DNA of 64,000 bases from Setoptus koraiensis (GCA_048013815.1 CM106586.1:15934001-15998000), one strand, 5' to 3'. Counted from the first letter of the stretch, positions 1-64,000 are shown. The notes: generated by a model from the sequence alone, not told the origin. Made by a program: numbers and translations.

Positions 1-84
1 CGCTATCTCGGGCGTGCGATCTCACGTTACCTGTCTGCGGCTGTTGCTGTTGGGCTGTGTCGCAAAGTTGGCCAGTGTTTGCGA

Positions 85-459
85 CAGTTTGCCGTCAGTT
101 TGCCGTCAGTTTGCCGTCAGTTTGCCGTCGGTTTGCCGTCAGTTTGCGGGCTCTCACAGCCTGCGAGTCGCAGGTCGTCGGCTGGAGGCTGCACGGCGCG
201 AAGAAGCTTCGACGCGATTCGACGCGATTCGACGCGATTCGACGCGAAGGAAATTCGAAGCGAGGAAGCTTCGAGAGAACGCGCTACAAGTGTCTGCTTA
301 CAGGTGCGCGCATGCAGTGGACGCAGTCGGCTCGTCACTGGCCCTCGTTAGTGGCGCACAGACTGGGCATCGTTAGTGGCACAGACTGGGCATCGTTAGC
401 GGCACAGACTGGGCATCGTTAGCGGCACAGACTGGCCCTCGTTAGTGGGGCAGACTGGC
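85..459. repeat. Three adjacent minisatellite arrays (11-bp CAGTTTGCCGT, 10-bp TTCGACGCGA, ~23-bp GACTGGGCATCGTTAGYGGCACA)
   Basis: Read directly: about 5.5 copies at 85-147, about 4 at 208-247 and about 5 at 338-459. They explain the spurious ORFs 14..376, 57..422 and 79..351. Confidence 0.9.
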
Positions 460-887
460 CGGGCGACTGGCACAGAGCGAGGAGACGAGAGCAACAAGTT
501 GTCGTTTATAGGACACACCTGTTGCGAGGACGCTGCAACGAACCAAATATAAACAACAAGCATACGAAACACAAACAACAAGCGAGCGAAATATAAACAA
601 CAACGAGAAGCCATTGCGCAACAGACAAACAGATAATAAGTTGGCCAGGTGACACTTGTCGTTGTATGTGTGCGCGACAACACGACAGTGACAACAAGTT
701 GTTGTTAGTTAGTTTAAAGTGGTTGGCAAGCCGCATTGACAAGACGCTGGTTGTTGTTGTTGTAACAGAGTTGTTGTTGTTTAATGTATTAAATGTTGTT
801 GTATATCAAGCGACAAGAAGCTGACCAGCTGACGAGTGTGTCGACGGTGGCACTGGGCCGACTGGCATGTTACCTGTGTGTTGGTAT

Positions 888-1017
888 AGTTTTAGTCGGT
901 GTAGTCGCAGTCGGCGTAGTCGCAGTCGGTGTAGTCGCAGTCGGTGTAGTCGCAGTCGGTGTAGTCGCAGTCGGTGTAGTCGCAGTCGGTGTAGTGATAG
1001 TCGGTGTAGTTATAGTT
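888..1017. repeat. 15-bp minisatellite (GTAGTCGCAGTCGGT)n
   Basis: About 8 copies, degenerating at both ends. Confidence 0.9.
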
Positions 1018-1723
1018 ATTATGCAACAAGCGACAAGCAACAAGCTCGAGCTGCGAGCTACAAGCGTTGCGACAAGCAACCACTTGTAGCTTGTTGTGTC
1101 TGTATATTATGTATTATATATTACATAATGTGTGTGTGTTGGCTTGGCCAGATGGCAGCGACAGTTTGTGTGTCGCTGGCTCGTTGTGTCACTATCTGTC
1201 TGTCGTTGTGATAGTAATAATAATAGTAATAATGTTACTGTTGTTGTGTAATATCAACAACAGCTGACAGTGGCGTCATACAATGACTGTATAGTATGAC
1301 TGTCATAGTGACTGACATAGGCTGCCTATGACATAAGCGCATTACATAAGCGGGGCGTCGCTCAAACCATTATACAACAAGCTAACAACAACGATAACGA
1401 CAACGACCAACAAACAAACAAACAAACACACAGACGGACAGACAAACAGACGATTAGACGAACAGACGATTAGACGAGCAAACAAACAAACAGACGAACA
1501 AACAGACAGACGGACGAACAAACAGACAGACGGACAGTTGGTCGGATAAGGCGGATAAGTTTATCTGCTGGCGAGGGATAAACGAGCCAGCACGAATGCC
1601 ATTAATAAGCAGCGAGCAGCAGCCAGTAATGATAATAATAATTAATGAGTTAATGTAATAATTAGCCTCTGACTTGTGCGACTTCTTTACGGCTTGTCTT
1701 GGCTTTTTGGCGCTGCTTGGCGC

Positions 1724-2120
1724 TCGCTTATCGGCGCTCGCTTATCGGCGCTCGCTTATCGGCTGTCGCTTATCGGCGCTGCCCGTCGCCGCCCGGCGCT
1801 GTTGCCCTGGCGAGCGGATAATGCGCCGGCCCGAGCGCCTCGTCGCCAGACCGCGCTCACACTGCGAGCCGCCGAATCGGTGCAAACACGCCGAGCCGCG
1901 GCCGCTCGAAGCGGCCGCCCGTTCGCACAGGTGAGTTCGGCGCGCCCGTGCGCGCCGGCGAGTCCGCGCAGGCGAGTTCGCGCAGGCGAGTTCGAGCAGG
2001 CGAGTTCGCGCAGGCGAGTTCGAGCAGGCGAGTTCGAATGCTCGAAGCGGCTGTTCGCGCCGGTGAGCTCGCACAGGTGAGTTCGAATGTTTGAATGCTC
2101 GAAGGCTCGAACGTTCGAAG
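1724..2120. repeat. GC-rich tandem arrays (14-bp CGGCGCTCGCTTAT; GCAGGCGAGTTCG-type units)
   Basis: About 4 copies at 1724-1780 and degenerate GGCGAGTTCG units at about 1955-2120. Confidence 0.85.
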
Positions 2121-4672
2121 GCTCGAAACAAGCTGGCAACAAATGGAATAAAATCGAGCGACGGCCAACAAGTGTCCAGCAGGCAACAAACGCGGTGCGT
2201 GTGTCTATAAATAAACGATAATCGCCATCGTTTATTTATACACACACACACACACAAACTCACCTGTGCGCACACAATGCACACACAATACTCACAACAC
2301 ACACAATGCGCACCATATAGGACGAAAGGCAACAAGTGGCCAAGTTTGTTTACCTGGCCACTTGTGTATCATGATGCAGCCAGCAAAACAGAGCAAAAGC
2401 AGCAACAGCCATTATCAATCATCGTAAAATGCGCAACGACACACACCAAAGCCGCTGACTTGTGAGATAACCTGTGCAACCTGTTAATTAATTTCCTTCC
2501 TTTTCGTCCGCCAACAAACAAACTTGTTGCGCCGACTAACTATCTCGATTATTGCCTGCCCGACGCTCGCTGCCATTATGCGCCACTTTTACCGCCTGTG
2601 TCTCCCCCATTTTACCACCTGTTTTAGCTGCATTTTAGCTGTGTTTTGGCTGGCTTTTCGGCTGCATTTTACCTGTATTTTGCCTGTATTTTAGCTGCAT
2701 TTTAGCTGTATTTTGGCTGTGTTTTAGCCGTGTTTTAGCCGTGTTTTAGCCGTGTTTTAGCTGCTTCGTTTAGCTGCTGTTGGCGGTGAGCGCTTTCCTC
2801 TGTTTCGTTGGCTCCTTTGGCTTCTTTTGGCGCTTTCAATTTGCCCCTCGAAACTACTGTCAGCGGTCGCTTTGTTCGCTTTAGTTTCGGCTTAGTTTTA
2901 TCCCGACAACAAGCGCACAAACGCCGCACAGCTAAACGCCGACAGGTAAAGGTAAACAAATAAACAAAGCTCTATATTCTAATGAGCGTAATTACCGGCC
3001 GGTGTCATTGTTCATTAATTGGCGCGCATTAGTCACTGTTGCTGCAAATGGTCGCTTGTCCGCAACAATCATTGTTATTACATACGGCTATTATATACGG
3101 CGCTTCTGTGCATCAAATCGCAAGTGTCAGTGCGATGCATTTAGTGCAATCCCGCGCTAAATATATCGCACCAGCACTTGCGATAATTATCGCATCTATC
3201 ATAGACATTTATTATAGACACTTATTGTAGAGATTTGGCCATTCGAATGGATAATTATCTCGCGCTAACGTGCGGCCATTGTTGTTTGCGCAATGGCAAA
3301 TGCTCACGTATAATCATTAGCGACGTATCATCGCTAATCACTCATTGGGCAACCTAATCGATTAGGTGGCGCCACTCGGACATTGTTGTTGTTGCTGCTG
3401 CTGTTGTTGTTGTTGTCGTTGTTGTCGTTGTTGATGTTGTTGTCGTTGTTGATGCTGTTAAGACATAATCAACGGCTTAACATCAGCAGATTAGATAGCA
3501 AATCTACTTATATCAACCGATATTAACTGGTATTAACTGCACAGCAAATGGTATCAAGCGAATCGCATGAATTGGCTCGCAAAAACATATAAGCTCACTC
3601 ACGTGAACACACGGACACAAGTGGCTGCTTTTGATGACATAACTTTGATGACTCCAATAGCTTGGTCTCATGACCTCAACAGTTTGTGTAGCTTGTTACA
3701 TAACTATGCCCATATGCTTATATATGGCGATAATAATATAAAATAAAATATAATTTAATTATCATCGCAATCATCGCTTAACTAATCAATTGAGTCACAA
3801 CTAAAAGTTGTTGCTCGACGCTCACAGCTACATGCTCGATAATGAGCTCGTCGTATCTAGTTATAAGCTCGCCATATCTGGTTATGAGTTGCCCAATGAT
3901 TACACACTGACGAGATGTGTCGCGATGCATTATTTAAGTTATTTATATCAGATCGATTTGAGAAGCGATCTGATTTGGTCAAATTTGCTGCTATCTGGCC
4001 GGGCGCCGTCTCATGGCAGCTATCAGATGCCGCTGTCGGCCAAATAGCCAGCCATTACAGGGTATTTAACAGAGGCTATTTGACAGAGGCTATTCAATAG
4101 AGGCTATTTAATAGAGGTTCTTTAACAGAGGGTATTCAACAGAGGGTATTTAACAGAGGTTATTCAAAAGAGGGTATTCAAAAGAGGGTATTTGTATCAA
4201 GTCTGACGTGTTGTTCACCTTATTTTATATAATTTTATACACGATATACGATTGATGGCATTTCATCGACGCCACACTTCATCTGAAGTATACAGTGCAC
4301 CTAAAGTATACATTGCATCTGAAGAATTGCAGCGAAGCAGCCACTTGGGCGCAGAACGTTGAGGCATCAGCGTCCAATTTATGCAAATCTCGTTCCGATC
4401 AAATTCGAGAATTTACTACTAATAATAATTTTTACTTATAATCACAATTATGATTAAATTTGACTTAAAATCAATTCATAATTATGAAATGTCGCAGCGA
4501 CCATGGGTTGCGCGCTAATAGTGCACGCAACAGCCGAAAGGGGTCCCGCGAAATGGGTTTCGCGAAACGGGTCGTGCCGGCGAAGTGGGTTGTGCCGTCG
4601 AAATGGGCCCAGAGCAAGTGGCCAAAAGGTAAATGAATGCGGATAAAATGATGAACTCGCGATGAAACGCGA

Positions 4673-4733
4673 GTTGATCATTTTGAGCGAGTTGATCATT
4701 TTGAGCGAGTTGATCATTTTGAGCGAGTTGATG
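4673..4733. repeat. 18-bp minisatellite (GAGTTGATCATTTTGAGC)n
   Basis: About 3.5 exact copies. Confidence 0.9.
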
Positions 4734-6329
4734 AATTGAACGCAGTGGTCAGTTTGTTGTTGAGGCGGGCAGCCGATTGATTGGGCACGGAGTCAAGTTG
4801 AACTTATCTCGTGTTTGCATCGTGCCCATGGATACAATGTGCCCAAACATGATACACGTCTGATTTCATCGACAGCGCCAACGGCCGAGCCTGGACATAC
4901 ATCGACTTCAAGCTGAGCCGGCCTCGATAATCTCTGGGCTACATCTCGTGGCTGTCGTGTCGTGCGTTGTGTGTGTGTGTGTGTGTGTGTGTTGTTTGCT
5001 GTTTGTTGTTTGTTTTTTGTTGCTGTCGTCGCCAGCTTTGACAACAACGACAACGACAACACGGCCACCGCTGGCTCACAACAAGTGCCACACAATCTCA
5101 ATTGGAATCAGTCGAACTGGCCGCTCACCTGTGCTGTCAGTGCGTGCCACTGCTCACCTTGATAGTGCTCACCTTGCTAGTGCTCACCTTGCTGGTGCTC
5201 AGCTTGATAGACGCGCCGATAGAGACGGCGACAGATACAGCGATAGATACAGCGATCGATAGATACAGCCGGCGCAAAGGAATGCAGCTCTGGCACCAGC
5301 AACGCCAGCACAAGGCACCAAAATGGCCCAACTGAACCGACATTCCTGGCGTGTCAGACGCGACACAACCAATTGACACAACCAATTGACACAACCGGAC
5401 AACCAAACAACCAAACGAGCAACCGAACAACCAAACGAGCAACCAAACAAGCAAACAAGTGAGCAAACAAGCAAACAAACAAACAGCGCCAAGTGCCAAC
5501 AACGACAGCCACACACAAACAACGGCGACAAGTGTGCTCGACAGCAACAAGTGAGTTTGCTCGGGCTCAAAAATGCCCCTCGCTGCCGACCGGTCACTCA
5601 GCGGTCACTGTTGCCGCTTCGAGCGCCCGCTATTCACCGACCATGTAATACTGTAATAAGACTGTTCACTCGCTCGGTCATTTCGCGGCCACTAGTGAGA
5701 CCCGAGCCAAGATTTTTCGTTTGTCCCGAAAATTTATCCGTTTTTTTATTTATTCTGAAAATTTATCCGCTCTTTATCTATCGTGAAAATTTATCCGTTT
5801 TTTCAATTGTCGTGATCGGAATTTGCAACTCGCCCCGGCCAACGCCGCCGCACTGTGTCTCGAAATCGGCAAAGGGGTCGACTCGGCACTTGGCCATCGT
5901 ATCTGGTCGAGAGGGGGCGCGCCATCTGCGCACCGTCGCTGAATTTCAGCAGCCGAGCGTCGATGATACCGGCCACAAAATGATATAAACAAAATGATAT
6001 AGATAAAATGATACAAATAAAATGATACAAATAAAATGATACAAAGTTGACACAAAGTTTATACGTGAGGTTGATGAAGTGAGCGCCAGGTGAGCTCACC
6101 TGTGCCGTGTGCAGCTGTTGGCAGTGTTGGCACTGCTGACCGGTGGCCAGAGTGCGCGGGGTCGTGCACGAAAATGTGCCGGCCAATGTTGACAGAGATA
6201 ATGTCAAATGGAGCGAGTCAACAGGCGCCTCATTACAAGTCGCTAATGAGCGAAGACTCATTAGATTAGAACTGGAACAGCTGACGCAGCAACTTGTCCG
6301 CTGCTCATCGACTGAAACTTGGCCAGCAA

Positions 6330-6490
6330 CGACAACGACGACGACGACAACAACAACAACAACAACGACGACGACACCACATATACACACAAACAACAAC
6401 ATTGACACGCAAATTGAGACGCCAATCAAGTGGCCAGAGTGGCCAGAGTGGCCAGAGTGGCCAGAGTGGCCAGAGTGACCAGAGCGGCCA
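6330..6490. repeat. (ACG/ACA)n microsatellite followed by 9-bp (AGTGGCCAG)n array
   Basis: Read directly; translates as poly-T and WPE repeats in the ORF track. Confidence 0.85.
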
Positions 6491-8524
6491 GAGCTCCGTC
6501 CAATCACTGTGGCAGTGAGTGGACACGGCAGCCCAGTTACACATTGGCCGCAGTGAGTCAGTTATAAACAAACATAAAAGCGAGAATGTCTCATCTGCGA
6601 GACGTTGCCAGCGCCAGCAGCTAGATGTGTGCGGATTGGGCAGCGTTTTTATCCGAGTTTTTATCCACCGAGCACCGAGCAGCGAGCACGACGAGCACTC
6701 ACACGAATATTTAATGTTGCTCGATTTGGCGATAAATCTGTGCCAGGCCGGCGTTATCGTCACCGATGATCTAAACGATTCTTATCTAAACGTCGTCTTA
6801 TTCCTCGTCCTATCATACCAATCAAAATCAAAAGCTTGTATGCAGCATTAGTGGCAGCATAAAACAGACGACACAAACAAACAAACATTGTGTAGACTCA
6901 TTAAAACATATATAAGCTTATAACTTATCTCTGGGCGAATAGTCGCCACATCGGGATGACATATAGTGGAGATGACAATCGTTGCAACGCCACTAATGCC
7001 CTCTCTTCGCACTCTATATCGCTGCCCATCTCCATTTCTGTGGGCATCTCCATGTCGCTGGCCCTGATACCGGCCCGTCGCTGGCCGGATTTGCGCCCAC
7101 CGGACAGCGACGGGCCGGACGGCCGATGCGCATTGACAAGTGCGCCGTCATGGCCAGCGTCGGAGATCTCGGCAGCCATGCGAGCATGTAAACATGGGCC
7201 ATTTGAACGAGATTGTGCGCAATCAAAAGTGAGCGCTAAATCAATGTCCGCCCGTCCACAAATCCGAACAGTTTATTTTGGTCTCGTTTTTGGCAGCCGC
7301 CGTCGGATGCCGCTCGGGTCAAACTTGTGGCCGCGGCAAAATCGTTGCTAGCGTCGCAAGTCGCGACAACAATTTCAGTGATCGATGGGCGACAGGTTGT
7401 CGGCCGGTGACGTTCGGGCCGCTTCTCGACAACTATTTGACACGCAGCGGATCCTCGACTCTCAAAGACTCGAGAGTCTTGGCTCACGAGACGCTCGTCC
7501 GCGCAAACACTCTGAGCATTTCATAGATGCAGCATCAGAAAAATGGGCCGAAACGGGCCGAAATGGGATAAAATGCGATGAAATGGGGCGAAATGGGATG
7601 GAATGGGGCGAAATGGGATGAAATGGGGCGAAATGGGATAGAATGTTGCCAAATGGAACAAAAATGGAATCGCCTCGATACTCTTGAGTCGAGGCTCGAG
7701 TCGAGGCTCGAGTCGAGACTCTCGGGTCGAGAGCCGTAAAAGCCCAGAGGGATGGATGGGCAGCCAAAGAAAATGCCCCGGTTGGCTTGTGGCGAAAAGG
7801 TGGCGAGCAGCTCGGACGATAGAGGGCACTTTAGGTTAACGAGTACAGTATCTATAGAGTATAAAGTATAGTAGAAAAGTTGGGACACAAGCGCAAGCTG
7901 ATGATGATTAGATTTATCTTATGATTAATCTAATCATTTGCGCTCGCTCCAATTACTTTCATCCTAATGGCTTCGATTGGATTGGTTTGGTCAAGTGAGC
8001 CGCCATCAATTGGGCCTGTCGCAAGTGCACTTGTGTTCGGCTGGTGGTCCACCGGCACACTGTGGAATATCTGACAAAAACTTTGTTTGTGTCCACTAAC
8101 AGACTAACACACTTGTGACCACCACTGGCCAGTGGTGCCACGGCTCCAAGTCAGCGGATAATGGCCGATCAACAGTTGCACACATAGCCATAGATAAATA
8201 GATAAATAGATAAAAAGATCAATAGATAAAAATAAAATGATTCGCACAACAAGAATAAACAAAATAACAACAAGTGCGCCAAATAATCATCGTTGCCCAT
8301 CAATGTTGTCTCACTGGCACCAGCAAATTGTTACCTGTTGTCATTCGGGCGGCCACCGCCAGTCGCCACCGTCCTTTGGCAAACTCGGCGTCCAAAGGAT
8401 CGCAACTTGTCGGCCCTTTGACACTTTGGCCCCTCCGGCCACCTTGGCCCCTCTGGCCACTTTGGCCCCTTTGGCCGGTTGCGTCGATGGCTGGTCGGCC
8501 CAATCGTCGTCATGGCCACAAATC

Positions 8525-8615
8525 GACAAAAATCGGCAAAAATTGACGAAAATCGGCAAAAATTGACGAAAATCGGCAAAAATTGACGAAAATCGGCAAA
8601 AATTGACGAAAATCT
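8525..8615. repeat. 20-bp minisatellite (AAAATCGGCAAAAATTGACG)n
   Basis: About 4 copies. Confidence 0.9.
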
Positions 8616-11600
8616 CGGCTGATTTGTGGCGATCATTTAGTGATTTAGCAAGCAATTTATTTGTTTTCAAAAACAAACAAACTGGTGCTTGTCACCCGGT
8701 TGCGAGCGCCATCTGGGAGCGTCGCGCGCAGTCCGCCGGATAAATGGAAAAATGGACGAGCGGACAGACGGATAAACGAATAAATGGATAAACGAATAAA
8801 TGGATAAACGAATGAATGGATGAACGGACAAACGGACGGACGGACGGACAAATGGATAAATAGATATAAATAAACGCTCGAGTGAGCCGGACAAGGGTCG
8901 CAATTGAGCAATCATTCACAATTTGGGCCACAGTTGGCAGCGATTCATGGAATTGCGTTTGCTGAGAACAAACACAAACAGCGAGATTCCATGAATTGAT
9001 TCTTTTGCGTGCGCGAATTCGCAGCGTTTCACTCAGCGATATTTGTGTTATTTTTAATTTTGACGTCGTGCAACTCAAAGTTTGACCAGCGGCCAGCGGC
9101 TGGCTTCCGTTTGTGTGGCTCGAGCCAAACAACAAACAACAGCTCACTCGACTGTCGGCCGATGTCGTGAACCGTTGCGAGCCAACGGACAGCAGCAGCA
9201 ACAACAAGTGCACACTTATTATTGCCGGCGATTCTCGGAACGTCGCTCGAGAACGAGTCGCGAAGCCAACGAATGGGCAAACGAACGGCCAAAAGAACGG
9301 CCAAACGAACGGGCAAACGAACGGGCCAACGAACGGGCAAACGAACAGTCAAATCATTCGACTCAAATGAAGACGCATGATGAATCGCAAACAACTTGTC
9401 GTCAATTGGCAAGTCGAGCGTACACTCCATTTGCGATGTTTATGCAGATCGGCGAGGCTCCCACGCCTATAAAGTTTAAATTGGTATAAACCCGCAAGAC
9501 AGCGACATCTAATGGCCGTGGTGCGTCGCGATTCGCGAATAGTCGAATAGCAGTGGAATGGAGTTGAGTGCAGTTGTTTGCTGCAAATGATAGTTGTCGT
9601 CATCACGGATGATTAACTTGTCACTTGTTTTGTGAACCAAGCAAAAGTAAATTTGTCGCGCAAACATCATGCAAACAATCATCAATCTTTCACAGATTAA
9701 TGATTGTTTTCGCTCATTAGTGACTAGTTAATAGATGGCTTAAATCTCTTATTTATCTATCAGCTGTAGCCAAGTCTCAATAGTAAACTGGCAGCCACTC
9801 TCAATAGTCAACTGGCAGCCATCGACTGTTATCAAGGAGTCAAGTGTTTCTGTTTTCGTCAACAATCTGGCGATTTAGTCAACATTGACAGCTGTTCTAT
9901 ATTATACTATTCGTATATTATATTATTCGTATATTATATTATTCGTATATTATATTATTCGTATATGTATATTATCATATACATGTACTGTATGTATCGT
10001 ATGTTACTTATTATACATGTATATAAGTAAGTATAATAAGTAGGGTGTAGTGGGCCAACATTGCCATGGCACGACAACGCCGGCGATGACATTGTGGCGA
10101 CGCATTCGCGAACCCTTCGCCCCTTCGCATGTGTCGCCCAACTAACTGAGGCTAGTTATTGCTAATTACTGTTTTTATTGCATAAGACTAAATTAACGTA
10201 ACATGATCACTCGTCGAGACGCTCACAAAGTCACTTTGTCAACCACAAAGTGCTGCTCAACTTGAATTGCACCATTCCCAAATGAGCCAGTTGCTCAAAA
10301 CATACACGCCATATGACATAGTAAGTTAGGCAAATATCCATATAGGCCATGACGTAATGAGCAGACTTGCCTAATCTATTAATGTATAATAACATAACAT
10401 GTCAAGTTGTCATTCAAATTGACAAATTACAATCGAGCCAGCAAAATCGAGCTCAACATGCTGCCAGCGAAGAAGGAATAAAAGTAAAATTGCATTGTAA
10501 TTGTCGTTGTTGTTGTTGTTGTTGTTGTTGTTTATTTGTTTGTCTCTTGCTAGTCTCTTGGCAGTGCTCGACAGTCGTTGCACTGTGTGATCTAAATAAT
10601 AATTAATAATTATCTAGCGATCATAACAGCTTAACAGGCTCGCTCGAGCGTTGGCGTCACAAGGCATCGGTGGCTCACTGTTGCGCAATAGTGTTAAGCG
10701 CTGATAGTTAGTGAGTGGTTAAACCAAACAACAAACATTGTTTATGTGCCATCTTATTTACACCTAACTCGGCCTCTTGTGCAACTACAACGACACTTAT
10801 AACTACAACTACACTTACGGCTACAACTACACTGTTGTGACTGTAACTACACTTATAACTATACTTATAACTATAACTATTTGTCGGTAGTAAACAGTCT
10901 CGAAGATTCCCAGCCAAGATATGATTACAATCGTTGCGCAATGCCTTTTCTGTTATTGTTGTTGCTGTCGTTGTTGCTGTTGTTGTTGCTGTCGTTGTTG
11001 CTGTTGTTGTTGCTGTTGTTGTTGTTGGCGCACTAAATTAGGCTAACACATTGGTTGTATCTCGCACAACCTATATGCGCGATACGTAATGGGTGACTAG
11101 AGCAGATAACTCAACATTTGAGAGAGCATTCCAGCAGTATGTATGCATATTGTATGAATGGCATATCATTGAGCGTATCAATTGATTGATTGTAGTTACA
11201 CAATGAAACATAATAGTAATAATAAAATAGATTTTCCCATGCACTGTTGTTGTTGTTGTTGTTGCTCATGTTGTTGTTGTTGTCGTTGTTGCTGTTGCTG
11301 TCGTGTTAATGCTATTATGATTGCTGTCGTGAACTCTGGATCATCCGTTTCATTTTCGTTTTTGTTTTTGTTCTTGTCTTCGCTTGTTTCCACTATCTCG
11401 CCATGATGATTATGTAACCCGTTTTTCTATCGGTGCACTGGCTCATTGATGGATCGATGCCGAGATGGATTGATTGATTGACGGATTGATTGATTGATCG
11501 GTGAGACGGTGGGCTCTTGAACAAGCAAAAATAACCACACAACAAATCTCTCTTTTATCCTCGCTTCTATCAATCACATATCTCTGCTGGCGCAAATAGT

Positions 11601-12539
11601 TGCAAAGTCAAATAGTATTATGATGAATGGAGCAGACAAGACAAAAATAAACTCATTTCGACAGTGATCGACTAATGACGACACACACTAAAAGCAATAG
11701 ACGGACAGGATTTAGGCCACTTCTTTTGGGCTCTGTTGGCGATATATTATCTGCCTACTCGTCAGCTAATTATCTATGCGATTACGCATGCTGCTGATAC
11801 CGATGCCAAATGATGATCACGATAAATCGTTTGTTTCATTGCTGCGATTGCGTATGTTTGCTGAAGAATAACAAACACTATTATAAAAGCAAATATTATT
11901 AACATAATCTCATCATCCCAAATAGACAAAATCGTGACTCCATATCTTACATTGTTTGTGATCTATTGCTTGACACGGTTTGACGAATTGCCATTGATTG
12001 CACACTGACCCACCACTTGGCACTACAACGGCAACACCAATATGGCACGACGTTCGGGCCGGCCCGACACAGACGACATATACGAAAGAGAGACGCCATC
12101 TGGCGGCCGCAACTTGCAAAGATATATTATGTAATAACAGGTCATCATACACAGGTAGACACACCACGCCCGCTGACAACTATTCAAGCCTCAACAGGTT
12201 TCGTAGCTAGCTTAACAATTGTAAATGAAAGGAAACTCGCACACGGTGCGAGCACTAATTAATTAAGTGCGATGGCATTTATTTACTTGATTGCAAATTT
12301 ATTTGATTATGCCTTAGGAGAACTAAATATTGACTTGTTGCATAATGGGATGGAACGGTAGTAGTGTTTTATAGTAATAATAATAATAAAATGTGCATGC
12401 GTTGTCGTTGCACATTGTGTCACAATCACACTGATGGACGCGAATAAATTCAATCACAGTTGGCTTATATAATACATAGTTATATAGCTGGTAGTTAGTT
12501 GGTTGTTTGTTTGTTTGCAATTGCGTTGTTGTTTCATAG

Positions 12540-15500
12540 TTAATCGTTGACAATCAGAATCTTGTTGATTATGTTGTTGTCGCTGTAGTAGGATTTGATA
12601 TAGGTGCTAATGAGTTGTAGGCCCTCAACAAATTTAACCTTGTCACTCTGGTGAACGCTCTCAATGATGGCGTCCATGAACGTCTGGTAGGGCAAATAGT
12701 TTTTGGATTTGTGACACGATTCCATTTTGGCCAAATAAATTCTTCTGTCTTTCATTGCGTCATTGTGTAGCGCGTGATATTCTGGCAATAGGCGAGATAT
12801 TTTATCGGCGCAATAACATGACATTCCAAGCGCAATTATCGAGCACTTTTGTGATAATTTGTCTCTGTTTGAACGAAGCAACGACCACAATCCATTGCTA
12901 CTTGTGAATGTGTCGTGAATAGAGGCGAGATGCTTGTTGAAGGCCATAACGGACTTGACAATAGTTCCGCTAACAACATCGTCGACATCAATTTGACAAC
13001 TATTGGTACCGTTATAATTGGGTGCAACGTTGTTGGTGCTGCTGCTGGTGCTGTCTTGCGGCTGCCTGGGACAACTGTGGGCAATTAGTGTTATTACGCG
13101 CATCCAAAATGCTACCACTTTTGATTCGTTCATTTCACTGTCATGGATACTTTGCTCCGAATCGAGCAAATTGAGCTGTGAGGCCCAGTGCAAGAAGTCG
13201 GCCCAGACTTTGGGTTTGTCGTCGCAACGAGCGTCTCTAATATCGTGTATTTGTGCCTCAAAATAAACCAATAGCGTCAATGGTGCATTGTATTGAATAC
13301 ATGAATCGAGAAAATCGTCGCTAGGCACAGAATAAAGAGCGAAACTTTTCCACAATTTCTCATAGTGACCATTCAAATTGAAAAACGACTCAATGAGACG
13401 TTCGGTCGCATAGACCAACACTCTCGAGTTGTTGACTATGCTGCCCAAGGCGCGAATAGTCTCCACCACAACTATTGGTGTCTGGCTGAATATAGATGCA
13501 TCAACTAGCGATTCCGCTATCATCATCTTGGTCTCATCGTTGATAGCCAAATCGTTACAACAAGCCAACAGGCCACCCAATAATCGCTGCTTCCTATCCA
13601 TACCGACGCCTAGATGATGATACATGAAATTAAATGATGAGAATTAGAATTAGAGTCGTGACAAGAATTCGAGACAGACACATATCGCTCTGTACATTGA
13701 GTGTTAGTTACCTGAAGATAGCAGCGACCAGCTTAGGTCGCGCAAAGAATTGTCCACAACAACTCTAATATATTCACGGTGTGCCTTTATCACAGACGGA
13801 TGGCCCGCTATGAGATCCACTAAATAGGATGATATAAAATTGGCGTATATGAGCTGCTTATCAAAACTGTCATTGGAACTAACTAGCTGGTGTTGAGAGC
13901 CCGACGAATCGCCAGTCAATTCGGTCTTGATGGCATGCTCAATCAGTTGGTTGTTTAGTGATGAGGATCCGTCGCTGAAATGTATCGTCATGGAACGCAA
14001 TAAATTCACAAGTAACTTATTGCTCTGACTGTGTTCTAAATTTACAAATTCCATGTGACGCAGAATTGTCTCCGATAGATTCTTCACTTGCTGGCTCGGT
14101 ATCAGGTCAAAATATTGACCAGGCAATTTGAATCCCTTCAAATGACTAGACATGTGTATTATGGCGCCCGCTAGTTGGCCCATCACGTGAGGCAGGTTTG
14201 GATCGTCGCGCAATTGACGCAATGATTCGCGCCAGTCCACCTGTAATAGTATGTGACTTGTCAATTCGTTCACCTGATAACTTTCTTGCTCTACAAGCTG
14301 AGATAGATACTCATAGTCAACAACTTGCAACACGAATCTGTTCCATGGTAATTGTGTCAGGCACCGTTGAAGTATGGATAGCTCCAGATAAATGATTGCT
14401 CTAGTTTCGAGAACATACTGACGAAATTTACCCCATATCGAGCTCAGTATATTGGAGGTATTGTCGGGTATTTTGTTGATGAGATATTGTAAGCAAGCAA
14501 CGAAAATGTTCGACACAAATCGATAGTCGTTCTTTTGGATGTTCTGACAGCTCTTGTCTAGAAATACCCACTCTTGCCACAATTCAATTAGTTGATTCCA
14601 AATATAAGAATGATTATTAGGATAAATATCCGCTGTTGATTTTATCCACATGAATGATACGCTCGCCATGACAACAATGAATTGCTTTATGTAATCGTTA
14701 TAGTAGTCCAACAAAATAATACCTGCACGAGCTGCTATGATTTGGTCGAAATGTTTACTGATTAAGCTCATCAATTCATTCAGACCGTCCCATCCGATGG
14801 TGGTCTGATGATCGGCCAACCTGATGAGCTCGTCCACTAATACATTCAGTGTTGAGTCCATACCGATAACATCTGAGTCCTCAAACTGTTGCTGATTGGA
14901 CGCTGCGTCCTGGTGAATGATGGCTTTGGTAACCATTGAAAATCTGTTGCCGCTAGACATTGATTCGTTGGGCCAATTGAAAGAGGTGTAAAATCCCAGA
15001 GTCAGCAAATAATCAGTCCAGAGGTCGGGTGCCAATTGAAGCCTGTCCATGGTGTCCAGCATCTCCGACATGGTGAGACTCATTTCTTTGGGGTAACGGT
15101 GTGACATTAGGGCTTGCAGATGACGCCTGAACAGTTCGAAAGACGGCAAATACTCCTCGTCGGGTCTGATTCCCATCTGACCGAATGATGAACAAACAGT
15201 ACGAATCATTTCCTTGTGCAATTCTGTTGAGGCAGAACGCAACCATAAACTAACGTCAAATTTGCTTAAAATGACAAACATCACCAATGGTGACATCCGT
15301 TTCAAATTCAACTCAACGGCCTTGTACAATTGAGCGAAACAAGCCGGACTGCATGCAGACGGTGAAAGTCTCGGACTGAATATGTGCACTGAATTGGGAT
15401 GTTGGAAGCAAACCTTCAATAGAACTCTGTTGAATACATCCATCTCTTTAGTGTTGGATAATAGCTCTAAAACTGTGTTCAACAAATAGGTGGCAGGCTG

Positions 15501-18500
15501 ATAGGATCCGCTTAGTTGTTCGTAACGAGCAGGCTCGCTAATCCAGGTGAGTAGGTCTTCAATGACAAACTTAATACTGTTGGCGTCATCGACGAGCTTC
15601 TTTACGTAGAATTCAATTTTCAACGAGGCGCTCACAATGCTGTTACACGGCAATTCAAGCAGATCGTGTATGATTGAGTCGAAACTTTGCTTGGTATTCT
15701 GTATTTTGGTCATGATGGCATCGTTCTGTGTAGCCTCTTCGATGGTCACGGTTATTTTGGCAGGCCCCATGCAATTAGATCCGTCGGTACATGGCACAAT
15801 CTTTTCCAGTTCTTTTTTCTTGTTTGAATACAATTCTGTCAACAGAGTCACGAGATCCTCGCACAGAACCGTTAGTCGAGTAATGCGTTTGCCATAATAT
15901 TTAGACTCACCGAAGACAATGTCGAAATTCTCTCTAATTCTTAATATCAATCCTTCCACAGACTGTTTATCTATTTGAAGTTTCAGAGATCTTCCGTGAC
16001 TGATATCGGGGAATTCCTCAAAGACATTAGATTTGGCTGATGTGTAAGATGGCTGCACTTCCGGTGAGTTGCCGGAATAAATAGAGCCTATTTTTGTTGA
16101 ATTGGATTGAGTAGCCCTAATGGGACTCAGCAGTGGCATAACAGGCTCTGGTTCTTCCTCTATAATTAATGTAGATGTGCCTGCCTGGCTCTCTGCAATT
16201 GATTTGTTATCTTGCACCAACTTAACTAGTGACAGTCCATCGAGTGATGTGTCCAGCAGACTGTAGGTCTTTGGCCAGATTTTACTAATGGCAACGTTTT
16301 GCTTTTCTGTCAGTTCCAAGTTAACGTAGGGCAACCAGGCACTATCAGATGATTGCATAATACTCTTAAGCATTGGCACCAGGTGATTATTGTCGAGATG
16401 CTCCAGATCAACGTAGGCGTCTTGCAATGTTTTGTCTTGTAACCAAAGCATGTAGGCCTTGTACAATTTTGCCAATTGCGAATGAAGATCACTTCCGCCA
16501 CTGTGAGTCCACTGTCTATAATGATAATTAAACAGAGAGTCTAGACGAACTTTGAGTTGTTGCAAGGTGCCATCTTGAACAATTTTCAAGCCCACGGAGC
16601 AACCGTTGAGGGAGTTAGCGAAGTAGTTTAAGAAGAAATTGTACCAAACTAACGGGCATATTGGATGGCCAACGTCGATCTCATTTATATCTAAGGCCAG
16701 TTCGATCCATGAATTAATGGGTAGGATGGTTTTAAGCAAGCTCTGATTTAGATGTGGACACTTCTTTTTCATGGCCGACTCCAAAGTTGCCTCTTGATTT
16801 GAGCTGAGTTCGCTTACAATGTCCTCCCAGATTTTTTCCATTCTGATTGTATCGCTTTCGATAACTGCCCATCGAAGCCAGATTAATTCTTTGTATTTTT
16901 GCGACAACACATGCAATAGTGTGATAAATTCCTTTCGCGTTGAGTTGTTCATGAAAGAGCTGGAGTTTAGTAGTGAATTGAACCAACCTAACGAGGGCAA
17001 TTTCCAATTTTGAACCGAATAGGACGAGTCGCAAATTATGCGGATGAATTGTTGACGCTGCGCACCAAAGTTGAACCTCACTAAATTGTCTATCAGACTG
17101 GCTATCTTTTTCAAATGATGCGGGTCACTACTGAACCAAGACGAGCTGATTTGTTTGATCATTTGTGCTGTCACCTCTAGCAGTATCCTAATATAGGCTC
17201 GCATCAATTGAAGTTGTCTAAATTGCGTCAAATGTAACATCTGAGTATATATCAATGAAGAAAGCCGATTCTCATCTATGACGCTCAATATGATACTCTG
17301 AAAGTAGGGCAAAATCTGATTGTCTTTCATAATCAAAGCCTCCAATTCTTCAATGTGACATATCATAAAATGACTCAGAGCAATCAAGCTAGGTGTGAAA
17401 TGACCACTAGAGGCTTGTATATTGATGTATTTCAAAATGTTCGAAGCACTCTCTCGTATCCAAAGGGCATCGGTCAGCATCATGTAGGCGAACAAGGCGA
17501 CTGGTCGACCGGCTTCAACACCATTGGCCAGACTTAAACACTCGACATCTTGTAAGGTGGGAACTGGATGAAATCTGTCATCAATCAATACTGTATTCAT
17601 CACAGATCTGCTAGTTCCAGATCGACTTTGAACAGAATTCCAATCTGTGTCCGGTTGATCGAGAATGTGAACGCGCAATGATAATAGTATTCGCCAGCAC
17701 CAAACATAGAATTGCTGGTACGATTCCGATTTGGCCAATGTACAAAGGTCCACTTGAATAGCCTTAGAACGCTGTTCATCGTAGATTTTCTCTAATTCAA
17801 CTTCGACACATGTACCTAAACTCTGCGGATTAAATACCTGTGTCGGGGGCAAGTGTCTCTCGGATGCCTCTGTTATCAACAAACAAATCCTGCGTCTGAA
17901 AGCTAAACTGAGTTCGCCAGGCTTGCCTATCTCGTTAGTTTGGGCAGTGGTCGAGTGACTACTGGCTGACTGATGATGGCTGGGGTCATGGCCAGAATCA
18001 TGGATGCTTTGTTGGTCATTTAAAAGAAGTTTCGTGAACAGCAAACGGGCTACCTTATTCTGGTTGGTTGTTAATGCATGATCTCTGAACCAGCTCGACA
18101 GAATACTAATTTCAAATTCATCGCAGACCCATCCATTTAGTGTGCATGTATCAAATAGATTGACTATGTCGTCTGGTAGTTCATTGGCAACAAAAAATTT
18201 AACGTACAAACTCACCAAACTTGGGAATGCTTGTGCACATATGGATAATAGTTGTATTCCAGTTTTTGTGACCTTGGTTTTGAGAATGTTACAGCGAAAC
18301 GACACATCAAATATTTCTGTCGTAACTGAGGTGACGAATTCGGACTTAGGATCAGATCGGGATAGAATCATATTTGCCATGGAATTCAGCAAGTATTTGC
18401 ATTCGCGGGTTGGCAACTTTAAAAATTTCTCGGTGAATAAATACAATACAGCCGTCTCTTGGAACTTTTTCCTCCAGTATGCGTCGTTGTAATATTTGCA

Positions 18501-20610
18501 GGAACTGTTAAAAGCTGCTTTTTTGTCACGACAGTTATTGTGAAATTGCCAAAGGATGTGCCACATCATTGGATCTGATACATTATTGAACCATTCCACG
18601 GAGAAACCGTATGTTAATGAGTTGGCTGGTCGATATTTTAAATTGAACGCCTTTCTTGAGCTAGAAGAGCTCTCAGTTATTTGAACTTGGCTTGAATCTT
18701 TTGGACTAGATAGACTGTTTCCGGCGGCTCTTAGCAACTTAGCCAAAGAGGTAGTCAAGTATTCTTGCGATAATTCTGCTGACTCTGGTTTTATTGCGTG
18801 TGAAGCTTCCTCCTCCGGAGATGAATCGCTCAAGTGTTGCCATATACCAGAGCGACGTAATTCCAGTATTGTTATAATTGACCTTAAAATGAAGTGATCA
18901 TATTCTACTTCTAATCTCATCAACAAAGCATTATCATGCTCTCTGAGTTTCTTCTTACACTCTTGCCAATAACTAGAGATGATTAAAACAGTATGGCGAA
19001 TTTGCAAACTGAGATACTCAACGAGGTTATTGAATTGAATACTATTGAACGTAGACAATCCCAGTTGATAGGTATTCAAGATTCTGGTGGCTATTGCTAA
19101 CAGTTTAAGCATAAGTACTTCGTCATTCTGGTCTTCGTCACTTCTAAATTCATTGGTGTGATTCGTCTTGGTGTAATCTTTGAAGATTTTAGTCACGGGT
19201 ATTTGTTGACACAGATTAATAATGTCCAACTCAGATAAAATGAACTCATTCAATTTGCTCATGTCGAGTTCTTCTCCGTAATATTCGAATTGTGGATCAA
19301 CATATAGCCACTTCCCTAATGAATTTGTCTCATCAGAGGGTTGATCCTTATGACTAAGTGATTGTTGTTCCAGTAACGATGATTTCTTCTGATCAATATT
19401 GACATCTTTTTTCAGAGGTGACAAGATGGCATTTAACAAGGATAAGCAGTGGCTTATATAACTGGGCACTGAATCAAAACCATGTGTTTCGTCAAAACTC
19501 TTACATGCTAGCTGGCTAGATATCCAATCGGAGATACCGGCGGGTCCTTTTAGAATCTGAGACACAATAAATAGATGATCTTCTGTTGTGGACGTCTCGA
19601 GAAATTTAGAAATAATCTTCGTAAGCCAATCTCTACATTGATGAACAAAATCTGAGTCCGTATTGTTTAGGTGCCTTATGAAAGTGAACAGGGCAGTAAT
19701 GGAGGCTCTCAGTTGGGCCATTCTGTCGCTGAGATCGCTAGTTTCAGTGATTGAAATCAATTTGGATATAATTTGATGGCGGTTGATCTGGCATGTAAAT
19801 GAATATGATATATAGTCTTCATTGACGCTGTCTTTTAGTTTAGTTGAAATCGCCTTGAGTTTGTTCAGATCGTTAGTTTTGAGGAAGGCCTGCTTGTATT
19901 TAAAAGTGGTCTCACAGATACGTCCTTGCTGGCACATGTCAATCTTTCGGACTGACTTATTTTCAAATTCCCATACCTTATCTTTAATATCGAGAAATTT
20001 CATTTGGGATTGGTTTATCCTATCACGAGTTAATGCCAGATTATCAAGAGATTTTTCCAACTCATATAGTAGTTCATACAATTCTTCGTCCATAATGAGC
20101 GAGTTCACCTATATTTGTGAGAAACAGTAAAAAGTGAGTATTGTGTCAATAATCGTAGCTCGCTTGAAGATACTGTCAAGTACAGTGTAGAGAGTTGTAG
20201 TCTTCTTCGACAAATTCACTTGCCTGTTGATGATCTTGACCGTGAGGGTAAGTGATCAATCCAATATCGGGATGAAGCGAAAGCAATTGAGCTTCAGTGA
20301 AAGCTTTTATCGAGCCCAATTGATCGTAGCAGTCTTCGTTTATTTTGTTAGTGGCATTTTTTATCAGCTCTTGATCCGGATAATCTTGAGCCGGCGATGG
20401 GTCTCGGTGGCCTTGAAAGTCGTTGAAATCATCATGATAGTCCGCATGAGGTGCCGAGGGATGGTGGTCTTGATTCGATGCTATGTCATGTGAAGAGGTA
20501 GAAGTGTGAGGCATATGTGGAGTTAAAGCCATATCGGTGTCGTCAGCGACAGTGTGAATATGCTCTTCATCTATCTTTGAATGATCATCAGCCGCAGCAG
20601 CATCTGACAT
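12540..20610 (-). CDS. EPG5: Ectopic P granules protein 5 homolog (autophagosome-lysosome tether), 3 exons, ~2617 aa
   Basis: Exons 20610-20224, 20108-13712 and 13609-12540. Intron 2 (13711-13610, 102 nt) is TCAG|GTAACT...CTAG|GC with phase 1 on both sides. Intron 1 (20223-20109, 115 nt) is CAG|GCAAGT...ATAG|GTG. The N-terminal FTEAQLLSLHP...ELYELL...KVWEF block, the later helical motifs and the total length match the EPG5 family as recalled. Confidence 0.85.
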
Positions 20611-21765
20611 GATGGTGAGTCTAATCGATCGATAATCAAACAATGTATACGATGTTGGCGTCAATCATTCGTTGAATATAACGTTCTCTCTGTGGTGATG
20701 TCGTAATAAAAACAAATCAAAAAATTCAAAAATTTGTCTGTCTTTCGTTGTACTGATGGTGATAACTGTATGTGAAGTTACTATTATGCTCTGTATTCTC
20801 CAACACAATCTGATGTAAACAAGAAGAGTGGCTGTTTTGGTTACAAATACTACTGTATCAGCAACAATATTTGCACTGAGCTTCCCTGATAATCTCAGCC
20901 TGACTACTGATTATCTGATTGATGGCGGTTGAGTCTAATGATGTTCTTGGTTAACCACAGTGATATATGCTCACCGAAGGATAAATTGTATGCTAGTGAC
21001 CGTGTTGCTGACAATAGTAAACAACAAGATATTTGGTTCAATTGGTTGTACTCAAAAGGAATCTTGTTAGTGGTTGACTATTATACACAGTACTACTTTC
21101 CAGTTGTATGTCCAATCTAGAAATAATTCGACGAAAACAAAACAGAAATTTTACAATTGATGACTGATAAATATATTAATTGTAAATAATGTAAATCTTT
21201 TCTTCTCAACGATAGCTGTAGTTGAGATGGATGTAACCATCATGTTGGTCTGATGCACTTATCAAAGAAAGTAGATTGTTGTCTAGGCATAATTATAGCA
21301 TGTACCTAATCTATTGGATTAGCACAGAAATATTGAAAAACGCACTCTCGATTCGAGAGTGTGCACAGAGGGTATTTAGTCCTGTTTGTGTTCCCAAAAT
21401 GTCAGCTGTTGGAGTTGTTGTAGTTGTGAGCATTCAGGGAAAAAATCAACTTCTGTGCGTTGTTCCTCCTTGTTCTCGCACATGAAGCATAAAAAAACAA
21501 TCACACCCTGCAACTCTCGATTGTGTTTACTTGTAAATAACGCCACAAATGGTTGGTGCGATCACATGACTCACGAAAGCTTTAAATCTCGTCGCACAAT
21601 CGCATTATGAAAGCACTTGACCGGTCCTCAGCATGCCGCAAAGTAGGAATTTTCAGTGAAGAATTGCCATCATTTCATTATAGGAACAAATATACCGATA
21701 TATTCATTTATTATTATTTATATTATTGGTTCTTAATTGGCCACTTAATTTATTCAATCTAGTCC

Positions 21766-23559
21766 ATGCAAGAGAGGAATGATAAAATGACTAAATGGTT
21801 GGGACCTTTGGAAATAGCACTTTATACACTTGTAAACTTAATACATATCTGGATATGTCCCTTCAACAAAGTCGAAGAATCTTTCAATACTCAGGCCGTG
21901 TACGATGTGATCAATTCATCGCCTTTATTCCCTACGGACACATCCAAATGGGATCATGTGGACTTCCCTGGGGTAGTTCCAAGAACTTTCATTGGGGCCC
22001 TCACAGTTGGTTCGATAACCAAGACATTGGCGGGCGTAGTTTCTCCATTCATCACAAGTCAATCACAACTATATTTGCAAATAGCTAGTCGATTCACTCT
22101 TGCTTGTTTCATGACTTTTTCATTGTGCTATTTGACGAGAGCCATCCAAAGGAAATTTCAAACTAAAACAAGAATCCTATTTGATCTACTCTTGGTCACA
22201 CAATTCCATTATATGTTCTACAGCAGTCGCTTCTTACCTAATACATTCGCAGCAATATTGACAAATTTAGCGATAGCTTCCTGGCTCAACTCTCAAGACC
22301 ACATACTCATACCTTGTGTGGCAACAAGTGTCATAATATTCAGATTCGACTCTGTACTATTCTTTGGATGGATCGTGCTATTTGGTCTATTCGTGAGGAG
22401 AAATATCTCATTTAAACGACTTCTCGCAATTGGAATGCCATCTGGTATGATTGCTTTGGCAGCTACTTTAACAGTAGACTCATATCTCTGGGGACGTCCT
22501 CTTTGGCCTGAAGGTGAAGGTATCTATTTCAATGTTTGGTTAAACAAGTCTCACGAATGGGGTACACAACCATACTTCTGGTACTTCTATTCATGTTTAC
22601 CAAAATTGGCCTTGACTGGTTTATTCTACATACCACTCGCCAGTAGGTTTTCCATTCACAATTTACTTCTACCTACGTTGGCTTTTATAGCTACTTATTC
22701 CATATTACCTCATAAGGAACTAAGATTCATCATGCACATTGTGCCCGTCCTAAATATTGTTGCCGCAAACGGCCTAAGTAATCTTGGTTGGCTGATACTC
22801 AACTCTAAATATTCATTGTCAAGAACTGTCAATATCAAAGATAATGAGAAGGAAAATCCCATATATTTGCTCGTCACAATTTTGAATTTATTTTCTAGAA
22901 AAGAAATCAGCTCTAATGAGACGAAACGAACTGTGACAAACTCGAAGCCTGCCAGCAAATATCACAAAGTTTTGATTGCTTTCGTTATTTTTTCCACCCT
23001 GGCTATCAATACGATATTTACAATAATATTCCTCTCAGCTTCGAGTTTCAATTACCCGGGTGGTCGAAGTAGCTTATGGTTACACAAGAACTCCGAAATA
23101 ATAAAAGTCAGTGAATTTCCAGACGGCAATCATAATGTCAGTGTATATGCTGGAAATCTGGCCGCTCAAACAGGACTCACTAGATTCTTGCAAGTGAACA
23201 ATCTTCACTACTACAAGGATGCCCACTTTAACGCTGATGAAGTTCTTTCGGACAATTTTGCGACTGCCTTTCTTATTTTGGAATCAGATGAAGTGGCAAG
23301 ATTTGAGACGGACTTTTGCAAACGACAGAAATTAACTTCTAATCTCGAGGTTAAATGTCAACGCAAGATTGAAGAACAGCCCCGACACTGTTGCATCGTT
23401 CACACAGAGATGATATTTGACACTGTTGCAATCGATCTCACTAGAATGTTTGATGTAACCATGAAATTGTCTTTGAGGGATAGTGAGTTTATTAGAACAA
23501 AAGAGGCATTGAAGATCGTGCGTTGTGGATTCTCCAGCAAATTTAACCCTTTCTTGTAG
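21766..23559 (+). CDS. ALG12: Dol-P-Man:Man7GlcNAc2-PP-Dol alpha-1,6-mannosyltransferase (GT22), intronless
   Basis: Motifs PFNKVEESFNTQAVYD, WDHVDFPGVVPRTF, SILPHKELRF, NYPGG and AAQTGLTRF; multiple TM segments. Confidence 0.95.
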   Translation: MQERNDKMTKWLGPLEIALYTLVNLIHIWICPFNKVEESFNTQAVYDVINSSPLFPTDTSKWDHVDFPGVVPRTFIGALTVGSITKTLAGVVSPFITSQSQLYLQIASRFTLACFMTFSLCYLTRAIQRKFQTKTRILFDLLLVTQFHYMFYSSRFLPNTFAAILTNLAIASWLNSQDHILIPCVATSVIIFRFDSVLFFGWIVLFGLFVRRNISFKRLLAIGMPSGMIALAATLTVDSYLWGRPLWPEGEGIYFNVWLNKSHEWGTQPYFWYFYSCLPKLALTGLFYIPLASRFSIHNLLLPTLAFIATYSILPHKELRFIMHIVPVLNIVAANGLSNLGWLILNSKYSLSRTVNIKDNEKENPIYLLVTILNLFSRKEISSNETKRTVTNSKPASKYHKVLIAFVIFSTLAINTIFTIIFLSASSFNYPGGRSSLWLHKNSEIIKVSEFPDGNHNVSVYAGNLAAQTGLTRFLQVNNLHYYKDAHFNADEVLSDNFATAFLILESDEVARFETDFCKRQKLTSNLEVKCQRKIEEQPRHCCIVHTEMIFDTVAIDLTRMFDVTMKLSLRDSEFIRTKEALKIVRCGFSSKFNPFL

Positions 23560-24921
23560 TAGACTATCATACCGTAATACCTATGAATTTTACTATGACC
23601 AAAGGCACAGAGGTCAAAGAAGAATAGTACAACTGCTCCAAATTCAGATTTATGGTTGAGTCTTTCCAGGCTGAAACAGACTGTTCCCCACTGTGGCAAT
23701 CCAGCCAATCTTGGAGTGAACACGAATCTATTGACTTCAATCGCAGCGCTATTCTTCTTCACTTTATGAGACTATCGAGTCATATAAACTGGGACAGCCT
23801 TGCTTTAGTATTGTTGTGATTGACCCCAAGATGATGAGGTGACCATACTCGACCTTTAATCACATCAGCAAGGCGCTCCGAGCGTCTTCTGCTTAAAACC
23901 CTGCCGATACCTAGAGACATGATTAAAACAGTATGACTATGTTTCCAGGGAGAGTGATTTAATTGAAACAGATGAAGCGTTGGAAATATCGTATATGGCG
24001 CAGGTTTCCTGGAAAGTTTGACCCTGTCCCATGGTTGATGGTTCTTGTATAACCATAAAATCTTTTGGCAATCTAGAGATATGAAGAACAGAGAAGGCAA
24101 TTACTGTGCAGGGAAACTTCAACTGCCATCACACTCAGATATATTGATAGATTTCGATCATAAACATTGTCCTATAGCGATGACCCCGCCAATTACTGGC
24201 GGTCAAGCGGACCTACTGCCTTCTTCTGATGCTAATTAGTGACGACCGGTTGCTGACCCCAGGCTTCCATGATAAGTCTTCTTTTGATATTTTGTATTGT
24301 TGGCGATTGTTTAAACTGTTTTGTCCACCTCTATCCTATTTGAAATTGACGGCTATGTTTAACAACACGTGTTGACAATCGTCGGAGTTTGATTATTATT
24401 CATGGGAGTGAGGGACAATTGTCCAGAATTGATTATGATCATGGTGTTGATTGATTCCATTTGGAGCCAACACACATGATGAACCTACTGGCTACACTTG
24501 ACCAATGGTCAAGTTGGGTTGAACATGTTGAACCAATCGATTGATCAATAGAAATTGTTTGACGGTACACGAAGGTGTGTAGAGCCATCTATAGGTATGA
24601 TAGGGTAGTCTATCAATCTCTTGTGCACATAGAGGTTACCGCCGTCGTCGTCGTCAGCGCCAATAAAATCCTTCTCCTTTATGCGACGACGACGTCGTCT
24701 ACAGATTGGTCGGCAGTGACTAAAAGGTGGAAGGATTAGTAGAAGCATTTCCCAGTGAATGTATTTGATGAGCACAAGAACTTAATTTCATCGAGTTCAT
24801 TCAAACTTTGTCGCTCGCGCAGGATGGTAGAAAATTTAGAAGTTTTAAAAGTAAAGTTTAAAGTACAAAAGTTTTGATACTGCATTCAGCAATCATTGAA
24901 TCCGTCATTTACATTTTAACC

Positions 24922-25416
24922 ATGACAACGTCTAACCATTCGGGACCCAACATATCAACTAACTGGTTCAGTCAGAAATTATTACACAAGCCTGTCACAA
25001 TGGTGGACTCTTCAGCGCAAAAGAAGGCAACCAAGTCATACACATCATTCACCATCGAGTCTATACTTTCAAAAAGGGACGACACAAGCTCGAGGAAAAA
25101 TGAAAACACAAACTCTTACCAATATACTAACAACCAATATACAAATAACCAATATACGAGTAACCAATATACAAGTAACCACTATACTGATACAGACACA
25201 TCCTCGCCAAGGATGAAAAAGAAAACTCGCACCGTATTCTCTAGGAATCAGATACAGTTATTAGATTTAACTTTCCAAGCCAAAAAGTATCTGGCTAGCA
25301 GCGAAAGAGCTGAGCTGGCCTCAGCATTAAATTTAACCGAGACACAAATCAAAATTTGGTTTCAAAACAGGAGAAACAAGTGGAAAAGGAAAATCATCAA
25401 TTATCAAATTAATTAA
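24922..25416 (+). CDS. HMX: NK5/HMX-type homeobox protein (divergent, short)
   Basis: Homeodomain [12 protein letters not shown]...[34 protein letters not shown] matches the HMX signature; eh1 motif SFTIESIL. First ATG is at 24922 (the ORF track starts at TTG 24874). Confidence 0.8.
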
Positions 25417-25806
25417 TGATTAAAATTTTTATAATCCATTTAATTAATAAATGAATTTCACATTTAATTCTTAAACAAATCACTTAGTGAACTTATTGTA
25501 TTTCCGGTTGGTGTTAGAAGAAACTAACCAATGGTCACGTTGCGAAGGTATTCTTTCTGGGTGTGTACTGCGGATACCCATCACCGCCCTCTTGACCGAC
25601 CGCTCCGAGGTCCAATGCGGCATGCTGCATCCACATTACCTCTTGCCTGGGCTACACGTGGAGGAGCAGCATGCACTATTTTGATTTCTATCTATTAAAT
25701 TCATTGGCTGTATGTTTGCCAGTGTAAGGATATAATCGTATTGTCATCATACAGCAGACAAAAATATTTTAATTATCTTGGAGTTGATCATCCGCTCAAG
25801 CTCAAA

Positions 25807-26922
25807 ATGTCGTCCCTTTTGTTTCAAGGAAGTAATTGCTTGAGGCAGCGCATTCTATTATCTATACTAACTGGAAAGCCCATAATCATCGATGCAATAA
25901 GAAACGAAGATCTTACTGATAGTCCCGGGCAAATTATTGGACTGTTAGACTATGAGCGTAATTTGTTAGAACTGTGCGAAAAGATAACCCATTCCACCAT
26001 AGTCTCTATTAACAAGACAGGCACTAAATTGACCTTCAAGCCGGGCACCTTGATAGGTGGCGAAATAAAGCATGATTGCGATGTTTCTAGGAGCATTTCA
26101 TATTATTTAGAATTGTTGCTTGCATTAGGACCATTCTGTAAGAAGCAACTAGTAGCCACATTGAACGGGGTTACAAATGACCAAACGGATCCCAACGTGG
26201 ACGCTCTCAAGTTATCTTCGTTGCCCATATTAAAAAGATTTATTGGCGATCATGAGGGACAAAAGCTCGATATCAAAGTCCAGGCAAGAGGATTCAAGCC
26301 GGAGGGCGGTGGTCAGATATTGTTCACCTGTCCAATAGCTCGCCAATTGATACCTGTACAGCTGACTAATCCTGGCAAGATAAAAAGAATCAGAGGTGTA
26401 GCAGTAGCCACGAGAGTATCTCCACAGATGGCCAACCGAATGATAGACGTCGCCAAGGGCCTGTTACTACAATATCTACCAGATGTATATATATACTCGG
26501 ACCACCACAAAGGCAAATCAAGTGGAAATTCTCCAGGTTTCGCCATCTCCTTGGTTGCGGAAACTGTGGATGGATGTTATTACACTAGCGATGCTGTCTC
26601 CAACCCAAAAGGATCCCCTGTTGGGCCTTCACTTCCAGAAGACGTCGCCAAAGAGGCTACATATAGACTATTTGAGGAAATCTATCGAGGCGGCTGCATT
26701 GATTCTTGCAATCAAAGTTTGGCTCTTACTATGATGGCCTTCAACCAGAAAGATGTTTCCAAAATGATGTTTGGACCCCTGTCTATGTACTCCGTTCACT
26801 ATCTCAGGCACTTGAAGGAGTTTTGTGGACTCACCTTCATATTGGACAGTAACGATGCTCCAAAGGTCATTGCAACTTGCATCGGAATTGGTTACAGTAA
26901 TTTCAGTAGACCTACATACTAA
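25807..26922 (+). CDS. RCL1: RNA 3'-terminal phosphate cyclase-like protein, intronless
   Basis: Motifs FQGSNCLRQRILLSILTGKP, RSISYYLE, LNGVTND, RGFKPEGGG, KIKRIRG and GGCIDS; ATG at 25807. Confidence 0.95.
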   Translation: MSSLLFQGSNCLRQRILLSILTGKPIIIDAIRNEDLTDSPGQIIGLLDYERNLLELCEKITHSTIVSINKTGTKLTFKPGTLIGGEIKHDCDVSRSISYYLELLLALGPFCKKQLVATLNGVTNDQTDPNVDALKLSSLPILKRFIGDHEGQKLDIKVQARGFKPEGGGQILFTCPIARQLIPVQLTNPGKIKRIRGVAVATRVSPQMANRMIDVAKGLLLQYLPDVYIYSDHHKGKSSGNSPGFAISLVAETVDGCYYTSDAVSNPKGSPVGPSLPEDVAKEATYRLFEEIYRGGCIDSCNQSLALTMMAFNQKDVSKMMFGPLSMYSVHYLRHLKEFCGLTFILDSNDAPKVIATCIGIGYSNFSRPTY

Positions 26923-27002
26923 TTTTTGAGTGTGTTTAATAAAATACATCGATATACTGATTTGTTTCGTACATAAGAGTCTTTCACTCTCGCCAGTTGG
27001 GT

Positions 27003-28139
27003 CTAATCACTTTCACTTTCCTCATCGTCTATAATCTTATCGATGTCACCATCTGAATCATCATCATCGAAATTATTCGCTTTGAGCTTCTTACAAATCG
27101 GTTCTTCCTGCCTGTTGGGCGGTGAATGACCGTGTGATTCGGGATCGTAACTCGTCGTCGCTTGAGTAGGAAGATTGTCTGGAAGATTATCACATTGGAT
27201 GGTTACGGAATCGGAATGTTGAATACTATCTTTTTCAAGATCATCATGCCACCTTTTTAACCTAGCGGCAGTTTCTTCATCTGTCTCATGGACTTTGTAT
27301 TTAGTCTTGCCATCCCAAAATTTGGCGCTCAACTTTCTTTGAGCAAAATATCTACCATCCATCAATTCAATACATTTATTGGCTGCAGAAAAATCGTGAA
27401 ATGTCACAGTTGCCACACCTTCTGGATTTTGATCGTAAATGACAACCTTTTTTACTGGACCACAAAGTTTCTCACACTCCTCTTGTAAGTCGTCGCGATA
27501 TTCTAAAATAAGAGCGGGATCTCCAGAAAAATCACTAACCGAAAACATGTTAGATATAACAACGGTGAGATTGCTCTTTATCTCGTCGGGTAGTTTACTT
27601 GGTTTCCAAGCCAGCAAATTATCCAGCTTCTTCTTTTGTTTTTCTTTCAACTTTTTGTTTAATTTCTTCGGCTTTTTGCTGGGATCATATTGTCCTTTTA
27701 ATTGAAATTTTGCCTTCTCAACATGAATGGTGTGCTTTTCATCGTAAGGGTAACCGTCGAGAATATCCAATGCCAGATCAACTGACTCCACTCTGGCATA
27801 ACAACAGAGAGCATCTCCCTTGAAATTACCCTCTTTATCTCGATACATTTTTATATTGTAAATGTTGGTTGCCAACCCCTTTTCTTGTTCCTTAACGCTA
27901 ATTTTACTTTGATCGCGAAACTTGATGACTCCGCATTTTTTCATCAGATTCACAAAGTCCTCGCCTCCCATAGATAGAGGCAATCCCGTTACATACACAT
28001 AACTATTGTGATCCTCATCCATATCGAACCACCCCTCCGGTTTCGCCTCTGAATCGGCCACTCTAGTCTCTGTCGGTGGATCCCCGGTATCTGGTGCGAC
28101 ACTGACATCGTCCTGAAGTTTGGCATCTTTATCCTCCAT
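27003..28139 (-). CDS. HTATSF1: HIV Tat-specific factor 1 homolog (U2 snRNP factor, RRM plus UHM), intronless
   Basis: Motifs VYVTGLP, MKKCGVI, KMYRDKEGNFKGDALCCY, HVEKAKFQLKGQYDP and MDGRYFAQRKL. Confidence 0.92.
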   Translation of the reverse strand: MEDKDAKLQDDVSVAPDTGDPPTETRVADSEAKPEGWFDMDEDHNSYVYVTGLPLSMGGEDFVNLMKKCGVIKFRDQSKISVKEQEKGLATNIYNIKMYRDKEGNFKGDALCCYARVESVDLALDILDGYPYDEKHTIHVEKAKFQLKGQYDPSKKPKKLNKKLKEKQKKKLDNLLAWKPSKLPDEIKSNLTVVISNMFSVSDFSGDPALILEYRDDLQEECEKLCGPVKKVVIYDQNPEGVATVTFHDFSAANKCIELMDGRYFAQRKLSAKFWDGKTKYKVHETDEETAARLKRWHDDLEKDSIQHSDSVTIQCDNLPDNLPTQATTSYDPESHGHSPPNRQEEPICKKLKANNFDDDDSDGDIDKIIDDEESESD

Positions 28140-28900
28140 CGAAATGTTATAATATTTACAAAAAATAAAAGATGTAACAATCTCAACAAGAATGACTACT
28201 TGCCGTTATGCTGATTCACAGTTAGCAACCAGCTGATCCAGAGAACTGTACTGTTATGGGGTACAATAGAACCGCGCGTACCCGCAACGCACAATACCCA
28301 ACCTACCCAGAAAGTTCGAAAGAAGTTCTCAAGTCCCACGAATACGAATTTGTCGATACATTCATATCTTCCAGTATGTCCCAAATTATTAGAGATCAAC
28401 AAGTTGCAAAAAAAGTCTTAGATATAGTTCGCTGATACAGGTCAATCGGCTACATTCATAGGGTAACCACATGAGTCGCAATATTCCATCATTAGTTTAC
28501 TATCTCTACTCAAGATTAGAATCTGCAAGCACATTTGAATCATGACACCCCGAAACACCCCAGCAATTCAATTCAATCATATAAAATCCAATAGATATAT
28601 ATGTATTCTATATTTATAGTACATGAGTTTGCTTTCTTTCTAGTTGGTGGAAAAATAATGACTATGAGCGCCGATTGTGCAAATAGTATACGAATTAAAA
28701 TTTTACTATAATAACTTCATCTTCATTTTCTTTCTTTCTTTTGTTACATACCAACACAATAGTAAGAATTGATAGTAGCGATAGAATAATATTTAATATA
28801 TTACGTGTAGGCTCAATATATATAAATATATATGTACGTTGTATGATTTCATTCGATAAAGTGATGATGCCAATTCTCAAAGAAGACATTCTATCTATGT

Positions 28901-29482
28901 TCATATCACATTGCATTTAAATCTACGTCTTTTAGGCTTAGGTTGAGGACATAAAACGGCTCGGATGGCTTCGTCGAAAACATTCTTCAGACCTTTCTGT
29001 GTCAAAGCTGAACACTCTAAATATTTGACAGCTCCTATCTCTTTGGACATGGCCAATCCCTGTGGGTATGTTATTGGTGATAATTTGCGATCTTTTAGTT
29101 TATCAATAGTTTTTGTTTCATCTCTCAAGTCTAATTTAGTGCCAACTAAAATTATTGGCACATTAGGACAGTGATGACTGACTTCTGGATACCATTTGGC
29201 TCTAACATTTTCGAATGAGGCTGGACTGATCAATGAGAAGCATATTAAGAAGACATCTGTTTGTGGATAAGATAATGGCCTAAGCCTGTCGTAGTCTTCT
29301 TGGCCGGCAGTATCCCATAAGCCTAAATTTATTGGCTTGCCATCTACCATAACGTTGGCTGAATAGTTATCAAAAACAGTGGGTATGTATTCGCCAGGGA
29401 ATGCGTTAGTGGTGTAGCTAATAAGTAGACAGGTCTTACCAACGGCACCATCCCCAACAACTACACATTTGATTGACTGCAT
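28901..29482 (-). CDS. Rac1: Rac-family small GTPase, intronless
   Basis: [37 protein letters not shown], polybasic tail and CAAX (CNVI). Confidence 0.97.
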
Positions 29483-30523
29483 GGCAGAGATTGCCTCAGG
29501 ACTGACTGATTATTGTTGTTCTTTTCTTGCTTGATTGTTGTTGTTGTTGTTTTCGTTTGAAATATTGTTATTGTTGTTGTTGCTGTGGCTTACAATGACA
29601 ATGTCTATCTAGAATGGATTTGCAGTAAAAATAATAAAAAAAAACAAGTGATGATGATCCAAAGAGCGATATCGTGGCGATTGTTGACCTCAAATGTGTA
29701 ATAAATACATGATATACTACTGTGTCTGTCGGTATATTGCTTGGGCTTATTAATAATAATAATTGTTGCGTCGACAATTGTGACGGTCAATTACATAGGA
29801 GAGTATTCCTTTCATATCAATATAACTGTATGATGTTATTTCAAGTATTTGTTTGGATATGAATGAGATGAGATGACATGGTCTAATTAGATGCTTGAAG
29901 ATAATAATGATTATTATGATAATATATAAAATAATAATAATCTATATCCATCGGTGTGTCTAAATGGGTATAAATAATAATACACAAATGTTTGCCTGAT
30001 GATAGTGTCCGTGTGTGTGTGATTGTGAAAATAATTATATACATGAATGCACTGATATAAGTAATATTCAATCTGTGACATTTTATACCATACCATCAAT
30101 AATACCAACCATTGACGCTAGAGCACTTTGTTGAGCCGCACAGAATGAAGCTCTGTGCCAGATTATTTTTCGTTATCCGCGCCACCCATACATAAAGCGC
30201 CGCAAAATGTCGTGCCGAGGGGCAGAGTACAAATACCTCGGGCAGCGACGCTAATGCGTTTGGATGGAAAAGCGGGTCGGTACCATAGGAGGAGTGGTCG
30301 TAGGGCTCGATACACGGCTACCAATAATAACCTTCAGCGCCGCGTTACACAGATGTAATATAAAATAGTATTAGTGTAACGCGACTTTGAGACATAATCG
30401 TCATTATTTCTATTTGGAGGCTCCACTCATTTATTACTCGACAGATTTTATTAAAATATCGTTATTGTTACGTCACACACTTACCGGACCACACACTTCA
30501 ACCAGCTGAGTCAATTATCAACT

Positions 30524-30835
30524 ATGGCAGACAAGGCGAAAGAGAGCAAATCCAACAATGATCCAATTGTGGCAATTCTTAAAAATGCCGTTCCCTACGA
30601 CCCGAGATTTCCCAATATGAATCAAACTAAAAATTGTCAAGTGAATTACATAGATTACTTCAGGTGTCTCAAAAAGAAGGACGAGGAATACTGCGCTTGG
30701 TACAAAAACGCTTACCAACAACTTTGTCCCCCGGACTGGTACGAGAAATGGGACGAGCAACGCCAGAAGGGTACATTCCCCTTCCCAGAATTATGTGAAC
30801 GCACCTACGAGGAATGGTTGGAAATGAATAAGTAG
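30524..30835 (+). CDS. COX6B: Cytochrome c oxidase subunit 6B
   Basis: PYDPRFPNMNQTKNC...YIDYFRC...C...LCP..W.EKWDEQRQKGTFP with four conserved Cys. Confidence 0.95.
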   Translation: MADKAKESKSNNDPIVAILKNAVPYDPRFPNMNQTKNCQVNYIDYFRCLKKKDEEYCAWYKNAYQQLCPPDWYEKWDEQRQKGTFPFPELCERTYEEWLEMNK

Positions 30836-31147
30836 ACCTTAACTGGAAAATTTCATCAAATAGAAATCTTAAGACATTGTAGCTGTTCGAAGTAACCTAA
30901 TTATTATTTAGAAGAAACAAGGAGTTCGATTGGAGAAGGCAAGCAAATGCTTCTCAGTGTTGCTATTATTGACTCTAATCTGAGTTTGTTGAATAAAAAA
31001 AAACAATCAAATTTAGCGTTTGAACCCAATTAGTACACCCTTATTTCAATCTAGACGAATGAACAATCGTTGGCAATACGCTAGTGGGTGCTATCTTTCT
31101 CAGTCTTGCATCCTCTTGAAATGTAATTACTGATTTTGAAACCAGAT

Positions 31148-32469
<1,322 letters not shown>

Positions 32470-33001
32470 TCATGCACTTTCGCTTTTCTTATACCAACGG
32501 AGTCACAAATGGTGTCTATTGAATTATAATTTTTTAGAAAGCACGTTAGTAATAAATATACCGGAAATGATGATGAGTTTTTAATGTGGTTGTCGTAATA
32601 TCGATTTCGGAAAACAAATCATATGACTGGGAAAAAATTTCGTTGGTGGTGAAACAAAATGCTCGACGAAAAAGAATGCGCGTTGAAAGGGAATACCCGA
32701 CTGGGTACTTTCACCACGCATGAGGTCTCCCAAAAGCACATCATGCACAACACAAGAGTGAGCAAGTGGAACACAAACATAAAGGGAGATCAGGGAGCGG
32801 GAGGTAGCCCCGGCTCTGACCTGTACCTTGCTACGCCCTCTCCGAGCAAAATCTAACTTTCGGCAGATCGGAAAATCTGGTCTTTCTGTAGAGTCATTGT
32901 GAATTTTTTTGTTTGTTTCTCTATGTATTATTGTGCTTTTAGAGTAGTTTTTTTTTATTATATAAAAACTATAACTACTTTAGCTTGATTAGTGGTTGTA
33001 A

Positions 33002-35059
33002 TTATATAACATTGAGTGATGATAGCAGGTTGTAGGCGAGCACAGTTGCGGCCCCGCTAGCAAAAAGCAGTACACCCTGAAGTATGGGTCCAGGCAACCA
33101 AATGTTTCGTATTTGGCCTAATTGGGTCAAAATCCAAATCTTTTTTTCTTCATACGGCGGGTACCTGTTAGATCCAATGATCTCTAGTAGTGGATTGAAG
33201 CCGCGCTCAACAACGGCCTTGCTATTTGAGAATGCCTCTAGCGAGTAGGATCCATGATATTTGCCTATTCCGCTGGCCCCTACGCCGCCGAAAGGCAGTG
33301 ACATTGAGTTCATTTGAAGGACAACATCATTGATGGCCATGGTGCCCGACGATGTTTCCTTGATAAATTTCTTGATTGTCTTAGTGTTATTTGAGAACAC
33401 ATAAAGTGCAAGAGGTTTTTCTCCTTTGTTCACGATATCAATAGCTTGTTGTGCCGAGTTAACCGTTACAAAAGGCAACAGCGGACCAAATATCTCGTCC
33501 TTCATTATGGGCTCATCTAGACTGACATCCGTCATAATGGCCGGTCCTATTTGTAGCTTGTCCGGATGCAATTGGCCCCCAACAACAAGTCTGCTGTCTT
33601 TGATGAGGCGCTTTAGGCGCTCAAAATGATGTCCATTGACGATACGAGAATAGTCGCTACTAGCAACAGCGTCACCATTATAAAACTCGTCCATAACTTT
33701 CAAGAATTCTTTTCTGGCCACATCCTGTGCCTTTTCGCTACACATTACATAATCGGGCGCTATACAAGTTTGGCCAGAATTAATGAATTTGCCCCAAAAC
33801 AATCTACGCCAAGTGGCCTGTTTGTCTAAAACGTCATCGTCTATGTAAACTGGCGATTTTCCGCCCAATTCCAGCACAACAGGTGTCAATTTTTTGCTCG
33901 CCTCTTGGTACACAGCTCGTCCACCATGTTCGCTGCCAGTATAGAATATGTGGTCAAATTTGTGTTGCTTTATCAAGTTGCTTGTGGCATGCAAATCACA
34001 GTTTATTACATAATAGCATTGATTGTCGAGATATCTGGGCACCAGCGATTCCAGCAGGCTTCCAGTGAGAGACGAATGCTCGGACACTTTCAGTATGGCA
34101 CAATTGCCCGCTGCAATGGCGCCCGCAAACGGCGACAGCGACAACAGTAGCGGATAATTCCAAGCGCCCAATATGAGGCAAACGCCGAGCGGTTCGTGTT
34201 GGACGTATACAGAGTCGAAGAAGGTCAAGAATGTCTTTGCTTTGGCCTGTGGTCTGGCAAAGTTGTCCAGATTGGCCAAGAAGTAGCGGATGTCGTTGTC
34301 GAGCAGATTCATCTCGAGCAGCGCCACCTCCGATGCGGGCTGTTTTGCGGGTTGTTATGGTAGATTACGGTGATCATGATTAGTATATCAGAGGTATTGC
34401 GTAATATCATGAGTGATATATGTATGTTTGTGTGTGTGTGTATTTGTGGGCCTCACCTTGTTCAAGTCGCCGCGCAGGGCCTCACATATGGCGTCGAAGT
34501 TCTCTGTGAGCATCAACTGCATTTGTCGCAATTGTTTCTTTCTGAAATTAACATCCTTAGTTCTGTTAGTTTCGAAGGCCTGTCTGGCCTGCTCAACGAT
34601 TTGCTGATGTTTCACTGGCTGCGGTTGATGGCCGTCGGGGCTCATAGTGTTTGCTGTTGTTGTTGTTGTTGTAGTGTTGCCAGTTTGGTTGTTGTGTTGT
34701 ACACGATGATGATTGTTGTGGTCACTCAGTAACGGTATATCCAGCGTTGTGGATTGGCCATTGTCGGTCATTGGTATAGTGGCGCTCATGTTTGGCTTGC
34801 TGTTGCTGTTGTTTTGTAGGTTGTTGTCTAACGTATTGACAGCAGCATGTTGATTGTTTGTTTGATCAACAATTAAAATGGTGTCTTTGCTGTACTGTTG
34901 ATAGTTGTTGTCGTTGTTGTTTGTATTAACTGTGTCACTGATACTGTTTGAATGCTGCTGCTGCTGCTTTCTGCTGTTCATCATCTTCAAATCAACTGTC
35001 GCCTGTTCACCTGTTGCTTGCGCAACATTGGTGGTATTGTTGTTATCAATCGATGCCAT
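33002..35059 (-). CDS. ALDH3A2: Class 3 aldehyde dehydrogenase (fatty aldehyde dehydrogenase-like, C-terminal hydrophobic anchor), 2 exons
   Basis: Exons 35059 (start uncertain, several ATGs)-34457 and 34339-33002; intron AAG|GTGAGG...AACAG|CCC (117 nt, phase 0). Motifs GAWNYP, FYTGS, LELGGKSP, GQTCIAPDY, EIFGP and PFGGVGASG. Confidence 0.9.
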
Positions 35060-35312
35060 GTTGACGCGCGCGCGCTACCTTTTGTGTCGTGACTTATGGG
35101 CCAGCAAATCGCTAGCAAACAAATATGATAGCAATAGCAGCAAGTGAAACAATTTTATTACAATGATGTAACCGAATAGTGTGGCCGCTGTCAATGGAAC
35201 GCAACACGCTTGTTATGAAACATGCTCGGAATAATGGGATGCAAAATGCGACCTTTGTTGCGGTTGTTGCTGCTGCTGTTGTTGTTGCTGTTGTTGCTGC
35301 TGTTGCTGTTGT

Positions 35313-35343
<31 letters not shown>

Positions 35344-36180
35344 CTACTGGTGGTGGTAGTTGTAGTTGCTGCGACGCTCACTGACGAGCTCACTGGATGC
35401 GCCTCTCAAATTGGAGCTCAACTTTCAACAAGCTGGCCGAAACGATGATGACGTAAGCTGATGACCATCGGTGCATGAGCACTTAGAGCTGATAAATACG
35501 AATTTCAAGTTTCGACAGGGCAGTTTTGCGATGCAACGGAGCAGTGTATTACTCGGTAGTATTATGAAACACAAATGAATATGGGATTTGCTTGTTGGAG
35601 AAATTTGTGCAAAAATTTTGTTCCTTGCCCCCTCTCTCTCAGCTGCAGTTCAACTACAGGTTGTGCTGCTGCTTGATTATGATACGATTATAATCGACTC
35701 TGCGAGCGGCTACGATGATGATATTATCCTGATTAGACTCAGTGTTCGTCGGGCTGCTCGTCGGATAATTAGATTACCTATTTCGACACACACACACACA
35801 CACGAATACGCACTGGCAGTGTCGGGTCGGGCCGAGACGACCACTTGTTGTTGTTGTTGTTGTTGTTGCTGCTGCTGCCGTAATGGAAACGCTGCTCACC
35901 GAGCTTATAACCGAACAAGGCTACCGATGCCATAATTGTTGTGATAATCGTGACAAAGCTGTACGAAGCTGCGCAAAGCTGCCAAGCTGGCCGGCCAGCC
36001 CGAGACGGGCCCTGGCCGGTTGGCGAACGCTGCCAAATGCAAGCAAACGTAAAGCAACACTCCCTCTGGCCGTCGGCTTAGTTGCGGGCTGGAGCGATGG
36101 GGTATGAGATGACATAAATGGGGGTACTCGCCTCCTGTAATGCGTTGCGATCGCAGCCAACGGAATAACAACCGTTGTAG

Positions 36181-36181
36181 C

Positions 36182-36234
<53 letters not shown>

Positions 36235-36236
36235 CC
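36181..36236. repeat. (CAA)n microsatellite
   Basis: About 18 uninterrupted CAA units. Confidence 0.95.
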
Positions 36237-39200
36237 TCATAATAGCTGCAGTTGTAGTAGTAACAACCGCGATGGTTATGCAATGTAACGTTGGCTAGAC
36301 GCTTCTCGTCGCATGCAAGGTGACGAATTGAAAACTGGCAAGCGAGCCAACGAACGCCGAGCAATAAGGAAAACTGGCCAAAGGTAATGGAAATGGAAAC
36401 TAGTTTTGCCAGCTGGTGTTTTCATTTCCTTTTGTGTGTATAGTCCGCGCAACGGTTAGATGCTCACTCAGCGGGTTGTCCTCGACCAATGGCAAGCCAG
36501 CGATGGCTTGGCAACGGCGAGCCCTATGGTGCGAGTTTGTTTTTCCGTTTCGCCGGGCTTCTCTAGGGCGCACAACAACAGCGACCACGCCAGCAACAGC
36601 AACAACAGCGACGACGACGACAACGGCGACGACGGCGACAACGGAATCTCGATGGCGAGCCGAGAAGCACCGACGAGAATCGACAAGCACCGACGAGAAC
36701 CGGCGAGAACGCAGATTATCGCTCGGCCGAGCTAGCCTGTGTTTATTTATTCGCAACGATCGCTAGCTTTATTTATAGACGTTGGCAACTCAAGGCGAAC
36801 AGAGCGTCATTGCCGCTCGAGAGGCTCGCCGTTGTAGCCACTAATAGCCGTTCAACATAGTGCTTGCCAGATAAAATTGATCGACAGCGAGCTCGCCTCC
36901 AAGTTCGAACGGAGCGAGTCAATGTCGATTACTCACGTACACGCCGCTCGCAGGCTGATGGCTCGATGGGTTTGAGCTCGATGGGTTTGAGCTTGATGGT
37001 TTGAGCTTGATGGGTTTGAGCTTGATGGGAGCAGGGCTGCTTGACGTTGGCGAAACGGCATAGCAGTCATAAATCAAAGCCTTTCCTAATGATTAGCGCC
37101 AATTAACACAGATTATGGCCGTGTTGAGACAATAATGGCGACGCCAAGACGCTTTATATACAGTTTATTTTTAGGCCCCGCAACGGCATATTCGTGGCTG
37201 TTGGTGGTTCAATAACGATTGCGTTTGTGTGTGTGCCCCGATGTCAAAAATAGCCCACACTCAACTGAATTCAGCATGTCCTTATTTGTTGACGAGGTGC
37301 CCACTTTCATCGACGCCTCGAACGGTGTATGGCCGATTCGGTCCAATTCGGTCTGCATATATAATATACAATATATAATATACAATATATAATATATGAT
37401 ATACCGGTATTTGTGTGTATCGGACAATGCATAAACCGATTCGCTTAATGCCCATTACACAGATATGCAGATTACACCTGTATGGTACATGCAGCGTATA
37501 GTTTATATGTGTGTATGTGTAATTGTTTGCGGCCCCGGGATCATTATCGCGATGTCACACGAGATGGCTTGGCGTCAACAAATCGACTTGTCAGATAAAT
37601 TGTTGTTGTGGATCAAATTCAGTTCCGTGTTGCGCTGCCACCATTAAAGCACATTAGCTAACAGCGATCAAAAACGACGATAAAGGTGTCCTGAAATAAC
37701 AGCACAACATATTTATTATTGTTGTGTCATTTGCAATTAAGCAACTGGCTCTGTCAGACGGTCTGACGGTCTGACAGAACGGCGACTGACGTACATGATT
37801 TAACACACTTGCCGCTCTATGTCAGCCGCTATCAGCATTTATTTATAAAGCCATTTATAAAGTAAACGTTCGTTGTGTCTCGGCACCGATACGTCCAAAG
37901 AAAGTATTATCGCCTTGCGACTCTCAATTTGAGACAGCCAGAGCGACAGAGAGAACTGAGAGAAAAAGAAGTTTCAAAGAAGAGAAAGAATGCGAACGAC
38001 AACCAGACTAACAGTGATGGCATGCGCTGCAATACTTATTATTATGCATCGGCATACATAATAACAAGCCGCTGTTGCGGTCATATCAATAATAGTTGGT
38101 GCACCGACTAAACTTTACCAACTAACAGCATTTGTGTGTTTGTGTGATTTACCTGTTTAGCGTATACCTACACCTGTTGAGGCGTCGCCAATCAATCATT
38201 GTGCATTGGCTGACTTTTGGCAAGCTGGCCAGCCAGCCAGCCAGCCAGACGGCGAGCTGCAGAAATGAAAAGGCGCCGGATTATTGTTGTGGATAATAGT
38301 CTGGGATTCAAGTTGATGCTGCTAACAAGTTTGTGTCTATCTCGCCAGCCGATTGTTGATTGTTGCTTGCTGCTTGCTGCCGCGAACGCAAACAAACAAA
38401 CAAATGAATAAATGGCATTGCAGTCATCGGTAAGGCACCATTCTGCCTTGCTGGAGTCGTCATTCGCAATGATCATCATTTATTATAATAGCCGATAATT
38501 GATGGATACACCATCACCAGGTAGCCGCTCATGAGCACTTGCATCAATCAATTGCTCAGTGGTGCTGATGTTGGTTATCATCATTCCGTCGTTTTCAATT
38601 CATCTGTTGTTGTCTCGCTCGCTACGACTATCTCGAGAGAAACATTTGCATTGTGCGCTGCTCGGCAGCGCGATCCAAATGTTTCTCGATAATACAGCGC
38701 TCTCGGCAACATTCGGCCCGTCTCATCTAGCAAGCCAGTGTCTAGTGTATTTGTATCTAGTGCGTTTGCATGCCAAAGAGAAAACTCGCTTGCTGTTGGC
38801 ATTATCAGAGTGTGTATAAAATAATATAAATTGGACGCTGTTCAGACGGCAAAGATTGGGCGGCCAGAGAGGCTTGTCGCGGTCGAATTGATGACGATAT
38901 TCTTTTGTGCGCCTCGGTGGCGACTGGGCAAGCTCTGTTGGCCGGCGCAACACACTGGTCGACACACTGGCTGCAAAGCGTCAGACAACGCAATCAAAAA
39001 TAAATAATTACTAGTTGAGTTGATTAATCAACTTTAAGTAAGTTAACTTTGCCCATGTGTATTATATCTCACATTCGATGCAACCTATTGAATACCTATT
39101 GCATTCATGAGTCGCATCATTATCATGGTGAGTGCAGCCAGCCACGGCAGCATAAACGAAATGACCGCATGAATTTGTTTGTTATTATTTGCAGCAAAAC

Positions 39201-40876
39201 TCAAATTTCTCTCGCTGATCGTCTGATTTACCTGTGCAATGTAAGCAAGTATTAATCATTTGTAATGTATGATTAGTTGATGATCAACTCTCTTCGCTGA
39301 ACACATAGTAGCTTCCGAGAAGCTTCGCCAAACGCTCAGCTCTTTTATCCGGCTGAACAAACAGACACTACTCATTAGAAACAACTCATACAAACAACAC
39401 AATCGCCAGTTTCAAACCGACTCTTCTCTCAACTGAAATAACTCTGAGAGTTTGTATTTAGATCAAACCTAACCTGATAGAATTTCGAGCCCTGTTTGTT
39501 GAAGGTATCACCCACTGACTGGGTGCTGGCGAAAGGCGTCTTATCAGGAATTTTGAATTATGAGAAAACCAAAAAATGACCTAAACTGACCGGAAAAAGC
39601 GACGTTAGGATCTCACAAAATGCGACTATGAATAGTTTTGACAGACTCTGTTCCCTTTGATCACTGCATCTGCTCGCAAAAACAGCCACCGGTGACTTGC
39701 ATATCATGCATAGCTAAATGGGCCCATCTTTGATCGATCAGACCAACCTCACGCCGCTCTCCTCGCCTGTTCTCCCAACAACGAGACTCAGGCTGACCAG
39801 AAGTGTATGAGATGACGTGACATAAATATGTTAATGGTGGGTCCATCGTCAGCCCGATTGCAACGGTCCATTTTGGATCACCATCACCGCACCCAAGACG
39901 ACATACAAACAGATCCAAAGGTGGCTTCGATCCACGATGACAGAATTTATGGCTGCCCGAGTGGCGCGGCTAAAGACACACTGGCACAGTCAGCAAATGA
40001 ACAAAAATGAAAACAACTTGACGATCAGTTCACTTCCGGTCCAGTTTCCTTTGGTTGGTTTCCTTTGGTTGGTTTCCTTTGATTGGTTTCCGTTAGTCTT
40101 GTTGCCATGATATAAGCCGAGCCAAGCTGGCCTTGCCCGTTTTGGTCCAGTTCCTGCACACTGCGCCGAAACGGTATTTACATGAATATTCAGTGAGGCA
40201 AGTTGCTCAAGCATCATGGAATTAATAATGCTCAGTGGAGATATTTCGCCACTTTCCCACCGAAGCCATTAGCAAACATTTTTTATTCATTCAGTATTTC
40301 TCGCTTCTCAACTCACCAAGCCTGCCACTAAGCCTATGGCATACCGAGAGCGGTGCGATGTGAGCGATCATCGTTAAAAGTGTATCGCCAAACAGATCAG
40401 ACCAAATTTATCTCCGGTTCTATCAAATGGATAAGAAAATTGCGAGCAAGGGAGCTCCAGTCCATTGCGCCCAACGATACATAATGAAGCAAAGGAAGGG
40501 ACAAGGTTGGCAAATCTCAGAGCGCCGATTTAGACACAAGCACTTCAGGCAGGTCAGCGCAAATGAATGCGAGCGCAACACCATTTCGGAGATCTTAATC
40601 AGCATTTACTCATTTACTTTCGCCAGTGATAAAAATTAGATCAGAGAATTGACATAGACAGAGTTGACACTTTTGTCCGTTCGCTTGCTTTACCGATCAT
40701 TTATTAGTGTTTCATGACAACGAGATAAGCCATCCGCGAAGTCACAATGCCATCAGTGAATTCACTTCTAGCCACTGATGACTCTTCTCTTTCCATTTAT
40801 CTTCAGTTACTGTCACTCCAACGAGCCCATATGCATCTCGTATGTCTAAAGATTCCTCATCTGTTGTACCTAGTGA

Positions 40877-41044
40877 TCAGGCTGATGTGTCGAAATAATT
40901 GCCGCTATAATCATCATCGTCCTTGGTTGAGCTTCCACATCCAAAGCAGTCGCCCCAACCCGCCAAAACGACATTGGGTCCATTGTTTACAGCCTGCAGT
41001 ACTATTAGCAGACAGACAATAAATGCTAACACAATTAACTTCAT
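40877..41044 (-). CDS. Small secreted peptide precursor, 55 aa, unknown family (not in the ORF track)
   Basis: Translates as MKLIVLAFIVCLLIVLQAVNNGPNVVLAGWGDCFGCGSSTKDDDDYSGNYFDTSA. Clear signal-peptide pattern, A at -3 of the ATG, upstream TATA and Inr, and AATAAA at 40705-40700. Confidence 0.75.
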   Translation of the reverse strand: MKLIVLAFIVCLLIVLQAVNNGPNVVLAGWGDCFGCGSSTKDDDDYSGNYFDTSA

Positions 41045-41129
41045 GATGACTTGCACCCGTTACTTATTGATTCAATTTGGTATTGCTCAAATAAAAGAGA
41101 TATTTCTTCTCAAGCGCAAATTTCTAGTG

Positions 41130-41162
41130 GATGAATGCGCCGCTGGAAACGATTCTTTTATA
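41130..41162 (-). promoter_or_regulatory. TATA box plus initiator for the small secreted-peptide gene
   Basis: TATAAAAG at 41162-41155; TCATC with its A at 41132, 30 nt downstream of the first T of TATA (canonical Pol II spacing). Confidence 0.65.
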
Positions 41163-41681
41163 CCCGTCGATCTGATAATTTTTCATCTATCTCACCTCGA
41201 TGACTCCACATACAGGTGCTGTTGCTCACGCAAATGGTAAATCTATTTTTAAAAATATTGTTGTTTTGGTGACATTCCTACAATTGTCAGATGTGTCGTA
41301 ATCGATACCTTACCTAGCACCCCTACTGCATAATATTTTCTATTCGTGAAAAACTTTTCATACACGCAATGTAAGCATGACAGAAATTACTACACTATTC
41401 TGTCCCAAGTTGTCGAAGTATCACAAACAACATTAAAACAAAAATATCACAAAAAAATCACAAAAATATCGTGAATTTGAGAGATTATCTCGCTCAGAGC
41501 GAAAGAATCCCGCCCGAAACGAGCGCTCGCTCCGCGACAAAATTACATGCACAAAATTCAATTTTACCGCGAGAAAATCAAGTTAAAACATTGAAAACAT
41601 GATCGTTTTCGCATTTGAACTTGTTCGCTTCCAGATGACTATTTCTGTGTCTCAAATCATAATATCCCGTCAGAATTATTT

Positions 41682-42266
41682 ATGAAGATGCAACACAAAC
41701 AAATATTCACTCTTCTAACAAGATGTTTGATGAACAAATCGAATGTTCTGGCTCACAATCCACCAGTAAACTTGGTGGCTCAACAACCTCGACGTCTATT
41801 GTCCTGCACGGGCCAATTGAGAGCCGAGGAGTCATACGACCTTGGGCCGTATCCTAGAACAAAGGAGGACTATTTGAGGGCCGCAAGGAAGTACAATCTT
41901 ATACCAGAGGATTACAAACCTCTACCCGAGGAAGAAGGTCTCGGTGATTACCCTGACATCCCAGCCTTCAGTGGATTTAGGCGTGACAGATATGAGGATT
42001 ATACCGATATAATGTTCGATCGCAGTTATGGAGAGATCATACACCGTGACGCCGATCTATACTACTGGGAGAGAATTGATCCCCAGCACGAGGAATATCA
42101 GAGGATGTCTCTGGCTCTGAGATGTTTTATCTTTTTTGGTTTCTGGGCCTTCTTTCCTGCGGTGCACTTTGTGAGTGAGTACTTTGATATTCACGTCAAT
42201 CACCCTAGAAAGCAAAAACAACACCCCAGGGATGGTCCTCATTACTCATTTGATTTAGTAGATTGA
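41682..42266 (+). CDS. NDUFB8: NADH dehydrogenase 1 beta subcomplex subunit 8 (ASHI), intronless
   Basis: LGPYPRTKEDYLRAARKYNLIPEDYKP...GLGDYPDIP and DRYEDY; basic presequence-like N-terminus; one TM segment. Confidence 0.92.
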   Translation: MKMQHKQIFTLLTRCLMNKSNVLAHNPPVNLVAQQPRRLLSCTGQLRAEESYDLGPYPRTKEDYLRAARKYNLIPEDYKPLPEEEGLGDYPDIPAFSGFRRDRYEDYTDIMFDRSYGEIIHRDADLYYWERIDPQHEEYQRMSLALRCFIFFGFWAFFPAVHFVSEYFDIHVNHPRKQKQHPRDGPHYSFDLVD

Positions 42267-42511
42267 TCGAGAATCGTGGTAGCAATGTTAGCGATGTTAT
42301 AAAGTCATTGTAAAATAAATAGTCTACAAGAATATCTAGATTTTTTTTTGTCGCCTCTAGCCAGCTCTTTGTGCGGCAAGACGATCGAATTGCCATGGGT
42401 ATGATCGGTTATTCGATGGGAATCATCGTGCTGTATCACCGGAATAAAAGAGGAGGAGAGGCACAGATAAAAGTTTAAATCACCCTCTGTTATATTTTAT
42501 ATTGATTTGGA

Positions 42512-43563
42512 TCATGATATACACATGTTGTTATCCTGTTGCAGTTTGGATTTAGCATATTCCACAAAGTCATCTATAAGCACGGGCCAGGCTCCCTCTT
42601 CGTCGTAGTTTGACATATCATCATTTATCATTCTGCTAAAATCCAATAGTAAATTCCAGGTGTCTCTAGGTATAGCTCTCTTATGCGTTTCCTGTAGAAA
42701 TTGTATCCATAGATCGAGGAACCTAAATCTGCCACTTAATACTATCTTCCAGTAGGCGATTGCCATATCGAGATCTAATGATTTTTGGCTAGCATTCTTG
42801 GCATAATTGAATGTGAATTGATAGAATTCCTTGAATGTGGCCTGGTTTTCAATTTCTTGCTGCAATGAGGGCAATCTAGATTTTAATTTGTCTATAGAAT
42901 CACAGCCTAATTCGAGCATACCATATGAGAATTCATCATGCGTAAATTCGCACTGAGTTGAGGCGTTGAATTTCCACGCAATTATTAAGACAATAATGGA
43001 GGCCGGATCTAGGCCTAGCTCGTCTAAGAATCTGACAACGCCATCGGCAGTGATTTTTTCCGGCTCCGTGGGGTCCCTATACCTCTGGTAGGTGGCCTCG
43101 AGCTTTCTCTTGTCCAAACTGGAGTGTTTGGCTAGATCACGGTGAAAAGCTTCGGGGTTCTGAAAGTACATGTCGCTGGCGATTTCGAGCTGCCAATTGT
43201 ATTGTTGCAGACAGTGTATGGCCGTCTTCTCATTGGTGTTGGTGAATTGCATGAATGACTTGACCCGCTCGCGCTGGTTCGCCTTGAGCTTATTCTGCGT
43301 TGCGTGGGTTTCGTTTCGTTTGGTTTCATCGGGTTTCGTTGGGTTTCGTTGGGTTTCATCGGGTTTCGTCGGGTTTCGTCGGGTTTCGTCGGGTTTCGTC
43401 GGGTTTCGTCGGGTTCGGTTGCGGCGTTCGTTGGGTTCCGTTGGTTCGCGGGGTCCGGTTAGGTGTTCGTCGGGAGGGAGAGAGAATTGGAATTGGTCAG
43501 TGGCTTGTCGGCGTGATATTCGGGATATTAGTGACAGGTTATTGTTTGTCACCGACTTACCAT
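42512..43563 (-). CDS. DCUN1D1: DCN1-like protein 1 (neddylation co-E3; UBA-like plus PONY domain), 2 exons, ~261 aa
   Basis: The first coding exon is the ATG alone (43563-43561), followed by GTAAGT; the 266-nt intron ends ACGCAG|AAT AAG (exon 2 is 43294-42512), giving [14 protein letters not shown] motifs [29 protein letters not shown] and [11 protein letters not shown]. Confidence 0.93.
43310..43412. repeat. 10-bp minisatellite (GGGTTTCGTY)n inside the DCUN1D1 intron
   Basis: About 9 degenerate copies; source of the false [11 protein letters not shown]-terminus in ORF 42512..43552. Confidence 0.9.
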
Positions 43564-44579
43564 AGTTGCTGGGCGACTCCGTAAAGCTATGAATGTCAGC
43601 TTAGTAGTTGTGTGTGGTATAAAATGGCGTGACAAATATCAGATTGTGTGGCTACTGGCGGGGCTAGCTGTCGTGTTTGGGCTAATCTCATAGAGGCTGG
43701 CTAATTAAGCGGCCGAATATACGATAATAATAATGAATTTTTCATCAAAATCCAGTCAGTGATTTCAGTCAGTGCCATCCAACGCTCGCCACTGCACCGA
43801 CGTCGCTTGTGAGCTGGCGACGGCCATGGCTGCCTGTTTGTCTCTGTGATGCGTAATGCCTTGCACACACACACACTGTGTATTGCACAGTGTGTAATGC
43901 ACAGTGTGTGAGCGACACACACACACACACAGGATCGAGGCGACATCTAGTGCTCGTGACCGGCGCCATTTACGGATCGACATTTCATTATGCGCCATTT
44001 ACAATATATCACCAATTGTCAATTAGTAATTGACATTCGAACAACAACCGTTAGTTTGTTTGCCTCGAATAATTGGCCCATTTTGCACACCCAACCACAA
44101 CAACTGACCCGCGTCCAGCCACATCCGAGCCCTAATCCGCTTGGGGACCACCCGCTCCGATGGCGGTGCCGCGTGGCACCCGTCAACGCCGCACCATTGT
44201 GATCTCCGGTCTTTTCCAATGTCCAGTGTCCAATGTCCAGTGTCCAATGTCCAGTGGCCGGGGCTCCCGCTTGAGCCCGAAGAGTTGACCGGACGGCCGC
44301 TCATATCGACTGTATATTAACTGTGTATTGTCGACCGATGTCGTCGGCGAGTGACTTGTCGGCAGTGAGGCAGAGCGAAACGGCCAACTTGTCCGCGTCA
44401 ACGAGCCACAATCGCAAAGTCACTTGTTATGCCGGGCCCCCCCCCCGCGATTTTGTAATGGCCGCAGACAATCCGCCCGCAGTCGCGAGTAACTTGAGAC
44501 AAATTCTTTCAATGTCAGCTCTGTCGCTGTTAGCTGTCACTTGTGCGCCGGTGCCCTCACTGCCCCCTCGAAAGTTTCA

Positions 44580-45955
44580 CACTTGATTTATATCCGCACC
44601 AAATGAGCGGCCGTGAGTGGGCCGCCGCAACAACAACCACGAGCCATTGTTGTGGGCACCGAGGAAACTTGCATCAGTTCCTATATCGCTCTACATTTCG
44701 ATTACTATTGCGATTATCATTGCGATCATCATTGCGATCATCATTGCGCTCATTATTGCGATTATTATCAGTGCGACCATGAATAATCATCGTACCGTCA
44801 TCTGGTGGCACTTGATTTATTGCAACTTACGACTGTACTCAAACTATCGGATCGCCAGAACGCTTGCTCTCTCTGTTGCTCTAATTAGTGCTAATAAATT
44901 AACCCATATCTCTCGGTGTAACGTGTTCGCGCATACGTATTTGCGTATTCATGCGTATGTGTATATTAACCGCGCGCTGTTATTATTATTGTTATTGTTA
45001 TATAACATCAGTCGGTGAACAGATATAAACAAACTGGGCCAGTCGCGCAAAGTTTGTCTATTATTATGCAGTGATAGATTGCAGATACAATTGAATATCC
45101 ACAATATCGCCGCTGCTGCTGCTATATCAAACGTAACGCAATGGCGCATTAGTGGTGAGGCAAATAGATTAGCGAAATTAGTATAGCCGCACAAACAGCT
45201 CACAAATAAACCAGAGATGGAAAGGCGACTCGGGGGGCTCTAAAGTAATCGAGATGATTGCCGCGATATTGGCGCCAGTGCCGCGCAACACAATCAATTA
45301 CTGGCACCAATTTACAAACCTTGGCCAAAGTCATGAGCGACTTTCGCATGCGTTTGTATCGGGCCAGCGCGATACACTGCAATCTCTTGTCCATCCCAAA
45401 CATATCTGTCTATGTGTATTTACACAAATTGGCCCCCTTCTCTAGACCTATAACTTTGCAATTCTATATGGAATATGATCGCGTCGAGTGTGTCATGATC
45501 ACTTGACCATAACCATACCACCGCCATCCTCATAACCACAACACCACCGCCATTCTCATAAGCATAATTGCAGCCATGCTACTTAAGAGCACTGTTGGTC
45601 GTTTCTGGTCAATGGTCAGCATCAACACCAATCATGTCGCTGCTGTTGGTTGTGTTTGGCCAACTTGGGCATGTCAGTTTTCGAGTTTTCTTCTCTGTCG
45701 CAGCTTACATGGCGGGCGATTTGTGGTTCGCTTCGACTGTTCGTCTCGATCACCTGATGTCCGAGAGAACGGATAAACAGTTGGCACTAATAACTGGCTA
45801 ATAGCACTCAATGCAATAGGCCAAACAAGTGAATAACTGAGTATAGGCGCGTGCGCAAAGTGTATCATGGCAAAATATCACCACCATTAGTGTCAGTTGT
45901 TCAGTTATAAGGCCAATTATAGGTTTACGCAAATGGCAGAAGCTTTGCCACTTGA
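44580..45955. promoter_or_regulatory. Putative HAND enhancer: four NK-2/Tinman sites (CACTTGA) plus GATA sites
   Basis: CACTTGA at 44580, 44809, 45500 and 45949; WGATAR matches at 44714, 44765 and 45072. Confidence 0.45.
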
Positions 45956-46081
45956 GTGAAAGCAGTGATCGAGCAAAAATAGTTGAGCCAACTTTGAATG
46001 CAACAACAGCAAAATTAAAAAATAAGGTGCGCGAATGTGGACAAGACAACTCAATCAACTGAACGCCACTAGCCACGGGAT

Positions 46082-47368
46082 ATGTCAAACGACAAATTAT
46101 CGCCCACACAATACGAGCAGAGCGTGACACCACAGAAAATGCACAACAATGAATCGGCAGCAAATTTGCACTTATACTTGCACAATTCGCAAGATTTGCC
46201 TCAGATGCAAATGCAAACAGTTCACAATTACAACGATTACAACAAGTACGACAGTGATCATCAACAACAACAAGCGAGTTACGAGGACCCTCGCAGTTTC
46301 TACCCCATGACCACATCGGTCATAGCGCCTGACCAAATGAATGAACCGACACAAACACAAGCTACATTGATAACGATGAAATCTAACAACAACAACAACA
46401 GTTATGTAATGGCAAATAGACAAACGGCCGTGTATCACAATCAGGCGATAAATGGCCAACAGTACCAACAGTTAACGCAACAGGCACCACCCTTCTTGTT
46501 GGCATCTGTCCCGACACCGTACGACAGTAGCCATAGCCATTCTTGCCAATGGATGGAGTCCGCACCGCCGGCACAGCCAAACAGACCACAATACAACCGA
46601 GCGGATCGGATATCAGACAGATCAGATAGAATAGATAGACGAGCGATATTGGTGAATGAGGGCCAAAACGAAACGATGATACTGAGTAATGACGAGCAAC
46701 GTCCGCTCGAAGTGCAACCGCCAACGGTAATTATCAAAAAAAGAGTTAAAGCCAACAGAAAGGAGCGCAAGCGGACCCAATCCATCAATCAGGCTTTCTC
46801 AGATTTGCGCAAACACATACCAAACGTGCCTTCTGATACAAAACTATCCAAAATCAAAACTCTCCGACTGGCTATAAGCTATATTGGGCATCTGATGGAA
46901 TCACTGGATCAAGATCAAGGGGACACTGTCACTTCGAGGGGCAGCTCAACTGACAAGCAGCATATATTTATTGGTGATATCGAAGATGGCCAAGACGCTC
47001 CAAAGCAACCCAACGACCGCCAACAGGCTCGAGACGAGCACAGTCGGACGGGCTCAAACGGCTCTGACAACTTTGCCAGCAGTACACCCACTTTGAACTG
47101 GGTGGCCGGCCCCAACAGCCAAGCCCCATCTCATGCAAATACCCCAACAACTGTCAAGAGAAACAAAACTGCCAAGGTTAGGACAGGTTGGCCAGAGATA
47201 GTTTGGTCATTATCCTCCACTAGCAATGCTATGACAAATAACCAAATCAATGCAGCACAAAACAATGCCCTAATTACAGGTAGAGCTATCAATAATTTGG
47301 ACCAGAAACCGGAAACAGTCCACAACAGCACATTGTGCAATGCACGAGCAAATGAATCAAATTTGTAA
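46082..47368 (+). CDS. HAND: Heart and neural crest derivatives-expressed bHLH transcription factor, intronless
   Basis: b[48 protein letters not shown] and the HAND-specific C-terminal motif RTGWPEIVW. Confidence 0.93.
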
Positions 47369-47429
47369 TTAATCACAATCATCACAACATTAATTAATTT
47401 TATTTTATTTATAGTTGGTTGGGGTCTGT

Positions 47430-50150
47430 CTATATGAAAATATCTTTCTCTTGCTTGGATAAGGCATTGTCTAGCGCAGCTTGTATTTTCGGCGATATCA
47501 GTGGCGCTTGATAGGAGCGTAATGTGCACTTGGGTATAATCAATCTCTCTTCTAGTATGTTCTTGTATCTATAGCGAATATTTGTTCCAATTGTTTCTGC
47601 CACTCTCTCAAATTTACTTCTAGCTCGCAAACTTTCATCATTTCTATATCTGGGCATTGCAATTGGTTTACATGTTGCGTCATTGGTTGCGCTATCGCTG
47701 TTTTGGGCTGCACTTTGACTTGATTGGGTCGCTATTGACGAATCAGACGACGACGACCCTTGTTGTCGGAGAACGGTTAGGAATGGCTTCAAATGACAAG
47801 TGTTATCCTTGTCGTTGTAAACTAATAGTTTCTGCTCAAATAGTCTATCTGAATATTCTTTAGGTATGAAGTTGCTCATTATGAGATACTTCAACTTCAA
47901 CTCTTTCAACAGTACACCTTGTACTTGATCCAACTCTTCTAGTTCTAGCCTGTTTGCATTATGCAACACAGTGATTTCTTTCTTCAGCAATTGAATGTGC
48001 GATTCAATTGATTTCAATTTTGTTGTTTTCATGTCCAACTCTTGCTGCAACGAACTGAATGTTTGCTTTGTCTCAAGCTCCAGTTCCTCTTGTCTACACA
48101 GTTTTAATCTGATATCTTGTTCCATCTCTTTGAAAGTGGCCAATTGCTGACGACGCTTTTCTAGCTCACTTTGTTGCTTATTAGTGTAGCCTTCCATTAT
48201 ATTATCGAGATTGTTAGATTTGTCTAGTATTGTTGTTGTTGTTGTTATTGATTTGGTTGCGCCAATCGCTTCTTGCTGTTGCTGTTTGTTTGTTAAATGT
48301 TGCTCGTCGCCACCATTATACACGCCATTATCTTGACTATTGAGTAATTTACTCTCCAATGATTTCAATTTTGATATTAAACTCTGTAACTCTTTATATT
48401 GCTCATCGTGCTCATTGTTTGTATCTATTTGTCGCTCTGCTCTCGATTGATCTGGAGCTTGTTGTTGCTCATTATGAACCCATAAATCACCGCCATTAAT
48501 GTCACCATTAGACTCATCACTATCAACCGACAATCCTTCCATCTTTTTAGCGTTACAGTTGTCTGAAGTGCTTATTTCGTTTGAGCCGCCATTTTCTTGT
48601 TTCTTTTTCTTTATTGTGGCCAATCTTGTTTTCAATGTTTCAATTTCACGTTGAAACTCTCGCAACAAAGCATCTTTTGGATCTTCGTTAACCCTGGGCT
48701 TGTTTTGTATACATTTGGCTCGGCTTGCATAACTCAACGTGTCAATTGTCTCGTCATAATTATAACTAGCTGGACCTATATTAGCTAACATTAGTGTTTT
48801 GGCATTGCCGCCTAGTGAATCCTGCAATAAACGTGTCAACTTCGAATCTCTATACGGTATGTGTGGTGTATCATTGCTTGATTTGTTTGTATAATCATTG
48901 GAGCTTGCCGACATGAGAGAATTGATTACGTTGCCTAAAGCCGATAGGGATAAATTTATTTTGATTGCTTCCTTTTGACGCTGACCTAAGCTGTTTGTTT
49001 TTCGTTGCCGTTCGCTACCCGCCAAGTCCACCAGGTTCAATTTTCCAACTTTAATCGAGGCTCTATTATCGTTATTTGCTTTTGTACGTGGTAAAATATT
49101 GTTGTTGGTTGAATCGGCGTCAAGCGTTGGTTTGAATTGCTGCTGTTCAATTGTAATCATAAAAATGGCATGAGATCTGGAACTGTGCTCGTTCATATCG
49201 GTGGCGCCAACAGATCTATTCTGGTTACCCACTTTCATGACTCTCTCAATCTCTTTAATTGATTTGCAAACAAACGAAGTCAGGTCTTTGACATAAACAC
49301 CAACTTCCGGATGCTCATGTAGCTCAAGCCTTCTGGAATGATCTTTGCCCAATAAGTCGCGAATCTCTTCTTGATATATTTCCATGTAGCTACTTCTAAC
49401 TAGATATTGTGTAGAAGAATTCTCTGTAATGCGCCGAAATATATGCTCGAACGCCTTGGGTATGATGCCTCGCAAATCTTTGTTCGTTCGGTCTTGATTG
49501 CTTGGATTTACTTGATCTGTGGATTGTCTTGTTGAACTTGCTCGCCGTGTGGATGCTCGTGGAGAATTCAATCCCTCCATTGTGTAGGTTTTTCCTGTTC
49601 CCGTTTGTCCGTATGCAAATATTGTCCCATTGAATCCTTGCAAGACACTGTCCACTATTGGCCGGCACACCTCATTATAGATTTCATCTTGTTCGGAGTT
49701 CCAGCCGAACACCGCGTTGAATTTAAACACTTTCGAATGATTTCTTCTCGTGCTCTTCCTAGTTCCGAGCAGATTGCTTGGCTCTAGATTGGGATTTCTA
49801 ATTATTATTTCGCCACGTTCACAAGCCAACTCGATGATAGATTCGTGACCGTCAGCTATCTCTTTCTCACTCATAGGTCGACATCTCACCGCCACCTTTA
49901 TACATTCGGGCTCGATTGGACAGCTTTTGATCGAGGCTCCGGACACACTCTTTGCACTAGAGATTGGCCTCGAGGAGGAGCCGTCATCCACCGATGACTT
50001 GGTTGTGGATGCAGTGCCCACCGATGAACGGCGCCTCGAAAATGAATTTGTCTCACTACTAGATCTCGAACTCTTTTTTGTCACGCTCCTCACCTCCAGA
50101 GAGGACCTATTTAAAGAAGGTGGCCCAGCTAGAGAAGATGACGTCGACAT
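47430..50150 (-). CDS. KIF3B: Kinesin-2 beta-type motor (KIF3B/Klp68D-like), intronless
   Basis: Motor motifs VAVRCRP, GQTGTGKT, NRSVGATDMNEHSSRSH, LVDLAGSE and HIPYRDSKLTRLLQDSLGGN; coiled coil; tail SPKIQAALDNAL typical of KIF3B/Klp68D. Confidence 0.88.
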   Translation of the reverse strand: MSTSSSLAGPPSLNRSSLEVRSVTKKSSRSSSETNSFSRRRSSVGTASTTKSSVDDGSSSRPISSAKSVSGASIKSCPIEPECIKVAVRCRPMSEKEIADGHESIIELACERGEIIIRNPNLEPSNLLGTRKSTRRNHSKVFKFNAVFGWNSEQDEIYNEVCRPIVDSVLQGFNGTIFAYGQTGTGKTYTMEGLNSPRASTRRASSTRQSTDQVNPSNQDRTNKDLRGIIPKAFEHIFRRITENSSTQYLVRSSYMEIYQEEIRDLLGKDHSRRLELHEHPEVGVYVKDLTSFVCKSIKEIERVMKVGNQNRSVGATDMNEHSSRSHAIFMITIEQQQFKPTLDADSTNNNILPRTKANNDNRASIKVGKLNLVDLAGSERQRKTNSLGQRQKEAIKINLSLSALGNVINSLMSASSNDYTNKSSNDTPHIPYRDSKLTRLLQDSLGGNAKTLMLANIGPASYNYDETIDTLSYASRAKCIQNKPRVNEDPKDALLREFQREIETLKTRLATIKKKKQENGGSNEISTSDNCNAKKMEGLSVDSDESNGDINGGDLWVHNEQQQAPDQSRAERQIDTNNEHDEQYKELQSLISKLKSLESKLLNSQDNGVYNGGDEQHLTNKQQQQEAIGATKSITTTTTILDKSNNLDNIMEGYTNKQQSELEKRRQQLATFKEMEQDIRLKLCRQEELELETKQTFSSLQQELDMKTTKLKSIESHIQLLKKEITVLHNANRLELEELDQVQGVLLKELKLKYLIMSNFIPKEYSDRLFEQKLLVYNDKDNTCHLKPFLTVLRQQGSSSSDSSIATQSSQSAAQNSDSATNDATCKPIAMPRYRNDESLRARSKFERVAETIGTNIRYRYKNILEERLIIPKCTLRSYQAPLISPKIQAALDNALSKQEKDIFI

Positions 50151-50752
50151 GTCTAAGTTGATTTTTTTAAATGGTATCTTTTAGTTTGAAACAATGCAAT
50201 TCTTTACTTGTGCCTAATAAGGGTAGATTATCAATTTATATTGTGATCATCAATATATCTTGATACATATATTTTGTTTTTCTTTCTATTTGGCGATGAA
50301 ATTTCAAACAAAATAATTCATCTAACTTAAATTGATGTATGTTACATTATTTAGGTATTTTTTATACATATACATACACATATATACAGAGATATATGAT
50401 TACATAATGACAGTGTACTGCCGACAGTGTAGTCGATTGGTTGACAAGGCAACAGAGGCTGGCTGCTTGTCCGTAGAGCGTGACCCCTATGCTGCTTTGA
50501 ATCCTATAGTTGTCCCGTTTAGTAGTAAGTAATTATATTAGTAATTGTTCCAGGAGCATCTATACTGAAGCGAGTGGAGTAGGTTCTATTTTGACCTGAC
50601 CATTATATAACCTGTGAACTTCATCAACTTGACCTCATTGGTTAACTGTTATTCATGTTCACGATCAAACCTTGAATCCCTCTTTTTTTCTGTATAATAC
50701 ATGAGCTCGAACGAAGAGATAAAAATGCTCTGAATGATCAGATCACAGTCAA

Positions 50753-52039
50753 TCAGTAAACTTGCCAATCCATTAGGATTTGTTGTGATTTTGAATTATA
50801 ATGAACGTGCTGCATTTGAGTAGAAACTTGAGATGCGTCTGATTGTATCGGTTGTTGTTGCTGCTGCTGTGGTTGTTGTTGCTGAGACAAATGGTTGGAG
50901 TTTTGTTGGACTGACATCATGATAGGCTGCTGGTTTAGGCTTTTATTGTCACAGTTAGGGATAATTTGATGCTGATGAGATGCAGGCTGCTGTTGCTGTA
51001 AAGATCCGTTATATTTTTGTGGTTGGAACTGCTGTAAATGTTGTTGCTGCTGCTGCTGTTGTTGTTGTTGTTGCTGTAAGTGTTGATTATATATTATTTG
51101 TTGCTGATGTAGGTGCTGTTGTTGCTGCTGTGGATTCAATTGTGTCGTGGGCGGGGGTATTTGTCGAGGTGGCAACAGGGCCATCTGATGCTCCTGTAGT
51201 TGATTGTTTTGATGATTGGTAGCTACTTCGAGATCATTTTCGATTCGGTGTAATCTATTCTTGTGTCTACTCGATGGAGATTTTCTATTTTGGCACCTAT
51301 ACCGAGGAAAATGTGGCCCGCACAACGTATTACACCAATTTGCCCAGCAACCACGAGTGAAAGGATTTTGGCCATTTTGAAATTTTCCAGTCATTTGTTC
51401 ATTGGTGGTCCTTCCTTTCGATACTAACATTACATGGAATATTGTTAGACCATAAATGGGTAAACTGAGAACAAAGTCAACAACCAACAAGCACATTGTT
51501 ACAATAGTGTCTCTATCTCTGATTTTTTCTTTATGATTGACTACGTATATGATGCACCAAGCAAGAATTGTTCCGGCGTGTATGCACAAGAATAATAGGA
51601 AGAAGAAGAAATGACGATAGTTTCTATTTCCTATGCAATTATTAACCCATGGACAATGATGATCGAATGTATCTATACAACTGTCACAAACGCTACAGTG
51701 CGAACATCTAGGTGGCCTGTAAAATCGGCATGTTATACACCATTTCATCCTGACTGATACACCCTCAATACTAATTGTTTTATATAATGGAACCCTAACA
51801 TCATCATCGTCTTTGACCTCATCTGGACTAGATTTTGGAATGATGCCAGGGTCCATGAATTGTGCTAGGAAAAAATTTGAGAATACAAAAAATGTTATTA
51901 TTCCTTGTATTATGGCTATGGGAAAACGATAGTGTTCCTGCAAGTATTGGCATGGAAAGAAGAAGAAGGTAGCCGTGGCTAGTGCCAATATCAGCCAGGC
52001 TACTAGGGCAGGTATAAATTGAGTGTGGCATTTAGCCAT
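50753..52039 (-). CDS. ZDHHC8: DHHC palmitoyltransferase of the ZDHHC5/8 group with Q-rich tail
   Basis: MAKCHTQFIPA N-terminus, VRMKWCITCRFYRPPRCSHCSVC, FDHHCPWVNNCIG and GRTTNEQ; four TM segments. Confidence 0.88.
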   Translation of the reverse strand: MAKCHTQFIPALVAWLILALATATFFFFPCQYLQEHYRFPIAIIQGIITFFVFSNFFLAQFMDPGIIPKSSPDEVKDDDDVRVPLYKTISIEGVSVRMKWCITCRFYRPPRCSHCSVCDSCIDTFDHHCPWVNNCIGNRNYRHFFFFLLFLCIHAGTILAWCIIYVVNHKEKIRDRDTIVTMCLLVVDFVLSLPIYGLTIFHVMLVSKGRTTNEQMTGKFQNGQNPFTRGCWANWCNTLCGPHFPRYRCQNRKSPSSRHKNRLHRIENDLEVATNHQNNQLQEHQMALLPPRQIPPPTTQLNPQQQQQHLHQQQIIYNQHLQQQQQQQQQQQQHLQQFQPQKYNGSLQQQQPASHQHQIIPNCDNKSLNQQPIMMSVQQNSNHLSQQQQPQQQQQQPIQSDASQVSTQMQHVHYNSKSQQILMDWQVY

Positions 52040-52858
52040 ATCCTTAGGTTTGTTGTTTAAATGGCTATCTGATTAGTTGCTTGTTTATTGCTGTCTCTAC
52101 CATGATGACTGGTCGTTGTTTCAAAAATCTGATCTGGTGAAAATAGAGGCGGTGATATGTACTGTTGTTGTTGTTGCTGTATCTATCTAATAATGTACAA
52201 TGTGCGTTTCAAATGTGTTTTATCAATGCAAATGAGTTTATTCATCCAACAGTAATCACGTCCTATAAGTAATTGGTAATAATAATGATAATAGCATATA
52301 ATAGTTATATAATAACAGTTAATTGAATCTTCCTCCCGTTGCCATACCTCTATTTTTTGGTTACACTACAACACGTTCTCTAATTATTATTTTTGCTTCT
52401 TGTTTGCTCTTTTCTTGCCCATTTACTTTCATTTAGGCACTTACCATTTAGTTGGCTATAGTGGACTGTAGAAGGCGCTGTAACAACACACTGCAACACA
52501 GAACACTGCTAGAAATTGCACATAAACCATTTAAGAAGTGTCATCAGCTCCGGCCACTAGGGCGCCTGTAGGTGTGTAGTACGTGTGCGTGTTACCACAT
52601 TTTTCCACTTGTGTTCACCATGCCAGCTGACGCGAAGCGCATGTTTTGCCAGTCACACACATAGAGAGCATGCCAAGATTTTGTGGATACAAGTGCGACT
52701 GTATCAATCAATCATCATTAAGAATTATTTATTGATCAATAAGATACACCCTGCCATAAATATATCTATATTTGTGTCACAATGACCTTCTGAGCCCCTC
52801 ACTTACTACAGTAGAAAGTAATATTCGCTGCAACTCCCAGGAAATTTAAAAAATCAAG

Positions 52859-54694
52859 ATGCACAACATTGGCGAGGCCATTGTGACAAGGCCCAATCTC
52901 AGTTGGAAACAGTTGGAAATAGATGAAAAGATCAAAGAGATTGTGCTGAAGCAATTCAAATTTGACAAAATGACACCCGTGCAATCGGCAACCATTCCTC
53001 TCATGATGGCCAACAAAGACGTCATTGTTGAGGCTAAGACTGGTAGTGGTAAAACTCTTGCGTTTATTATTCCAATACTGCAAATGATCATGTCCCGTTG
53101 TAAACAAACGACAACTTTGACCACTCACGATGTGCTGGCCGTCATAGTTAGCCCGACTAGAGAGTTGGCCAGGCAGATATTCATTCAATTGAATGTGTTC
53201 ACCAAAAAACCATTGTTGAACAACGAACAACAACCTCACATAAAGACTCAACTTATTGTTGGTGGTTCGGATTCCGGCGTTGATATAAAGAAATATGACA
53301 GATTTGGGGCTAATATCATAGTGGCCACACCAGGCAGGCTGGCTGATCTGTTGGAGCGACCCGATAATCGCTTGGCCGAAAGTATAAGAAAACAACTTGT
53401 TATTTTTATCATGGACGAAGCCGATCAACTATTGACACTTGGCTTCGAGAAAGATCTCTCATCCATATTATCATACCTACCAAAACAAAGGCGGACAGGT
53501 CTTTTTTCTGCAACGCAAACCAAACAACTAGATCAACTCACACGCTCCGGTCTCAGGAATCCCATCAGAGTTAATATGAACAAAGAAGACAACATTAAGA
53601 AGGATGACACAAAAACAATGGTCTCTATGCCGGATAAGTTGGAGAATTTCTATCAAGTTTGCGATACATATGCTCAGAAACTAGTCTTTCTTTTGCAGAT
53701 GCTAGAAAAACAACCCAATTCCAAGATACTTGTATTTATGTCTACATGCGCTCAAGTCGACTATTTCGCCCAGAGTTTGACAGAATTCACGACAACTGTC
53801 AAGCCTGACCAGATCCTCAAGCTGCATAGAAAATTAAAGAACAAGAGGAAAGCTATATTTGATCAATTCAAAAAAAGAAAACATTGCATATTATTAGCCA
53901 CAGACTTATTGAGTCGAGGAATAGATGTACCAGATATTTCTTGGGTCATCCATCTTGATCTACCCGAAAGTCTTGAATCATATGTCCATAGGAGTGGTCG
54001 AAGTGGCCACAAAATTAACATAAGCGGCAATTCATTGCTGCTTCTGGAAAATCATGAGTTGGACTACATAGAAATGTGTAGAAGGAAAGATATAAAATTG
54101 AATAAGCTAAGCGGCAAGCTGACATTCGAAAGCCAATATAAATATACGCAAAATTTATTAGAAAACATGAAGGCTACTGCCAGAAAGGACGCAAAATATT
54201 ATGAATCAGGCATGCAAGCTTTTGTCTCTTACTTGAGATTTTACTCTACAAAATTGTGTCTTAGAAAATTGTTGTATCCCAAACTAGATATAGTGCAATT
54301 GGCCAAAAGTTTTGGTCTATTAAAAGTGCCTAAGATGCCTGAATTGAAGAACAGCTTGCGGCGTATCATGAACGATTTTCAAGCGGATGCAAACGATTTG
54401 AAAATATGTCATGAGCACACTAAATTATTACATCCCGATGGTATAACTAAGAAGAAAAAGCAGCAACATAATGACGCTTCAGACTTGGCCGATGAAGAAA
54501 AATTTGATTCTTGTAGAATTAAGAATGCGAGTAGCAAGGAAAGAGAAAAGTTGAAAAAGTTGAAAGGCAAACGACAAAAGAGAGCTGTCGACGAGTATGA
54601 ATTTGACGAGCTTAGTCGAGACAACAGAATGGTGAAGAAACTGAAGAAAGGAAAGATAAGTGACGCTGAATTTGATGCCTATTTCAATCTGTGA
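52859..54694 (+). CDS. DDX55: DEAD-box RNA helicase DDX55/Spb4, intronless
   Basis: Q motif MTPVQSATIP, AKTGSGKT, SPTRELA, ATPGRL, DEAD, RRTGLFSATQT, FGLLKVPKMPEL and a basic C-terminus. Confidence 0.93.
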   Translation: MHNIGEAIVTRPNLSWKQLEIDEKIKEIVLKQFKFDKMTPVQSATIPLMMANKDVIVEAKTGSGKTLAFIIPILQMIMSRCKQTTTLTTHDVLAVIVSPTRELARQIFIQLNVFTKKPLLNNEQQPHIKTQLIVGGSDSGVDIKKYDRFGANIIVATPGRLADLLERPDNRLAESIRKQLVIFIMDEADQLLTLGFEKDLSSILSYLPKQRRTGLFSATQTKQLDQLTRSGLRNPIRVNMNKEDNIKKDDTKTMVSMPDKLENFYQVCDTYAQKLVFLLQMLEKQPNSKILVFMSTCAQVDYFAQSLTEFTTTVKPDQILKLHRKLKNKRKAIFDQFKKRKHCILLATDLLSRGIDVPDISWVIHLDLPESLESYVHRSGRSGHKINISGNSLLLLENHELDYIEMCRRKDIKLNKLSGKLTFESQYKYTQNLLENMKATARKDAKYYESGMQAFVSYLRFYSTKLCLRKLLYPKLDIVQLAKSFGLLKVPKMPELKNSLRRIMNDFQADANDLKICHEHTKLLHPDGITKKKKQQHNDASDLADEEKFDSCRIKNASSKEREKLKKLKGKRQKRAVDEYEFDELSRDNRMVKKLKKGKISDAEFDAYFNL

Positions 54695-54819
54695 TTTGAG
54701 TAATAATAATTATGATGATAATAATGAGTAATCATTGTTTATTTTACAATATATTGATTAATTTGATGATGCAACAACAGAAATCAACTATATACAGATA
54801 TTCGTTTCGTCTCATTAAC

Positions 54820-55092
54820 TTACTTCTCTGCTTGATAGAAAAAACTCTTGATGTCGTCAATGTATCCATAGGCATCTAGCTTTTGTTCTAGTTTTTGTAT
54901 CTCTTCCAAAGTCAGCCTTAGAATTGACATTCTCGTGGTGCCTTGTTGAGCGTTAGAACAATGTTTCAGTAAGGAATAGCATCTTGCTACACTTTCGCGC
55001 CATCTTGCATCACTGATTCGATGTTTGTTTTTATTGTCCACGAGAAACTCGCACGAAGACGATTGCATCGAGACATCCTCTGACATTTCCAT
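54820..55092 (-). CDS. Small divergent bHLH protein (STRA8-like motifs), 90 aa; possible upstream exon 55412-55369
   Basis: Basic/helix-loop-helix pattern HRISDARWRESVARCYSLLKHC-loop-TRMSILRLTLEEIQKLEQKLD; AATAAA on the minus strand at 54743-54738. Optional exon GA|GTAGGT...CACAG|T (phase 2) would add 23 aa. Confidence 0.7.
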   Translation of the reverse strand: MEMSEDVSMQSSSCEFLVDNKNKHRISDARWRESVARCYSLLKHCSNAQQGTTRMSILRLTLEEIQKLEQKLDAYGYIDDIKSFFYQAEK

Positions 55093-55781
55093 TATTGTGC
55101 TTTTTGCGACCGTACTGTGATTGCTTGCTTGACTTTATTTGTTTAGAAACTTGTTCTAACGAGGTAACTTTGTGACAGTGAGCTCGATGAAAGAAACTGA
55201 TTATATCACTTTCGATTACTATGGTTCAGGTGAGTAAGTTGCCGGTGACAAGTTGTCGAAGTTTTTTGTGGAAGGCGAGCAGAAGACGAAGTTTTGTAAG
55301 CGAGACATAAGTTGCGACTGACAGCAAATCAAGAAACACAATCCGAGTTGATCGACTTTTTTACCTACTCATCTCCATCTTGTATTGGCGATGATGCTGC
55401 ATCGTCGTGCATACTAAAAAAGTCAATTGGGGCAAACGATAGTTTGCACCTAACAGTACAACTAACTACAGACGACGGGCTATCGTTTGTGCATATGGAT
55501 GGCGCAATTTTCTTATGCAATATGTAAAATTAAGCGCTAAAAAATGCGCTTGACTTACTTTGCGCGCGCCTGATTTTTTTTTCTTTTTTTTTTCATTTGC
55601 ATCTTGTTTTTTATTCGGATTGTATAATCCGGATAAATCAACACGAAAGAATCAGCGTACGTGAAGCGCATGCAAATGCAGTGTTAGCTCTGGCAACAGG
55701 TATTCAAGCGGTCGCAAGTCGACGCACATTCGCACTGTGAGCACAAATCATTTGATTTGTTCGCTCCCATCAAAGCACAGA

Positions 55782-55853
55782 AGCAGAGTGGCGCAGTGGA
55801 AGCGTGCTGGGCCCATAACCCAGAGGACCGTGGATCGAAACCACGCTCTGCTA
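55782..55853 (+). tRNA. tRNA-iMet: Initiator tRNA-Met (CAT)
   Basis: 72 nt AGCAGAGTGGCGCAGTGGAAGCGTGCTGGGCCCATAACCCAGAGGACCGTGGATCGAAACCACGCTCTGCTA, with A1:U72, GATCGAAA T-loop and GGG/CCC anticodon stem; T-run Pol III terminator follows. Confidence 0.98.
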
Positions 55854-55988
55854 CTTTTTGCTTTTTGCTAAATGCCATGTGCATCTTTAAAACACAACAT
55901 GTCCTATTATCTTCATTATCCTCATTGTGCCTTTATCTAGTTAATTGACGATTATTGTCCTCTGGATATCATTGTCTTTCGTGAAAAC

Positions 55989-56606
55989 ATGGCCAGCGGA
56001 ACCACTGTCAAAACATTTGCCTCCTTATTGCGTTCGTCACAATTTATCAAGAGGGGAGACTTCAGAAATTCTATTGTCAATGGGACCATATTTCATATTG
56101 TTAACGACGATCTCTATGTTGATATTGGCCTAAAATTTCATGCCGTAGTCAAAAAACCTCAACAAGACAACAGCCTGTATGTCAGAGGAGCAAACGTTAG
56201 AATGAAGCTTTTACGTTACGAAATAACAGATAGATTTCTAGGACAAGAGACTGACACATCCCTGTTGGAGGCTGACGCCGTTCTAATAGGCCTAAACTGG
56301 ACGCCGGTCGGCAGCAAGGTTTCTAAGGCACCCACGAGGGCAACGTCCACACAAACAGTCAAATGGAAGAATAAGCGAGCGCCAATCGAGCCCGAGCAAC
56401 CAAATAATACTGTGCAAAAGCAACCAAACAATACTATGCAAATGCAACCAACCAATACTATGCAAATACAACCAACCAATACTATGCAAATGCAACCAAA
56501 CAATACCATGCAAAAGCAGCCTGAACAGATAGAGAAAGAGGGAACTCCTCGTTCACAAAATATTGAAAAAACTGTAGATGAGACGGTAGAGAAGGAATCA
56601 AAATAA
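55989..56606 (+). CDS. MRPS28: Mitochondrial ribosomal protein S28 (bS1m)
   Basis: TFASLLRSS...GTIFHIVNDDLYVDIGLKFH...YVRGANVRMKL...RFLG..TDTSLLEADAVLIG; 5' end uncertain. Confidence 0.9.
   Translation: MASGTTVKTFASLLRSSQFIKRGDFRNSIVNGTIFHIVNDDLYVDIGLKFHAVVKKPQQDNSLYVRGANVRMKLLRYEITDRFLGQETDTSLLEADAVLIGLNWTPVGSKVSKAPTRATSTQTVKWKNKRAPIEPEQPNNTVQKQPNNTMQMQPTNTMQIQPTNTMQMQPNNTMQKQPEQIEKEGTPRSQNIEKTVDETVEKESK
56397..56516 (+). repeat. Coding 24-bp minisatellite x5 (QP[N/T]NT[M/V]Q[K/M/I]) in the MRPS28 tail
   Basis: Five in-frame CAACCAAxxAATACxxTGCAAAxx units. Confidence 0.9.
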
Positions 56607-56673
56607 TATAATTCATGTAGCTACTTGTTGTTAGAACATTATCATCGACGCATTACAAGCATGTTTTTGTTTA

Positions 56674-57765
56674 TTATTCCTCGGGGCGCATCTTCGAAAT
56701 GTATTTAGGATTGTTGGCTATCTCCAGGTCCATCTCTTTCAGCTTAGAACACAACGCTGTGCAATTTTCAATATCCTCTTCTAATTTTTTAAATATAATT
56801 GCATTGTCGAACTTTTCGGGATTATCATGAAAGACGACCATTCCGTCACGCTGATTGATGGTGGCAAATATTTCACCATCCTCAATCATTTGCAGTATGT
56901 AACTCTCTGCCTCTTTCTCGTTGCTTAGACCAACGTGCTGAGATACATCCTTTAGTGATAATGTCAGGAATGTCTTGGTGAGCCTCTGAATATTTCGTTT
57001 GTGTAAAGCAGCCAGACACTGTTTGATGAGGCCGACGTTATCGTCGCGCTCGTATGCCCTATTGTGCATTTGTACAATTCTCCTAACTTTCTCGTATTTT
57101 AGCGAGGGATACTCTGAGGCCAATTTAAGGTATGCCGGGCCCAATTGGCGTCTGTATCGAGAGACGCATTGTGACGTGTATTTGGGTAGCACAGTCTCTG
57201 GAAGCTTGCAATGGAGCAAAAGTGTCAATATAAGATGTTTCTTATAGGCCTCTACAACGATGCTACTAATGTGGGTTGCTGGTGTGGTTAAAACTGCCTC
57301 AAAGAAATATAAAGCTCTCTCAAAGTTTTTCACTGCGGCATATATCATGCCTCCATAATGATAGTATAATAAGAAATGTTCAACATCAAAGACGCCATTC
57401 TCCTTGTTAATATCCGTTATATCGACATCTAAAAAATCTAGCGCGGGCCTAAAGCATTTAGCATCTAAACAAAGCTGGCAGAGATGGGCATGAACGGAGG
57501 TCAATTGAGATGAGTGTGTTTGTATTTTTGTTATGGCTCGCGACAATAGATCGATGCCAAGTATGGTTTGTCTTCTTTGAATCAGGGTCTGCGACAATTT
57601 GTGGCACAACGAGGCAAACAGGCCAGCTTGCGATCTGACGTCCTCGCCGTTGCAACCAACTATAAACTCCTGAATGGTCTCAAAATTGGCTTGAGTGGAT
57701 GCTTCGGGATTTCCTAATTGTTCAATGAAATTGTTCACTATTGAGGCAAACGAGCCGTGGGCCAT
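56674..57765 (-). CDS. COPS3: COP9 signalosome subunit 3, intronless
   Basis: QLTSVHAHLCQLCLDAKCF, FLLYYHYGGMIY..KNFERALYFFE and PCI domain IQRLTKTFLTLSL...MIEDGEIFATINQRDGMVVF. Most plausible ATG is 57765 (the ORF track's TTG at 57888 is less likely). Confidence 0.92.
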   Translation of the reverse strand: MAHGSFASIVNNFIEQLGNPEASTQANFETIQEFIVGCNGEDVRSQAGLFASLCHKLSQTLIQRRQTILGIDLLSRAITKIQTHSSQLTSVHAHLCQLCLDAKCFRPALDFLDVDITDINKENGVFDVEHFLLYYHYGGMIYAAVKNFERALYFFEAVLTTPATHISSIVVEAYKKHLILTLLLHCKLPETVLPKYTSQCVSRYRRQLGPAYLKLASEYPSLKYEKVRRIVQMHNRAYERDDNVGLIKQCLAALHKRNIQRLTKTFLTLSLKDVSQHVGLSNEKEAESYILQMIEDGEIFATINQRDGMVVFHDNPEKFDNAIIFKKLEEDIENCTALCSKLKEMDLEIANNPKYISKMRPEE

Positions 57766-58172
57766 GTTCATTAGGAGCATAATATCACTGGCGATACGAT
57801 GATATAATAATAATAATTTTGCTAATAACGGCTCGATCGTAATCAGTATGTCGGTGCGTGTAAGTAGAGCGATGTGTGCGCCTATCAAATGCTATGTGAA
57901 TGGCCAAAACATCCACCCCAACAGCGAGTGCCTCTCCATTATCAGGCAACTCTGCTGCGCGCGCCAAATTCAAACGCTTTTTTTCTCGAAAAAAGTTTTC
58001 TACTTTCTGGCTCTTTTTTGCAAGGCATCACCACCAACTCTCTATACTCGATGGTAGGTCGATCCTTGTGGCTAGCGACGCCGGCTGAGGCGAACCCGGA
58101 CAACCGTTCGTCCATTCATCACAATGTTCTGGTTATTGTCTGGTTGTTCTGGGTCCGCGGCAAGAGATGGAC

Positions 58173-58177
<5 letters not shown>

Positions 58178-58208
<31 letters not shown>
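58178..58208. repeat. (GA)n microsatellite
   Basis: About 15 GA units. Confidence 0.95.
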
Positions 58209-58211
<3 letters not shown>

Positions 58212-60410
58212 GCGAGATCGGGTCACGCTGTCAGCTTTAATAAGTAATTGTATTGCTCGAGACTGTTGTTTGTTTGTTGTAAAACTGTATTTATTTATTG
58301 TTTAACACATGCTCAACACTGGCCATAGATCCAGGCGCGGCTAACAAATTTATTACTCTATGCCTAGACGGGCAGTAACGAGAGCAGAGTGGCCGTTGTT
58401 GCGGTCTGTTGATTGGATTGGCTGGCCAACAGGGCAGTCAAATTGGCGATTTGTCTTTCCAAATTACCTAGTCGGGCGGCGCAAATCAAATCTATGAAAA
58501 ATATGCTCTCAACCGTGTTGGTGCCCATTATGATGAGGTTGATCGACACAGCAATCAATGCTATCCAGATATGATTTTTTCTCACTGTGGCATGCATGAT
58601 GATTCTTCATTTAAGTGGATCGTAATTGCTACTGTATCCTTCGTGTAATCGCTTGGCCAATTCGCTACGAGTGACAACTGAATCGAATTGAATTGAATTA
58701 TCACCCGAACGCGTCTATTTATACCGATGCCCATAATGACAAGCTCGAAACGACATTGTAGGAAAGAATCGGGCAGTATATCTTGCAAGATCAAATCATG
58801 GTCATTGTAGTTGAGATATCGACCGTGACATTTATATCGCGATATATCGCCAACTGTCAGCCAGAGATGACATCTAGATGACAATCAAGGCAAAAGTTTG
58901 CGTAACCCAATTAAGAAATAAACCTCTAGAAGCCCAACGAACGGGCGCCAAGCGAATGGAGTCTCTAAAATGGTGATTGTGTCGTTGTATTGCGTGGGTA
59001 GTTTATTTACAGTATACATTTACAAAGATCGTTGTTGTTGTTGTGTTTTAAACTAAGTGTTTGTTCTGGAAGTGTAAATGAATTCAATAATATTAATAAT
59101 AATAGTATTCTTAGAATGTAGAATGTAGTGCTTGCTGGGGCCTCTCGAAAACCTTGCCTCCAATTCAACGTCCCTCGCATGTCACCAACTAAACGCTTTT
59201 GGCAAAATATTTCTGTTGAGTTTTTGTTCTTCTTTTATTATACAAACGTATGCTATCGTGATTGTTGGCCTAGATATTTGTTCTTGTTTTATTTGATTTT
59301 CTCTAGTTATGTAATCTATTTGAATAGATCTTTGGGGATCAATGTTGGAACAAAGCGGAAACTTGTGGTGAATATTTGTTTGTGTATAAATGTGTGTGTG
59401 TGTGTGTGTGTGTGGCTTATATTTACAATGAACTAATCAATAATCAATACACAAATCATGTTGCCCAGTTACTCGATAATACAGCAACAGGTCTTAGGGG
59501 CGCGGGGGACAATATTGTTTGTTTAGATGATTACAGGTAATTAGCGTTTGGTATTGATTGTTGCTAATGTGTTTGCTGTGATATTGTTGTTATGGCAACT
59601 CTTGTAGTGTGTGTGTGTGTTGGATGATAGGGTCTGTACAACATAGCCTCGTCCGCCAAGTCAACACCGACAGACTGTATGTGTGTTTATGTTGCGTAGA
59701 GATATATGCGTATATATAACGGTTTACACCGGTATAATTGGAGAGAGAGAGAGAGAGTTCAATAGATTAAATCATCGGGTTGCGCCAATACAATATAATG
59801 GCGCGTTAACTGCGATGATAAAATAAATGAACACTTGCTGCTACCACTGTCAAATCAAGTAACCATTGTAAATAGGTAATTACTGACAACTTTCGGGCGA
59901 TTGTCTTGTCGCCGGCCCGTCGCTCAATGGCTGGCTTGCGTCTCAAGCTGAGAGATGGTTAGTGTTGGCGAGATTTGCTTAATTTATTCGGACTTTTTCA
60001 TCCTATTGGACCGGTTTAAAGTCCGCACACTGGCTGTCAGTGCATGTGTAGTGTTAGCTAACCAATCAACGAGACTAGACGGTCACTAAAAATAGACTGA
60101 TCACGGATGACAGCAGGCAGGTGGTGGCTGTTGTTGTTTCGGGCTGGATGTGTCGACGACACCCACACTGACAATGTCGGTGTTGTTCAGATGGTCAGCG
60201 TTGCAAAGGTTGTTGTTATTTATCTTTTATTGTTGTAGTTGTAGTTGTTGTTGTTGATGTAGTTGTTGTTGTTGTTGTAGTTGTTGTTGTTCTTGTTGTT
60301 GGCGGCGGCGGCGGCAGCTATTAACTTGTGTGTTTCGTATCAATTCGTTCAATTCAATTCACTCGATATACAATCAAATTATCAACACCTCGTCGTTCAT
60401 CGCACACTGT

Positions 60411-61560
60411 TCACATATAGGTGGCCCCGTGATGATGGTGATGGCTGCCACTGTCCAATTCCTCTAATGAATCGTGCCGCTTTCTTGCGTAACTAATTGC
60501 CGACGAGGTCAGCAGCATGGTTATAATTTGATAGCTAAATATACCCGCAAATACGGCCAATATCAGATATCTGTTATCATGAAACCAATTTTGAATAGAC
60601 TCTCTACAGCTGCTTTGATTTAATATTCTTGCATCATTATTTTGTATTGAGGACAGGGGGTCCCTGTGATAACAAGAGGCATCGATTTCTGACGGCGCCA
60701 GCTCGCCCGGTCCGCTCAACGAACAACAAACCAATTGCTCCTGAATGAGCGACTTGGACTTTTGATTCATTTCCTTCCATGATTGATCTATTAATTCGCT
60801 AGAGTTTGATTTCAGTATGCTAATAGTGACAATGGCCCCTATTTCGGCCAGTATTATTAGGAAGCTCAAAACGAGAAACAATTTCAGCATGATCCTGTTC
60901 CTTTTGCTGGAGCCCATCCAGCCGAGGAGACCTGCGATGAATTGATTCGGTTGTATGTCGGTTAGAATCGCATAATTTCGCGCACAGCGAGCGCGCAAAT
61001 GAAACGACGGCGATAATATGATTAGTTTATTGGCAAACATTAGCGAGTTTTTCAAAATGTGTTTGCCGTAATTAAGATGCAGCCATCAATAACAAGTGTG
61101 TCTAAAGCGATTTGAGTTGGCAGCGGTCGGCGTGCCAACTCGAGTAGCCCCAAGGATATCGCAGTTTCGGCCATCGAGCCGGCCGGCCGCAACTGCGATA
61201 TCCAAGAATGAGAGCTGGCAAGAGCAACAGTTTGTTCGTTGGCTGATTTGATTGATTGATTGGCACTCACCGTTTAAAAATAGCAGACCGCCCATACCAA
61301 GGGCAAAGTATGTAACCGGCTTTTGATTGCGAGGAAAAGATTGAATTGCATTGATTAGCGGCCTTAATAGGCGTCAATTAGCCGGCCCTGGCTGGCGGCG
61401 GGCGAGCACCGCCGGCCAGCCGCTCGGATAATTAGATTTAATCTGGATCGCTGGCTGTCTTGTTGTCGGTACTTACCAGTTTTCCATCGAGCAATTGTTT
61501 GAAATGAGACGATGTGGCCACAACCCACAGACAGACGGCGATCACCACGCAGCCAATCAA
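60411..61560 (-). CDS. Tetraspanin, at least 3 coding exons; first exon uncertain (candidate 61957-61904)
   Basis: Exons 61560-61477 (LIGCVVIAVCLWVV...DGKL, AACAG|...|GTAAGT), 61319-61271 (PVTYFALGMGGLLFLN, AAAAG|...|GTGAGT) and 60931-60411 (LLGWMGSSKRNR-TM3-EC2 with CC and two more Cys-TM4). All phases are compatible and the 4-TM layout is recovered. Confidence 0.85.
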
Positions 61561-64000
61561 CTGTTCGGGCGAAATTGAATTGAGTCATCGTGTTGAGTCA
61601 TTGAATTTGAGGCAGATTCGTGATGGATTCGGGCAGATTTTGGATAGATTTTGGATAGATTTTGTGCATGGTTAGACTTGTGATAGACGCATTAGAGCAG
61701 CGAGTTGTCGGCGTCGGCAGCTCGGCCGTAATTGATTAGGCGAGGAAGTAGACGATTAGTGTCCCATTGTCAACATCGGCTATCGATATCAGGAGCTGTC
61801 AGCGGCTACAATGTCAAGACGCTGGAAAGTGGTCGACGTTTGCGCTCGCTGACAAGCTTGCCAGAGGTGTCAAGATTGAGTGGAGTTTTCATTGAGATCT
61901 CACAATTGGCGTGATTGTCAAAACCGCACACCGCCGACGGGATTGTGCCATTGTCATTCACACTGCCAGCGCCTCTCAAAAGCAACCTGCCAGAGCAAAC
62001 TGCAAAAGCAAACTGCAAAACAGAGCGACAGACACTAAAACGGAACAAGCTGTCGTTTGGCCCTCCGCTGACACTGAATGAAGCGCTCGAGCGAAACCGC
62101 TCTCCGCCGCCGTCGAGACTGACTGCCGATATCGAGTGGCGATATCGAGTGGCGAGACTGGCGAGACTGACAGCCAGCGCGACAACAATGACAAAATTGT
62201 CGCTGTTGCCGGTGTGCCAGAGTATCGATTTGTTGGCAGCGGCAGCCGTGAGCCATTATCAGACATGTCGGGCTGGCTTACGTAATGACAGTGTCCGAAT
62301 ATTATATTCACACACACACACACACTCAGCGAGCGCCAGACGAGGGGCAAACAACAACAAAATGGAAGCGATCGAAAAAAATGCGCAAACACAACAATGC
62401 CTTTTTGTGAGACACTGGCAAGACACTTTTGGCCAACTCAAGACACAGCCAGCGGGGAAAGTATAAACAACAGGACAGGTGAATCGGGCTGGTCGTGCAC
62501 ACAATGCCAATCGATGACACTTTTTCAGGCGAGTGCCCTATCGGCGCTTGCCCAAACACACCCTGCCCTCGCCGCTCGTCCCGTTCAGTTGGCCCGATAT
62601 GACACCAATTACGCCGATCGGTTATATCGGCGTTGTGTCGGCGTTGTGTCGGCGTTGTATCGGTGATATATCGGGACCGACGCGAGAGTCTGTCCGTTGT
62701 CCGACTCGACAGTCCGTCGGTTGTGCGACGAGCTGTCGAAACGGACAGACGGACGCACTAAACAAATCAATTTTTCCCTTCTGTCGCTACATTGTGGCCG
62801 TCGATCTGATCGGATTATTAGAATTACTTAGACTTATCAGAATTACGCAACATGCGATTGCATGCGCCGCGAATGGCAGCGGCGAGCTCGAGCTGGGCGA
62901 GTTCGAGCCGAGCGAGTTCGAGCCGAGTGAGTGCGCTTCGACCAAGCCGACGAGTGGCGCTGGCAACGTTGGCCGGCCAGTCGTTGGTCGACACGATCGA
63001 TTGAATTCAATTTGCAAACAATTTGCCAAAAAGCACTAACAGCCATAGGAGATTATCCAGTCCAGATTAGAGCTGCCCAGTTGCGCTCCTCTCTGCGAAT
63101 CTCTGCGAATCGCTGCGAATCGCTGCGAATCTCTGAATCTGTGAATATCTCTACAAATGTATCTACAAATATTTCTGCAAATATCTCTGTAAGCGTTGCG
63201 CAACACACTATTATCTATTTATTATTATTCAACGTTGGCATTGTTTGGCCCGGCAGGCATTTTCGCTGGGCTGCAAGTGCGCCGAGTGAGCCATCAACAA
63301 ATGAATTGACGGCGCAATCAGCTCGAAACAGTTTTAGCGAAACAGTTTTAGCGAAACAGTTTTAGCGAAACAGTTAATTTCGGGCCAATGGGCACAACAC
63401 TGCCAACTGCTGACCAACTGCGGGCCAATGTTGCGGCCGACGGATTGCTGCCGACTGGCGACGATTGTCCGCGGTCTGCGGTCAGCGGAAGGCATCGCAA
63501 CATCGACGGGCCAGCCGACGGGGCCGACGCCGTTCGAGGATAAAAATCGAGGATAAAAATTGGGGATAAAAGTTTGAGCATGAAAATAAGGCGAAATCGT
63601 CGGCCAGCCGTTTATATTTAGATGCTTGCTTATAAATTAATGCTCCGTTTTGGGCCGTGTGGCGCCTGGGACAACAATGAGCGTCGTCGGCCATCCATCA
63701 TTCGTGTCGGCGAGTGTCGGACAGAGCAACGGCGACAAGACAGCGGACAGCGGATAGCGGATAGCGGACAAGACGAGGCAAGCGTCAAACGACAGTGTCC
63801 TCGGCTGCGCTCACCTGTCCGAATCGCCGTTGCCAGCTGACGGCGAGCGGCGCTCCGACTGACGATTTCGACTGGCTCGACTGGCTCGGCTGCCACTGGC
63901 GAATGCGACCGGCAAGCCGCTCGCCAACTGGCTTGCGAGTCAATTATTGAGCTGGCAAGCCAGCAAACAATTGGCCATAACGCACCGACACGGCGCGTCG

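What the first reader, a model, noticed from the sequence alone, without database searches (positions are those of the whole stretch)
54820..55412. Tiny STRA8-like bHLH gene in an arthropod-type genome
Seen: a 90-aa ORF with its own AATAAA and a bHLH fold, but with a non-canonical basic region (H-x3-D-x2-W-R instead of H-x3-E-x2-R-R). From memory of vertebrate STRA8, three segments align: basic region RISDARWR vs RLSQARHR, helix 2 ILRLTLEEIQKLEQKLD vs VLNKAKSHIPELEQTLD, and downstream IDDIKSFF vs LEEVKKEY. STRA8 is a meiotic-entry factor and is not, to my knowledge, part of the standard insect bHLH set. Inference: this is a minimal STRA8-related factor or a new orphan bHLH. Loss of the E-box-reading Glu suggests non-E-box binding or a dominant-negative partner role.
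Basis: partly seen in the sequence, partly recalled or inferred. Interest (0 to 1): 0.75.

Follow-up and report, generated by a model that had tools for sequence, protein, structure and literature searches.

The report
Mini STRA8-type bHLH gene in mites
A real, strongly conserved 90-residue gene in this probable gall/rust-mite genome encodes little more than a helix-loop-helix DNA-binding domain with an unusual, invariant DNA-contact segment. Its longer relatives in a velvet mite and in molluscs are the closest invertebrate match found here to the domain of STRA8, the vertebrate factor that starts meiosis.

Summary
The 90-aa ORF at 54820..55092(-) is a real gene. It has more than 30 same-sized relatives in mite-like contigs, dN/dS of 0.09 against the closest one, conserved gene neighbours, and a conserved AATAAA. 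AlphaFold plus structure search gives a bHLH fold (top hits all bHLH, Z 6.0-6.7, rmsd 1.3-2 A). The basic region KNKHRISDARWR is invariant, with Asp where bHLH proteins have the E-box Glu, Ala for Arg10 and Trp for Arg12.

The ORF itself hits no Pfam HLH model. However, 14 of 28 family members give sub-threshold hits to Pfam bHLH_STRA8. The family profile also finds two longer proteins with the same SDA[KR]WRxSVxxCY signature: one of 421 aa from the mite Dinothrombium, and an uncharacterised mollusc family. All 26 mollusc members hit bHLH_STRA8, four above Pfam's cut-off, and they carry a C-terminal HMG-box-like domain, the layout of MEIOSIN/STRA8. In a tree these three groups form one clade (100/99), apart from 20 canonical bHLH domains of this genome.

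Verdict: a miniaturised, probably DNA-binding member of an undescribed protostome STRA8-type bHLH family. Kinship to STRA8 is plausible (about 0.6) but indirect. Function and expression are untested. The scan had not noted this before.

The parts
54820..55092 (-). Coding sequence of the 90-aa mini bHLH protein (stop TAA at 54820-54822)
   Evidence: ORF list. 27 relatives of 78-139 aa. dN/dS 0.09 against L002.
54997..55032 (-). Basic region KNKHRISDARWR (residues 21-32). Asp28 replaces the E-box Glu, Ala29 replaces Arg10, and Trp31 replaces Arg12.
   Evidence: Invariant in 28 sequences. Register against 11 canonical bHLH domains of the same genome. Coordinates.
54955..54996 (-). Helix 1 (residues 33-46, ESVARCYSLLKHCS)
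   Evidence: AF2 helix 12-46. S34, V35, C38, Y39, L41, L42 and C45 are invariant.
54934..54954 (-). Loop (residues 47-53)
   Evidence: AF2 model. This is the variable part of alignment A1.
54871..54933 (-). Helix 2 (residues 54-74, RMSILRLTLEEIQKLEQKLDA)
   Evidence: AF2 helix 54-74, pLDDT above 90. Superposes on helix 2 of E47, MyoD and MAX.
54826..54861 (-). Short C-terminal helix (residues 78-89) with the motif [LI]-D/E-x-[VIFL]-K/R-x-x-F
   Evidence: AF2 helix 78-89. F85 is invariant. The corresponding stretch of the Dinothrombium protein aligns with the mollusc post-bHLH extension.
54738..54743 (-). Poly(A) signal AATAAA
   Evidence: Sequence. AAAATAAA is conserved in L002.
55365..55412 (-). 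It is not a coding exon of this gene.
   Evidence: Sequence. Not conserved as an ORF or splice site in L002.
55295..55575 (-). Upstream non-coding region with blocks of 9-23 identical bases shared with the closest relative. Examples: CTGTCAGTCGCAACTT at 55309-55324, CAATTGACTTTTTTAGTATGCA at 55408-55429, TTTTTAGCGCTTAATTTTACATA at 55521-55543, AATCAGGCGCGCGCAAA at 55559-55575. These are candidate promoter and 5'UTR elements.
   Evidence: Pairwise DNA alignment and coordinates. Not found in more distant orthologous loci.

Best explanation
This is a real single-exon gene for a 90-residue transcription-factor-like protein. The protein consists of one basic helix-loop-helix domain plus a short extra helix.

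It is the cut-down mite version of a bHLH family defined by the basic-region/helix-1 signature S-D-A-[KR]-W-R-x-[SN]-V-x-x-[CS]-[YF]. Longer members are a 421-aa protein in the velvet mite Dinothrombium and 440-1100-aa mollusc proteins that add a C-terminal HMG-box-like domain. Among described families, this bHLH most resembles that of vertebrate STRA8.

Inferred mechanism:
- The protein dimerises through helices 1 and 2, either with itself or with another bHLH.
- Its invariant basic region lies in the DNA major groove.
- Because Glu9, Arg10 and Arg12 are replaced by Asp, Ala and Trp, the target is probably not a standard CANNTG E-box.

Shown here: the gene is conserved under purifying selection, has a bHLH fold, has an invariant basic region, forms one family with the Dinothrombium and mollusc proteins, and has Pfam-level affinity to bHLH_STRA8.

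Inferred only: dimerisation, DNA binding, the target site, and any germline or meiotic role.
For: Gene reality:
- 27 relatives at E 1e-19 to 1e-43, all 78-139 aa.
- dN/dS 0.09 (window vs L002) and 0.07 (L030 vs L033).
- Conserved neighbourhood of CSN3/MRP-S35, the bHLH gene, an optional WD40 gene, and the DDX55/SPB4 helicase in L002, L003, L030 and L033.

Fold:
- AF2 pLDDT 80.7.
- Foldseek top hits are MAX, E47, MyoD and MYF5 (prob up to 0.97, TM to target 0.83).
- VIA-align gives Z 6.0-6.7, rmsd 1.3-2.0 A over 54-66 residues; 47 of the top 50 rows are HLH domains.

Family:
- The profile of A1, searched against 1.84 billion proteins, finds outside its own group only Dinothrombium RWS08226.1 and Elysia KAK3762938.1 in an N-terminal bHLH register. 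The other two hits are repeat-rich proteins.
- BLASTP of the window protein vs Dinothrombium: 39% identity over 59 aa, E 2e-9.
- hhalign of mite vs mollusc alignments: 96-97% probability, E 2e-9 to 2e-10.
- The mite HMM scores Dinothrombium at 46.7 bits and molluscs at 31-40 bits, but 20 canonical bHLH domains of the same genome at 11.3 bits or less.
- ML tree: mini-mite + Dinothrombium + mollusc form a clade at 100/99, and mini-mite + Dinothrombium group at 95/82.

STRA8 affinity:
- 14/28 mite proteins hit PF23175 at 13-16 bits in one consistent register.
- 26/26 mollusc proteins hit it at E<0.1; four are over the 25-bit cut-off (25.1-27.3).
- 0 of 10 canonical bHLH controls hit it.
- Mollusc members have an HMG-box-like C-terminal domain: HMGB3 at E 0.0032, and Foldseek SSRP1, SOX30 and BAF57 HMG at prob 0.5-0.63. 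STRA8 and MEIOSIN are both described as bHLH plus HMG(-like) proteins (PMC13637641).
Against: - The window protein itself gives no hit to PF23175 or PF00010, even at E<=10. A six-frame scan of the genome with PF23175 does not pick it up.
- The A1 profile finds no bHLH among PDB sequences.
- The big profile search did not return vertebrate STRA8 at E<=1e-3.
- No STRA8 or MEIOSIN sequence was available, so no tree or profile-profile comparison with them could be made.
- The mollusc profile scores two canonical group-B domains of this genome (L021 at 32.2 bits, L018 at 28.9 bits) as high as it scores the mite proteins. The weakly supported nearest canonical neighbour in the tree is L018 (68/73).
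- Mollusc proteins score about as well on generic HLH (positions 13-53 only) as on bHLH_STRA8.
- No transcript evidence exists: the short contigs examined are genomic.
Confidence: 0.7

Rival explanations
1. It is a diverged member of the SOHLH family, not a STRA8 relative. Bao et al. [quoted passage not shown] STRA8 is not mentioned in that paper, so it was probably not in their data set, and the mollusc SDAKWR genes may be one of their two 'SOHLH' clades.
For: The patchy distribution (molluscs and chelicerates, no insect hit) resembles what I found. The paper reports two SOHLH clades in lophotrochozoans (PMC5381572).
Against: The specialised Pfam model that the proteins hit is bHLH_STRA8. By my recollection, which was not tested here, SOHLH1/2 keep the canonical Glu9 and Arg residues that this family lacks. 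The paper's supplementary gene lists are not held, so any overlap is unverified.
Confidence: 0.15
2. It is an Id/Emc-like passive inhibitor: a small HLH protein that sequesters another bHLH and does not touch DNA.
For: It is very small (90 aa), has no activation or HMG domain, and has lost Glu9, Arg10 and Arg12. The mollusc profile has weak PDB hits to ID1 in helices 1 and 2 (E 0.3).
Against: Id-type proteins lack a basic region. Here twelve consecutive basic-region residues are invariant across 28 sequences and are the best conserved part of the protein. The signature is kept from molluscs to mites. The model extends helix 1 through the basic region as in DNA-bound bHLH structures.
Confidence: 0.1
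3. It is a fast-evolving copy of a standard group-B bHLH (MLX, Mondo or MAX type), and the STRA8 resemblance is convergent.
For: The nearest canonical domain in the tree is L018, a group-B bHLH-Zip I read as MLX-like, at 68/73. The mollusc HMM scores L021 and L018 at 29-32 bits. The Atlas structure search ranks MLX level with STRA8 (TM 0.68 each).
Against: The genome keeps its own canonical group-B genes. The mite HMM gives them 10 bits or less. The clade is separated from all 20 canonical domains at 100/99 on a very long branch. There is no zipper after helix 2. Canonical domains never hit PF23175.
Confidence: 0.05
4. It is a chance ORF or non-coding sequence between the helicase gene and the tRNA gene.
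For: No Pfam hit for the window protein. No transcript data.
Against: dN/dS is 0.09 with dS 0.74. There are more than 30 orthologues with invariant motifs, conserved synteny and a confident fold.
Confidence: 0.01

Closest known systems
Vertebrate STRA8 bHLH domain (Pfam PF23175, bHLH_STRA8)
   Same: N-terminal bHLH with a non-canonical basic region that lacks the E-box Glu. It is the best specialised Pfam model for the family (14/28 mite proteins sub-threshold; 26/26 mollusc relatives, four over the cut-off), matching in full-length register from the basic region to the end of helix 2. The mollusc relatives add an HMG-box-like domain, as is described for STRA8 and MEIOSIN.
   Different: The window protein itself does not reach any reportable score. 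It is 90 aa, whereas the Atlas STRA8 clusters are represented by proteins of about 330-360 aa and hold chordates only. It has no HMG-like region. It has Asp at position 9 where, from my memory, STRA8 has Gln. No expression or retinoic-acid link is known.
MEIOSIN / BHMG1 (bHLH + HMG box, STRA8's partner)
   Same: The mollusc relatives share the layout of an N-terminal bHLH and a C-terminal HMG box (layout of MEIOSIN from PMC13637641).
   Different: The mite protein has no HMG box. The Dinothrombium protein shows none either. No MEIOSIN sequence was available for comparison.
Uncharacterised mollusc 'BHLH domain-containing proteins' (e.g. Lottia LOTGIDRAFT_228205, Crassostrea K1PNY4, Elysia KAK3762938.1) and Dinothrombium RWS08226.1
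   Same: They share the SDA[KR]WRxSVxxCY signature. hhalign gives 96-97%, and they form one clade at 100/99.
   Different: They are 5-12 times longer, with a post-bHLH beta-hairpin/helix extension. The molluscs also have an HMG-like domain, a more canonical loop (Pro after helix 1) and a more canonical helix 2 (KISKALILQE).
Canonical bHLH factors (MAX, MLX, E47, MyoD; Pfam PF00010)
   Same: Same fold: Z 6-6.7, rmsd 1.3-2 A. The hydrophobic positions of helices 1 and 2 are in register.
   Different: Glu9 is Asp, Arg10 is Ala and Arg12 is Trp. There is no Pro at the helix 1/loop border, no zipper and no PF00010 hit.
Id / Emc (HLH without basic region)
   Same: A small protein that is little more than an HLH domain.
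   Different: It has a complete and invariant basic region.

Membership tests
bHLH superfamily | Fold: a basic segment continuous with helix 1, a loop, then helix 2 packing as in solved bHLH domains | tested here: met
   AF2 model with pLDDT 80.7. Foldseek top hits are all bHLH. VIA Z 6.0-6.7, rmsd 1.3-2.0 A over 54-66 residues.
bHLH superfamily | Sequence match to Pfam HLH (PF00010) at or above 20.7 bits | tested here: not met
   No hit for the window protein at E<=10. One of 28 relatives hits at E 0.078. P0031 scores 16 bits and Dinothrombium 17.3 bits. Mollusc relatives pass, but only over profile positions 13-53.
bHLH superfamily | E-box-reading Glu at basic-region position 9, with Arg at positions 10, 12 and 13 | tested here: not met
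   Asp28, Ala29, Trp31 and Arg32 occupy those positions. They are invariant in the family.
STRA8 (Pfam PF23175 bHLH_STRA8) | Score at or above the curated 25-bit cut-off on the STRA8 bHLH model | tested here: not met
   Window protein: no hit. Relatives: 14/28 at 13-16 bits. The homologous mollusc family has four members at 25.1-27.3 bits and the rest at 18-22 bits.
STRA8 (Pfam PF23175 bHLH_STRA8) | Closer to STRA8 than to other bHLH families in a tree or profile comparison that includes STRA8 | not testable with these tools
   No STRA8 sequence could be obtained by any tool. The only proxy is the Pfam model. Ten canonical bHLH controls gave no PF23175 hit.
STRA8 (Pfam PF23175 bHLH_STRA8) | HMG-like domain downstream of the bHLH; germ-cell expression at meiotic entry | tested here: not met
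   The protein ends 16 residues after helix 2. Only 125 nt separate its stop from the convergent helicase stop. Expression is not testable here.
MEIOSIN/BHMG1 | bHLH plus an HMG box in one protein | tested here: not met
   The mite protein has no HMG box. The layout is seen only in the mollusc relatives, and tentatively.
MAX/MLX group-B bHLH-Zip | Canonical H5-E9-R13 basic region and a leucine zipper continuing helix 2 | tested here: not met
   Asp is at position 9. Helix 2 ends at residue 74 and is followed by a break. The mite HMM scores the genome's own group-B domains at 10 bits or less. The tree separates the clade at 100/99.
Id/Emc | HLH without a basic DNA-contact region | tested here: not met
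   A basic region is present and invariant.
SOHLH (sensu Bao et al. 2017) | Groups with human SOHLH1/2 in a bHLH tree; gonad-specific expression | not testable with these tools
   No SOHLH sequences were available and the paper's supplement is not held.

The most novel reading that the evidence does not exclude
Protostomes have an ancient STRA8/MEIOSIN-type bHLH(-HMG) gene family, so this class of meiotic-entry factor predates vertebrates. Gall/rust mites have pared it down to a 90-residue bHLH-only protein that still acts in the germline, binding a non-E-box site. That would make it the smallest natural working module of this class.
Probability: 0.3. Interest if true: 0.8.

Novelty: new variant of a known kind. 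Interest (0 to 1): 0.62.

Why it matters
STRA8 and MEIOSIN are treated as vertebrate inventions. A 2026 Genes & Development paper states that when this axis emerged is open and that species outside vertebrates were not examined (PMC13637641).

The mite gene led to a protostome family with a STRA8-type bHLH, which in molluscs also has an HMG-box-like domain. For this family I found no paper and only 'uncharacterized' database names.

If the kinship holds, three things follow:
- The origin of this factor class moves back to the bilaterian ancestor.
- Tractable invertebrates become available for testing it.
- The mite protein is a natural minimal construct showing which part, the basic region plus HLH, is indispensable.

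Independently of STRA8, an invariant H-x3-D-A-R-W-R basic region is a defined, testable case of altered bHLH DNA recognition.

Tried and rejected
- Pfam, and PDB sequence searches with the single protein and with the family profile, gave no significant bHLH hit.
- The ESM Atlas gave only weak leads: scores of 0.82 or less, with some 'BHLH' or HLH-bearing clusters. For the Lottia bHLH it ranked MLX and STRA8 clusters equally.
- The word search with the Dinothrombium N-terminus returned only the query itself.
- Single-protein six-frame searches of the genome with the Dinothrombium or Lottia protein did not recover the window ORF. They hit canonical bHLH genes weakly. Direct BLASTP showed the window ORF is the better counterpart.
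- The only PF23175 hit in the genome (L004, 17.9 bits) lies in low-complexity ORFs and was dropped as spurious.
- No upstream motif is shared across distant orthologous loci.
- A splice donor overlapping the stop codon (GTAAGT, 54818-54823) was considered. I judged it unimportant because no room exists for a further exon and relatives read through to poly-Q tails in the same frame.
- A search for transcript-like contigs failed: the short contigs are genomic.
- Literature searches for invertebrate STRA8 or MEIOSIN, and for the mollusc gene identifiers, found nothing.

Full report
**What is in the sequence**

- On the minus strand, an ATG ORF of 90 codons runs from 55092 to 54820.
- It lies tail to tail with a 611-aa DEAD-box helicase of the DDX55/SPB4 type (52859..54694, +). 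The two stop codons are 125 nt apart.
- Upstream are a tRNA-Met (55782..55854, +), an MRP-S35 gene and a COP9 subunit-3 gene.
- An AATAAA sits at 54738..54743(-), 77 nt after the stop.
- The genome piece is 48.7 Mb in two contigs. Earlier agents of this scan took it for an eriophyoid (gall/rust) mite. I did not verify that independently, but the nearest named relative of this gene is from the acariform mite Dinothrombium tinctorium.

**Is the ORF a gene?** Yes.

- The word-indexed protein search returned 27 proteins of 78-139 aa at E 1e-19 to 1e-43. They come from Logan, ENA and JGI assemblies, and none has a name or Pfam domain.
- The exhaustive profile search added more.
- In the alignment (A1) the residues K21-N-K-H-R-I-S-D-A-R-W-R32 are all invariant. 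So are S34, V35, C38, Y39, L41, L42, C45, T53, R54, M55, L58, R59, T61, I65, E69 and F85.
- Against the closest relative (L002, 84% protein identity), dN is 0.068 and dS is 0.736, so dN/dS is 0.09. A second pair (L030/L033) gives 0.07. Other pairs are saturated at silent sites.
- The neighbourhood is kept. CSN3 and/or MRP-S35 lie on one side and the SPB4-type helicase on the other, with a WD40 gene between in the more distant lineages.
- All longer 'relatives' (130-169 aa) are upstream over-extensions by a prokaryotic gene caller. The conserved protein starts a few residues before KNKHR.
- I found no transcript evidence. The short contigs I inspected are genomic.

- The proposed first exon (55412-55368) is a 15-codon ORF ending in TAG at 55367-55365. 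The only GT comes after that TAG, so splicing cannot extend the protein.
- In L002 the stretch is an 8-codon ORF with neither the donor nor the acceptor.
- I therefore read the gene as single-exon, at least for its coding part.
- Between the window and L002, several upstream blocks of 9-23 identical bases stand out (55295-55575). They are candidate promoter or 5'UTR elements. They are not shared with more distant loci.

**Fold**

- AlphaFold2 with A1 gives helix 12-46, a loop at 47-53, helix 54-74 and helix 78-89, with mean pLDDT 80.7 and values above 90 from residue 30 on.
- Foldseek against the PDB lists almost only bHLH domains: MAX 1hlo_B at prob 0.96, MYF5 7z5i_A with TM to target 0.83 and rmsd 1.3 A, plus E47, MyoD, TCF4 and MITF. 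E-values are only 0.5-3, as expected for a 60-residue two-helix unit.
- VIA-align on the same list gives Z 6.0-6.7 with rmsd 1.3-2.0 A over 54-66 residues spanning model residues 12-77. Z values in this range are not proof alone for helical proteins.
- The uniformity of the list and the sequence register settle it. Aligned with 11 canonical bHLH domains of the same genome, the hydrophobic positions of both helices line up. The basic region reads H5=H24, E9=D28, R10=A29, position 11=R30, R12=W31 and R13=R32.

**Family**

- The window protein hits neither PF00010 nor any other bHLH model, even at E<=10. The A1 profile finds no bHLH in PDB sequences.
- When every member of A1 is scanned, however, the commonest Pfam hit is PF23175 (bHLH_STRA8). 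It hits 14 of 28 members at 13-16 bits (cut-off 25), always in the same full-length register: profile 18-79 of 80, protein 8-70.
- Ten canonical bHLH domains of this genome (49-75 bits on PF00010) give no PF23175 hit, while hitting other specialised bHLH models.
- The A1 profile, run against 1.84 billion representatives, found 11 proteins at E<=1e-3. Besides its own group these were two repeat-rich proteins and two N-terminal bHLH proteins:
  - Dinothrombium tinctorium RWS08226.1, 421 aa, KHKASDTRWRTNVAKSF.
  - Elysia crispata KAK3762938.1, 747 aa, RRQSDAKWRASVATCY.
- The Elysia N-terminus retrieved 25 more mollusc proteins of 440-1100 aa from gastropods and bivalves, all named uncharacterised or 'BHLH domain-containing'. 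They share RRRQSDAKWRASVAxCY[DE]TLK.
- Links to the mite group:
  - BLASTP of the window protein vs Dinothrombium: 39% over 59 aa, E 2e-9.
  - hhalign of mite vs mollusc: 96-97%, E 2e-9 to 2e-10.
  - The mite HMM scores Dinothrombium at 46.7 bits, molluscs at 31-40 bits, and the 20 canonical domains at 11.3 bits or less.
- An ML tree (79 columns, LG+C20) used 9 mini-mite, 1 Dinothrombium, 9 mollusc and 20 canonical G000 domains. The other 27 PF00010 loci of the genome, the other mite sequences and 17 mollusc sequences were left out. The three groups form one clade at 100/99. Dinothrombium is sister to the mini proteins at 95/82. The nearest canonical domain, a group-B bHLH-Zip I read as MLX-like, attaches only at 68/73.
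- The genome has about 45 ordinary PF00010 loci, and this gene is not one of them.

**Relation to STRA8/MEIOSIN**

- All 26 mollusc proteins hit PF23175 at E<0.1. Four exceed Pfam's cut-off: Lottia 27.3, Saccostrea 27.2 and 26.9, Pinctada 25.1 bits. The match covers the basic region (positions 11/17-77), whereas their PF00010 matches start only at position 13.
- The best PDB sequence hit of the mollusc profile is the HMG box of HMGB3, E 0.0032, at profile positions 486-541. Two members hit Pfam HMG models weakly.
- In an AF2 model of the Lottia protein, a confident three-helix unit (436-492, pLDDT 80-92) draws SSRP1, SOX30, BAF57 and SOX2 HMG boxes in Foldseek at prob 0.35-0.63.
- A bHLH plus an HMG(-like) domain is the layout reported for MEIOSIN and STRA8 (PMC13637641). 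That paper also says STRA8 has been surveyed only in vertebrates and that the time of origin of the axis is open.
- The Atlas STRA8 clusters are 100% chordate.
- From memory only, not tested: human STRA8 reads ...RRLSQARHRATL...LFNNLRK... and later ...SLEEVKKEY.... This parallels [IQ]SDA[RK]WRxSV...CYxxLK and the family's L-[DE]-x-[VIL]-[KR]-x-x-[FY] helix.
- Against the link:
  - No STRA8 sequence came back in the big search.
  - The mollusc profile likes two canonical group-B domains as much as it likes the mite proteins.
  - Bao et al. 2017 described a pre-bilaterian, gonad-specific 'SOHLH' family in molluscs and a spider. STRA8 is not mentioned in that paper, and its family may overlap this one. 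Its gene lists are not available to me.
- I put specific kinship with STRA8/MEIOSIN at about 0.6.

**How it probably works**

- The protein is nearly all bHLH.
- Helices 1 and 2 should form the usual four-helix dimer. The partner, whether itself or one of the roughly 45 other bHLH proteins, is unknown.
- The basic region is the most conserved part and is kept from molluscs to mites. This argues for specific contacts, most simply with DNA, and against an Id-like passive role.
- Asp in place of Glu9, together with Ala10 and Trp12, predicts a site other than the classical E-box.
- The Dinothrombium protein shares the post-bHLH extension with molluscs but shows no HMG box. The HMG part was therefore probably lost before the mite protein shrank to about 90 residues.
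- Other agents noted several miniaturised proteins in this genome.
- A germline or meiotic role is only an inference from the STRA8 resemblance.

**Verdict**

- This is a new, minimal variant of a bHLH factor, belonging to an undescribed protostome family whose best described counterpart is the STRA8 bHLH.

Noticed in passing
proteins P0036, P0038-P0062 (molluscs); model m3283845e9e1f: This is an uncharacterised mollusc family with an N-terminal STRA8-type bHLH (RRRQSDAKWRASVAxCY), a structured post-bHLH hairpin/helix, and a C-terminal HMG-box-like domain, i.e. a MEIOSIN/BHMG1-like layout. No paper was found. It may overlap the 'SOHLH' clade of Bao et al. 2017.
   Followed up: partly
window 46082..47368 (+), HLH at 46739-46894: A canonical 428-aa bHLH gene lies 8 kb from the mini gene. 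It is the strongest PF00010 match in the whole genome (74.5 bits in the six-frame genome scan, 70.3 bits for the full protein).
   Followed up: no
window 55782..55854 (+): A tRNA-Met (CAT) gene sits between the mini bHLH gene's upstream region and the MRP-S35 gene (ARAGORN and Rfam agree).
   Followed up: yes
window 55989..56606 (+): The MRP-S35 (mitoribosomal) gene has a C-terminal half that is a run of QP[NT]NTMQ[MIK] repeats not covered by the Pfam domain.
   Followed up: no
window 55295-55575 (-): Several blocks of 9-23 bases are identical to the closest relative (L002) upstream of the gene, although silent sites have diverged to dS 0.74. They include GC-rich palindromic pieces (GGCGCGCGC, TAGCGCTTAA) and TCAGT initiator-like sites. 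They are not conserved in more distant loci.
   Followed up: partly
window 54818-54823 (-): The stop codon TAA lies inside a perfect splice-donor hexamer, GTAAGT. L002 has GTAGTA at the same spot. With only 125 nt to the convergent helicase stop there is no room for a further coding exon.
   Followed up: partly
L003, L030, L033 vs window and L002: In the more distant mite contigs a WD40 (THOC3/PROPPIN-like) gene lies between the mini bHLH gene and the SPB4-type helicase. In the window and its closest relative that gene is absent from this spot and the helicase is convergent with the bHLH gene.
   Followed up: no
L004 (G000:C1:9654465-9654584): This is the only six-frame hit of PF23175 in the genome (17.9 bits). 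It falls in short low-complexity ORFs and looks spurious.
   Followed up: yes
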